Source of the DNA: a virus
Taxonomy: Duplodnaviria; Heunggongvirae; Uroviricota; Caudoviricetes
Length of the DNA: 10,424 nt
Reading direction: 5' to 3' (one strand)
Virus record (IMG/VR): IMGVR_UViG_2778261161_000006
Coordinates: 1 to 10,424 of that record
Positions within the stretch are counted from its first letter, which is position 1. Each line of letters starts with the position of its first letter. The notes below the pieces were generated by a model. That model had not been told where the DNA came from. It saw only the letters and a list, made by a program, of their open reading frames with translations, and did no database searches. Below are positions 1 through 10,424 of the stretch, one piece after another. The position numbers and the translations under genes are program-made.

Positions 1-165
1 ATCTCTGTTGCCGGGATGCCTTCCAGTACAGGCCAGAAAGAGCCATCATCAAGCCCGAGATCGCGGCGTTCGGTTACCGTGGCATTTGAAGAGAAGTATG
101 GCTCCCAGCTGGAGCTGATATTTCGTTTTATCGATCGCGCACTGGCGATTGGTGTGCTGGCCTGA
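1..165 (+). CDS. 3' end of an unidentified ORF upstream of Q (partial; start lies outside the window)
   Basis: Frame 1 is open from position 1 to a TGA at 163-165, ending 17 nt before the Q start. The translation (…[30 protein letters not shown]) matches nothing I recognise. Supported only by the open frame and position. Confidence 0.25.
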
Positions 166-182
166 TTTTGTGGAGAAAGTTA

Positions 183-566
183 ATGCGTGATATTCAGATG
201 GTTCTTGAACGTTGGGGAGCGTGGGCGGCTAATAATCATGAAGATGTGACCTGGTCGTCCATTGCCGCCGGTTTTAAGGGATTAATTCCTTCAAAAGTAA
301 AATCTCGCCCGCAATGTTGTGACGATGACGCGATGATTATTTGCGGGTGCATGGCCCGTCTGAAAAAGAACAACAGCGATTTGCACGATTTATTAGTAGA
401 TTATTATGTAGTCGGTATGACATTCATGTCACTGGCAGGTAAGCATTGCTGCTCTGATGGTTATATCGGGAAAAGGTTACAGAAGGCTGAGGGCATAATT
501 GAAGGGATGTTAATGGCATTAGATATCCGGTTAGAGATGGATATCGTTGTTAATAACTCTAATTAA
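183..566 (+). CDS. quuD: Late-gene antitermination protein Q (127 aa)
   Basis: ATG at 183 preceded by GGAG at 171-174. Cys-rich putative zinc-binding region (…[18 protein letters not shown]…GKHCCSDGY…). Sits immediately upstream of hairpin terminators and the lysis cassette. Matches my recollection of the DLP12 Q-like protein. Confidence 0.8.
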
Positions 567-599
567 TATGCCAATTGTTTACTGAAAGTTATTAAAAAT

Positions 600-618
600 G
601 GGGCGTTGCAACGCCCCC
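600..618 (-). terminator. GC-rich perfect palindrome GGGGCGTTGCAACGCCCC; candidate intrinsic terminator for the antisense porin transcript (possibly bidirectional)
   Basis: 18-nt perfect palindrome at 600-617. On the minus strand it is followed by ATTTTTAATAAC (complement of 585-599). It lies about 140 nt downstream of the nmpC stop on the minus strand. Confidence 0.4.
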
Positions 619-683
619 AAAAATAAAGGGTAATATATAACAGAAGGTTTATATAGTTAGAAGCAAGGTTGTGCTCCTAAAGG

Positions 684-747
684 AAGTGGCTTGAGGGAGC
701 CACTTATATGTTGGGGAGGCAACGCCTCCCGCAACATATCTTTTTCG
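684..747 (+). terminator. Tandem hairpins downstream of Q; the second is a strong intrinsic terminator (candidate tR' of the Q-controlled late transcript)
   Basis: Hairpin 1: AAGTGGCT (684-691) / AGCCACTT (698-705), loop TGAGGG. Hairpin 2: ATATGTTGGGGAGGC (706-720) / GCCTCCCGCAACATAT (724-739), about 15 bp with a one-nt bulge, followed by C and TTTTT (741-745). The position is analogous to lambda pR'-tR'. Confidence 0.5.
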
Positions 748-755
748 TAATCAGA

Positions 756-1853
756 TTAGAACTGGTAAACCAGACCTACAGCAACGATGTCATCAGTGCT
801 TACACCGAGTGCTTTAGTGAAGTCATTTTTGTCAAGCAGGTTGATTTTGTAATCAACGAAAGTAGACATATTTTTGTTGAAGTAATAGGTTGCACCTACA
901 TCAACATATTTGACTAAGTCCTGATCGCCCCATACTCCAAGATCCTTACCTTTAGATTGCAGGTAAGCAACGGACGGACGCAGACCGAAATCGAACTGAT
1001 ATTGTGCAACAGCTTCGAAGTTTTGAGCTTTATTAGCAACGAAGTGATCAGCAAATACAGTCATATTCTGGGTTTCAGAATAGGTAGTGGCCAGGTAAAT
1101 GTTGTTAGCGTCATATTTCAGACCTGCGGCCCAAACTTCTGCATTTTTACCGGAAGCAAATACTTCAGGAAGAACTTTCCCTGCATTAACTTGAGTGTCG
1201 GTACGATCAGATTTCGCATAAGTTGCACCGATACCGAATCCTTCGTATTCATAGGTAGCAGAGAAACCGAAGCCATCACCGTTACCTTCGGTGTAGTTAT
1301 CGAAATCGCTACGATCGTTTTTGCCTTGGTACTGAGCAGCAAAGTTCAGACCATCAACCAGACCAAAGAAGTCGTTGTTACGATAGGTTGCAACACCAGT
1401 GGTGCGACCAGTCATGAACACATCTGTTTGGGTCCAGGTATCGCCACCGAATTCTGGCAGAACGTCAGTCCACGCACCGATGTCGTATGCTACACCGTAG
1501 TTACGGCCGTAATCGATTGAGCCGTAGTCACCGAATTTCAGGCCTGCAAATGCAAGACGGGTTTTGTCTTTGGAGGAACCTTGAGATTCAGCGCGGTTGC
1601 CTTTGAATTCATATTCCCACTGACCGAAACCAGTCAGCTGATCGTTGATTTGGGTTTCGCCTTTGAAGCCCAGACGAACATAAGTAGTATCACCATCATC
1701 TGCATCGTTAGAGGAAAAGTAGTGCTTGGCATTAACTTTCCCGTACAGATCCAGCTTGTTACTGTCTTTATTATAAATTTCAGCTGCCTGAGCAGACATC
1801 GCCATCAGTACTGATGCAGCTACAGCAGAAATTGCCACTGTTAATTTTTTCAT
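756..1853 (-). CDS. nmpC: Outer-membrane general porin, OmpC/OmpF family (NmpC / phage Lc-type), intact 365 aa
   Basis: N-terminal signal peptide [23 protein letters not shown]|AEIYNKD. Porin-like Gly/Tyr/Asp-rich beta-strand pattern and C-terminal YQF with terminal Phe, typical of outer-membrane beta-barrels. Uninterrupted ORF; no IS sequence inside. Confidence 0.92.
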
Positions 1854-2441
1854 CGTGAGCCCTTTTTTTTGAACTATTATTAAAAAATGATGTCACTGCG
1901 CGATAAATATTCATCTAATCAATGTGATTATTTCAAGATGTAAGTTTTAGTTTCTCATTTAATTTGTGAAGTAGATCTCTATTTTTATCTGAACTTTTTC
2001 TATCGAAACCTATTTATGGCTCTTATTTGAACAAAAATAAATCTATTAGCTAATTTATATTAATGGCTGTTATTTATGGTGGTTCTATAATTCGTCTGTT
2101 TAATTTAAACCGGCTAAAAATAACACTGGAAATTATTTATTGGTTATTTGTTGAGGTTTTCTTATGTATTTGTGGTGATGTTTTGAACACTCGGTAGCAT
2201 TCTCATAAATATCATTCAGTGGTTTACGTACGTAAAAAATTGGTTATGCTGTTAAGAGTGGTTACTTCGTCACACAGCTTAAACCCGCCGTCGAGCTGGT
2301 TTTTCCATTTTTTGAGTCTCGATATTAGCTGATAACTCAATACCTGAGTTATTCACTGACTCGGAGTCAGTTACGTTTCTGCTTTTTTGCGATACGTTGT
2401 ATTCCCTCAATTTACACCCGCTTTGTCTGCGAGGTGGGGTT
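1854..2441. promoter_or_regulatory. AT-rich intergenic region of about 590 bp holding the divergent nmpC promoter/leader and the lysis-cassette upstream region; contains repeated TATTTATGG-type motifs and a 14-bp palindrome
   Basis: Visibly AT-rich. Direct repeats ATGGCTCTTATTT (2016-2028) and ATGGCTGTTATTT (2063-2075). TATTTATGG at 2011 and 2071, and TATTTATTGG near 2134. Perfect palindrome TTTACGTACGTAAA at 2223-2236. Confidence 0.4.
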
Positions 2442-2657
2442 ATGAAATTCATGGATAAGTTAACAACTGGAGTCGCCTATGGCACCTCAGCAGGTAGTGC
2501 CGGTTACTGGTTTTTACAGCTGCTCGATAAAGTCACTCCCTCACAGTGGGCAGCAATAGGTGTGCTGGGTAGCCTGGTATTTGGCCTGCTGACGTACCTG
2601 ACAAACCTTTATTTCAAGATTAAAGAAGATAAGCGCAAGGCTGCGAGAGGTGAATAA
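2442..2657 (+). CDS. essD: Class II holin / pinholin with dual-start motif (phage 21 S-like), 71 aa
   Basis: RBS GAGGTGGGG upstream of ATG 2442. N-terminus MKFMDK has two in-frame Met codons (holin/antiholin dual start). Two hydrophobic segments and a charged C-terminus ([13 protein letters not shown]). Stop overlaps the endolysin start (TAATG). Closely resembles phage 21 S as I recall it. Confidence 0.9.
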
Positions 2658-3154
2658 TGCCTCCATCATTACGAAAAGCCGTTGCTGCTGCTATTGGTGG
2701 CGGAGCAATTGCTATAGCATCAGTGTTAATCACTGGCCCAAGTGGTAACGATGGTCTGGAAGGTGTCAGCTACATACCATACAAAGATATTGTTGGTGTA
2801 TGGACTGTATGTCACGGACACACCGGAAAAGACATCATGCTCGGTAAAACGTATACCAAAGCAGAATGCAAAGCACTCTTGAATAAAGACCTTGCCACTG
2901 TCGCCAGACAAATTAACCCGTATATCAAAGTCGATATACCGGAAACAACGCGCGGCGCTCTTTACTCATTCGTTTACAATGTGGGTGCTGGCAATTTTAG
3001 AACATCGACGCTTCTTCGCAAAATAAACCAGGGCGATATCAAAGGCGCATGTGATCAGCTGCGTCGCTGGACATACGCTGGCGGTAAGCAATGGAAAGGC
3101 CTGATGACTCGTCGTGAGATTGAGCGTGAAGTCTGTTTGTGGGGGCAACAGTGA
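2657..3154 (+). CDS. rrrD: SAR (signal-anchor-release) endolysin, T4-lysozyme-like muramidase, 165 aa
   Basis: N-terminal Gly/Ala-rich hydrophobic segment [20 protein letters not shown] (SAR domain). Catalytic E35, D44, T50 in [16 protein letters not shown]. Start overlaps the holin stop. Typical phage 21 R-type. Confidence 0.92.
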
Positions 3155-3612
3155 GCAGAGTAACCGCGATTATATCCGCTCTGATTATCTGCATCATCGT
3201 CAGCCTGTCATGGGCGGTCAATCATTACCGTGATAACGCAATCGCCTACAAAGCCCAGCGCGACAAAAATGCCAGAGAACTGAAGCTAGCGAACGCGGCA
3301 ATTACTGACATGCAGATGCGTCAGCGTGATGTTGCTGCGCTCGATGCAAAATACACGAAGGAGTTAGCTGATGCGAAAGCTGAAAATGATGCTCTGCGTG
3401 ATGATGTTGCCGCTGGTCGTCGTCGGTTGCACATCAAAGCAGTCTGTCAGTCAGTGCGTGAAGCCACCACGGCCTCCGGCGTGGATAATGCAGCCTCCCC
3501 CCGACTGGCAGACACCGCTGAACGGGATTATTTCACCCTCAGAGAGAGGCTGATCACTATGCAAAAACAACTGGAAGGAACCCAGAAGTATATTAATGAG
3601 CAGTGCAGATAG
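3151..3612 (+). CDS. rzpD: Inner-membrane spanin Rz (i-spanin), lambda-type
   Basis: Protein from [13 protein letters not shown]… is near-identical to lambda Rz as I recall it (N-terminal TMD, coiled-coil periplasmic domain). Likely GTG start at 3151 overlapping the endolysin stop (GTGA), preceded by GGGGG; an alternative GTG at 3139 is possible. Confidence 0.85.
3371..3553 (+). CDS. rzoD: Outer-membrane lipoprotein spanin Rz1 (o-spanin), embedded in the +1 frame of Rz, 60 aa
   Basis: [20 protein letters not shown]… has lipobox LVVVGC and a proline-rich mature region ([16 protein letters not shown]). Fully nested within Rz. Near-identical to lambda Rz1 as recalled. Confidence 0.85.
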
Positions 3613-3643
3613 AGCTGACCATATCGATGGGCAACTCATGCAA

Positions 3644-3937
3644 TTATTTTGAGCAATACACACGCGCTTCCAGCGGAGTATAAATGCCTAAAGTAATAAA
3701 ACCGAGCAATCCATTTACGAATGTTTGCTGGGTTTCTGTTTTAACAACATTTTCTGCGCCGCCACAAATTTTGGCTGCATCGACAGTTTTCTTCTGCCCA
3801 ATTCCAGAAACGAAGAAATGATGGGTGATGGTTTCCTTTGGTGCTACTGCTGTCTGTTTGTTTTGAACAGTAAACGTCTGTTGAGCACATCCTGTAATAA
3901 GCAGGGCCAGCGCAGTAGCGAGTAGCATTTTTTTCAT
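3644..3937 (-). CDS. borD: Bor outer-membrane lipoprotein (serum-resistance, Iss family), 97 aa
   Basis: MKKMLLATALALLITGC… has lipobox LITGC. Same length and near-identical sequence to lambda Bor as recalled. Antisense to the lysis genes, as in lambda. Confidence 0.92.
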   Translation of the reverse strand: MKKMLLATALALLITGCAQQTFTVQNKQTAVAPKETITHHFFVSGIGQKKTVDAAKICGGAENVVKTETQQTFVNGLLGFITLGIYTPLEARVYCSK

Positions 3938-4227
3938 GGTGTTATTCCCGATGCTTTTTGAAGTTCGCAGAATCGTATGTGTAGAAAATTAAACAAACCC
4001 TAAACAATGAGTTGAAATTTCATATTGTTAATATTTATTAATGTATGTCAGGTGCGATGAATCGTCATTGTATTCCCGGATTAACTATGTCCACAGCCCT
4101 GACGGGGAACTTCTCTGCGGGAGTGTCCGGGAATAATTAAAAACGATGCACACAGGGTTTAGCGCGTACACGTATTGCATTATGCCAACGCCCCGGTGCT
4201 GACACGGAAGAAACCGGACGTTATGAT

Positions 4228-4638
4228 TTAGCGTGGAAAGATTTGTGTAGTGTTCTGAATGCTCTCAGTAAATAGTAATGAATTATCAAAGGTATAGTAA
4301 TATCTTTTATGTTCGTGGATATTTGTAACCCATCGGAAAACTCCTGCTTTAGCAAGATTTTCCCTGTATTGCTGAAATGTGATTTCTCTTGATTTCAACC
4401 TATCAAAGGACGTTTCTATAAGATGCGTATTTCTTGAGAATTTAACATTTACAACCTTTTTAAGTCCTTTTATTAACACAGTGTTATCGTTTTCTAACAC
4501 AATGTGAATATTATCTGTGGCTAGATAGTAAATATAATGTGAGACATTGTGACGTTTTAGTTCAGAATAAAACAATTCACAGTTTAAATCTTTTCGCACT
4601 TGATCGAATATTTCTTTAAAAATGGCAACCTGAGCCAT
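4228..4638 (-). CDS. ybcV: Hypothetical protein YbcV (DUF1398-type), 136 aa; AT-rich cargo gene
   Basis: ORF open to 4761 (177 aa), but the internal ATG at 4638 is preceded by GGAAGG about 9 nt upstream and gives the 136-aa form I recall for K-12 YbcV. Strongly AT-rich compared with the flanking lambda-like DNA. Confidence 0.7.
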
Positions 4639-4923
4639 TGGTAAAACCTTCCATGTGATACGAGGGCGCGTAGTTTGCATTATCGTTTTTATCGTTTCAA
4701 TCTGGTCTGACCTCTTTGTGTTTTGTTGATGATTTATGTCAAATATTAGGAATGTTTTCAATTAATAGTATTGGTTGTGTAACAAAGTGCGGTCCTGCTG
4801 GCATTCTGGAGGGAAATACAACCGACAGATGTATGTAAGGCCAACGTGCTCAAATCTTCATACAGAAAGATTTGAAGTAATATTTTAACCGCTAGATGAA
4901 GAGCAAGCGCATGGAGCGACAAA

Positions 4924-5130
4924 ATGAATAAAGAACAATCTGCTGATGATCCCTCCGTGGATCTGATTCGTGTAAAAAATATGCTTAATAGCACCATTTC
5001 TATGAGTTACCCTGATGTTGTAATTGCATGTATAGAACATAAGGTGTCTCTGGAAGCATTCAGGGCAATTGAGGCAGCGTTGGTGAAGCACGATAATAAT
5101 ATGAAGGATTATTCCCTGGTGGTTGACTGA
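4924..5130 (+). CDS. ybcW: Small hypothetical protein YbcW, 68 aa
   Basis: ATG at 4924 preceded by GGAG (4911-4914). 68-aa ORF in the position and of the length I recall for DLP12 ybcW. Divergent from ybcV. No recognisable domain. Confidence 0.6.
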
Positions 5131-5294
5131 TCACCATAACTGCTAATCATTCAAACTACTTAACCTGTGACAGAGCCAACACGCAGTCTGTCACTGTCAG
5201 GAAAGTGGTAAAACTGCAACTCAATTACTGCAATGCCCTCGTAATTAAGTGAATTTACAATATCGTCCTGTTCGGAGGGAAGAACGCGGGATGT

Positions 5295-5489
5295 TCATTC
5301 TTCATCACTTTTAATTGATGTATATGCTCTCTTTTCTGACGTTAGCCTCCGACGGCAGGCTTCAATGACCCAGGCTGAGAAATTCCCGGACCCTTTTTGA
5401 TCAAGAGCGATGTTAATTTGTTCAATCATTTGGTTAGGAAAGCGGATGTTGCGGGTTGTTGTTCTGCGGGTTCTGTTCTTCGTTGACAT
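5295..5489 (-). CDS. ylcI: Small basic protein with predicted ribbon-helix-helix fold (YlcI-like), 64 aa
   Basis: Basic N-terminal tail (KNRTRRTTTR) followed by a beta-strand/helix/helix pattern NIRFPNQMIEQINIALDQKGSGNFSAWVIEACRRRL, typical of Arc/MetJ/CopG regulators. Lies in DNA that matches the lambda right end as I recall it. Confidence 0.55.
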   Translation of the reverse strand: MSTKNRTRRTTTRNIRFPNQMIEQINIALDQKGSGNFSAWVIEACRRRLTSEKRAYTSIKSDEE

Positions 5490-5688
5490 GAGGTTGCCCC
5501 GTATTCAGTGTCGCTGATTTGTATTGTCTGAAGTTGTTTTTACGTTAAGTTGATGCGGATCAATTAATACGATACCTGCGTCATAATTGATTATTTGACG
5601 TGGTTTGATGGCGTAGATGCACGTTGTGACATGTAGATGATAATTATTATCATTTTGCGGGTCCTTTCCGGCGATCCGACAGGTTACG

Positions 5689-5700
5689 GGGCGGCGACCT
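5689..5700 (+). other. cosN: lambda cohesive-end sequence GGGCGGCGACCT (terminase nicking site)
   Basis: Exact 12-nt lambda cohesive-end sequence, flanked on both sides by sequence matching the lambda genome termini as I recall them (…CCGACAGGTTACG | GGGCGGCGACCTCGCGGGTTTTCGCTATTTATGAAAATTTTCCGG…). Confidence 0.9.
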
Positions 5701-5739
5701 CGCGGGTTTTCGCTATTTATGAAAATTTTCCGGTTTAAG

Positions 5740-5856
5740 GCATTTCCGTTCTTCTTCGTCGTAACTTAATGTTTTTATTTAAAATACCCCCTGAAAAGAA
5801 AGGAAACGACAGGTGCTGAAAACGAGCTTTTGGGCCTCTGTCGTTTCCTTTCTCTG
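5740..5856 (+). promoter_or_regulatory. cosB: terminase small-subunit binding region (R3, IHF site I1, R2, R1)
   Basis: R3-like CATTTCCGTTCTTCTTCG (5741-5758). AT-rich I1-like stretch (about 5768-5786). R2 GAAAGGAAACGACAGG (5798-5813) and R1 CTGTCGTTTCCTTTC (5838-5852) form a 15-nt inverted repeat. Positioned between cosN and the Nu1 start, as in lambda. Confidence 0.75.
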
Positions 5857-5877
5857 TTTTTGGCCGTGGAATGAACA

Positions 5878-6423
5878 ATGGAAGTCAACAAAAAGCAGCT
5901 GGCTGACATTTTCGGTGCGAGTATCCGTACCATTCAGAACTGGCAGGAACAGGGAATGCCCGTTCTGCGAGGCGGTGGCAAGGGTAATGAGGTGCTTTAT
6001 GACTCTGCCGCCGTTATAAGATGGTATGCCGAAAGGGATGCTGAAATTGAGAACGAAAAGCTGCGCCGGGAAGTTGAAGAACTGCGGCAGGCCAGCGAGA
6101 CAGATCTCCAGCCAGGGACTATTGAGTACGAACGCCATCGACTTACGCGTGCGCAGGCCGACGCACAGGAGTTGAAAAATGCCAGAGACTCCGCTGAAGT
6201 GGTGGAAACCGCATTCTGTACTTTCGTGCTGTCGCGGATCGCAGGTGAAATTGCCAGTATTCTCGACGGGATCCCCCTGTCGGTGCAGCGGCGTTTTCCG
6301 GAACTGGAAAACCGACATGTTGATTTCCTGAAACGGGATATCATCAAAGCCATGAACAAAGCAGCCGCGCTGGATGAACTGATACCGGGGTTGCTGAGTG
6401 AATATATCGAACAGTCAGGTTAA
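5878..6423 (+). CDS. nohD: Terminase small subunit Nu1, 181 aa
   Basis: MEVNKKQLADIFGASIRTIQNWQEQGMPVLRGGGKGNEV… (winged helix-turn-helix N-terminus) is near-identical to lambda Nu1 as recalled. 3' end overlaps the A start, as in lambda. Confidence 0.93.
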   Translation: MEVNKKQLADIFGASIRTIQNWQEQGMPVLRGGGKGNEVLYDSAAVIRWYAERDAEIENEKLRREVEELRQASETDLQPGTIEYERHRLTRAQADAQELKNARDSAEVVETAFCTFVLSRIAGEIASILDGIPLSVQRRFPELENRHVDFLKRDIIKAMNKAAALDELIPGLLSEYIEQSG

Positions 6424-7501
6424 CAGGCTGCGGCATTTTGTCCGCGCCGGGCTTCGCTCACTGTTCAGGCCGGAGCCACAGACCGCCGTTGAATGGGCGG
6501 ATGCTAATTACTATCTCCCGAAAGAATCCGCATACCAGGAAGGGCGCTGGGAAACACTGCCCTTTCAGCGGGCCATCATGAATGCGATGGGCAGCGACTA
6601 CATCCGTGAGGTGAATGTGGTGAAGTCTGCCCGTGTCGGTTATTCCAAAATGCTGCTGGGTGTTTATGCCTACTTTATAGAGCATAAGCAGCGCAACACA
6701 CTTATCTGGTTGCCGACGGATGGTGATGCCGAGAACTTTATGAAAACCCACGTTGAGCCGACCATCCGCGATATTCCGTCGCTGCTGGCGCTGGCTCCGT
6801 GGTATGGCAAAAAGCACCGGGATAACACGCTCACTATGAAGCGTTTTTCCAATGGTCGTGGCTTCTGGTGCCTGGGCGGTAAAGCGGCAAAAAACTACCG
6901 TGAAAAGTCGGTGGATGTGGCGGGTTATGATGAACTTGCTGCCTTTGATGAGGATATTGAACAGGAAGGCTCTCCGACGTTCCTTGGCGACAAACGTATT
7001 GAAGGCTCGGTCTGGCCAAAGTCCATCCGTGGCTCCACGCCCAAAGTGAGAGGCACCTGCCAGATTGAGCGTGCAGCCAGTGAATCCCCGCATTTTATGC
7101 GTTTTCATGTTGCCTGCCCGCACTGCGGGGAGGAGCAGTATCTTAAATTTGGCGACAAAGAGACGCCGTTTGGCCTCAAATGGACGCCGGATGACCCCTC
7201 CAGCGTGTTTTATCTCTGCGAGCATAATGCCTGCGTCATCCGCCAGCAGGAGCTGGACTTTACTGATGCCCGTTATATCTGCGAAAAGACCGGGATCTGG
7301 ACCCGTGATGGCATTCTCTGGTTTTCGTCATCCGGTGTGACCGTGGAAACGGCCCGCCGCATTCTGGCAGCTGCACCACAGAGTGCACAGGCGCGCAGTG
7401 ACACTGCGCTGGATCGTCTGATGCAGGGGGCACCGGCACCGCTGGCTGCAGGTAACCCGGCATCTGATGCCGTTAACGATTTGCTGAACACACCAGTGTA
7501 A
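6398..7501 (+). pseudogene. A: Truncated terminase large subunit A (N-terminal ~313 aa) fused to ~54 codons from the 3' end of the gene preceding D (C/Nu3 region); deletion remnant
   Basis: MNISNSQVNRLRHFVRAGLRSLF… through …GILWFSSSG matches lambda gpA N-terminal half as recalled. Lambda A is about 641 aa, whereas this ORF is 367 aa. After the junction near 7336 the sequence (VTVETARRILAAAPQ…NDLLNTPV) is not gpA and runs straight into the D RBS. Confidence 0.85.
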
Positions 7502-7510
7502 GGGATGTTT

Positions 7511-7843
7511 ATGACGAGCAAAGAAACCTTTACCCATTACCAGCCGCTGGGCAACAGTGACCCGGCACATACGGCAACCGCGCCCGGCGGATTGAGTGCG
7601 AAAGCGCCTACAATGACCCCGCTGATGCTGGACACCTCCACCCGTAAGCTGGTTGTGTGGGATGGCACCACCGACGGTGCTGCCGTTGGCATTCTGGCGG
7701 TTGCTGCTGACCAGACCAGCACCACGCTGACGTTCTACAAGTCCGGCACGTTCCGTTATGAGGATGTGCTCTGGCCGGAGGCTGCCAGCGACGAGACGAA
7801 AAAGCGGACCGCGTTTGCCGGAACGGCAATCAGCATCGTTTAA
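7511..7843 (+). CDS. D: Head decoration protein D, intact, 110 aa
   Basis: [27 protein letters not shown]…TAISIV is near-identical to lambda gpD as recalled. RBS AAGGGA 5 nt upstream of ATG 7511. Confidence 0.92.
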
Positions 7844-7860
7844 CCTTACCCTTCATCACT

Positions 7861-7887
7861 AAAGGCCGCCTGTGCGGCTTTTTTTAC
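7861..7887 (+). terminator. Hairpin plus T-tract in the D-E intergenic region (intrinsic terminator/attenuator-like)
   Basis: AAAGGCCGCCTGTGCGGCTTTTTTT: GCCGC/GCGGC stem with flanking A/T pairing, followed by 7 T. Confidence 0.5.
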
Positions 7888-7898
7888 GGGATTTTTTT

Positions 7899-8405
7899 AT
7901 GTCGATGTACACAACCGCCCAGCTGCTGGCGGCAAATGAGAAGAAATTTAAGTTTGATCCGCTGTTTCTGCGTCTCTTTTTCCGTGAGAGCTATCCCTTC
8001 ACCACGGAGAAAGTCTATCTCTCACAAATTCCGGGACTGGTAAACATGGCGCTGTACGTTTCGCCGATTGTTTCCGGTGAGGTTATCCGCTCCCGTGGCG
8101 GCTCCACCTCTGAATTTACACCGGGATATGTCAAGCCGAAGCATGAGGTGAATCCGCAGATGACCCTGCGTCGCCTGCCGGATGAAGATCCACAGAATCT
8201 GGCGGACCCGGCTTACCGCCGCCGTCGCATCATCCTGCAGAACATGCGAGACGAAGAGCTGGCCATTGCTCAGGTCGAAGAGATGCAGGCCGTTTCTGCC
8301 GTGCTTAAGGGCAAATATACCATGACCGGTGAAGCCTTCGATCCGGTTGAAGTGGATAGAGGTCTTTTTAGAAGAAGGTCTCTCCGTTACTGCACCTGCT
8401 TCTGA
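7899..8405 (+). pseudogene. E: Truncated major capsid protein E (first ~153 codons of 341) followed by 15 out-of-context codons and a stop; deletion remnant
   Basis: MSMYTTAQLLAANEKKFKFDPLFLRLFFRESYPFTTEKVYLSQIPGLVNMALYV…EAFDPVEVD matches the lambda gpE N-terminus as recalled, then diverges at 8358 ([15 protein letters not shown]). Confidence 0.88.
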
Positions 8406-9840
8406 TTATATTGTTGCTGAAACGACTTATAAATTTGGCGCAACTGATCCTTATTCTGAATCAGTTGCGGTAAATTTAATTTTAGATTTTAAACAAGGTA
8501 ATGGATTTTATAGTTCGTATCCTGTTTTGAGTAAGTCAGACATTAGCGGGAATAAGATTTACGCTAATGATGAAGTTATTGTCCGTAGTCAGAACGCGTT
8601 AAGGATGATTGCAGGTGATTACGGTGTCATATGGCGAAATGATGGAGCAAATACTTACTTGCTCATGACTGATAAAGGCGACCAGTACGGTGGCTGGAAC
8701 GGTCTTCGACCATTTGCAGTAAATAACGCAACAGGTGAAGTGACGATCAATACATCACTTAATTCTCCTAAGGGGATTAAGGGAAATTCTGATACAGCTA
8801 CGAAACTTCAGACAGCAATAAAAATATCTGGTGTTTCGTTTGATGGTTCTACTGATATCACTTTAACCGCTGCGCATGTTGCTGCTTTTGCCAGAAGAGC
8901 AACGGATACGTATGCCGATGCGGATGGGGGCGTTCCCTGGAATGCCGAATCAGGCGCTTACAATGTCACTCGCTCTGGCGACAGCTATATTCTGGTTAAC
9001 TTCTATACCGGAGTCGGAAGTTGCCGGACCTTGCAGATGAAGGCGCATTACAGAAATGGTGGTCTGTTCTACCGTTCTTCAAGAGACGGTTATGGTTTTG
9101 AGGATGACTGGGCAGAAGTTTATACCTCGAAAAATCTTCCACCAGAAAGCTACCCAGTCGGCGCACCAATCCCGTGGCCATCAGATACCGTTCCGTCTGG
9201 TTATGCCCTGATGCAGGGGCAGACTTTTGACAAATCTGCCTACCCGAAACTTGCAGTCGCTTATCCGTCAGGCGTGATCCCTGATATGCGTGGCTGGACG
9301 ATTAAGGGCAAGCCCGCCAGTGGTCGTGCCGTATTGTCTCAGGAACAGGACGGCATTAAATCGCACACTCACAGCGCCAGCGCATCCAGTACGGATTTGG
9401 GTACGAAAACCACATCGTCGTTTGATTACGGCACTAAATCCACGAATAACACCGGGGCGCATACGCACAGTCTGAGCGGCTCTACAAGCTCGGCCGGAGC
9501 ACACTCGCACGTTGATGGTCGCAGGTTTAATACAAGCACTTTTAAAGACACCTATCAGTATGGTTCTACAGCTGTCGGAAGTAACTCATACCAGGTACAA
9601 GGGGCGGTTGGTCTGGGCATTGGCACGATGGCGAATACGAACTCTGCTGGCGCGCATACCCACTCACTGTCCGGCACTGCTGCAAGCGCAGGTGCACACG
9701 CACATACTGTCGGTATTGGTGCTCATACGCACTCCGTTGCGATTGGCTCACATGGACACACCATCACCGTTAACGCTGCTGGTAACGCGGAAAACACCGT
9801 CAAAAACATCGCATTTAACTATATTGTGAGGCTTGCATAA
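8359..9840 (+). pseudogene. stf: 5'-truncated side tail fibre gene (stf-like): non-lambda AT-rich central domain plus lambda Stf / T4 gp37-like C-terminal His-box domain
   Basis: Continuous frame from the junction to the stop, with no credible start of its own (the GTG at 8329 lies inside the E remnant in another frame). C-terminal ~230 aa ([71 protein letters not shown]…[11 protein letters not shown]) match lambda Stf as recalled. Confidence 0.8.
9361..9770 (+). repeat. Internal repeated His-box (HxH) motifs of the tail-fibre distal domain
   Basis: Repeated GAHTHSLSG(S/T)…AGAH(S/A)[18 protein letters not shown] and [11 protein letters not shown] segments within the stf-like ORF. Confidence 0.6.
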
Positions 9841-10424
9841 TGGCATTCAGAATGAGTGAACAAGCACGGACCATAAAAATTTATAATCTGCTGGCCGGAA
9901 CTAATGAATTTATTGGTGAAGGTGATGCATATATTCCGCCTCATACAGGTCTGCCAGCAAACAGTACCGATATTGCACCACCAGATATTCCTGCTGGCTT
10001 TGTGGCTGTTTTCAACAGTGATGAGGCATCGTGGCATCTCGTTGAAGACCATCGGGGTAAAACGGTTTATGACGTAGCGTCAGGGGACGCGTTATTTATT
10101 TCTGAACTCGGTCCGTTACCGGAAAATGTTACCTGGTTATCGCCGGAAGGGGAGTTTCAGAAGTGGAACGGCACAGCCTGGGTGAAAGATGCAGAAGCAG
10201 AAAAACTGTTCCGGATCCGGGAGGCGGAAGAAACAAAAAACAGCCTGATGCAGGTAGCCAGTGAGCATATTGCGCCACTTCAGGATGCTGTAGATCTGGA
10301 AATCGCAACGGAGGAAGAAACCTCATTGCTGGAAGCCTGGAAAAAGTATCGGGTGTTGCTGAACCGTGTTGATACATCAACTGCACCTGATATTGAGTGG
10401 CCTACGAACCCTGTCAGGGAGTAA
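9840..10424 (+). CDS. tfa: Tail fibre assembly protein Tfa, intact, 194 aa
   Basis: [54 protein letters not shown]… is near-identical to lambda Tfa as recalled. Start overlaps the stf stop (TAATG). Stop at 10422-10424. Confidence 0.9.

Follow-up and report, generated by a model that had tools for sequence, protein, structure and literature searches.

Lysogenic conversion by phage PA-2, as set out in papers from the Schnaitman laboratory, entails loss of OmpC, which is the receptor of PA-2. The phage has a porin gene, lc (GenBank J02580.1; Blasband, Marcotte & Schnaitman 1986, J Biol Chem 261:12723), and its K-12 homologue is nmpC (b0553) of DLP12 (qsr'), the cryptic prophage at argU, where it is annotated as a pseudogene split by IS5B after approximately codon 346; any K-12 product would have a foreign C-terminal tail. 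A 167-nt RNA derived from DLP12, IpeX, is made as part of the porin transcript, as stated in PMC12197685, PMC5069750 and PMC3333887. IpeX is reported to lower host OmpC and OmpF (the source cited is Castillo-Keller, Vuong & Misra 2006, J Bacteriol 188:576), and the reduction of OmpC/OmpF is known for PA-2 and for multicopy ipeX. The gene, its position and orientation, its IS5 difference from K-12 and its role in lysogenic conversion were published as early as 1985-86, and IpeX followed in 2006, so that the locus described below belongs to an already known system.

The DNA under analysis (the window) is a 10,424-nucleotide stretch, positions 1 to 10,424 of IMG/VR virus record IMGVR_UViG_2778261161_000006. 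Its minus strand holds, at 756-1853, a porin gene (nmpC/lc) whose 365-codon reading frame starts with ATG and is full-length and free of interruption. On one side lies quuD (183-566, plus strand), an intact 127-aa late antiterminator of the Q21 family (PF06530, E=9.8e-54; quuD is also the annotation in relatives), and on the other lies the plus-strand lysis cassette (2442-3612, from the ORF list, profile matches and relatives), consisting of essD (2442-2657), which a profile search identifies as a P21-type (S21-type) holin, the lysozyme gene rrrD and the spanin genes rzpD/rzoD. The original prediction had an intact OmpC/F-family porin of 365 aa lying antisense between Q and the lysis genes; the unbroken frame, the profile matches given next and the two plus-strand flanks bear this out. 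We are highly confident that this is NmpC/Lc, the porin gene of lambdoid prophages: a leftward and apparently self-contained unit (a 'moron') that separates Q from the late/lysis region in a DLP12-type prophage integrated at argU.

Judged by its sequence, the protein is an ordinary general porin within the OmpC/OmpF/PhoE family. The Pfam model Porin_1 (PF00267) is matched along its whole length (1-337 of 337, E=1.8e-156) by residues 29-365. Among NCBIfam models the porin exceeds the OmpC subfamily cut-off (527.8 bits vs 484) and scores below the equivalog cut-offs of both PhoE and OmpF. The mature chains of OmpC, OmpK36, PhoE and OmpF, taken from solved structures, match residues 24-365 end to end (E down to 5e-136), and global identity to the K-12 paralogues is 62.3% for OmpC, 61.9% for PhoE and 57.7% for OmpF. 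With identity of approximately 60% over the full length to solved trimeric porins, the protein would be expected to form a 16-stranded, trimeric, channel-forming beta-barrel. The signal peptide has 23 residues, beginning MKK and ending AQA ahead of AEIYNK(D), with an A-X-A cleavage site; that the solved mature chains begin at residue 24 and that the PA-2 record annotates a 69-nt signal peptide both support this boundary. The L3 motif PEFGG is found at residues 133-137. In the pairwise alignment with K-12 OmpC, a set of K, R, R, R, D and E residues is identical, at positions that we take to be the eyelet residues of OmpC (a basic cluster facing the acidic L3). The C-terminus reads GLVYQF, and its terminal Phe is the C-terminal aromatic residue that serves as the beta-signal for BAM assembly. 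With the chromosomal OmpC, PhoE and OmpF the porin thus has in common its Porin_1 fold family, its length, the PEFGG of L3 and the C-terminal Phe. It differs from them in sequence (58-62% identity), with differences and indels that lie in patches, probably in surface loops, and also in being phage-borne, with its own regulatory region and its own 3' UTR regulator. Two plus-strand ORFs that overlap the gene, at 708-917 ('ORF1' of the PA-2 record) and 957-1520, are treated as shadows of the porin frame.

That the gene is merely a chromosomal ompC/ompF paralogue standing beside phage remnants, rather than phage cargo, might be read from its NCBIfam score above the OmpC subfamily cut-off and from the name 'ompC' that RefSeq gives to some alleles. 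We give this reading practically no credence: identity to K-12 OmpC is only 62%, the locus is the argU-integrated DLP12 prophage, and the same gene with the same flanks is found in 36 sequenced phage genomes, PA-2 and 434B (a derivative of phage 434) among them, always between Q and S. The phage records with this Q-porin-S layout refute it.

The prophage that houses the porin is heavily reduced. Beyond the lysis cassette, its plus-strand genes are Bor, YbcV, YbcW, YlcI, Nu1/NohD, a truncated large terminase, head remnants and tail-fibre genes, and the genes follow the same order as in K-12, where DLP12 lies at argU, and as in fuller relatives from other strains. Compared with one such fuller relative (L001), a yfdR fragment (1-75) is fused directly to the last ~100 bp of the DUF968 gene, and the 9.4-kb early/immunity stretch that holds the repressor, cro-like, replication and nin-region genes is absent. 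A second deletion relative to L001 has taken the terminase C-terminus, the greater part of the protease and whatever lies between them; the majority of the head genes are gone. A search of 5426 complete E. coli genomes found neither of the two deletion junctions contiguous, and the junction pattern is likewise absent from GTDB species representatives. The element that hosts the porin is a strain-specific, non-inducible, decayed remnant of the DLP12 type. Since its early region is lost, nothing is left in the window to drive Q or to be induced, and a prophage-induction experiment is consequently unsuited to this locus.

Between 567 and 2396 the window is 97.7% identical to PA-2 DNA. The window gene and lc also agree in orientation, in occupying the slot that separates the Q side from the lysis genes, in a 23-aa signal peptide, in CRP-type sites upstream and in the 3' UTR. 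The proteins are identical at 362 of 365 residues (99.2%), the three substitutions relative to Lc being V59A, R99H and V154F; PA-2 is an active phage, whereas the window gene resides in a defective prophage. The porin of PhiR29_1, an active temperate phage, is 100% identical. K-12 NmpC with IS5 removed likewise matches at 362/365 residues. The K-12 locus is the same argU site and has the same neighbours (quuD, essD, rrrD, rzpD, borD, ybcV, ybcW, ylcI and nohD), but DLP12 of K-12 and the prophage of the window have lost different segments. The flanks of the K-12 IS5 map between 813 and 814 of the window, at about codon 346, where the window copy is uninterrupted; the insertion in the K-12 copy is therefore as it was described in the original prediction. 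The phage record of 434B also has its porin annotated with 'IS5 insertion after codon 346', and the nmpC gene of BL21(DE3) is truncated. At least 80% of the porin gene is present in 2465 of the 5426 complete E. coli genomes (~45%), and 854 records hold it at 99% identity or more. The intact copy is the common state of nmpC/lc in E. coli, and its presence here is hence ordinary. As to names, RefSeq labels such genes only 'porin' or 'ompC' and phage records use 'OmpD'; Salmonella OmpD often serves as the annotation name for such porins.

The interval between Q and S is a cargo site in other lambdoid phages, as had been claimed for it: the Stx phages keep stx there, phage 21 has tRNAs, and Lambda_ev087 has blc/ybgA-like genes. 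Its content thus varies among related phages, from the porin to the tRNAs of phage 21 to blc and others in Lambda_ev087; where a phage has a Q of another type, homology with the S region of the window does not start until ~16 bp before S. The cargo also differs in how it is read. [quoted passage not shown] In Lambda_ev087, a related Q is followed by an antisense lipocalin gene. The porin here and the antisense lipocalin there indicate that the slot recurrently takes outer-membrane cargo. In every feature tested, the locus appears as a member of the Lc/NmpC phage-porin module.

The features that make the porin a self-contained unit are clear at its end and less so at its beginning, where the promoter is a weak consensus match in an allele-invariant region. 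The 189-bp spacer between Q and the porin is 184/189 identical to K-12 (97%, read from the alignment). On the minus strand, the 171 nt from the stop codon to the terminator (585-755) fold into five hairpins (-62.4 kcal/mol, z=-7.95), and the porin's intrinsic terminator consists of a stem at 617-600 followed by a U-run. The 3' UTR that ends in this terminator (589-755, minus, ~167 nt) would be the equivalent of the IpeX sRNA. A scan of positions 1-4000 against Rfam at E<=1 gave zero matches, there being no IpeX family in Rfam; the spacer matches the IpeX region by position, by length and by its 97% identity to the K-12 region, rather than by a model. IpeX of DLP12 and PA-2 occupies the same place, from the porin stop codon to the terminator, with the same length of ~167 nt and apparently no material difference. 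By analogy with the literature on near-identical sequences, IpeX would also function at this locus. The spacer is fully accounted for by the structured 3' UTR of the porin and its terminator. (The IpeX tail of the porin unit did not figure in the original prediction.)

Upstream, the 588-bp interval between porin and S has a GC content of 33%. Conservation and the PA-2 annotation place the 5' UTR, the core promoter and the upstream regulatory region of the porin at 1854-1994 (minus strand). The Shine-Dalgarno element within it is GGG, 7-9 nt before the ATG. A weight matrix finds a candidate promoter, TTGAAA (1936-1931)-18-GAATAT (1912-1907), that scores only 4.4 bits and from which transcription is predicted to start near 1900. 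A CRP-type site, TGTGA-N6-TCTCT, annotated in the PA-2 record J02580.1 and transferred by offset, falls at 1962-1982 on the minus strand and would then lie near -72. Two stretches of this region, 1864-1923 and 1962-1994, are invariant among 11 alleles, and the second of them contains the CRP-type site. Within the coding sequence, codons 5-7 (1834-1840, minus) read CAGUGGC in the mRNA, complementary to GCCACUG, the 5' seed of RybB; the duplex of porin mRNA with RybB (sequence from K-12) has an energy of -21.1 kcal/mol. PMC3333887 names nmpC mRNA as a target of RybB, which is sigmaE-dependent. Catabolite control, control by RybB and expression at the cell surface would follow for this locus from the literature on near-identical sequences.

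An intact gene may of course be a quiet one, and the AT-rich promoter region of the porin may be silenced. The porin could then be a functionally silent relic, kept by drift in a decaying prophage and contributing neither porin nor IpeX. The deletion of the early region and of most head genes and the 33% GC of the upstream region speak for such a relic, as does the title of Prilipov et al. 1998, which terms the intact nmpC of E. coli B 'quiescent'; loss of the gene is also tolerated, seeing that it is truncated in BL21(DE3) and split by IS5 in K-12. We nevertheless think silence doubtful. Nothing in the reading frame, signal peptide, Shine-Dalgarno element, promoter region or 3' UTR is broken, and each of them is identical or almost identical to its counterpart in an active phage; copies at 99% identity or more are numerous (the 854 records above), and NmpC protein has been detected in the proteomes of wild E. 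coli strains. The differences between porin alleles, moreover, fall in discrete patches in the C-terminal half of the protein, a pattern that would fit selection on an expressed surface protein.

The remaining claim of the original prediction, by which the Q-dependent late transcript would run antisense across the porin gene, is not supported. To our knowledge, pR' lies directly after Q in all well-studied lambdoid phages, including lambda, phage 21 and the Stx phages, and by analogy this rule argues for a late transcript that crosses the porin: pR' would lie within 567-700, and Q-modified polymerase would pass the hairpins at 684-741 and run antisense over the porin to S, silencing it by interference and by antisense RNA. 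The Q of phage 21 belongs to the same Pfam family as QuuD, and its pR', QBE and tR' begin 7 bp after Q (within 100 bp). In the window, the plus strand has twin hairpins followed by CUUUUUCG at 684-741 (-34.8 kcal/mol, z=-5.94), which with their U-tract would be terminator-like for rightward, un-antiterminated transcription out of Q and could act as tR'. Also in keeping with an antisense late transcript are a weak TTGCAA-19-TAATAT on the plus strand at 606-636, the viability of 434B with the order Q, IS5-split porin, S, and the terminator with a long U-tract that Lambda_ev087 has right after Q and before its antisense blc.

Against these points stand several others. On the plus strand after Q, sigma-70 matches reach no more than 5.1 bits, and the one with that score has a 19-nt spacer of non-functional appearance, whereas the annotated pR' of phage 21 scores 10.4 bits on the same scale; a separate promoter scan of the Q-porin spacer found no plus-strand promoter there. 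The DNA of the twin hairpins also specifies two of the hairpins of IpeX, and the whole of the spacer is explained as porin 3' UTR and terminator. The most conserved non-coding block of the module (2222-2362) does not adjoin Q. Finally, just one Q-responsive promoter has been described experimentally for the cassette, and this promoter, essDp (1871-1902, plus strand), maps beyond the 5' end of the porin and points away from it. For these reasons we judge an antisense late transcript through the porin to be unlikely. (Promoter transfer from Lambda_ev087 was dropped, since its post-Q region gave no local alignment above dinucleotide shuffles with either intergenic region of the window.)

The position of essDp, the published promoter of the DLP12 lysis cassette, follows from the amplicon that was used to study it. 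A paper on the DLP12 lysis module gives the transcriptional regulatory region that was cloned as '-121 to +650'. The forward primer of this amplicon is an exact match to 1781-1800 of the window, and with -121 at 1781 the start would be near 1902 on the plus strand, divergent from the porin. The reverse primer has no match in the window within 2 mismatches, the window apparently having two extra bases, and +650 is placed by amplicon arithmetic only. A sigmaE-like GAACTA (1871-1876)-N16-TCACT (1893-1897) can be read from the sequence just ahead of this start, in a stretch that is invariant across alleles. The DLP12 lysis cassette is reportedly under the control of RpoE and a Q-like protein, and the sigmaE-like motif at 1871-1897 agrees with RpoE control. 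Against this, essD is not among the peaks listed in a genomic SELEX study of sigmaE.

The conserved block upstream of S (2222-2362, plus strand) is an alternative candidate for the cognate pR'/tR'. Between 2215 and 2352 only 6 of 138 sites are variable, compared with 24-27% in the flanking non-coding DNA. The block opens with a perfect 14-bp palindrome, TTTACGTACGTAAA (2222-2235), and contains a promoter-like TTTACG-16-TATGCT on the plus strand and, at ~2275-2314 on the same strand, a hairpin with U-tract in which alternative stems keep the hairpin in both allelic forms; further hairpins are present in the block. In its layout the block is similar to the short pR'-tR' leader of phage 21. The larger segment 2255-2325 (71 nt) was also tried as a plus-strand terminator and rejected, folding no better than shuffles (z=+0.88), and only the short hairpin and U-tract are kept as a candidate. 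On balance we lean towards a late transcript that begins on the right-hand side of the porin, at essDp (~1902) or in the block (2222-2314), and diverges from it. For the location of the late promoter in this common module, essDp, the rule that pR' follows Q and the block upstream of S are three different answers.

A further arrangement can be drawn from these coordinates, as a speculation in which we place little confidence. The predicted starts at ~1900 (minus) and ~1902 (plus) fall in one 60-nt invariant stretch, so that the porin/IpeX promoter and the Q- and sigmaE-responsive lysis promoter might stand back-to-back and overlap, forming a mutually exclusive switch. If this were true, envelope stress or Q would activate the lysis cassette and shut off the porin at its promoter, with RybB having the same effect on the porin mRNA. 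As a related point, the QuuD-type Q would be without precedent among lambdoid phages in having 1.7 kb of inserted cargo between its gene and its target promoter, and the conserved block at 2222-2362 would be its real qut site.

For the porin unit we propose the following mode of action. Transcription of the unit would begin at a promoter of its own, within the AT-rich stretch on its right that carries the CRP-type site. Its product would be exported by means of the 23-residue Sec signal peptide and assemble as a 16-stranded, trimeric porin of the general-diffusion kind. The same transcript would carry the highly structured 3' UTR of ~167 nt and the intrinsic terminator, that is, IpeX, which would lower the synthesis of OmpC and OmpF. 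With porin and IpeX on one transcript, the unit would replace host porins and not merely add one; the exchange of host porins for the phage porin would alter permeability and remove OmpC as the receptor of OmpC-dependent phages. The removal of OmpC corresponds to the classical lysogenic conversion by PA-2, for which a unit that both supplies a porin and represses those of the host would provide the molecular basis. Through its seed match to RybB, the porin mRNA would also come under the control of the sigmaE envelope-stress response. For the near-identical Lc/NmpC system such a change of the cell surface is already established, and as applied by analogy to the window it is not new.

The practical value of the locus lies in annotation, such genes being labelled only 'porin', 'ompC' or 'OmpD'. 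In wild strains of E. coli, an intact nmpC, together with IpeX, can alter porin-dependent antibiotic uptake and phage susceptibility relative to K-12.

Two predicted transcription starts almost coincide in the interval between the porin gene (nmpC/lc, window 756-1853) and the lysis cassette. Within window 1871-1936, that of essDp, the published sigmaE-type lysis promoter, is placed on the plus strand at ~1902, and that of a candidate porin promoter on the minus strand at ~1900; the two lie in a 60-nt stretch that is without variation across alleles. These promoters may be mutually exclusive. A second, nearly invariant element lies closer to the holin gene: a plus-strand non-coding block of ~140 nt (window 2222-2362, 80-220 nt upstream of the holin) shows almost no variation among the 11 alleles compared, in contrast with flanks that are 24-27% variable. 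A perfect palindrome, TTTACGTACGTAAA, occupies window 2222-2235 in this block, which also has a TTTACG-16-TATGCT resembling a promoter and a hairpin followed by a U-tract. The sole polymorphism in the hairpin, T/G at 2297, toggles it between two alternative stems. This conserved block may be the true late promoter and terminator for this Q type. Two small plus-strand ORFs annotated in some phage records look spurious. One is the 'ORF1' of phage PA-2 (window 708-917), which lies opposite the 3' end of the porin gene and overlaps it; the other encodes a 'hypothetical protein' of 44 aa (window 2063-2197) in the AT-rich spacer and falls within its most variable part.

The related phage Lambda_ev087 (890-3941 of that locus) has a Q gene that is 87% identical to that of the window across its first 375 nt, but its Q-S slot carries cargo different from the porin: an antisense blc (outer-membrane lipocalin), then one gene resembling ybgA and two that are hypothetical. 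In that phage, Q is directly followed by a strong terminator on the plus strand. Downstream of the lysis cassette of the window, three more small genes, bor (serum-resistance lipoprotein, 3644-3937), ybcV (DUF1398, 4228-4761; its longest ORF here is 177 aa vs 136 aa for the annotated gene) and ylcI (DUF3950, 5295-5489), are also encoded leftward, on the minus strand, and the porin is therefore one among several leftward cargo units of the late region.

The prophage is a remnant with multiple deletions, its segments being 1-75, 71-7337 and 7332-8358. One deletion, which removed 9.4 kb of early and immunity genes, joins a yfdR fragment to the 3' end of the DUF968 gene; the other, of 3.9 kb, fuses the terminase N-terminus with the end of the protease gene. 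The overlaps at these junctions are 5 and 6 bp. Neither junction is contiguous in any of 5426 complete E. coli genomes, and no contiguous copy of either was found among GTDB species representatives. A 503-aa plus-strand tail-fibre ORF (window 8329-9840) starts inside the truncated major-capsid reading frame and has repeated G-A-H-(T/A/S)-H-(S/T) motifs close to its C-terminus; its 8359-8826 segment is unmatched in both of the related prophage loci compared.

Phage porin alleles come in two lengths, 365 aa and 360 aa. Their first 180 residues are nearly without variation, and the differences are held in five patches (residues 182-190, 219-236, 268-272, 307-317 and 340-352). Because these patches coincide with the positions of indels relative to OmpC, the K-12 chromosomal porin, they are probably surface loops L4-L8. 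Such patchy variation suggests receptor or immune selection, or else mosaic recombination.

Follow-up and report, generated by a model that had tools for sequence, protein, structure and literature searches.

The window analysed here, a 10,424-nt stretch of viral DNA, contains at positions 2442-3612 what is very probably an intact lambdoid lysis cassette of the DLP12/PA-2 type (essD-rrrD-rzpD-rzoD), carried by a prophage that sits at the DLP12 site and has undergone heavy deletion. The list of open reading frames and the raw sequence both place four intact genes, S, R, Rz and Rz1, within these 1171 nt. All the defining features that can be tested in the sequence are present, and the region belongs to the family of lysis cassettes of DLP12, PA-2 and phage 21. 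The cassette is already known. It occurs at 100% identity in many E. coli chromosomes at NCBI, where the genes are annotated as essD, rrrD and rzpD, and matches over at least 80% of its length are found in 3310 of 5426 complete E. coli genomes. A literature search returned no paper treating DLP12, essD and rrrD together. As a textbook pinholin/SAR-endolysin/spanin cassette, present in most E. coli genomes and with the structure of its endolysin solved, it matters little in itself. Mildly useful are the persistence of the lysis block in so strongly reduced a relic at the DLP12 site and the finding that the holin is the PA-2 allele.

Organization of the lysis genes

The positions of the lysis genes and of the neighbouring features are collected in Table 1. 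S and R overlap in a TAATG sequence (2655-2659), and the stop codon of R overlaps the start codon of Rz in a GTGA sequence (3151-3154), as read directly from the DNA. Rz1 starts 220 nt past the start of Rz, which places it in the +1 frame, and it spans the interval from 0.48 to 0.87 of the Rz length. All four initiation codons are preceded by Shine-Dalgarno-like motifs, at sites annotated as ribosome-binding in the phage 434B record. The list of open reading frames also holds an alternative in-frame start for Rz, GTG 3139, upstream of GTG 3151. Pfam placed S in PF04971, the 'P21 holin S' family (2e-35; a score of 121 bits where 26 would suffice; residues 5-67), R in PF00959 (1.3e-45), Rz in PF03245 (5.3e-54) and Rz1 in PF06085 (4e-20), all of them far better than expected by chance. 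No specific NCBIfam model matched S, Rz, Rz1 or Q.

Table 1. Positions, in the window, of the lysis genes and of the features around them.
Feature	Position	Strand	Remarks
Q-type late antiterminator (quuD homologue)	183-566	+	PF06530 for the same gene in L008/L010
Porin of the lc/nmpC type, between Q and S	756-1853	-	PF00267, 1.8e-156; intact; PA-2-like placement
S (essD-type)	ATG 2442 to TAA 2655-2657	+	71 codons; starts MKFMDK
S68-type pinholin frame	2451-2657	+	Second in-frame ATG (2451), Met4 of the S gene
R (rrrD-type), SAR endolysin, GH24 lysozyme	ATG 2657 to TGA 3152-3154	+	165 aa
Rz (rzpD-type), inner-membrane spanin	GTG 3151 to TAG 3610-3612	+	153 aa
Rz1 (rzoD-type), outer-membrane lipoprotein spanin	ATG 3371 to 3553	+	60 aa
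Lambda right-end block (Rz, Rz1, bor, ybcV/lambdap78, ybcW/lambdap79, to cos)	3152-5688		blastn

The S gene begins with Met1-Lys2-Phe3-Met4, a dual start in which Lys2 supplies an added N-terminal positive charge to the longer product. The product initiated at Met1 is predicted to be an antiholin of the S71 type, and that initiated at Met4 a pinholin of the S68 type. Both starts are annotated in the records of phage 21 and phage 434B, where the Met4-equivalent product is called 'holin class II', and production of an antiholin with an extra N-terminal positive charge from a dual start is a known feature of such genes (PMC9636201). The hydropathy profile of S comprises a weakly hydrophobic TMD1 at residues 8-28 (mean KD 0.55, with 57% of residues Gly, Ala, Ser or Thr) and a strongly hydrophobic TMD2 at residues 36-58 (mean KD 1.5). 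Residues G40, S44 and G48, which form a face that counts functionally in S21, are all kept within TMD2. The S protein is 98.6% identical to EssD of K-12 and to S of phage 434B; the corresponding values against S21 are 84.5% for the protein and 76.9% for the nucleotide sequence.

R contains a single match to the pattern E-x8-D-x5-T, formed by E35, D44 and T50; this is the catalytic motif of lysozymes named in PMC9239132. Directly after Arg6-Lys7, residues 8-26 are hydrophobic and rich in Gly and Ala (63% Gly/Ala/Ser/Thr), and the N-terminus as a whole is identical to that of R21. We take this N-terminus to be a weakly hydrophobic SAR segment, putatively uncleaved. In R21, export depends on Sec, the protein is tethered to the membrane, and depolarisation brings about its release (PMC6116005). 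R and R21 share 95.6% of their nucleotides and 98.8% of their amino acids. Over its 165 aa, R furthermore shows 100% identity to 'Lysozyme RrrD', whose crystal structure is PDB 4ZPU, and it is near-identical to PDB 3HDE/3HDF (3HDE match 3.7e-111).

The two spanin genes likewise retain the features expected of their products. Rz has an N-terminal TMD, with hydrophobic windows over residues 1-26, and keeps Cys99 and Cys152; Rz1 has the lipobox VVGC, with Cys20, and keeps Cys29. The lipobox consensus, [LVI][ASTVI][GAS]C, and a rule on the position of embedded Rz1 genes are given in PMC6139136, according to which Rz C99, Rz C152 and Rz1 C29 are needed for intermolecular disulfides. Rz is 97.2% (nt) and 97.4% (aa) identical to lambda Rz, 96.8% (nt) and 94.8% (aa) identical to phage 21 Rz, and 99.8% (nt) identical to rzpD of K-12. 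For Rz1 the values are 98.9% (nt) against lambda and 99.5% (nt) and 98.3% (aa) against phage 21, while identity to rzoD of K-12 and to Rz1 of phage 434B is 100%. The differences between Rz and its lambda counterpart include V12I, C18S, T32A and the GTG start, and Rz1 carries one change, P34R, relative to both lambda and phage 21; all five are common to K-12 and to 434B, a propagated phage.

The initial annotation had described four intact frames with the TAATG and GTGA overlaps, a phage-21-type holin with the MKFMDK dual start, a phage-21-type endolysin with a SAR domain and E35/D44/T50, and an Rz/Rz1 pair close to that of lambda. The matches and alignments above bear out each of these readings.

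Predicted course of lysis

Near-identity of the four proteins to studied ones, taken together with the literature (PMC6116005, PMC9636201, PMC9239132, PMC6139136), suggests the following mechanism. Q would act at a late promoter downstream of its own gene, presumably in the predicted promoter region at 567-755, and all products would be made from a single mRNA. A promoter and terminator scan of positions 1-4200 gave 7 promoter-like sites against 8.5 expected in shuffled sequences, and did not single out a late promoter. Translation of the S gene would yield two proteins, the S68 pinholin from Met4 and the S71 antiholin, with its extra Lys2, from Met1. Sec would export R, whose weakly hydrophobic SAR segment would keep the enzyme inactive and anchored in the inner membrane. 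At a set time, S68 would form heptameric channels of about 2 nm and the proton-motive force would collapse, S71 delaying this step through its added positive charge. The channels of S21 are small (~2 nm); they depolarise the membrane and do not let a cytoplasmic endolysin out (PMC6116005, PMC9636201). The SAR segment would then exit the bilayer, allowing the lysozyme to refold around E35/D44/T50 and to degrade the murein. Finally, the complex of Rz in the inner membrane with Rz1, an outer-membrane lipoprotein, would be freed of the restraint of the wall and would disrupt the outer membrane.

Two propagating or complete phages bear on whether the cassette could still carry out these steps. PhiR29_1 is deposited as a complete phage genome with ECOR13 as recorded host; a literature search found no paper describing the PhiR29 phages. 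Neither the cassette nor the Q-porin intergenic region (567-755) shows a mismatch to PhiR29_1, and the Q protein is identical to that of PhiR29_1 and one residue off QuuD of K-12. Over window positions 71-7337 the mismatches to this phage number 49. Phage 434B, propagated as a clear-plaque phage, had its own Q, late promoter and lysis region replaced by the syntenic segment of DLP12 (PMC9119081); no difference separates the cassettes of K-12 DLP12 and 434B, in agreement with the published exchange. Since the same cassette, Q protein and Q-porin region occur in PhiR29_1, since the K-12 version, 7 nt away, serves 434B, and since all the motif residues and ribosome-binding sites are kept, the cassette is probably competent for lysis if expressed. 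The DLP12 module has itself been reported to be transcribed and functional (PMC7918800).

The residual prophage and the fate of its lysis genes

The window is 100% identical to positions 3-10426 of L010, from draft assembly GCA_002463805.1. In L008 and L010 the element is bordered on one side by a fimbrial gene and the genes of a fimZ-like regulator and an integrase, and on the other by a ybcY-like methyltransferase, ompT, an AraC-family (envY-like) gene and nfrA. Window positions 148-6705 are collinear with, and 97.8-97.9% identical to, positions 573920-581661 of K-12 when IS5 is excluded, and the tfaD part is 98.4% identical. The host element is a prophage residing at the DLP12 site of the E. 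coli chromosome and heavily deleted there.

Deletions are apparent in several places. In L008, the distance from int to Q is only about 1.1 kb, and what lies to the left of Q consists of int, xis and three small ORFs; homology to PhiR29_1 starts only at window position 71, the region upstream of Q being deleted. The terminase A gene breaks off at lambda position 1650, where it is fused to lambda position 5568 with a 6-bp overlap, W, B and most of C/Nu3 being gone. This A'-C' fusion forms an ORF of 367 aa (6398-7501), of which exact copies are found in draft assemblies with the same element. Capsid gene E ends prematurely, at lambda position 6594, and runs from there into a tail-fibre gene. The C-terminus of the terminase, the portal, the protease and the tail genes are absent from the element, in line with its original description as a cryptic prophage. 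The relic thus described keeps int-xis, Q, the porin, the lysis genes, bor, cos, Nu1 and fragments, and is without immunity, replication and morphogenesis genes. The right-hand part of the window was found in one piece in none of the complete E. coli genomes searched.

It is possible, though we regard it as a tentative reading, that the cassette has been kept in this relic as a domesticated host module, with a part in low-level peptidoglycan turnover, vesicles and biofilm; such a role would be compatible with competence for lysis. Published work has put forward a role of this kind for DLP12 of K-12 (PMC7918800, PMC2408971). There the module is reported to be transcribed and stress-responsive, and its deletion to raise the output of outer-membrane vesicles approximately 4-fold (PMC7918800); rzpD is also involved in Hha-linked lysis (PMC2408971). 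The survival of the cassette through at least three large deletions that took most other phage functions, and the many complete genomes with matches to it, argue in the same direction. On the other hand, many of these genomic copies probably sit in functional prophages, and the near-identity to an active phage (4 mismatches in 3.7 kb) is also consistent with a relic that is young or recently recombined. The leftmost 3.7 kb hold no further mismatches to PhiR29_1, and the right part of the window is 1-2% diverged, so intactness of the lysis genes is no evidence of selection. Conservation specific to the cassette relative to its flanks was also considered and was rejected, the low mismatch count extending over the whole left part in a block-wise pattern.

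That the cassette is silent debris, intact by chance and unexpressed for loss of the early region transcribing Q, seems unlikely. The arrest of PhiR29_1 homology upstream of Q, the few genes remaining on that side, and a consensus scan that gave no convincing sigma-70 promoter ahead of S speak for this explanation. Against it stand the identity of the Q protein and of the Q-porin intergenic region to those of PhiR29_1, and the K-12 homologue, which likewise is without a working early region and yet is reported to be transcribed (PMC7918800). More doubtful still is the proposal that the block formed by Q, the porin and the lysis genes has been retained by selection under host control, serving in the turnover of murein and the regulation of vesicles, with S3F tuning S71:S68 towards sub-lytic activity.

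Relation to phage 21, lambda and other lambdoid elements

The intact DLP12/PA-2-type cassette in its deleted prophage had initially been presented as a mosaic, in which phage-21-type S and R genes were joined to the Rz/Rz1 pair of lambda. Each gene was aligned separately with phage 21 (record OL657228) and with lambda, and the boundary with lambda proved to be sharp and to coincide with the stop codon of R and the start of Rz: in blastn, homology begins at 3152, the second base of the Rz initiation codon. The lambda right-end block that starts at this point matches lambda 45967-48502 at 98.3%, and homology runs on past cos into Nu1/A, positions 5689-7337 matching lambda 1-1650. Upstream of the boundary, per-gene comparison of S and R with S and R of lambda gave no detectable similarity.

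What did not stand is the view of this boundary as a notable junction between phage 21 and lambda, for phage 21 has the same boundary. Per-gene alignment of phage 21 with lambda gave 98.7% nucleotide identity for Rz and 99.5% for Rz1, so the layout of the cassette is native and not a new junction. Moreover, identity to phage 21 passes the R/Rz boundary without a step (90-95% on either side). The 1171-nt cassette is collinear in a single piece with phage 21 (92.7%), 434B (99.4%), and PhiR29_1 and PhiR29_2 (both 100%), and from this collinearity with phage 21, 434B and PhiR29_1 it follows that the arrangement is ancestral in this lambdoid lineage and has long been sequenced. S and R genes of the S21/R21 type followed by lambda-like Rz and Rz1 are thus the order native to phage 21, 434, PA-2 and DLP12, from which lambda departs only upstream of Rz. 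This corrects the earlier reading: the combination belongs to phage 21 and its relatives, and the cassette therefore gives no evidence of recent recombination. A new mosaic junction at R/Rz was ruled out by the per-gene alignments against phage 21, 434B and lambda. That this element or its lineage in particular arose by recombination at R/Rz between an S-R segment of phage 21 and Rz/Rz1 of lambda is extremely improbable: although bor shares 99.0% of its nucleotides with lambda and 93.2% with phage 21, and lambda homology does begin at codon 1 of Rz and extend to cos, Rz is not meaningfully nearer to lambda than to phage 21, and phages 21, 434, 434B, PA-2 and PhiR29_1 are all collinear with the cassette.

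A sharper internal boundary, which the initial annotation had overlooked, is seen within the cassette when it is compared with phage 21. In 60-nt windows, identity is 73-82% across S and exceeds 91% from approximately position 2622 onward, the step falling near the 3' end of S (~2620-2650). The holin is the PA-2/DLP12 allele, and R almost the phage 21 allele.

Among the well-known systems close to it is DLP12 of K-12 MG1655, whose cassette, essD-rrrD(ybcS)-rzpD-rzoD, differs by 7 mismatches (1164 of 1171 nt identical). The four genes, their lengths and overlaps, the GTG start of Rz and the P34R change in Rz1 are shared, and the proteins R and Rz1 show no difference. Both elements also occupy the same place in the chromosome and have the same flanking Q, bor, ybcV, ybcW, ylcI and nohD. 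The 7 nucleotide differences result in S3F, in the N-terminus present only in the antiholin, and in V35A in Rz. Upstream, the porin gene is interrupted by IS5 in K-12 and is intact here. The prophage deletions also differ, since the K-12 junction maps to 6705/9986, whereas the junctions of the present element lie at 7337 and 8358.

Phage PA-2 is known in this region from J02580, an old GenBank fragment of 2816 nt that ends within Rz. Positions 529-3344 of the window are 98.3% identical to it at the nucleotide level, and both have the order porin (lc)-S-R-Rz and the MKFMDK start. The PA-2 record differs in a 1-nt gap that breaks the frame of S and in a few substitutions, among them A101P in R and V17I in Rz.

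Phage 21 agrees with the cassette in architecture, in the lengths of the genes and in how they overlap, and it shares the dual start with Lys2, the E35/D44/T50 triad and the SAR N-terminus; its S allele is diverged, and tRNA genes occupy the upstream position held here by the porin gene. Lambda shares the embedded +1 Rz1, the cysteines Cys99, Cys152 and Cys29, and, at 98.3%, bor and the sequence as far as cos. Its S (107 aa) and R (158 aa) are the genes without detectable similarity to those of the cassette, and they work differently: lambda S is a class I holin that makes micron-scale holes (PMC9636201), and lambda R, which is not exported by Sec, is kept in the cytoplasm until the S holes form (PMC6116005).

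Junctions in the terminase, capsid and tail-fibre genes

Comparison with lambda showed that terminase gene A is broken off at lambda position 1650 and, through a 6-bp overlap, is continued by the 3′ end of C/Nu3 from lambda 5568; approximately 3.9 kb, which contains W, B and the greater part of C/Nu3, is lost. Among public assemblies, at least 10 contigs encode this same fusion protein. Capsid gene E ends early, at lambda position 6594, with a tail-fibre ORF directly adjoining; none of the tail-shaft genes is present. From 9160 onward, the tail-fibre part resembles lambda stf/tfa at only ~82% identity. A full-length match to IS009 lies within the tail-fibre assembly gene.

Features of the prophage relic (window coordinates)
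Feature	Position	Strand	Junction	Remarks
Left deletion scar	1-182
Porin gene, lc/nmpC type	756-1853	-		365 aa, intact
Fusion ORF	6398-7501		7332-7337	367 aa, in frame; terminase A + C/Nu3 3′ end
E/tail-fibre region	7872-9840		~8358	Capsid gene E remnant abutting tail-fibre ORF
Tail-fibre ORF	8329-9840			503 aa; adjoins truncated E
Tail-fibre assembly gene	9840-10424+			Directly after tail-fibre ORF
IS009 Rfam match (RF02111)	10183-10381	+		229.5 bits; gathering score 117

The left end and divergence from PhiR29_1

Homology to phage PhiR29_1 starts at position 71, within the 3′ end of a ydfU-family gene of that phage, whereas homology to the K-12 DLP12 prophage starts only at 148, 35 nt ahead of the antiterminator gene Q. 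Since the full contigs carry nothing to the left of Q other than int, xis and three small ORFs, the relic lacks an immunity or replication region. Mismatches to PhiR29_1 fall in blocks, with 4 in the 71-3772 interval as opposed to 45 in 3773-7337; the cos region and A′ diverge by about 2%. This block-wise distribution suggests that the two halves have different recombination histories.

A second element in sibling assemblies

In sibling assemblies (contigs L009, 11747-21104, and L013, 3028-5768), identity to the window stops at position 8143, within the E remnant. Beyond this breakpoint lies another element encoding an integrase, AlpA, a D5-type primase, SSB, homologues of capsid proteins E and D, and Nu1. 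Its gene content resembles that of a satellite, either P4-like or capsid-forming, that has inserted at this point.

The porin gene compared with phage PA-2 and K-12

Q lies on one side of the porin gene and the lysis genes on the other, with the porin gene in antisense orientation, an arrangement shared with phage PA-2. Unlike the K-12 copy, which is broken by IS5, the copy in the window is uninterrupted.

Follow-up and report, generated by a model that had tools for sequence, protein, structure and literature searches.

The segment between positions 4228 and 5130 of the window (the whole stretch of 10,424 nucleotides analysed, IMG/VR record IMGVR_UViG_2778261161_000006) corresponds to the right end of phage lambda, a long-annotated and nonessential region that survives here in a defective E. 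coli prophage. We consider it probable that its two genes, ybcV and ybcW, are independent single-gene cassettes of that right end and not one two-gene system. Both genes are already known and the locus holds no new kind of system. Its most likely content is a DUF1398 binding protein that can be expressed from the prophage and a small late protein that is sensed by a defence system.

Results

Judged by its ORF map, its Pfam matches and a megablast comparison with complete E. coli genomes, the window is a remnant of a DLP12-type lambdoid prophage. Its gene order is quuD, nmpC-type porin, essD, rrrD, rzpD/rzoD, bor, ybcV, ybcW, ylcI, cos, nohD, terminase and tail-fibre. The nmpC-type porin gene is intact, and the prophage around ybcV and ybcW is heavily deleted, with a truncated terminase gene and the head genes missing. 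Positions 3600-5688 match 46415-48502 of lambda NC_001416 with 98.5% DNA identity over 2,089 bp, up to cosN. Position 5688 is the lambda right end and the lambda left end, GGGCGGCGACCT, begins at 5689. Order and strands are the same as in lambda (Rz, bor, p78, p79, cos, Nu1), ybcV being lambdap78 (NP_597781, 98.5% protein identity) and ybcW lambdap79 (NP_597782, 100%). The first-pass annotation had described the two genes as an insertion between bor and the lambda-like right end; this has to be corrected, as the bor-ybcV-ybcW-ylcI-cos interval shares the lambda identity as a whole. The 80 IMG/VR loci with a near-identical ybcV all fit the order Rz-bor-ybcV-ybcW-ylcI-Nu1, as far as the contigs reach. 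In lambda both genes belong to a viable phage, whereas the copies in the window lie in a deleted DLP12-type prophage. In lambda, late transcription starts at pR', passes the lysis genes and continues over cos into Nu1; ybcW lies on the strand of this transcript, and nohD is taken to be the gene with which the morphogenesis operon begins once late transcripts have passed ybcW and cos. An Rfam search of the segment found no RNA family, and folding of the ybcW-ylcI spacer was no better than that of shuffled sequences (z=-0.33).

The two divergent ORFs, ybcV on the minus strand and ybcW on the plus strand, were found where the first-pass annotation had placed them, under names that RefSeq also gives to the 100%-identical loci of E. 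coli. The segment is also AT-rich as it had claimed, with 35.8% GC against 46.5% for the window. An equally low GC content is found in only 0.7% of all 903-bp stretches (the minimum, 35.4%, begins at 4211), and it is due chiefly to the ybcV coding sequence (31.6%; ybcW, 39.6%). A shorter spacer elsewhere in the window, at 1854-2396, has 31.9% GC and is about as AT-rich as the ybcV coding sequence.

On the minus strand, the maximal ORF (4228-4761) encodes 177 aa and the RefSeq call for ybcV 136 aa (Table 1). The 136-aa start is supported by a GGAAGG Shine-Dalgarno sequence 8 nt upstream of the ATG at 4638 and by the N-termini of cleanly called homologues (the database protein P0069 and enterobacterial sequences with 31-37% identity), which begin at this Met. 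The 5' extension of the maximal ORF covers a conserved non-coding leader and then non-homologous DNA and is probably not translated. The lambda RefSeq entry differs in this respect, since it calls lambdap78 as the over-long 534-bp, 177-aa ORF, with the label 'head protein'. The dN/dS values, 0.10-0.36 for ybcV and 0.19-0.44 for diverged ybcW pairs, indicate purifying selection on both, and therefore they are real genes and not chance ORFs. The intergenic region that they share is 285 bp long.

Table 1. Location of the genes, control elements and cassette limits discussed in the text (positions in the window)
Feature	Position	Strand	Basis
bor, serum-resistance lipoprotein	3644..3937	-	Pfam Lambda_Bor, E=1.4e-30; RefSeq annotation
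ybcV (lambdap78), DUF1398/YdfO-like, 136 aa, pI 9.2	4228..4638	-	PF07166
DUF1398-module leader, 79 nt	4639..4717	-	81% identity to ydfO leader, 66% to ycgX leader
5' extension of the maximal ybcV ORF (177-aa lambdap78 GeneMark call), probably untranslated	4639..4761	-	Homologues and RefSeq start at 4638
PdhR gSELEX box ATCTGGTCTGACCTCTT, with palindrome GGTCnGACC	4700..4716	.	Adjoins candidate -35; published box
ybcW cassette (upstream region, ybcW, 3' spacer, last 17 ylcI codons), ~630 bp	4718..5347	.	Block-wise presence/absence
Perfect 9-bp hairpin TCAAATCTT / AAGATTTGA	4850..4875	+	Inverted-repeat search; 49 nt upstream of ybcW start
ybcW (lambdap79), 68 aa, acidic, pI 4.9, three predicted helices	4924..5130	+	100% lambda protein identity
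ylcI, YlcI/YnfO family (DUF3950), 64 aa, pI 10.5	5295..5489	-	PF13132, E=5e-20; NF041551
cosN nick	5688..5689	.	Lambda match stops at base 48502 = query base 2089; sequence read
nohD, Nu1 terminase small subunit	5878..6423	+	Pfam Phage_Nu1, E=2e-101

The bor-to-cos interval was surveyed across lambdoid phages and prophages, as the first-pass annotation had proposed, using annotated regions and local tblastn, and five arrangements were found. Lambda and DLP12 carry bor, ybcV, ybcW and ylcI (arrangement 1), and Tritos carries gnsB, ybcV and ybcW, with gnsB in place of bor (arrangement 2). In Qin, PhiR42_1, E. albertii and others (arrangement 3), gnsB or Rz is found with a ydfO-like gene directly preceded by ynfO, without ybcW. 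The phage ev099 has KilA-N, a ybcV-like gene and ynfO, with neither ybcW nor bor (arrangement 4), while PhiR63_1 and mEp460 have gnsB, ybcW and ylcI without ybcV (arrangement 5). Identity is 77-80% for the ydfO-like genes of Qin, PhiR42_1 and ev099 and 79-81% for the ybcW genes of PhiR63_1 and mEp460. The lysis-to-cos interval is thus a cargo site, as had been suggested: the left-neighbour module of ybcV is bor here and cspI-ynfN-gnsB or a KilA-N gene in other lambdoids, and ybcV/ydfO and ybcW alternate likewise.

The same separability is seen in larger samples. Homologues of YbcV were found in 43 records of the phage collection and those of YbcW in 40, all of them lambdoid Escherichia phages, and the two sets differ. 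A ybcV-like gene occurs in 3,011 of 5,426 complete E. coli genomes and ybcW in 1,986; the two are adjacent in 1,402, about two-thirds of the genomes with ybcW. A ybcV-like gene without adjacent ybcW is present in at least 1,600 and ybcW without adjacent ybcV in about 580. The first-pass annotation had treated the genes as a pair and had named a lack of conservation of the pair as a unit as grounds to reject its proposal. This is largely what we found, as either gene can stand on its own, both in related phages and in hundreds of E. coli genomes.

The limits of the cassettes were taken from a three-way DNA alignment of the window, Qin and PhiR63_1. Positions 5348-5700 (the cos side and codons 1-48 of ylcI, a gene convergent with ybcW) are common to the three sequences with 95-100% identity, and this cos-side block is shared by all types compared. 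From about 4760 to 5347 the window shows 72-91% identity with PhiR63_1, with 45% in 4718-4759, and Qin has about 75 unrelated bp in place of the ybcW block. Positions 4228-4717 are 81-86% identical to Qin and are missing from PhiR63_1. Read in this way, ybcV would be an autonomous DUF1398 module of about 4200-4717, with its own leader and candidate promoter and directed against the late operon; ybcW would be a cassette of about 630 bp on the late-transcript strand, whose protein would be made during lytic growth.

Both proteins were submitted to the HMM and structure searches that the first-pass annotation had recommended; these placed YbcV in DUF1398 with an orphan fold and gave three low-confidence helices for YbcW. 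The match of YbcV to PF07166 reaches 156.8 bits (cut-off 22) over positions 1-119 of the 119-position model. The protein is 80% identical to E. coli K-12 YdfO from the Qin prophage, whose NMR structure is available (PDB 2HH8), and has the same fold. An AF2 model built on an alignment of 18 sequences (pLDDT 88) displays an internal duplication, (helix-helix-strand-strand-strand)x2, and a structure search with this fold returned neither enzyme relatives nor capsid-like matches. Eleven positions are invariant (R15, L27, Y35, T41, N43, A96, G99, V100, W103, R112 and Y114), and none of the 11 is of a typical catalytic residue type (His, Asp, Glu, Cys, Ser). No signal peptide and no hydrophobic or membrane segment were found (maximum 19-residue Kyte-Doolittle value, 0.43). 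According to the model, YbcV would be a soluble, basic protein of about 16 kDa with an internally duplicated platform fold, and it may adjust host physiology as a binding or adaptor protein with no enzymatic activity. The binding roles suggested here for YbcV and, below, for YbcW are proposed because catalytic features are absent.

Large protein searches gave lists dominated by hundreds of error-laden copies on ENA contigs of about 3.5 kb, which are probably the Oxford Nanopore 3.6-kb lambda control strand, and therefore no diversity was gained from them. Representative and profile searches gave only a small set of enterobacterial homologues. Distant homologues of YbcV (25-38% identity) occur alone in non-phage contexts in Klebsiella and Pseudocitrobacter. 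A third E. coli DUF1398 paralogue, ycgX (45% identity), lies beside bluR and is nearly universal in E. coli. The three paralogues differ in their surroundings: ycgX stands alone outside any recognisable prophage and ydfO directly follows ynfO, without ybcW, whereas ybcV is found beside ybcW. In a 2025 in-silico survey of uncharacterised K-12 proteins, ycgX was not assignable.

The leader of ybcV contains an invariant CAGACCAGATTGAA. Similarity to ycgX continues from the leader into the start of the coding region (72% identity), and the leader homology ends abruptly upstream of 4717. Within it we found a candidate sigma-70 promoter (-35 TTGAAA at 4700-4695, a 17-nt spacer and -10 CAAACT at 4677-4672), followed by the Shine-Dalgarno sequence, that may drive ybcV. 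This candidate agrees with the consensus at 8 of 12 positions, and the consensus scan made no call there; the promoter and terminator sites that the scan found in the sequence were no more numerous than in shuffled sequence. The scan also marked a weak terminator-like site at 4171-4146. The PdhR box and its palindrome have a single exact occurrence in the window. The box was published from genomic SELEX for the ybcV/ybcW intergenic region, and in a pdhR mutant ybcV mRNA was down 10-fold and ybcW mRNA 8.9-fold (PMC7660256).

Nucleotides 6-79 of the intergenic region match the annotated 3' end of ynfO in Qin-type prophages, and in Qin the ynfO reading frame enters the ydfO leader, with its stop codon within TTGAAG. 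The 79-nt leader was considered as a relic of the ynfO 3' end; this was ruled out, as the leader is also present upstream of ycgX, without ynfO. Its conservation in ydfO and ycgX suggests therefore that the DUF1398 gene, together with a control region of its own, forms an autonomous module of one gene.

Several reports describe the expression of these genes. In K-12 the region is bound by Hha, which raises ybcW expression 17-fold in biofilm cells; the transcripts of the convergent genes ybcW and ylcI overlap; and ybcVW mRNA rises after induction of a DNase toxin. Overexpression of ybcV alters glycogen accumulation, and YdfO overexpression is said, in a second-hand statement (PMC4077768), to raise oxidative-stress resistance. 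The main text of Wang et al. (2010) makes no mention of ybcV/ybcW. T4 MotB caused a >1000-fold induction of ybcV/ybcW, measured in BL21(DE3). We did not take this as evidence of H-NS silencing, as the near-identical lambda DE3 copy in that strain and prophage late transcription confound it. It is possible that ybcV and ybcW are partly co-regulated through their shared intergenic region.

YbcW belongs to phrog_657, labelled as of unknown function, and no family was found for it in Pfam or NCBIfam. Its AF2 model is of low confidence (pLDDT 62) and the structural matches are generic helices. The YbcW sequence varies mostly in residues 1-22 and hardly at all in residues 23-56. According to a preprint of September 2026, lambdap79 is the trigger of Vulcan, a NIR-NADase abortive-infection defence system: co-expression of lambdap79 and Vulcan was toxic, and 7 of 7 lambda-vir escapers had lost lambdap79 by recombination with Qin of MG1655 (bioRxiv 10.64898/2026.09.04.749371). 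The lambdap79-Vulcan result comes from this single preprint. YbcW is the identical protein, and the recombination with Qin agrees with the cassette boundaries mapped here. Qin, which has no ybcW, matches the flanks of ybcW with 95-99% identity towards cos and ylcI and with 81-86% towards ybcV/ydfO; such homology to either side thus offers the route by which lambda loses lambdap79 and escapes Vulcan. MG1655 itself has an identical ybcW in DLP12. As this strain tolerates Vulcan until infection or induced expression of lambdap79, the resident copy would be essentially silent in uninduced cells.

Neither a Vulcan gene nor any other defence gene is present in the window. The first-pass annotation had recognised nothing defence-specific in the segment, and we reached the same result with PADLOC, in which no HMM match to YbcV or YbcW was convincing (the best were REase_II, E=2.7e-4, 18 bits, partial, and Mem_04, E=0.017).

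A CRISPRi study scored lambdap78 as nonessential for lambda plaque formation and lambdap79 as 'essential', while its own table lists lambdap79 as nonessential in the earlier literature; the score of lambdap79 is likely a polar block of the late transcript. YbcW would then be a small acidic helical protein, dispensable for plaques, that activates Vulcan according to the 2026 preprint, and its native role may be the binding of a host or defence protein.

Discussion

Lambdoid morons such as bor and lom are independently expressed, nonessential genes of lysogenic conversion. Like them, ybcV is nonessential, rich in AT and placed at the lysis-to-cos site, runs antisense to the late operon and is polymorphic among related phages. 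Presence/absence polymorphism at a module junction is observed here in the form of ybcV-only, ybcW-only and double loci with varied left neighbours, and the base composition of the segment is distinct from that of the window. The leader and candidate promoter of ybcV and its orientation against the late operon suggest therefore that it could be expressed outside the lytic programme, like bor. Morons are expressed from the prophage, whereas ybcW is co-oriented with the late operon and so falls outside this pattern. In this sense, the idea of independently expressed, host-beneficial cargo remains plausible for ybcV, given its antisense orientation and conserved leader, and does not extend to ybcW, which lies on the late-operon strand and acts during lytic growth according to the preprint.

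Could ybcV and ybcW nevertheless form one functional unit (a defence, toxin-antitoxin or regulator-effector pair) around a shared divergent promoter region? They are adjacent and divergent with a common control region, their mRNAs both fall about 10-fold in the pdhR mutant and rise together after the DNase toxin and MotB overexpression, and the pair is not only adjacent in 1,402 genomes but also intact in Tritos despite a different left neighbour. Against this, either gene is found alone in the functional phages ev099, PhiR42_1, PhiR63_1 and mEp460 and, in the numbers given above, in E. coli genomes; YbcV paralogues and distant homologues stand alone; the PADLOC matches are not significant; and lambda escapers that lose lambdap79 and gain ydfO are viable. 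The functional pair is largely refuted by this separability and we regard it as very unlikely. A somewhat less improbable proposal, though still an unlikely one, is that the DUF1398 gene has its true partner in ylcI/ynfO, the two forming a ribbon-helix-helix regulator-effector or type II toxin-antitoxin-like module that in lambda and DLP12 was divided by the ybcW cassette. In Qin-type loci ynfO and ydfO share a strand, with ynfO about 60 bp upstream, while here the ybcW cassette stands between ylcI and ybcV; one database protein, P0244, looks like a fusion of YnfO and YbcV; and YlcI is small and very basic, its best hhalign match placing residues 12-33 on residues 9-30 of Arc, the strand-helix segment of that protein. 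That match to the Arc N-terminal segment is not significant, however (E=0.074, probability 0.8%), and a PDB sequence search with YlcI found no ribbon-helix-helix structure; the Arc/Mnt-type reading of YlcI was not adopted. A toxin homologue would be expected always to have its antitoxin beside it, but ycgX and the Klebsiella and Pseudocitrobacter DUF1398 homologues have no ylcI/ynfO neighbour. The ydfO leader is kept in ycgX and the ynfO ORF merely enters it; the DUF1398 gene thus has its own control region, which makes a ynfO-ydfO operon or toxin-antitoxin pair less likely. YdfO could be produced for NMR and ASKA overexpression of ybcV leaves cells viable, which argues against a strong toxin.

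That the segment is decaying, functionless DNA of a defective prophage might be expected from the heavy deletion around it and from its lack of an assigned function. This reading is contradicted by the selection and expression data, and we find it extremely improbable: neither ORF is disrupted, their identity to the ORFs of viable lambda is 98.5-100%, purifying selection acts on both, and they occur in thousands of genomes; their transcripts are regulated, and lambdap79 has enough activity to set off a defence system. To a structural role of ybcV in the virion or envelope we give practically no credence. It is suggested by database labels only ('head protein' in phrog_413 and RefSeq, 'putative envelope protein' in GenBank), whereas ybcV is antisense to the late morphogenesis transcript, its product has neither signal peptide nor hydrophobic segment and no structural likeness to capsid proteins, lambdap78 is nonessential for plaques, and YbcV paralogues occur in non-phage chromosomal contexts. 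These labels are unsupported and their propagation is inadvisable.

The reading of two independent single-gene cassettes agrees best with these observations, and ybcV and ybcW should accordingly be treated singly in experiments, as the two are separable. As a discovery lead the locus is ordinary, being a known, annotated part of lambda. Nevertheless, few genes of lambda, or of the E. coli K-12 'y-ome', still lack an assigned function as ybcV and ybcW do, and ybcV-like genes are present in more than half and ybcW in more than one-third of complete E. coli genomes. A wider proposal, which we put forward tentatively and consider rather doubtful, is that YbcW would be a host-takeover or anti-defence effector, with Vulcan guarding its target or sensing YbcW itself, and that DUF1398 would be a family of nucleoid-silenced, PdhR-tuned modulators that bind ligands or proteins, with a platform fold not classified before, which lambdoid phages would have spread and which would have been domesticated in at least one case, as ycgX. 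If this were true, the arms race between phage and host would provide functions for the last lambda genes that have none assigned.

Other features of the window

The nmpC-type porin region (756-2396) is a second cargo site of the window, and the spacer after the porin gene (1854-2396) has 31.9% GC, an AT-richness similar to that of the ybcV coding sequence. A short inverted repeat lies within the bor-ybcV spacer, close to the boundary of the ybcV module. Heavy deletion of the morphogenesis region was also observed (6398-9840). The terminase large-subunit ORF ends there after 367 aa; the intact relative in locus L001 has 1,926 bp. At the end of the window, a match to the IS009 RNA family of Rfam (RF02111; 10183-10381, plus strand; 229.5 bits, E=5e-57) is enclosed by a tail-fibre-assembly-like ORF (9840-10424).

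Further features of the window
Feature	Position	Strand	Remarks
nmpC-type porin gene	within 756-2396	-	intact, 365 aa; between quuD and lysis genes
Perfect 10-nt inverted repeat, TATTCCCGGA / TCCGGGAATA	4071-4135		arms 45 nt apart
Head-decoration-like ORF	7505-7843		directly after the shortened terminase large-subunit ORF
Capsid-like fragment	7872-8405		
Tail-fibre-like ORF	8329-9840		503 aa

Lambda DNA in unrelated records

Lambda DNA turns up as contamination in a large number of unrelated public records (loci L090-L124, hits H179-H188, proteins P0002-P0240 and MW057783). It occurs in sequences of roughly 3.5 kb, recorded as contigs or "plasmids" and assigned to Brevibacillus, Arcanobacterium, Xanthomonas, Synechocystis, Acinetobacter and S. 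aureus, and in hundreds of error-laden ENA contigs, all of which look like the 3.6-kb lambda control strand of Oxford Nanopore. Contigs of about 48.4 kb from Pseudomonas, Shewanella and Paenibacillus resemble lambda spike-in. "Campylobacter phage CJLB-4" (MW057783; 48,361 bp) is 98.7% identical to the lambda-type query (window 3600-5627).

Annotation and paralogues of ybcV

In the lambda RefSeq record, lambdap78 is a 177-aa ORF named "head protein" (NC_001416 47042-47575; 2543-3076 of our lambda locus L002), and PHROG 413 carries the same label. We found this label to be unsupported for lambdap78. The 41 extra N-terminal codons of the 177-aa ORF (window 4639-4761) overlap the conserved, non-coding leader as well as unrelated DNA. 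Another database protein of 177 aa, P0244, looks like a YlcI/YnfO-like N-terminal part joined to a YbcV-like C-terminal part. This may be a genuine fusion, or else an artefact of a frameshift or of misassembly at a Qin-type ynfO-ydfO locus.

The chromosomal DUF1398 paralogue ycgX, which is nearly universal, adjoins bluR (1227-1631 of locus L139), and the 80 nt upstream of it hold the same leader as the prophage DUF1398 copies, with an invariant CAGACCAGATTGAA. As this leader is common to ycgX and the prophage copies, the sequences suggest that ybcV, ydfO and ycgX may respond to a single shared regulatory input.

Follow-up and report, generated by a model that had tools for sequence, protein, structure and literature searches.

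The window, by which we mean the whole stretch of 10,424 nucleotides that was analysed, comes from an E. coli lambdoid prophage with deletions, of which it spans the right end and the cos region. Its genes follow the order porin gene, S-R-Rz/Rz1 lysis genes, bor, ybcV, ybcW, ylcI, cosQ/cosN, Nu1 and truncated terminase A, and around ylcI the DNA shares 97.5% identity with the right end of lambda. The features of the ylcI locus are collected in Table 1.

Table 1. Features at and around ylcI in the window (RHH, ribbon-helix-helix; AF2, AlphaFold2).
Feature	Position	Strand	Description and basis
ybcV-type DUF1398 gene	4228-4761	-	
ybcW	4924-5130	+	convergent with ylcI
Hairpin between convergent ybcW and ylcI	5167-5194		folding z-scores as RNA: plus strand -2.6, minus strand -0.6
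ylcI coding sequence	5295-5489	-	64 aa and stop, ATG start; DUF3950 / YlcI-YnfO member; ORF list, Pfam, NCBIfam, PHROG, K-12 b4589, dN/dS
Pfam DUF3950 stretch, codons 21-49	5343-5429	-	helix A, turn and start of helix B; nearly invariant NFSAWV-EAC motif
Predicted RHH beta-strand, codons 13-17 (RNIRF)	5439-5453	-	I15, R16 and F17 invariant or nearly so; extended in the AF2 model
N-terminal arm, codons 1-12 (MSTKNRTRRTTT)	5454-5489	-	basic, Ser/Thr-rich; read from the sequence
GGGG, Shine-Dalgarno-like run	5497-5500	-	7 nt 5' of the ylcI ATG; putative, from the sequence
Inverted repeat ATCAATTAATACG / CGTCATAATTGAT	5559-5591		70-102 nt 5' of ylcI; repeat search; sole upstream inverted repeat; candidate operator
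cosQ GGGTCCT	5659-5665	+	neighbouring packaging site, presumed from lambda; context
cosN GGGCGGCGACCT	5689-5700	+	exact match

The product of ylcI is the protein MSTKNRTRRTTTRNIRFPNQMIEQINIALDQKGSGNFSAWVIEACRRRLTSEKRAYTSIKSDEE. Six of its residues 1-16 are Arg or Lys, and the basic N-terminal tail described in an earlier note on this DNA is thus present. The same note had placed a 64-residue ORF on the opposite strand at about 200 bp from cosN, and the distance between the start codon and cosN is in fact exactly 200 bp. The gene is divergent from Nu1 (5878-6423, plus strand), with cos lying between the two.

Among the marks by which a moron, an independent cargo gene in a late operon, may be recognised, ylcI displays the opposite orientation and a downstream hairpin, which may be a terminator-type element judging from its location between convergent genes. 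A consensus promoter search of the strand that encodes ylcI found no sigma-70-like promoter 5' of the gene. The K-12 copy is transcribed, since an RNA-seq survey lists ybcW and ylcI as a convergent pair of overlapping transcripts (PMC12288877). On the plus strand, a promoter-like site (GTGACA, 16 nt, TATCAT; 10/12 matches) is found at 5624-5653, left of cosQ and directed toward cos and Nu1; it overlaps a palindrome at 5636-5651. Three inverted repeats, at 4850-4875, 5167-5194 and 4071-4135, had been suggested in the earlier note as places where YlcI might bind. All of them are real, but no sign of a tie to YlcI was found, and the one at 5167-5194 is the hairpin between ybcW and ylcI.

Some observations concern other parts of the prophage. 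It is deleted at 6398-8405, where the terminase A frame (367 aa) ends in ...NDLLNTPV, which we take to be the C-terminus of lambda C/Nu3; an in-frame fusion has therefore presumably removed W, B and most of C. An intact ORF at 7505-7843, presumably gene D, is followed by an E-like ORF, which stops being E-like after about 170 codons and runs into the tail-fibre gene (8329-9840). Inside the tail-fibre assembly gene region, a full-length match to IS009 (Rfam RF02111, 229 bits, E=3e-56) occupies 10183-10381 of the plus strand. The sequence ATCTGGTCTGACCTCTT at 4700-4716 is identical to a site that is reported to bind PdhR in K-12, where it lies between ybcV and ybcW. In a pdhR deletion, the mRNA levels of the two genes fall about tenfold (PMC7660256), and these cargo genes are therefore under host metabolic control.

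A conserved gene of the DUF3950 family

YlcI matches Pfam DUF3950 (PF13132) over residues 21-49 with E=5.4e-20 and 71.4 bits (cut-off 25), NCBIfam YlcI_YnfO_N (NF041551) with 36.6 bits (cut-off 30), and PHROG 949, a group to which no function is assigned, with E=4e-35. The cryptic prophage DLP12 of E. coli K-12 carries the same gene, ylcI (b4589), in the shared order bor-ybcV-ybcW-ylcI-cos-nohD. These matches bear out the name that the earlier note had given to the ORF. The amino-acid identity between the window protein and the lambda / K-12 DLP12 type is 98%; the window and lambda proteins are one residue apart (D30 vs. E30), and the same variation is seen among other copies.

In lambda itself, the ORF occupies roughly 48109-48303 of the complementary strand (2710-2904 in our lambda locus, L001) and has no feature in NC_001416, while in some newer lambda-like records it is annotated. 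The gene is therefore already known and uncharacterised, its lambda copy being left out of NC_001416, and no functional study of ylcI, ynfO or DUF3950 was found in the literature searched. The neighbouring DUF1398 gene is labelled 'head protein' in NC_001416, a label that seems unfounded.

The dN/dS ratio between the window gene and the copy of phage BP-4795, calculated on the first 52 codons, was 0.09 at dS=0.84, and values between 0.09 and 0.5 were obtained with other lambdoid copies. Past residue 50, the tail of the protein exists in three versions among phage lineages. All 42 members of a diverse set (42/42) match Pfam DUF3950, and I15, R16, F17, I25, N36, F37, S38, W40, V41, A44 and C45 are invariant or nearly so across the 42 sequences. 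The length of about 55-80 residues and the pattern I-R-F ... N-F-S-A-W-V-x-[ED]-A-C that characterise DUF3950 proteins are both found in YlcI. A HMMER search of 1.8 billion cluster representatives gave only 141 matches. Many of them are error-laden copies of lambda; the remainder are true homologues of YlcI-like length from Enterobacterales, with 35-60% identity. The family matches, the K-12 annotation, the dN/dS of 0.09 and the homologues across Enterobacterales show that ylcI is more than a chance ORF: it is a genuine conserved gene under purifying selection.

During the database searches we also observed that many genome assemblies of unrelated bacteria, among them Streptomyces, Pseudomonas, Cohnella and Flavobacterium, contain a ylcI 98% identical to that of lambda, and so do hundreds of ENA contigs of about 3.5 kb (L083-L112, L121 and L123; P0001-P0120). 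The genome contigs are also often about 3.5 kb long, the others being short fragments or near-full-length lambda. The presence of ylcI in these assemblies looks like contamination by lambda control DNA, and the contigs of about 3.5 kb presumably correspond to the amplicon of 3.6 kb from the right end of lambda that serves as a sequencing control. The error-laden lambda copies inflate the YlcI family in protein databases.

Predicted fold of YlcI

An AlphaFold2 model of the YlcI monomer was built from an alignment of 22 sequences; an RHH protein is expected to be an obligate dimer. The mean pLDDT of the model was 71.6, with values of 71-83 in the core. Residues 13-17 are extended and residues 19-32 and 37-63 form two helices, so that the model contains the strand-helix-turn-helix of about 45 residues that defines an RHH chain, and its predicted topology is the one expected for a single chain of an RHH dimer.

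When the model was compared with the PDB by Foldseek, the E-values were not significant, and the largest recognisable group of matches consisted of RHH proteins, namely StnY (CopG family), NikR, Arc, CopA(SO) and TacA2, with some unrelated small helical domains alongside. In BFVD, where E-values were likewise not significant and most matches are unnamed, nearly all the named matches are RHH proteins or repressors. In profile searches against the PDB, the best match covering the helices was a CopG-family RHH protein (E=1.5, not significant). A Pfam scan of the 42 DUF3950 members gave no RHH family below E=0.09, a value reached by one of the 42 only. The YlcI family aligned to Arc/Mnt by hhalign with a probability of 1.2%, which is not significant; in the register of this non-significant alignment, T12, N14, R16, F17 and P18 of YlcI correspond to Q9, N11, R13, W14 and P15 of Arc, of which Q9, N11 and R13 are base-contacting residues. 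On purely structural grounds, YlcI very probably adopts the RHH fold; the earlier note had proposed this fold from the sequence, and the predicted structure agrees with it.

Phage, chromosomal and satellite relatives

YlcI is encoded by 155 of 50,697 phage records, nearly all of lambda-like or Stx-converting E. coli phages. A homologue scan with one genome per species gave 80 loci, of which 44 were subjected to clustering of their neighbours. In lambda-type loci, the start of ylcI always lies 211 bp from the far end of cosN. Across the 44 loci, lambda cosN (with up to two mismatches) was found only beside the E. coli lambda-type copies and never beside satellite homologues, and cos linkage was for this reason rejected as a feature of the whole family. 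In Qin-type loci, a gene for the 77-residue YnfO is followed about 105 nt on, and on the same strand, by a DUF1398 gene. In BP-4795, ylcI lies on the opposite strand between Rz and an HNH-TerS-TerL module, with the HNH gene between ylcI and terS; because this packaging module is unrelated, it is the place of ylcI at the lysis/packaging junction that is kept, and not the flanking DNA.

Orphan copies occur in chromosomes, for example after the cytochrome bd operon in Rouxiella and between sopB and pipD in Salmonella SPI-5. In S. enterica subsp. diarizonae and arizonae (L126 and L129, 6001-6147), the DUF3950 homologue is found between the sopB/IpgD-family gene and the pipD-type peptidase C69 gene, presumably the position of a small ORF of pathogenicity island SPI-5.

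At 24 loci, from about 24 species, a diverged DUF3950 homologue lies in a PICI-like island. The order of genes, on the basis of Pfam assignments, is integrase, AlpA, often an AntA/Rha antirepressor-type gene, the DUF3950 homologue, a small protein and primase. The homologue is the sole gene on the opposite strand, and it is placed between the AlpA/AntA module and the primase operon, from which it diverges. This context of DUF3950 homologues, in the switch region of satellites, is new here; in the literature searched, no paper mentioning DUF3950 treats that region.

The satellite intergenic region of 200 bp has a fixed layout, in which a GC-rich hairpin comes first and is followed by 12-bp GTG-N6-CAC elements. 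Each region contains three to four phased elements, located at about -99, -76 and -30 from the ATG, with a fourth near -147 in the loop of the hairpin. Their density is 17.4 per kb in the switch region as compared to 0.19 per kb in the remainder of the loci. The N6 cores vary between islands and recur within each island. In one island (L144), the only promoter-like site of the region is aimed at the primase operon, and one element lies in its spacer and another just past its -10 box. The hairpin of the primase-operon leader (GAGGCCCGG N17 CCGGGCTTC, then GCTATTT) is GC-rich and conserved (L144, 4650-4700; L139, about 5840-5890). No Rfam family matched the hairpin site in L144, L127, L139, L082 and L133, and CI/C4-like immunity RNAs (C4/isrK models), looked for with Rfam in the window as well as in five satellite loci, were absent from the switch region.

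The distance between repeat cores was compared with the identity of the proteins at residues 12 and 14, on a basis of 16-18 related loci with hand-curated cores. The two are correlated (Mantel r=0.69, p=1e-4; partial r=0.68), as compared to r=-0.16 for the remaining residues. When the alignment columns were taken singly, positions 4, 6, 11, 12 and 14 covary significantly with the repeat cores (p<=0.01), position 5 does so significantly but weakly (r=0.23), and none of the columns in the helices falls below p=0.03. The covariation links the N-terminus of the protein to the repeats and fits an operator-binding switch protein that reads DNA through its N-terminal arm and beta-strand. A 12-bp palindrome of the form GTG-N6-CAC would be equally compatible with a helix-turn-helix dimer produced from another satellite gene.

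One E. coli strain (CP027459.1; locus L166, 5590-6363 and 9576-9776) has a satellite embedded in the terL gene of a BP-4795-like helper prophage, which has a YlcI of its own beside HNH-TerS. The satellite contains two tandem DUF3950 genes, each with a separate set of repeats, namely TGGTACGTACCA in two copies and GTTTAACAC, with close variants, in about five. Two satellite members, one in CP027459 (P0256) and one relative elsewhere, combine DUF3950 with a C-terminal helix-turn-helix domain of the TerS N-terminal type (Terminase_2, E=1.6e-11 and 1.7e-6).

The surroundings of ylcI in the window are of another kind. No GTG-N6-CAC element occurs near the gene, the closest being at 7557, and no phased, repeated operator-like elements such as those of the satellite switch regions are found 5' of it. 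The candidate operator listed in Table 1 is kept in lambda-cos-type loci, where the whole cos flank is conserved. In BP-4795-type phages the repeat is missing from the surroundings of ylcI, and the DNA-reading residues of their YlcI are the same; its link to YlcI is therefore weak, and it was rejected as the YlcI operator. Two related 12-mers, at 4757 and 5308, were also discarded, as they are only weakly above chance in this A/T-rich DNA.

Proposed role and comparison with known systems

We propose that ylcI would form a transcription unit of its own, located where the lysis genes meet the cos-terminase region and antisense to the late operon of the phage. YlcI would be a small Arc-like RHH protein acting as a dimer. 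It would read the DNA major groove with its pair of beta-strands (about residues 12-17) and its basic N-terminal arms, and would regulate transcription in a sequence-specific manner, probably as a repressor. That the N-terminal arm and the beta-strand would contact DNA is what we infer from the satellite paralogues. Taken as a whole, an Arc-like RHH DNA-binding regulator with its own transcription unit is the best explanation, which we put forward with moderate confidence. The repressor role suggested in the earlier note is plausible in this light, with indirect support from the satellite paralogues, which lie behind covarying operator-like repeats.

Since many RHH proteins are antitoxins, several of the structural matches of YlcI among them, YlcI might instead be the antitoxin or autoregulator of a toxin-antitoxin or defence module, with a partner such as the DUF1398 protein YbcV. 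The same-strand succession of YnfO and DUF1398 at about 105 nt in Qin-type loci, as well as the lineage-specific tail past residue 50, would agree with such a role. In the window, however, the neighbouring ybcW is convergent and ybcV is 530 bp away; no conserved co-directional neighbour was seen in the 44 loci, and DUF1398 is absent beside the gene in BP-4795-type phages and in 24/24 satellite loci. PADLOC gave no match for YlcI, YbcW or the satellite proteins, and the match of YbcV to a type II restriction-enzyme model is weak and partial (E=2.7e-4). Moreover, the PdhR site between ybcV and ybcW and the lowered mRNA of both genes in the pdhR deletion (PMC7660256) speak against a module with YlcI. 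This explanation is highly unlikely, and the antitoxin-like regulator envisaged in the earlier note finds no place in our reading. We also regard as quite unlikely a role in DNA packaging, in which YlcI would bind near cos or contact the small terminase. Unrelated cargo genes such as bor are commonly inserted at the lysis/packaging junction, and this weakens the argument that could be drawn from the position of ylcI between the lysis and packaging modules in both lambda-type (cos-Nu1-A) and BP-4795-type (unrelated HNH-TerS-TerL) phages. A packaging role would account for the two satellite members in which DUF3950 is fused to a small-terminase N-terminal helix-turn-helix, all the more as the Rpp proteins of PICIs mimic the TerS DNA-binding domain (PMC6739421). 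Yet the satellite homologues adjoin neither lambda-type cosN nor packaging genes and sit instead in a regulatory zone, the chromosomal orphan copies have no packaging context, and in BP-4795 the HNH gene separates ylcI from terS.

A further explanation takes the phage protein as a player in the cross-talk between helper and satellite, which it would induce or block, either by binding the satellite switch operators or through mixed dimers with the RHH protein of the satellite. It appears unlikely on the whole: the DNA-reading residues of the phage protein (TTRN), or repeats matching them, occur in no sampled satellite, and the co-occurrence amounts to a single case, that of the CP027459 satellite with its two DUF3950 genes inside terL of a helper prophage with its own YlcI. 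Besides this case, cross-talk is favoured by the fact that one family is common to helper phages and satellites, and by the near invariance of the predicted dimer-core residues (IRF, NFSAWV-EAC) in phage and satellite members. In its broadest form, phage and satellite DUF3950 proteins would be one family of interchangeable RHH switch proteins, the satellite copies repressing the replication operon via the phased GTG-N6-CAC elements and the helper copy, that of lambda included, interfering at the operators or through mixed dimers. This we consider rather improbable; if true, YlcI would be a phage factor that triggers satellites or protects against them. Finally, ylcI could be an inert remnant in this defective prophage, which owes its conservation to the function that it has in active phages. 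The prophage has undergone extensive deletion, with terminase A seemingly fused to the end of C/Nu3, E truncated and most head and tail genes missing, and no promoter-like site was found 5' of ylcI. Against this, the ORF is intact and differs from lambda YlcI by the single D30/E30 variant, which is shared with other copies, and the K-12 counterpart is transcribed (PMC12288877). We regard an inert gene as quite unlikely, and an Arc-like regulator with its own transcription unit is the reading that we retain.

For the window alone, this is an ordinary result that concerns a known, uncharacterised small prophage gene. The placement of DUF3950 among the RHH regulators provides a concrete and cheap hypothesis, and the satellite result makes the DUF3950 protein of satellites a candidate for the undefined protein regulator that silences the replication genes of Gram-negative PICIs. 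If the phage and satellite copies interact, a new route of helper-satellite communication would be added.

The closest relatives of the window gene are YlcI (DLP12) and YnfO (Qin) of K-12; the window gene is the same gene, and nothing of substance differs. The prophages themselves can be told apart, as the porin gene is intact and more late genes are kept in the window than in DLP12. Compared with the RHH antitoxins of the CopG, ParD and VapB types and with plasmid copy-number repressors, YlcI differs in having no toxin partner, no operon and no match to a defence model.

With respect to satellites, the DUF3950 homologues sit between AlpA/Bro-type genes and the replication operon, in a position corresponding to the 'Bro' zone of Gram-negative PICIs and HE-PICIs and to the immunity region of P4; the window ylcI, unlike the genes of that zone, is phage-borne and not satellite-borne. 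The immunity functions of the 'Bro' zone have been credited to Bro-network genes and CI-like RNAs (PMC10111431). The likeness to Rpp of E. coli PICIs concerns the two satellite DUF3950 proteins with a C-terminal TerS helix-turn-helix and is an association only, as that domain is absent from YlcI and Rpp does not belong to the RHH proteins.

Another comparison is with Arc and Mnt of phage P22. These differ from YlcI in that there is no significant sequence similarity, ylcI lies outside the phage immunity region, and no operator was found in the window. Arc and Mnt are encoded in the immI region, between divergent promoters with repeated operators, an arrangement that resembles the one of the satellite paralogues. 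Both are small proteins of a phage in which an N-terminal arm is followed by one beta-strand and a pair of helices, as predicted for YlcI; Arc structures are among the Foldseek matches of the YlcI model, and, in the non-significant hhalign register, the N-L-R-W-P of Arc has its counterpart in the N-I-R-F-P of YlcI.

Follow-up and report, generated by a model that had tools for sequence, protein, structure and literature searches.

A lambda-type cos site and its probable role in a DLP12-type cryptic prophage remnant of Escherichia coli

RESULTS

Gene content and identity of the element

We analyzed a stretch of 10,424 nucleotides (the window), positions 1 to 10,424 of IMG/VR virus record IMGVR_UViG_2778261161_000006. 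The window is 100% identical to positions 3 to 10426 of contig NTPM01000041.1 of assembly GCA_002463805.1, a draft genome that may carry other prophages elsewhere. To the left of a cos site lies a late-region module, with genes assigned by Pfam on an identical contig (L010):

183-5489, late-region module left of cos, in the K-12 DLP12 order quuD-nmpC-essD-rrrD-rzpD-borD-ybcV-ybcW-ylcI-nohD
183-566, Q antiterminator
756-1853, minus strand, porin
2442-2657, holin
2657-3154, lysozyme
3151-3612, Rz
3644-3937, minus strand, bor
4228-4638, minus strand, ybcV
4924-5130, ybcW
5295-5489, minus strand, ylcI

The element extends past the window on both sides. Its left end carries an integrase and an excisionase that adjoin fimZ (positions 1465 to 2855 of contig L008, outside the window), followed by three small gene fragments, Q, the porin, the holin-lysozyme-Rz genes, bor, ybcV, ybcW, and ylcI. 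To the right of cos are Nu1, a fusion of the A and C genes, D, a remnant of E, a tail-fiber remnant, tfa, and a methyltransferase, and beyond the methyltransferase lie a second tfa fragment, a hydrolase, and then the chromosomal genes ompT-envY-ybcH-nfrA. Contig NTPM01000041.1 aligns with K-12 positions 573920 to 588816 in four collinear blocks of 97.8 to 98.7% identity that include ompT-envY-ybcH-nfrA. This collinearity with the K-12 DLP12 prophage and its right flank identifies the element, by sequence and gene order, as an allele of the cryptic prophage DLP12 from an E. coli other than K-12.

The element shares with K-12 DLP12 (qsr') its locus and the order quuD, porin, essD, rrrD, rzpD, bor, ybcV, ybcW, ylcI, cos, nohD, truncated A, tfa, and ompT. 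The two are about 98% identical in DNA as a whole, and their 281-bp cos segments are 96.8% identical. The tfa gene is collinear with K-12 tfaD from about window position 9986 onward. However, more of the late region survives in the window (A up to codon 313, the end of C, all of D, a portion of E, and the tail-fiber remnant), whereas in K-12 an A gene of about 100 codons is joined directly to tfaD. The porin gene is uninterrupted, unlike the IS5-interrupted gene of K-12 DLP12, and the early region is more deleted than in K-12, so that int and xis almost adjoin Q. The exact configuration of the window was absent from the complete E. coli genomes examined, where the best matches were intact prophages or differently deleted remnants.

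Sub-sites of the cos region

We mapped the cos sub-sites by aligning window positions 5389 to 6500 base by base with the joined ends of lambda (NC_001416):

5659-5665, plus strand, cosQ heptamer GGGTCCT, the termination signal (role according to PMC4669245), identical to lambda 48473-48479
5687-5702, plus strand, cosN nicking site CGGGGCGGCGACCTCG (12 nucleotides with 2-bp flanks), identical to lambda
5706-5738, plus strand, I2 bent-DNA segment (lambda bp 18 to 50), identical to lambda, with the critical bp 30 to 35 at 5718-5723
5738-5753, plus strand, cosB R3, the critical TerS binding site (lambda bp 50 to 65), with one substitution, G54A, at 5742
5754-5796, plus strand, I1 region, the IHF bending site between R3 and R2, with two changes relative to lambda
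5797-5812, minus strand, cosB R2, inverted, AGAAAGGAAACGACAG, identical to lambda 109-124
5838-5853, plus strand, cosB R1, an accessory TerS site, CTGTCGTTTCCTTTCT, identical to lambda 151-166

The site lies between the lysis/bor module and Nu1, the usual position in lambdoid prophages. The 12-nucleotide cohesive-end sequence GGGCGGCGACCT is on the plus strand at 5689 to 5700 and is the sole match in the window even when one mismatch is allowed (0.03 expected by chance, from shuffles). The sub-sites have the same order, orientation, and spacing as in lambda, and cosQ, cosN, I2, R2, and R1 are identical; over 282 bp, the window differs from lambda by 15 substitutions, including G54A, and one 1-bp deletion. 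The spacer between cosQ and cosN is 23 bp, as in lambda, with a single change, T48486C, at 5672. Lambda bp 1 to 53 correspond to window positions 5689 to 5741 with no differences, and the spacing from cosN to R3 is unchanged. The I2 segment, at bp 18 to 50 between cosN and R3, is known to be important for this site (PMC4856287).

Within cosB, the window has AGGCATTTCCGTTCTT at R3 where lambda has AGGCGTTTCCGTTCTT, a match at 15 of 16 positions, and the change is G54A rather than the C53T of K-12 DLP12. The two changes in the I1 region, A73G (5761) and T102C (5790), are both outside the best match to the IHF consensus between R3 and R2, which is on the bottom strand at 5767 to 5779 with one mismatch. 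The spacer between R2 and R1 has two substitutions and a 1-bp deletion, which makes it 1 bp shorter than in lambda. The R sequences are of the lambda type and stand in the cosB order R3-I1-R2-R1 with R2 inverted. The features of a lambda-specificity cos are present in the window: cosN, the distance to cosQ, I2 and its spacing, cosB, and an adjacent TerS gene. Judged by this alignment, positions 5659 to 5853 constitute a full lambda-type cos in the order cosQ-cosN-I2-R3-I1-R2-R1. A preliminary description of this DNA had called cosN (5689 to 5700) and the cosB elements apparently intact, and the alignment bears this out for every cos sub-site, apart from the natural R3 polymorphism G54A.

We considered whether the site could instead be a decayed look-alike in which G54A, the I1-flanking changes, the 1-bp deletion between R2 and R1, and T48486C abolish recognition by terminase. 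G54 is part of the CGTTTCC core conserved among R3, R2, and R1 of lambda, R3 is the most critical of the R sites, and the geometry of cosN and cosB is sensitive to small changes (PMC9026076). Because G54A changes a base of the core common to R3, R2, and R1, it may cause some loss of affinity for lambda's own TerS. However, bp 1 to 53 and the spacing from cosN to R3 match lambda exactly, TerS contacts bp 55 to 63 of R3 with bp 54 just outside (PMC9026076), and the R3 positions at which mutation harms packaging are 56, 58, and 59 (PMC9026076, PMC4669245). R1 and its spacing are accessory.

Relatives of the cos region

Comparison with related phages and prophages also argues against decay. The deposited phage PhiR42_1 and the prophage of strain JNEC-KY175, which appears to be complete, both match the 246 bp at 5635 to 5880 with 100% identity, and identity over the cos segment is 99.3% for PhiR34_1, 97.9% for phage 2H10, 96.8% for K-12 DLP12, and 94.3% for lambda. 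A literature search on the phage names found no paper describing the PhiR phages. The R3 position apart, the differences from lambda between cosQ and R1 are common to all five relatives aligned, which makes lambda the outlier in this core.

We surveyed IMG/VR for the R3 allele and found at least 120 contigs with an exact cosN-to-R3 match. Among the 120 matches listed, bp 53 and 54 of R3 were CG, as in lambda, in 69, TG, as in K-12 DLP12, in 28, CA, as in the window, in 22, and TA in 1. Among these same listed matches, 14 of the CA contigs were identical to the window from cosQ to R1 and 8 had a full-length terminase A gene. With these relatives in hand, we regard a decayed look-alike as very improbable. 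Since a deposited phage and prophages that appear complete have the identical cos, it is plausible that a lambda-specificity terminase supplied in trans would cut it and initiate packaging; we infer this function from identity with presumably viable genomes.

We also compared the window with the JNEC-KY175 prophage over a longer distance. Window positions 71 to 7337 are 99.945% identical to it over 7.3 kb and positions 7332 to 8358 are 98.9% identical, with 3.9 kb missing between the two blocks.

Small terminase subunit and loss of the morphogenetic genes

The genes to the right of cos in the window are as follows:

5878-6423, plus strand, Nu1 (nohD), the small terminase subunit, 181 amino acids, intact (Pfam PF07471)
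6398-7501, plus strand, truncated large terminase, an in-frame fusion of gpA residues 1 to 313 with the last ~54 codons of the protease/scaffold gene C
7511-7843, plus strand, head decoration gene D, 110 amino acids, intact (Pfam PF02924 on identical contig L010), 98.9% DNA identity to the JNEC-KY175 prophage
7899-8405, plus strand, remnant of major capsid gene E (Pfam PF03864), 168 amino acids instead of ~341
8347-9840, plus strand, side tail-fiber remnant joined to the E remnant (Pfam Gp34_trimer, Collar, and Phage_fiber at 8349-9842 of contig L010)
9840-10424, plus strand, tail-fiber assembly gene tfa (Pfam Caudo_TAP)

Nu1 is identical to lambda Nu1 at 178 of 181 residues, and the gene is intact, as the preliminary description had said. 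Residues 1 to 47, the DNA-binding domain, are identical to lambda, and this includes the recognition helix (residues 17 to 24) and the wing (residues 31 to 39) as defined in PMC9026076. The same protein sequence is found for Nu1 in PhiR42_1 and in the JNEC-KY175 prophage, and for NohA in strain W5-6.

The large terminase gene did not survive in the same state. The gpA match to lambda (312 of 317 residues identical) ends at residue 313, and the junction with C is at 7337/7338, over a 5-bp microhomology. Relative to the intact JNEC-KY175 prophage, this is a 3.9-kb deletion that took out W, the portal gene B, and most of C, and it leaves a gpA remnant that lacks the C-terminal half with its endonuclease and prohead-binding functions. 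The homology of E and its match to the JNEC-KY175 prophage end at about position 8358. No tail-shaft genes were found anywhere in the element in the gene lists of contigs L008 and L010. The preliminary description, which had the large terminase, portal, protease, capsid, and tail genes deleted or truncated, was therefore right about the losses but needs refinement in that D is intact and gpA persists as part of a fusion protein. With the nuclease and prohead-binding half of gpA missing, and with neither portal nor capsid, the resident element is predicted to be unable to use its own cos.

In sibling strains and in 42 complete genomes, a satellite-like island of about 11 kb is inserted in the major capsid gene E. 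The corresponding site in E is empty in the window.

The deletion junction between A and C found no match among the one-genome-per-species contigs scanned. Exact copies of the 367-amino-acid fusion protein are encoded by 10 or more contigs, among them those of five E. coli draft assemblies at NCBI and of several SRA assemblies. This recurrence is one reason to ask whether the remnant is kept to interfere with other phages, with cos, NohD, and the gpA(1-313)::C fusion titrating or poisoning the terminase of a helper. The fusion is an uninterrupted in-frame open reading frame downstream of an intact Nu1, it keeps the N-terminal third of gpA (which holds the Nu1-binding region) without the nuclease and prohead-binding parts, and loss of the gpA C terminus is known to prevent docking at the portal (PMC4856287). 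Expression and a phenotype of the fusion are purely hypothetical, however, and lambda grows normally on K-12, which carries the related DLP12 remnant, and recombines freely with it (PMC3945230). That the element is almost identical to an intact prophage also argues that the deletion was recent and accidental and not the product of selection. We consider such an interference role extremely improbable.

Possible packaging of the DNA to the right of cos

Initiation of packaging needs cosN and cosB, termination needs cosQ and cosN, and packaging runs rightward from the Nu1 side (PMC4669245). The direction through Nu1 given in the preliminary description agrees with this. That description had gone on to suggest that a superinfecting phage with lambda-specificity terminase could start packaging at this chromosomal cos and mobilize the adjacent tail-fiber cassette and host genes in the manner of cos-dependent satellites. 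The first part of this proposal is plausible, since all initiation sub-sites are present with correct spacing, but the satellite-like mobilization does not follow.

There are several reasons to take such a packaging origin seriously. The initiation signals are complete and are the same as those of a deposited phage, and helper terminase does package DNA from repressed chromosomal prophages, although this standard assay, the Feiss assay, requires two tandem cos sites (PMC4669245). N15 terminase also packages lambda DNA. Immature particles that protect DNA from unexcised lambda-type prophages are also on record (cited in PMC8008629). Moreover, E. coli genomes have a median of 2 and up to 8 cos places each, which makes a resident helper plausible.

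We looked for a second cosQ-cosN that could serve for termination. None was present in the 11.8 kb available to the right of cos on the window's own contig. Beyond that distance we used the orthologous K-12 locus as a proxy, and a search allowing at most one mismatch in cosQ and at most three in cosN found no composite of the two in 59 kb downstream. Uncut protruding DNA prevents tail attachment (PMC6687093), so that a head filled from this site is not expected to become a phage.

One cosN-like 12-mer, GGGCAGCGACCA, was found at K-12 position 621341, with two mismatches and at a packageable distance 40.7 kb downstream of the DLP12 cos. It was the only plus-strand 12-mer with two or fewer mismatches in the K-12 downstream search. 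We do not take it for a termination site, since neither cosQ nor any cos-like context accompanies it and since about 5 such two-mismatch matches are expected by chance, by our own estimate over 68 kb.

The gene content of the element was compared with that of phage satellites. The element has predicted integrase and excision genes of its own, outside the window. Pfam and PHROGs searches of contigs L008 and L010 found no replication, repressor, immunity, or helper-sensing genes between int and tfa. At the gene level, there is no autonomous replication module that would give concatemers, the only regulator present is the Q antiterminator rather than a helper-responsive master repressor, and there are no functions for packaging redirection or capsid remodeling (Rpp, a distinct TerS or cosB, or Sid- or Psu-like proteins). 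Because the element lacks replication, repressor, and packaging-redirection genes, neither amplification nor a concatemer is expected. The site is of the cos type and not one for headful termination, which lateral transduction uses and for which a single packaging site suffices; pac phages are stated to carry out lateral transduction and cos phages not to do so (PMC12829572).

Published particle sequencing points indirectly in the same direction. Particles were purified from a K-12 lambda lysogen after induction, and the K-12 lineage normally has the DLP12 and Qin cos sites. Host reads came "almost exclusively" from the lambda attachment site and about 25 kb on each side (PMC7667829), in a study that did not single out DLP12. 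A result of this type is what the preliminary description had named as speaking against its proposal. Our literature search found nothing specific that combined DLP12 with particle coverage. Taken with the single cos, the lack of a second site in the DNA searched, and the absence of replication, immunity, and helper-sensing genes, these observations make productive rightward transfer of the tail-fiber cassette and host genes from this cos improbable, and the comparison to cos-dependent satellites is not supported.

Lambda lysogens that are defective in excision are reported to show raised transduction of prophage-proximal markers when lysis is delayed. From this classical work, some low-level transfer from a chromosomal cos is conceivable. 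During growth of a lambda-specificity phage, a single cos in a nonreplicating remnant might give measurable locus-specific transfer of 40 to 50 kb to the right (ompT, cus, and ent), for example if nucleases trimmed the protruding DNA of heads filled from one cos and tails could then join. We see only a slim prospect of this. Were it to occur, cos phages would have their own equivalent of lateral transduction, starting from cryptic prophages present in most E. coli, and this would contradict the statement on cos phages in PMC12829572.

DISCUSSION

A passively kept cos as a probable substrate for recombination

The element very probably carries a genuine lambda-specificity cos in a DLP12 allele, kept passively and available as a substrate for recombination and rescue rather than as a mobilization device. 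The cos would have been retained after the loss of the head and tail genes simply because both deletions begin to its right. It would also have had little time to decay, since its flanks and a complete prophage still share 99.9% identity.

When a lambda-specificity phage such as lambda grows lytically, its terminase, together with IHF, would most likely bind to cosB and introduce nicks at cosN. After nicking, terminase would guard the Nu1-side end and leave the cosQ-side end open to nucleases and recombination, as terminase is known to shield the cosB end while nucleases attack the cosQ end (PMC4856287). With the cosQ-side end exposed, the locus would be a hot spot for swapping the Q-porin-lysis-bor-cos-Nu1 region with an infecting phage, and such a hot spot of exchange at the cos region is documented for K-12 DLP12 (PMC3945230). 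Rightward translocation from the Nu1 side would enter host DNA and meet no second cosQ-cosN. The final cut could then not be made, and the products would be dead-end, tailless "one-cos" heads and not transducing phage, an outcome that follows from established lambda biology. The likeliest outcomes are therefore a break made by terminase, which would favor recombination with phages entering the cell, together with dead-end filled heads.

Comparison with known systems

The cos of lambda is a close model for the site itself, but the cos in the window differs from it in being chromosomal and single copy, with no working terminase alongside. A remnant of the Qin type in strain W5-6 has a 231-bp cos and a Nu1 protein that are 100% identical to those of the window, and it likewise has a shortened terminase gene, followed by tfaQ. 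Qin differs in its chromosomal site and in its left-hand module, which carries cold-shock genes and rrrQ.

The expected behavior of the element resembles that of one-cos ("doc") particles and of the helper packaging of tandem passive prophages, where a trans-acting terminase begins at a chromosomal cos and proceeds to the right into the neighboring DNA (PMC4669245). One-cos particles of excision-defective lambda go back to Sternberg and Weisberg in 1975, as cited in PMC8008629 and PMC10287942. In those systems, however, either the prophage is replicated in place or the DNA offers a second cos. The element in the window has neither, so only the abortive branch of the process is expected. The phage-inducible chromosomal islands of E. 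coli (PICIs; EcCICFT073, with Rpp) resemble the element in having a lambda-like cosQ and cosN and in relying on helper capsids and terminase (PMC6739421, PMC9026076). PICIs excise, replicate, and use Rpp to redirect TerS to a cosB of different sequence, whereas the element carries neither a replication module nor Rpp, its cosB is of the helper's own type, and its TerS is an ordinary Nu1. Satellites excise and replicate into concatemers, which gives two cos sites per unit; the element has a single cos.

Prior knowledge, meaning, and frequency

Lambda qsr' substitution phages carry the DLP12 cos region, and around 1980 Fisher and Feiss reportedly found that the qsr' (DLP12) prophage can rescue a lambda cos mutant. 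Poteete's group pointed out that lambda can recombine with the cos patch of DLP12 (PMC545071). De Paepe et al. reported 98% identity between lambda and K-12 DLP12 over 3,353 bp covering R, Rz, cos, nu1, and A, and found that 10 of 19 junctions of lambda × DLP12 recombinants adjoin cos (PMC3945230). Recombinants with R, Rz, or nu1 of DLP12 were viable, which means that DLP12 nu1 is functional in lambda, and the likely cutting of the DLP12 cos during lambda growth was already discussed there (PMC3945230). The cos-noh region of DLP12 and Qin is therefore an already known feature, and the idea put forward in the preliminary description is likewise not new. What the window holds is a familiar feature, correctly read, and not a new system.

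The practical value of the finding is for annotation and for understanding phage mosaicism. Were a remnant cos also to seed the transfer of neighboring host genes, chromosomal gene flow in E. coli would have a route beyond those already known. The requirement for a second cos, the failure to find a second site or a replication function in the DNA searched, and the published particle sequencing argue against such gene flow. A cos of the DLP12 or Qin type, present in most E. coli, would serve infecting lambdoid phages as a substrate for terminase cutting, and these phages may thereby acquire or repair a Q-lysis-bor-cos-Nu1 module, as already shown for K-12.

We determined how common the site is in complete E. 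coli genomes. The 231-bp cos segment matched 4,591 of 5,426 genomes (85%), and in 3,984 of these the match covered at least 80% of the query. Among the IMG/VR matches listed, 16 of the 68 contigs that could be judged had a truncated A gene beside an exact cos. Together with the Qin-type copy of W5-6, this shows that an intact cos next to a broken terminase gene is a common state of lambdoid remnants.

An island in the capsid gene

The window carries a remnant of the major capsid gene E. In sibling contigs whose sequence agrees fully (100% identity) with window 1-8143, a satellite-like island of ~11.1 kb is inserted within this remnant. In STEC711, the same ~11.1-kb island interrupts gene E of a lambda-like prophage that is otherwise complete. 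The 10 bp at window 8134-8143 are common to both island junctions and are probably the att core.

Island positions
Sibling contig L009, 11747-21104: satellite-like island
STEC711 (L017, NZ_CP041416), 14348-25469: satellite-like island
Window, 8134-8143: empty island site

The genes of the island include those for a tyrosine integrase, an AlpA-type regulator, an Icd-like protein, a D5-type primase and SSB. The island also specifies its own lambda-E-type capsid protein and gpD-type decoration protein, an Abi protein and a small terminase of the Nu1 family. Among 5,426 complete E. coli genomes, 42 contain ≥80% of the island. A satellite that is aimed at the capsid gene of its likely helper while carrying a capsid gene of its own merits separate study.

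The cos site of the island

The island has its own cos, immediately upstream of its small terminase gene.

Island cos
L009, 20541-20610: cos of the island

Its cosQ (GGGTCCT) is the same as that of lambda and lies at the lambda spacing, and the sequence after cosN is lambda-like over bp 13-35. The island cosN, GGGCGTCAGGCG, differs from that of lambda at bp 6-12, and the island cos has no lambda-type R3. In the sibling strains, the DLP12-type cos and the island cos share one orientation, with the island cos 11.26 kb downstream, so that two cos-type sites flank one short segment. At 11.26 kb, this segment falls far short of what a lambda-sized head takes.

Terminase genes and R3 alleles beside cos

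In the window, a 3.9-kb deletion created an in-frame, uninterrupted gpA::C fusion (6398-7501), with 5 bp of microhomology at the junction (7337/7338). The fusion joins the N-terminal half of gpA (residues 1-313), which lacks the nuclease and prohead-binding parts, to the last ~54 residues of the protease/scaffold protein C. An identical predicted 367-amino-acid product occurs on at least 10 contigs.

At least 120 IMG/VR contigs match lambda exactly from cosN to R3 (L018-L137). Among the 120 matches listed, R3 bp 53-54 are CG in 69, TG in 28, CA (the window type) in 22 and TA in 1. The large terminase gene is truncated beside the exact cos in about a quarter of the judgeable contigs among these matches (16/68).

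Accessory genes of the DLP12 allele

The DLP12 porin gene (nmpC-type, 365 amino acids) is intact at window 756-1853 on the minus strand, whereas in K-12 it is broken by IS5. The deposited phage PhiR34_1 has an OmpD-annotated porin at the equivalent position.

Region to the right of the window
L010 (identical to the window), 10481-13179, also on L008: region right of tfa

Here the methyltransferase gene is intact, while its K-12 counterpart is the pseudogene ybcY, and a 494-amino-acid alpha/beta-hydrolase gene takes the place of K-12 appY.

Follow-up and report, generated by a model that had tools for sequence, protein, structure and literature searches.

An internal 3,923-bp deletion as the very probable origin of a terminase::C/Nu3 fusion reading frame in a DLP12-type Escherichia coli prophage

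Introduction

In a 10,424-nt stretch of prophage DNA (hereafter "the window", i.e., the whole stretch that was analysed), an open reading frame begins as lambda gene A, encoding the large terminase subunit gpA (TerL), and ends as something else, with its stop codon lying just short of the head decoration gene D. How was this frame put together, is the junction within it real, and would its product be anything other than a relic? The original prediction had invoked a deletion of several kilobases, by which the 5' half of A became fused to the 3' end of the gene preceding D. Our analysis indicates that, in all probability, the fusion marks the site at which a single internal deletion of 3,923 bp took place in a lambdoid cryptic prophage of the DLP12 type, carried by a rare E. 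coli lineage, and belongs to a non-functional remnant undergoing ordinary decay.

Results

Late gene organization and chromosomal locus

Over its 10.4 kb, the window covers the late region of a prophage resembling lambda; from left to right, it contains the 3' end of quuD (the antiterminator Q gene), an OmpC-type porin gene (−), holin, lysozyme, and Rz/Rz1 genes, bor, ybcV, ybcW, ylcI, cos, a Nu1-type small terminase gene, the fusion ORF (6398–7501), D, a truncated E, the 3' part of stf, and tfa. This corresponds to the DLP12-type late gene order quuD-nmpC-essD-rrrD-rzpD-borD-ybcV-ybcW-ylcI-nohD-A', and positions 148–6705 are approximately 98% identical in DNA sequence to DLP12 of E. coli K-12, the IS5 of the latter excepted. 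Upstream of Nu1 the cos region is intact; the cosN cohesive-end sequence GGGCGGCGACCT at 5689–5700 (+) equals lambda nt 1–12, with window position 5689 aligning to lambda nt 1. The Nu1-type gene nohD (5878–6423, +) is likewise intact, encoding a 181-aa PF07471 protein with three substitutions relative to lambda Nu1, as is D (7511–7843, +), which encodes a 110-aa protein with four substitutions relative to lambda gpD. Both cosN and nohD have thus stayed intact, at approximately 98% identity to lambda, even though the element cannot make heads or tails.

As the window covers the prophage interior only, its locus was assigned via carrier contigs, the chromosomal setting being read from the longer contigs of sister assemblies; in the NCBI assembly GCA_002463805.1, one contig is 100% identical to the window. 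Carrier contigs L003–L007 display a fimbrial gene, a GerE-type response regulator gene (in the fimZ position), and an integrase gene on one flank, with omptin, AraC-family, DUF4434, and NfrA genes on the other. Judged by this gene content together with the K-12 map, the integration site is of the DLP12 type (tRNA-Arg argU with intD, between fimZ and ompT/envY/ybcH/nfrA), and the carrier locus is argU-intD…ompT-envY-ybcH-nfrA, the site of DLP12 in E. coli K-12.

Several further features of the window deserve description. The nmpC-type porin gene (756–1853, −) is intact and encodes 365 aa; in K-12 the gene carries an IS5B insertion, and the alignment to K-12 is broken within it at window positions ~814–822. 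The ybcV-ybcW-ylcI module (3995–5657, between bor and cos) is also found in K-12 and in strain JNEC-KY175, whereas the prophage at this locus in PapM-36-2 has a shorter, unrelated segment instead; this difference is an instance of mosaic module exchange among lambdoid prophages. An Rfam scan of the window yielded a single match, to IS009, which lies inside the tfa coding region (10183–10381, +; 229.5 bits, full length), with none at the fusion ORF. A 121-nt tfa stretch (10259–10379) is repeated at 89% identity at L005 11310–11430, i.e., ~1 kb downstream of the window, in a tfaX-like fragment beyond a methyltransferase gene.

Anatomy of the fusion reading frame

The fusion ORF (6398–7501, +) comprises 367 codons, which specify gpA residues 1–313, a hybrid codon for Val314, and residues 387–439 of gpC/Nu3. 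As originally proposed, the frame is open and keeps its Nu1-overlapping start: it begins at gene A's own GTG inside the 3' end of Nu1, with the same 26-nt overlap with nohD as in lambda. Comparison of both DNA and protein with intact relatives delimits the A-derived part to 6398–7337 (+). An intact prophage of E. coli JNEC-KY175 encodes a 641-aa large terminase subunit whose first 313 residues are the same as those specified here; relative to lambda gpA, this part has two substitutions (99.4% identity). The remainder (7338–7501, +) is the 3' end of C/Nu3, equal to lambda 5574–5737 and read in the native C/Nu3 frame. In the last 54 residues of the product, 52 match the gpC/Nu3 C-terminus, one of the two mismatches being the hybrid junction codon. 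The prediction of 54 further codons in the same frame, ending just before D, was accurate, with a TAA stop at 7499–7501 and the D start at 7511, such that the native spacing from the C stop is preserved.

For comparison at the DNA level, we used four intact or near-intact relatives, namely phage PhiR34_1, the JNEC-KY175 prophage, phage lambda, and the PapM-36-2 prophage. All four are collinear with the window through gene A up to nt 7337, and again from nt 7332 onward in the 3' end of C/Nu3, with exactly 3,923 bp missing between these flanks relative to each of them (lambda nt 1651–5573). Lambda coordinates 1–1650 and 5568–6594 are present in the window. Against the JNEC-KY175 prophage, window positions 71–7337 align at 99.945% identity, and positions 7332–8358 align at 98.9% identity, 3,923 bp further along. 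Lost to the deletion are A codons 314–641, the whole of W and B, and C codons 1–385 or so, which bears out the expectation of a several-kilobase loss of W, B, and most of C/Nu3.

Alignment to lambda A and C/Nu3, the check that had been suggested for defining the breakpoint and any microhomology, places the former exactly at 7337/7338 and reveals the sequence CCGGT (7332–7336, +), which each intact reference has at the two deletion endpoints and of which the window retains one copy. The end of gpA identity, predicted at about nt 7336, was hence correct to within 1 nt. In the intact references, the A-side endpoint reads CCGGTGAAG and the C-side endpoint CCGGTATGA; all five of five carry CCGGT at both endpoints, in the contexts …TCATCCGGTGAAGAG… in A and …CCCCCGGTATGACCG… in C, with the window and all seven carrier loci reading …TCATCCGGTGTGACCG… at the junction. 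Following CCGGT, the G at 7337 derives from the A side and TGACC onward from the C side; the match at the endpoints is thus 5 nt rather than 6, as the base after the repeat is A-derived. Codon 314 is consequently a hybrid GTG (Val), the equivalent residue being Glu in A and Met in C, and the junction peptide of the predicted product reads …DGILWFSSSGVTVETAR. Every base at the junction is attributable to A or C, with no foreign base, insertion-sequence (IS) remnant, inverted repeat, or longer homology detected there. The junction therefore displays the hallmarks of a microhomology deletion, i.e., a repeat at both endpoints, a single retained copy, and no foreign DNA.

As 3,923 equals 3 × 1,307 + 2, the missing length is not a multiple of three, and A and C/Nu3 occupy different frames; the join restores the C/Nu3 frame and so leaves the 367-codon ORF open, an outcome with an a priori chance of one in three. 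A consensus scan of positions 5500–8500 for promoters and terminators gave counts not above those in shuffled sequence, with none at the junction.

Two findings could have undone the deletion reading, namely a 7337–7501 segment of non-C/Nu3 origin or a terminase that is naturally about 367 aa long in this phage family. Instead, positions 7338–7501 are 98–99% identical in DNA to the intact relatives and to lambda 5574–5737, in the C/Nu3 frame, and the large terminase subunit measures 641 aa in lambda as well as in PhiR34_1, JNEC-KY175, PapM-36-2, and DSM 103246, these last four being intact or near-intact lambdoid relatives. No observation contradicts the deletion itself.

Recurrence of the junction

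The identical 367-aa product and junction were recovered from at least seven independent E. coli assemblies (NCBI and Logan), each time at the argU-intD…ompT locus. By exact-sequence look-up, the product is present on contigs of five different NCBI assemblies and of several Logan assemblies derived from different SRA runs. Carrier contigs extend up to 72 kb, with the same exact protein also encoded on a contig of 324,605 bp; the NCBI protein record is entitled [quoted passage not shown]. The carriers are near-identical, with 0–2 differences across the up-to-10.4 kb that each has in common with the window (99.96–100%), so that purifying selection on the fusion ORF cannot be judged either way for want of variation.

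Elsewhere the junction is scarce. Across 5,426 complete E. coli genomes, a 601-nt spanning query was never covered, its two halves always lying either ~3.9 kb apart or in different places, and the exact 30-nt junction sequence matched neither GTDB species representatives nor JGI metagenome contigs. No mention of this A'::C' junction was found in the literature that was searched. The junction is real and the allele is rare: the match to A and C/Nu3 is no chance resemblance, the same junction in at least seven independent assemblies is not an assembly artefact, and certain carriers differ in structure elsewhere, indicating that they represent independent data sets.

Additional deletions and defectiveness of the element

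Using the PapM-36-2 prophage as a reference, three junctions could be mapped in the window (all +). At J0 (71–76, ~75/76), just upstream of quuD, 8,861 bp of early region are missing at a short and imperfect microhomology (CGG.T). J1, the fusion junction described above (7337/7338), lacks the 3,923 bp spanning the rest of A, W, B, and most of C, with a 5-nt overlap (CCGGT). J2 (8357/8358) has a 2-nt overlap and lacks 14,971 bp, the stretch from E codon 154 into the middle of stf. By this map the whole early/replication region is missing at J0; window positions 1–75 match a segment in the left, intD-proximal part of the PapM-36-2 prophage that lies 8,861 bp further from quuD there than it does in the window.

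Downstream of D, the truncated major capsid gene E' (7899–8405, +) consists of E codons 1–153, ending at 8357, followed by 15 codons of stf-derived sequence in a non-native stf frame and then a stop. The stf 3' remnant (8357–9840, +) would encode the C-terminal ~494 aa of the side tail fibre, with tfa starting from 9840. In complete genomes, the top-ranked matches to this region begin only at window position 8357, and none among the matches listed spans J2. Since the portal, protease, and tail genes as well as a complete capsid gene are all absent, the element is defective.

Two sister assemblies bearing the A'::C' junction also carry a satellite of ~10.7 kb within the E' remnant, right after window position 8143 (L004 11747–21104; L008; L014 20149–30867); in the window itself this insertion site is unoccupied. 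The satellite encodes an integrase, AlpA, an Icd-like protein, a D5-type primase, SSB, its own gpE-like and gpD-like proteins, and TIR or Nu1-like cargo. Its E 5' fragment/integrase junction was found in 174 of the 5,426 complete E. coli genomes, in one case splitting E of an otherwise complete prophage. Helper-embedded PICIs of the 11capE type target the lambdoid capsid gene (PMC10111431); the satellite at 8143 matches this published type and is thus already known.

Predicted capabilities of the fusion product

The original prediction that the nuclease/ATPase half of A had been removed calls for one correction. The GpA_nuclease domain (PF20454), at residues 322–600 in an intact relative, is absent from the fusion, whereas the core GpA_ATPase domain (PF05876) is retained whole at residues 47–285 (profile positions 3–237 of 247, E = 3e-51). 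Present within the latter are Walker A (KSARVGYS, at 76), Walker B with E179 (VAGYDE, at 174), and GST (at 212), as assigned in gpA (PMC6379665). The break hence falls between two Pfam domains, outside the core ATPase fold. In lambda gpA the lid subdomain of the ATPase occupies residues 327–364 (PMC6379665), and in TerL proteins the N-terminal helix binds TerS while the C-terminus binds the portal (PMC10810279); with gpA sequence stopping at residue 313, both the lid and the portal-binding C-terminus are missing from the fusion. A search of PDB sequences with full-length gpA returned no solved relative detectable by sequence, and the domain limits given here were therefore taken from Pfam and the literature.

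A truncated terminase N-domain could still be made, the ORF being open from its native GTG in Nu1, and the predicted product would keep the Nu1-binding N-terminus and the core ASCE ATPase domain. Set against the 641-aa lambda gpA, it has the same GTG start inside nu1 and the same Walker A, Walker B, E179, and GST motifs, with 54 unrelated gpC/Nu3 residues in place of residues 314–641. With the lid, nuclease domain, and portal-docking end gone, such a product should be unable to cleave cos or dock on a prohead, and so would not constitute a terminase; this absence of cos cleavage and packaging activity is inferred from domain content.

Relatives of the prophage and of the truncated gene

The PapM-36-2 prophage (NZ_CP050646.1) is an almost complete lambdoid element of the DLP12 family at argU, with an integration site and flanks orthologous to those of the window prophage. 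The two have late genes that are 98–99.7% identical, the same stf/tfa allele (99.7%), and the same right-hand flank of methyltransferase gene, tfa fragment, α/β hydrolase gene, and ompT. PapM-36-2 lacks the ybcV-ybcW-ylcI module of the window; conversely, it has an 8.9-kb early region, A-W-B-C, and E through stf, all three of which are deleted in the window.

In K-12, the DLP12 pseudogene aaaD (b4634) lies at the same argU-intD…ompT-envY-ybcH-nfrA locus, in a prophage sharing with the window the quuD-porin-essD-rrrD-rzpD-bor-ybcV-ybcW-ylcI-nohD order at approximately 98% DNA identity. There too, an intact Nu1 homologue is followed by a lambda-type A 5' fragment cut by an internal deletion, albeit at other positions: ~103 A codons (to window position 6705) are joined in K-12 to tfaD (window position 9986), whereas in the window A continues to codon 313 and is fused in frame to C/Nu3. 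The aaaD::tfaD deletion corresponds to window positions 6706–9985 (L010 17662/17660), thereby engulfing J1 and J2, and K-12 DLP12 consequently has none of the C' tail, D, E', and stf' that the window retains. The region is thus dispensable in other lineages, the K-12 DLP12 deletion spanning it. The K-12 deletion was either independent of that in the window or later, with descent from a window-type intermediate being possible. Within this prophage family, the window represents an earlier degree of decay than K-12 DLP12 in that less of it has been lost.

Truncated gpA proteins also occur more widely, and the idea that they mark a truncation hot spot was considered and set aside. Among the 15 members listed (of 767) in the 90% cluster, 12 of the 14 others end inside gpA, most being labelled partial (contig ends). 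One such protein, with gpA residues 1–292 followed by six others, is found on 29 contigs, including one of 4.6 Mb, is not labelled partial, and looks like a genuine separate truncated allele; another (gpA 1–350 plus three residues) is known from one Logan contig of 1.1 kb. In E. coli, alleles with a truncated gpA are common. The closest described counterpart of the fusion is K-12 aaaD, the same kind of object with other breakpoints, and the fusion is an instance of a well-known process.

Discussion

A single deletion joined A after codon 313 to C/Nu3 codon 386/387 at the 5-nt direct repeat CCGGT. The probable route is illegitimate recombination without RecA, by slippage during replication or by microhomology-mediated end joining; that neither RecA nor a site-specific recombinase took part is suggested by the junction, where longer homology and remnants of mobile elements are both missing. 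With the base after CCGGT coming from the A side, the microhomology is imperfect at the crossover, and the exact mechanism is not fixed. Two further deletions of the same kind removed the early region and the segment from E codon 154 to mid-stf.

Other origins for the junction are far less credible. An assembly or chimeric-read artefact might be suspected given that the junction is so far known from draft/short-read assemblies only, with neither the complete E. coli genomes, most of which are long-read, nor the GTDB representatives containing it; against this, five separate NCBI assemblies and several Logan assemblies from different SRA runs share it exactly, a 5-nt repeat cannot collapse an assembly, and the carriers differ structurally elsewhere (the PICI at window position 8143), which argues that they are not copies of one data set. 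Such an artefact is already effectively refuted, and its probability is vanishingly small. A deletion driven by a mobile element or site-specific recombinase, whether IS-mediated adjacent deletion or integrase action on pseudo-att sites, might be considered because mobile elements are active in this neighbourhood, the K-12 region containing IS5 (porin gene) and IS3 (renD), and a PICI integrating 800 bp downstream in sister strains. Against this, J1 bears no IS remnant, inverted repeat, or foreign base, with J0 and J2 being equally clean (overlaps of 2–5 nt), rendering this origin extremely improbable.

A separate matter is whether the fusion, whatever its origin, has since been put to use. We favour a passive remnant over a selected gene, even though certain observations sit awkwardly with this reading: the fusion leaves an open, in-frame ORF, its native start, the upstream Nu1, and cos are intact, and the break falls between Pfam domains. 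These same features, along with a complete ATPase domain according to Pfam, would suit an exapted dominant-negative protein which, together with NohD (Nu1), might interfere with packaging in superinfecting lambda-like phages by titrating or poisoning their terminase; it would be a decoy TerL piece that still binds Nu1-type small subunits while being unable to cut or to dock to the portal. In support of such a scheme, TerL contacts TerS through its N-terminal helix and the motor fails once one subunit is defective (PMC10810279), nu1 of K-12 DLP12 works in lambda (PMC3945230), and a preprint reports that a defence encoded by a prophage is directed against the terminase complex (10.1101/2025.02.27.640495). 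If true, the remnant would represent a domesticated anti-packaging defence instead of junk. The distribution of the allele speaks otherwise, however, as it is rare, nearly clonal, and absent from the 5,426 complete genomes and the metagenome scan, with K-12 and other lineages deleting the region outright. Moreover, an in-frame join is expected by chance in one case out of three, the missing lid subdomain makes folding and stability doubtful, and there is no evidence of late transcription reaching the ORF in an element devoid of its early region. We thus consider an interfering role very unlikely, and retain the passive remnant as our reading of the fusion.

Beyond annotation, the fusion itself is of little importance: the public label "phage terminase large subunit family protein" should be amended to flag a deletion-derived fusion or pseudogene. 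The window as a whole offers a clean and datable case of stepwise prophage decay, with three clean junctions overlapping by 2–5 nt. Being less eroded than DLP12 of K-12, and with a full-length relative at the same locus, it is useful for reconstructing how DLP12 decayed. The cos/nu1 region of K-12 DLP12 recombines with infecting lambda at high frequency, its nu1 being functional in lambda (PMC3945230). With cos and Nu1 intact at approximately 98% identity to lambda, the remnant described here can likewise still exchange DNA with infecting lambdoid phages.

Follow-up and report, generated by a model that had tools for sequence, protein, structure and literature searches.

Junction 2 of the DNA analysed here, the point at which the major capsid gene E runs into the middle of the side tail-fibre gene stf, is very probably the scar left when about 15 kb were deleted from a lambda-like prophage of Escherichia coli, located at the DLP12 site and undergoing ordinary decay. 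The window, i.e. the whole 10,424-nucleotide stretch under study, carries, in this order, quuD, an nmpC-type porin gene (minus strand), essD, rrrD, rzpD, bor (minus strand), ybcV (minus strand), ybcW, ylcI (minus strand), cos, nohD/Nu1, a truncated terminase gene A (A'), D, a truncated E (E'), a truncated stf (stf') and tfa. The element sits at the E. coli DLP12 site, between argU/intD and the genes extending from ybcY to ompT. Junction 2 is a fresh instance of a well-known kind of event, and it adds one more independently decayed prophage, with base-exact breakpoints, to those that occupy this site.

The E-stf breakpoint

The features that define junction 2 and its immediate surroundings are given below, with positions in the window.

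7899-8358, plus strand: E', remnant of the lambda-type major capsid gene E, made of codons 1-153 and the first base of codon 154, out of 341 codons
8357-8358, no strand: breakpoint of junction 2, with a 2-bp overlap, TA, common to both parents, placed by three-way alignment
8358-8405, plus strand: out-of-frame tail of the E' ORF, read from the translation, made of 15 codons of stf DNA in the wrong frame followed by TGA
8359-9840, plus strand: stf', remnant of the side tail-fibre gene, made of the C-terminal 493 codons (639-1131) and the stop codon of a 1131-codon gene
8360-8365 and 8376-8381, plus strand: two copies of AGGTCT, which are native stf sequence
9840-10,424, plus strand: tfa, intact tail-fibre assembly gene, 194 aa, matching Pfam Caudo_TAP (E = 3e-45)

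A first-pass annotation, made from the sequence alone, had described E as truncated and joined by a deletion to the middle of a tail-fibre gene, and had proposed an alignment to lambda E and to stf-bearing genomes as a check. The alignments to lambda and to intact prophages integrated at the same site bear out this description and place the breakpoint at 8357-8358. In the three-way alignment, where a slash marks the breakpoint, the E parent reads ...GTGGATA/TGGGCC and the stf parent reads ...TTTCCCGTA/GAGGTC, while the window reads GTGGATAGAGGTC across the junction, without any inserted base. Junction 2 joins E codon 153/154 to codon 638 of the 1131 codons of stf. Both flanks remain purely parental until they meet in the 2-bp overlap; the junction contains neither an IS end, nor an att core, nor a recombinase site.

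A deletion was considered to be microhomology-mediated when the overlap at its breakpoint exceeded chance, i.e. reached about 5 bp or more. The overlap at junction 2 is limited to 2 bp (TA). As 16% of random joins would show an overlap of at least 2 bp by chance (probability 0.16), junction 2 is effectively homology-free. A local repeat search around it returned nothing relevant. No promoter-like or terminator-like site was created at the junction, the counts of such sites being equal to those obtained with shuffled sequence, and junction 2 itself is probably devoid of function.

The capsid and tail-fibre remnants

Translation of the E frame, from ATG 7899 to the TGA at 8403-8405, gives a product of 168 aa. 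Among its first 153 residues, 151 are identical to those of lambda gpE (two substitutions). As the first-pass annotation had stated, this match ends at ...FDPVEVD, at nucleotide 8357, the codon of the last matching D being located at 8355-8357; at the DNA level, identity to E extends one base further, to 8358, and the last E base kept is, according to the lambda alignment, the first base of codon 154. Over the whole segment that includes the end of C/Nu3, D and the start of E, positions 5568-6594 of lambda and 7332-8358 of the window show 97.7% identity. The 15 codons that the same annotation had placed between the end of the gpE match and a stop at 8405 are recovered by translation and are unrelated to gpE. 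The Pfam domain Phage_cap_E is found on residues 5-151 of the E' product and covers positions 1-143 of the 329 positions of the profile; the E portion is restricted to residues 1-153, versus about 341 aa for a full-length HK97-fold capsid protein.

The stf frame is shifted by +1 relative to the E frame at junction 2. Therefore, E' stops 15 codons after the breakpoint and no E-Stf fusion protein is made. In the stf' frame, the open stretch follows a TGA at 8323-8325 and, counted from its first start codon, GTG 8329, reaches 9840 (503 aa); this reading and the stf alignment agree with the earlier statement that a different frame, open from 8329, carries the tail-fibre ORF. The reading frame of the 493 stf codons is fully intact and differs from the intact stf of OkiPb01695 by one synonymous change in 1482 nt. 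The only Pfam domains detected on stf' are Gp34_trimer, gp37_C, Collar and Phage_fiber. Starting at codon 639 of 1131, the remnant is devoid of the N-terminal tail-attachment domain of Stf ('prophage tail fiber N-terminal domain'); it retains the C-terminal fibre/receptor-binding region, followed by the gene of the Tfa chaperone.

The native start codon of stf is absent, and the in-frame start codons found upstream of stf' (GTG 8329 and TTG 8347) lie in E-derived DNA only. Reading of the window sequence reveals no Shine-Dalgarno-like sequence ahead of either of them. An exact look-up of the 497-aa stf' gene call matched the contig of the window alone, the other annotations being devoid of this gene call. 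For annotation purposes, both the 168-aa 'capsid protein' and the 497-aa 'tail fibre' calls should be marked as pseudogene fragments.

The 194-aa Tfa is very widespread in identical form, being indexed in 1,516 blocks of the collection. The exact Tfa look-up retrieved only genomes that carry a different, 1008-aa type of stf at the same site, and was of no help in placing the breakpoint. In many genomes, the identical Tfa adjoins full tail modules at the DLP12 site. The association of this Tfa (window 9633-10,424; regions L021-L030) with the 1008-aa stf type indicates a mosaic organization of the stf-tfa region, in which a recombination boundary lies close to the 3' end of stf. Furthermore, three independent Logan contigs (L006, L007 and L008) all end at window position 8910, which suggests that a repeat common to other stf copies of those Logan genomes begins at this position.

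Full-length prophages at the DLP12 site

Complete head and tail modules are present at the same chromosomal site in M8 (region L010), OkiPb01695 (L012) and JNEC-KY175 (L001). Like the element of the window, these prophages display the same gene order, the same integration site and near-identical flanks (98.7-99.9% identity on the left side of the junction). They differ from it by keeping the 14,968 bp that extend from E codon 153 to stf codon 638, the 3.9 kb located between A and C, and the early region. On the left side, window 7332-8358 aligns with M8 4008-5034 (98.7% identity) and with JNEC-KY175 29185-30211 (98.9%), the latter prophage being 99.9% identical to the window up to junction 1, another deletion junction described below, and 98.9% identical from there to 8358. 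On the right side, M8 20001-22046 is 93.6% identical to window 8357-10,402, with 100% identity over the first 204 nt to the right of junction 2 (8357-8560), and OkiPb01695 20001-22047 is 99.7% identical to window 8357-10,403, i.e. stf' and tfa. As stf occupies positions 18089-21484 (1131 codons) in both M8 and OkiPb01695, the window enters this gene inside codon 638.

The DNA that is missing from the window at junction 2 corresponds to positions 5035-20002 of M8 (14,968 bp). According to the gene maps of M8 and OkiPb01695, it includes E codons 154-341, FI, FII, Z, U, V, G, T, H, M, L, K, I, J, lom and stf codons 1-637. The first-pass annotation had considered that the whole tail module between E and stf is absent, and had called for a comparison with less-decayed versions of the prophage; alignment with these full-length elements, which all keep the E-to-stf DNA at the same site, establishes this point. 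The alignments to lambda and to the full prophages of the same site also exclude a naturally contiguous gene arrangement.

The location of the element was deduced from sibling contigs that extend beyond the window. On the left side, the sibling contig L002 carries an intD-type integrase gene: its positions 1-2180 are 99.45% identical to JNEC-KY175 (L001) 6436-8615, in the intD region. In JNEC-KY175, intD (6399-7562) abuts the tRNA-Arg gene argU (6307-6383); the fetched part of L002 ends just short of the tRNA. On the right side, ybcY, tfaX, a hydrolase gene, ompT, envY, ybcH and nfrA are found (contigs L002, L003 and L004; alignment with K-12).

Distribution of junction 2

The exact 168-aa E' product is read on nine contigs, all from draft assemblies or SRA data. 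The seven places retrieved, of which four are in NCBI assemblies and three in Logan SRA contigs, are 99.95-100% identical across junction 2. Positions 3-10426 of one of these contigs, NTPM01000041.1 (E. coli GCA_002463805.1), are 100% identical to the window, and the source names of its proteins read 'Escherichia coli O74'. Assemblies GCA_012909125.1, GCA_012266005.1, GCA_012807355.1 and GCA_012287065.1 carry the junction as well. With junction-spanning queries, junction 2 was found in none of the 5,426 complete E. coli genomes, and neither was junction 1. Likewise, the exact 28-nt pattern of junction 2 has no match in species-representative genomes. Among the complete genomes and the draft contigs recovered, no genome was found with only one of the two junctions. 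Junction 2 belongs to a rare E. coli lineage. Its occurrence in identical form in independent draft and SRA contigs implies that it is not an assembly artefact.

The sibling contigs differ from the window by 0-3 substitutions, one of them having in addition an in-frame 3-nt deletion in stf'. This low number of SNPs and the single synonymous difference from an intact stf indicate that the deletion is recent. The intact stf' frame with its one synonymous change fits a very recent deletion; it would also fit selection on the remnant.

Other deletions in the element

Junction 2 is accompanied by other deletion junctions, and the following features document them.

71-78, no strand: further deletion junction (J0), at which a yfdR-like early gene is joined to DNA located upstream of quuD
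6398-7501, plus strand: A'-C' fusion ORF generated by junction 1, 367 aa, with a GpA_ATPase domain as its only Pfam match
7511-7843, plus strand: D, intact head decoration gene, 110 aa, identical to lambda D at 107 of 110 residues, matching Pfam HDPD

Junction 1 places codons 1-313 of the terminase gene A in frame with the final 54 codons of C/Nu3. The overlap between the parents, CCGGT(G) at 7332-7337, reaches 5-6 bp, which is clearly above the chance level (probability about 0.005). Compared with JNEC-KY175 (L001), 3,923 bp are missing, which correspond to W, B and most of C. The same element therefore pairs a large deletion almost free of homology (2 bp, junction 2) with another one that involves a short homology (5-6 bp, junction 1). 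D lies between the two and has been kept intact, as the first-pass annotation had recognized. At J0, the loss relative to JNEC-KY175 (L001) amounts to about 9.4 kb from the immunity and replication region, and the homology is imperfect (CGG[T/A]T[G/A]CC). Globally, three deletions separate a prophage of about 40.7 kb, such as that of JNEC-KY175, from an element of about 12.6 kb.

The cos site (GGGCGGCGACCT, 5689-5700) has been kept intact, as has the nmpC-type porin gene (756-1853, minus strand, 365 aa), which is split by IS5 in DLP12 of K-12.

Relationships with DLP12 of K-12 and with the AH62 prophage

DLP12 of K-12 shares with the window the chromosomal site and its flanks, a collinear series of genes (quuD-nmpC-essD-rrrD-rzpD-borD-ybcV-ybcW-ylcI-nohD, 97.9% identity), the same tfa end (98.4% identity) and the loss of the head and tail modules by internal deletion. 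However, in K-12 one larger deletion joins A (window 6705) to tfa (window 9986), spanning both junction 1 and junction 2. The resulting element (nohD-aaaD'-tfaD') has no D, E' or stf', whereas the window is intact across 6705 and 9986, i.e. at the positions of the aaaD'/tfaD' junction. The difference in breakpoints and the divergence of about 2% in the left arm indicate that DLP12 of K-12 and the element of the window are separate decay products, neither of which derives from the other. The window is thus an independent, less-decayed derivative of the DLP12 prophage family, rather than as a demonstrated precursor of the K-12 form. DLP12 of K-12 therefore represents only one of several routes of decay from a common full-length lambdoid type.

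Another arrangement was observed in AH62 (L009 16993-21952), at the bio/attB-lambda site, where E is complete and an stf truncated at its N-terminus comes directly next, ahead of tfa. Like in the window, the head genes directly precede an N-truncated stf and tfa. Unlike in the window, the prophage lies at the bio site, E is intact, and the breakpoints are located after E and near the N-terminus of stf; furthermore, identity with the window is only 89-93%. This independent deletion indicates that loss of tail genes with conservation of the 3' part of stf and of tfa is recurrent, and makes a stepwise loss plausible.

Formation of the deletion and alternative explanations

An ancestor resembling the prophages of M8, OkiPb01695 and JNEC-KY175 lost the DNA extending from E codon 154 to stf codon 638, and the ends were joined through 2 bp of shared sequence without filler DNA. 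No single sequenced prophage is at least 99.5% identical to the window on both flanks, and the parent is deduced from mosaic relatives. The joining would result from RecA-independent illegitimate recombination with essentially no homology, whether by end joining or by an error of replication or of a topoisomerase; homologous, site-specific or IS-mediated recombination is probably not the route. The deletion probably occurred in the integrated prophage, since the resulting element has lost the essential genes for the portal and the protease, the larger part of the capsid gene and every tail gene, and, at about 13 kb after all three deletions, is far below the packaging minimum. For lambda, this minimum is about 38 kb. 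Together with junction 1 and the junction of the early region, junction 2 would make the element a dead, cryptic prophage, whose surviving parts are Q, nmpC, the lysis cassette, bor, cos, Nu1, half of A, D, a capsid stub, half of a tail fibre gene and tfa.

The first-pass annotation had noticed that AGGTCT occurs twice beside the junction, at 8360-8365 and 8376-8381, and had suggested that it could be a recombination microhomology. The positions are right and the two copies are indeed 16 nt apart next to the breakpoint, but a deletion by recombination between them is hardly credible, and the three-way alignment refutes it. As each copy is native stf sequence located on the right side of the breakpoint, the pair is not a junction microhomology: the intact stf genes of M8 (L010) and OkiPb01695 (L012) contain it with identical spacing, and the E parent has no AGGTCT at its breakpoint. 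Moreover, 42% of the 60-nt windows of this sequence contain a 6-mer that recurs within 30 nt, so that such a pair is not unusual. Equally slight is the probability that junction 2 is an assembly artefact joining repeated prophage genes, or else the natural modular order of a viable phage. Such an origin could be evoked because both E and stf are multi-copy in E. coli genomes and because the junction is known only from short-read draft assemblies. However, assemblies made independently and Logan contigs built from separate sequencing runs show the identical junction, and an assembler cannot bridge a 2-bp overlap without spanning reads. As for a natural order, not one of the 117 matching phage records spans the two sides at a single place, and the element has lost essential head and tail genes. 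By comparison, it is more conceivable, though unlikely, that junction 2 is the last of several nested deletions, for instance a loss from FI into stf as in AH62, followed by a second deletion that erased the first junction. At least three separate deletions have affected this prophage, and AH62 has independently lost the DNA from just after E into the N-terminal part of stf at the lambda attB site (bio). Nevertheless, no intermediate is found among the 5,426 complete genomes or the draft contigs recovered, and the sequence of junction 2 calls for no more than one event.

A different question is whether the end of the element has been kept by selection, stf' and tfa, perhaps with D and the E' stub, serving as a donor cassette for host range or encoding a soluble receptor-binding fragment that blocks adsorption. 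If this were true, the deletion would have created or preserved a domesticated module rather than junk. The openness of stf' over 493 codons that include the domains of the receptor-binding end, the integrity of tfa, and the conservation of QuuD and of the late-operon layout, through which late transcription could reach stf', would all be consistent with such a role. In addition, functional phages have side fibres 94-97% identical to the remnant, so that it could donate host-range sequence to them by recombination, and a chimeric Stf, StfE2, formed in the cryptic prophage e14 has been reported to block adsorption of T2 (PMC12529663). Yet stf' has neither a native start codon nor a recognisable ribosome-binding site ahead of GTG 8329 or TTG 8347, and stf has lost its N-terminal half. 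Purifying selection could not yet be visible in so young a lineage (0-3 SNPs among siblings and one synonymous change from an intact gene), one sibling already has a 3-nt deletion in stf', and the position of these genes at the end of the prophage simply explains their retention. Retention by selection is therefore quite improbable, and the more specific proposal that half of stf and tfa, expressed from a Q-dependent late transcript, would act as a soluble adsorption blocker against phages that share its receptor, or as a selected host-range donor cassette appears slightly less probable still.

A satellite attachment site in the capsid remnant

The E' stub contains one more feature, which concerns a satellite rather than the prophage itself.

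8134-8143, plus strand: empty attachment site of the helper-embedded PICI 11capE type, a 10-bp repeat (AGCCGAAGCA) located within E'

Helper-embedded PICIs of the 11capE type have a 10-bp identity block in E (PMC10111431). In DSM 103246 (L031 20201-30918), an element of about 10.7 kb splits the E gene of a Qin-like prophage and is flanked by this 10-bp repeat; its cargo comprises genes encoding an integrase, AlpA, a primase, its own E-like capsid protein, a D-like decoration protein and a TIR-domain protein. The junction between E and the integrase region of the satellite is found in 173 of the 5,426 complete E. coli genomes. Two siblings of the window, L015 (7737-13104) and L019 (3018-5768), are 100% identical to it up to 8143, where an element with a P4-type integrase, AlpA and primase begins. 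The element found in the siblings and in DSM 103246 is the published helper-embedded PICI of the 11capE type; compared with these, the window has kept the target site in its E' stub and has no satellite.

A deletion mediated by the satellite was considered and rejected. The attachment site, which is the att sequence nearest to junction 2, lies 215 bp upstream of it, and the fact that E is uninterrupted from 8134-8143 to the breakpoint indicates that the satellite did not make the deletion. The landing site kept in the capsid stub, and occupied in siblings, suggests that fragments of dead prophages can still host satellites. Among the siblings, assembly GCA_012600445.1 carries the satellite.

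Follow-up and report, generated by a model that had tools for sequence, protein, structure and literature searches.

The window analyzed here, a stretch of 10,424 nucleotides, is a lambdoid late region located at the DLP12 site (tRNA-Arg argU/intD), as assigned by a megablast search of 5426 complete E. coli genomes and by comparison with an annotated intact prophage at the same site (L002). It starts with a fragment of a Q-type antiterminator gene, followed by a porin gene on the minus strand, the holin/lysozyme/Rz genes, bor, ybcV, ybcW, ylcI and Nu1 (5878–6423), after which come a truncated large terminase gene (6398–7501), the decoration gene D (7505–7843), a stub of the capsid gene E (7872–8405), a fiber open reading frame and tfa. 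The porin gene (756–1853, minus strand) is intact, encodes a 365-residue protein of the OmpC/NmpC type and has upstream of it a non-coding, very AT-rich stretch (28–29% GC) at approximately 1850–2250. Compared with the intact prophage, the element in the window carries three internal deletions. One lies at ~71–75, where window 1–75 aligns with the yfdR region of L002 (5538–5612) and the sequence starting at 71 aligns immediately 5' of quuD (L002 15001), a loss of ~9.4 kb that comprises early and immunity genes. Another deletion, of 3.9 kb and with a 6-bp overlap, lies at 7332–7337 and joins the large terminase at residue ~313 in frame to the S49 peptidase/scaffold gene, generating at 6398–7501 a 367-residue chimera that ends with the last ~54 codons of the latter.

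The fiber frame is open from 8329 to 9840 in the map of open reading frames, as a single frame of 503 codons with zero internal stops, whereas true fiber sequence begins only at 8359, directly 3' of a deletion junction at 8357/8358. At this junction, codon 162 of the capsid gene is joined out of frame to codon 639 of a side tail fiber gene (stf). The crossover coincides with a 2-bp TA microhomology, which was recognized in a three-way comparison of the sequences. The left flank consists of the 5' remnant of a lambda-type major capsid gene (7872–8357, plus strand, ~162 codons), which covers profile positions 1–143 of 329 of Pfam Phage_cap_E; its frame continues for 16 codons past the junction up to a stop at 8403–8405, the fiber lying in the +1 frame relative to it. 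Identity of this side to the intact prophage L002 is 99.9% over 71–7337 and 98.9% over 7332–8358. The right side of the junction is 99.7% identical in DNA, without gaps and with 6 mismatches in 2047 nt, to the gene for WP_072147513.1 and its tfa. This protein, a 1131-residue 'prophage tail fiber N-terminal domain-containing protein' of E. coli PapM-36-2, is a side tail fiber of the StfR type, and window 8359–9840 corresponds to its residues 639–1131, followed by an intact tfa. According to the coordinates of L002 and of the PapM-36-2 locus, ~15 kb have been lost between the two flanks, namely the remainder of E, FI through J, lom and codons 1–638 of stf. Members of this fiber family are encoded 3' of J and lom in a late operon that is intact, and they possess a usable translation start; in the window, J and lom are gone. 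The tail-attachment domain phage_tail_N (Pfam PF08400), which occupies residues 1–134 in both the intact 1131-residue parent and K-12 StfR, is absent from the open reading frame of the window; therefore, the window holds a fragment of a Stf/StfR family member and no functional member. An earlier note on this DNA, made from its letters, had described a tail-fiber remnant surviving after the loss of every other tail gene. The remnant indeed proves to be the 3' half of a StfR-type fiber lacking its N-terminal domain, and besides it and tfa, no tail genes are left, either in the window itself or farther downstream in its sister contigs.

The remnant is a chain of modules, all on the plus strand. 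Module A (8359–8826) is an AT-rich, gp34-like shaft domain with a match to Pfam Gp34_trimer (PF21446) at remnant residues ~17–120 (window 8407–8718), which covers profile positions 16–115 of 116 with 107 bits against a cut-off of 27 (E 1.1e-30, above the curated gathering threshold). Remnant residues 63–154 (8545–8820) additionally align with residues 1034–1119 of T4 gp34 (PDB 4UXE, 5NXF and 9X3R; E ~1e-19) and with P1 S (5YVQ), and the start of a 'KLxTxxxIxGVxFDGSxDITL' motif follows the gp34-like domain within the module. Module B (8827–9141) is a conserved domain similar to gp37_C and to the S/S' proteins of phage P1, which matches Pfam gp37_C (PF12604) with 24.4 bits and, over remnant residues 174–268 (8878–9162), PDB 8JU3 (E 3.7e-21). 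It is followed by the Collar domain (Pfam, E 1.4e-11) and the first His boxes of a gp37-type needle (9142–9436), by module C (9437–9706), a hypervariable receptor-binding tip delimited by its divergence from other fibers and from T4 gp37 in the 2XGF alignment, and by the last His boxes and the conserved fiber C-terminus including the stop (9707–9840), which are identical in lambda, K-12 StfR and T4 gp37. From the collar to the C-terminus, remnant residues 262–493 (9142–9837) match the receptor-binding needle of T4 gp37 (PDB 2XGF, E 4.8e-88; Pfam Collar and Phage_fiber), in accordance with the His-box C-terminus of the lambda Stf/T4 gp37 type that had been read from the letters alone. Seven HxH motifs (SHTHS, AHTHS, AHSHV, AHTHS, AHAHT, AHTHS and SHGHT) were found by eye in the fiber translation. 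The PHROGs assignments are tail fiber for the remnant and tail-fiber assembly protein for its neighbor.

The domain preceding the His-box part had been singled out as unrecognized and as unlike lambda Stf. The latter point holds, since similarity to lambda starts only at '…GAPIPWPSD'. The former does not, because homology searches place the domain as Gp34_trimer plus gp37_C-like (PDB 4UXE and 8JU3). Nor is the domain unusual: the whole corresponds to a standard StfR-type shaft that is present in K-12 Rac StfR, in the allelic form of the window in 154 of the 5426 genomes, and in the phages PhiR30_1 and Turner. Judged by these homologies, the central domain is the normal distal shaft of StfR-type fibers, and every domain of the remnant is assignable to a known family.

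The marked AT-richness that had been ascribed to 8400–9150 is strong only in 8359–8826 (GC 38.7%, GC3 28.2%), while 8827–9150 is merely intermediate (GC 48.8%, GC3 41.7%), compared with a GC of 53.5% and a GC3 of 52.2% in the collar and tip and a GC3 of 56–70% in the upstream head genes. The same dip is found in the intact fiber of PapM-36-2 and, in a milder form (GC3 34–40%), in K-12 StfR. Mosaicism was followed by the sliding-window identity of the window to five fibers, those of PapM, M8, 40EC, PhiR30_1 and K-12. Module A (8357 to ~8826) is identical in PapM, M8, 40EC and PhiR30_1 and 51–69% identical in K-12 stfR. The segment 8827–9436 is 93–100% identical in all five, except for the bin at the A/B boundary (8807–8896), which falls to 80% in K-12, module B as such showing ~95% nucleotide identity with K-12 stfR. 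Module C is identical only in PapM, with 63–70% in M8, 40EC and PhiR30_1 and 39–74% in K-12 stfR, although both of its flanks are at least 94% identical in these fibers; on its 3' side, the segment 9707–10424, which includes tfa, is 93–100% identical in all of them. Repeats of His-box DNA at 9454 and 9649 bracket this module. Among the complete E. coli genomes, the full A plus B stretch occurs in 154 of 5426 and its 3' part in ~1860, K-12 included, whereas the allele of module C occurs in 262 of 5426. Since the A and C alleles are shared by different sets of fibers, modules A and C assort independently, and the description of the fiber as mosaic is borne out. Nevertheless, intact fibers share both the AT-richness and the mosaicism, which are therefore properties of intact fibers and not of the remnant. 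In phage records, module A is found at 98–99% protein identity in PhiR30_1 and Turner, followed by 9g, JenK1 and HdK1 at ~63%, other lambdoid phages at 53–55%, P1 at 52% and T-even gp34 at up to 58%. A recent import of module A from T-even phages was rejected on these values, T-even gp34 reaching at most 58% protein identity and the best non-prophage relatives ~63%.

The tfa gene (9840–10424, plus strand) encodes 194 residues, 94% identical to lambda Tfa, with matches to Pfam Caudo_TAP (E 3e-45) and PHROG 105, so that its designation as intact stands. Its ATG overlaps the stf stop (TAATG) and is preceded 8 nt upstream by a GAGG Shine–Dalgarno sequence. The gene lies immediately 3' of the fiber, and the same stf–tfa pair is found in intact prophages at 99.7% identity. 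Downstream of tfa, the sister contig L005, which is identical to the window, continues with the methyltransferase gene ybcY and a direct tfa fragment. The latter is a tfaX-like direct repeat of the 3' end of tfa (10259–10379), situated ~1 kb downstream (L005 11310–11430) with 89% identity, and ybcY sits between the two copies. Rfam IS009 (RF02111) also matches this end of the gene (10183–10381, plus strand; 229 bits, gathering score 117). The match does not extend beyond the coding sequence of tfa, so that the candidate sRNA family overlaps tail-fiber assembly gene or pseudogene sequence. A search for a serine invertase with inverted tip–tfa segments, as in the Pin/Cin/Gin systems of e14, Rac, P1 and Mu, revealed no recombinase downstream of tfa in L005. 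An invertase shufflon was rejected for this lineage, in which no recombinase adjoins tfa, while in some relatives, e.g., M8, a recombinase is present downstream of tfa.

The junction at 8357/8358 is spanned by none of the 5426 complete E. coli genomes, and an exact 32-mer across it has zero matches among species-representative genomes, a set with one genome per species that is uninformative if E. coli/Shigella is represented there by a single genome. Both results would be expected if the junction were an assembly artefact, that is, a chimeric contig made of a capsid gene and an unrelated fiber gene. However, once the carrier lineage was located by means of the terminase-fusion protein, the same junction with identical flanks was recovered from at least four draft assemblies at NCBI that are independent of each other (GCA_002463805.1, GCA_012909125.1, GCA_012266005.1 and GCA_012807355.1), with 0–2 differences over 2.6 kb and with GCA_002463805.1 identical to the window. 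Moreover, the chromosomal surroundings of the carriers are coherent (ybcY, tfaX, ompT, envY and nfrA), and we attach a very small probability to an artefact. In two sister assemblies (L004 11746–21104 and L008 3027–5768), the capsid stub is itself interrupted by an island with its breakpoint at window 8143. Besides an integrase, two AlpA proteins, a D5-type primase and SSB, the island codes for capsid E and decoration D homologues of its own and for a Nu1-like small terminase, and by this gene content it resembles a capsid-forming phage satellite of the PICI type inserted in the prophage capsid gene.

When the sister assemblies were checked for stops and frameshifts, the carriers turned out to be identical across the remnant, save one 3-bp in-frame deletion in a single assembly (L006). 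This near-identity, together with the 6 differences in 2047 bases from the intact fiber, dates the deletion as recent. A deletion of this age leaves no time for either decay or constraint to show and, hence, no power to test purifying selection, and a 503-codon frame without internal stops is what is expected after a very recent event. In addition, stf and tfa lie at the right end of the prophage, where they are spared by internal deletions through their position alone. Thus, the claim that fiber and chaperone had been kept together, with its implication of selection, finds no support in this lineage, and we infer that selection has played no part in their retention. Overall, the observation that started this analysis is confirmed while its interpretation is partly supported: a mosaic remnant is present, but its domain is not unusual and its retention by selection is not demonstrable.

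Expression of the fragment is also doubtful. None of the in-frame starts of the fiber (GTG at 8329, TTG at 8347, TTG at 8527 and ATG at 8605) is preceded by a Shine–Dalgarno sequence, and promoter-like sites were no commoner in a promoter/terminator scan than in shuffled sequence. Hidden expression signals were rejected on both counts, and we infer that the fragment is not expressed. A role in defense was rejected as well, since PADLOC defense models gave zero matches for the fiber remnant, Tfa, the terminase fusion and the capsid stub. Against a wholly inert locus, it has to be considered that late transcripts dependent on Q could still extend across it, and the ribosome-binding site of tfa and the fiber frame open over 503 codons likewise count against it. 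These same features, the open frame and an intact tfa with its own translation signal, are what would be needed if the truncated fiber and Tfa were produced together to yield a soluble trimer that binds a receptor and is of use to the host, e.g., by masking an outer-membrane receptor against related phages. A precedent exists in the comparable isolated needle fragment of T4 gp37, which forms native-like trimers when it is co-expressed with chaperones (PMC6957217). Nevertheless, the candidate starts devoid of Shine–Dalgarno sequences, the promoter-like sites at shuffled-sequence frequency and the lack of matches to defense families make such a fragment extremely improbable, and no obvious N-terminal signal peptide was seen by eye that would hint at its reaching the cell surface.

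A further reading, proposed on account of the survival of the tip and its chaperone gene, is that remnant and tfa form a host-range donor cassette, from which an infecting lambdoid phage would replace its own fiber tip and tfa through two crossovers, one within the conserved collar/His-box arm and the other within tfa, and that this role explains their persistence. The geometry is favorable, as homology arms to lambda flank the divergent tip on both sides. The left arm to lambda stf (9153–9482) is 82–88% identical apart from one 30-nt indel, with 87.5% over 9160–9438, and the right arm (9756–10415) is 90–100% identical, its longest perfect run measuring 71 nt. This arrangement resembles the Rac–lambda substrate studied by De Paepe et al. 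(2014, PMC3945230), in which lambda acquires marker DNA from stfR (Rac) or tfaQ (Qin) at ~2e-6, mainly via Red-beta. In the genomes compared here, tip alleles are seen to reassort naturally between conserved flanks. Owing to these arms around the variable tip, a role of the remnant as a recombination donor is plausible. However, the mechanism is already established, and any stf/tfa copy in E. coli has the same capacity; queried with 7800–10424, the genomes show a median of 4 matching places each. Furthermore, the clonality of the carriers gives no sign of selection for retention, a benefit to phages leaves maintenance by the host unexplained, and the experiments of De Paepe et al. demonstrated DNA uptake and not a change in host range (PMC3945230). 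A cassette whose donor role accounts for its persistence is, therefore, unlikely. Very unlikely, too, is the broader proposition that half-fiber and tfa persist by selection, be it as a standing tip donor for superinfecting lambdoid phages or as an expressed, soluble, receptor-masking fiber end. In a smaller variant of this proposition, the AT-rich gp34-like allele (GC3 28%) might have reached temperate phages fairly recently, with a virulent phage of low GC content as its source.

The reading that best accounts for the locus, to which we assign a probability of roughly 85%, is that of an inert, recently formed 3' pseudogene fragment (codons 639–1131) of a catalogued StfR-type fiber gene, accompanied by its intact chaperone gene tfa. 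An illegitimate deletion of ~15 kb at a 2-bp microhomology took away everything from the rest of the capsid gene to J, lom and the N-terminal attachment domain of the fiber, and at the same time fused the stumps of capsid gene and stf out of frame. The prophage, situated at the DLP12 (argU) site, is decaying and has undergone three internal deletions. In the intact parent, Tfa would fold the chain of gp34-like, P1-S/gp37_C-like and collar modules and the putatively iron-binding His-box needle with its variable tip into a trimeric, receptor-binding fiber end. Having neither an attachment domain nor a credible start codon, the fragment presumably does nothing for its host, and superinfecting lambdoid phages may incidentally use it as a donor in recombination, as they may any stf/tfa homologue. 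Apart from its bearing on correct annotation, the finding is of little consequence. The locus offers a clean and datable snapshot of prophage decay, with three microhomology deletions at the DLP12 site, and a textbook case of modular tail-fiber mosaicism, in which gp34-like and tip modules assort independently between His-box/collar flanks. A donor role that held true for this particular tip allele would take the findings of De Paepe et al. one step further, from the uptake of DNA to a change in host range, the mechanism itself being known.

Among known systems, the intact fibers of the StfR type are the closest to the remnant, which differs from them by the lack of the first 638 residues including the phage_tail_N attachment domain. 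In StfR of the K-12 Rac prophage (1120 residues), residues 644–1120 are collinear with the remnant at 76% amino-acid identity and follow the same order of Gp34_trimer (residues 663–762), gp37_C-like, Collar and His-box domains, whereas K-12 stfR carries a less AT-rich allele of the gp34-like module, with 51–69% DNA identity to that of the remnant, and a different tip allele. Lambda Stf (orf-401/orf-314), which has been reported to bind OmpC (PMC11338833), is homologous in collar, His-box needle and C-terminus from '…GAPIPWPSD' on, but has no counterpart of 8359–9150, a tip region unrelated in sequence (~47% identity) and additional repeat insertions, while its Tfa shares 183 of 194 residues (94%) with Tfa of the window. 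In the needle of T4 gp37, HxH motifs coordinate seven iron atoms (PMC6957217); the seven HxH motifs of the remnant equal these sites in number and may likewise bind metal. The distal tip loops that bind LPS and OmpC in T4 (2XGF) diverge in the remnant, for which reason the receptor of its tip cannot be inferred, and the chaperone is a lambda-type Tfa in place of the gp38/gp57A of T4. Remnant residues 63–154 are ~50–58% identical in amino acids to T-even gp34, whose C-terminal region is represented in T4 by PDB 4UXE, 5NXF and 5NXH. The setting of the gp34- and P1 S-like domains is different here, namely the distal half of a side fiber in a siphovirus and not the proximal half-fiber of a myovirus.

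As regards the prophage as a whole, the closest parallel is DLP12 of K-12 with its relics aaaD/tfaD, which occupies the same site (argU–intD … ybcY–tfaX–ompT), shares the gene set quuD, porin, essD–rrrD–rzpD, bor, ybcV, ybcW, ylcI and nohD, and has likewise decayed by internal deletions. In K-12 DLP12, the terminase stub is presumably joined directly to the tfa stub, whereas the lineage of the window still retains D, the capsid stub, half of stf and an intact tfa.
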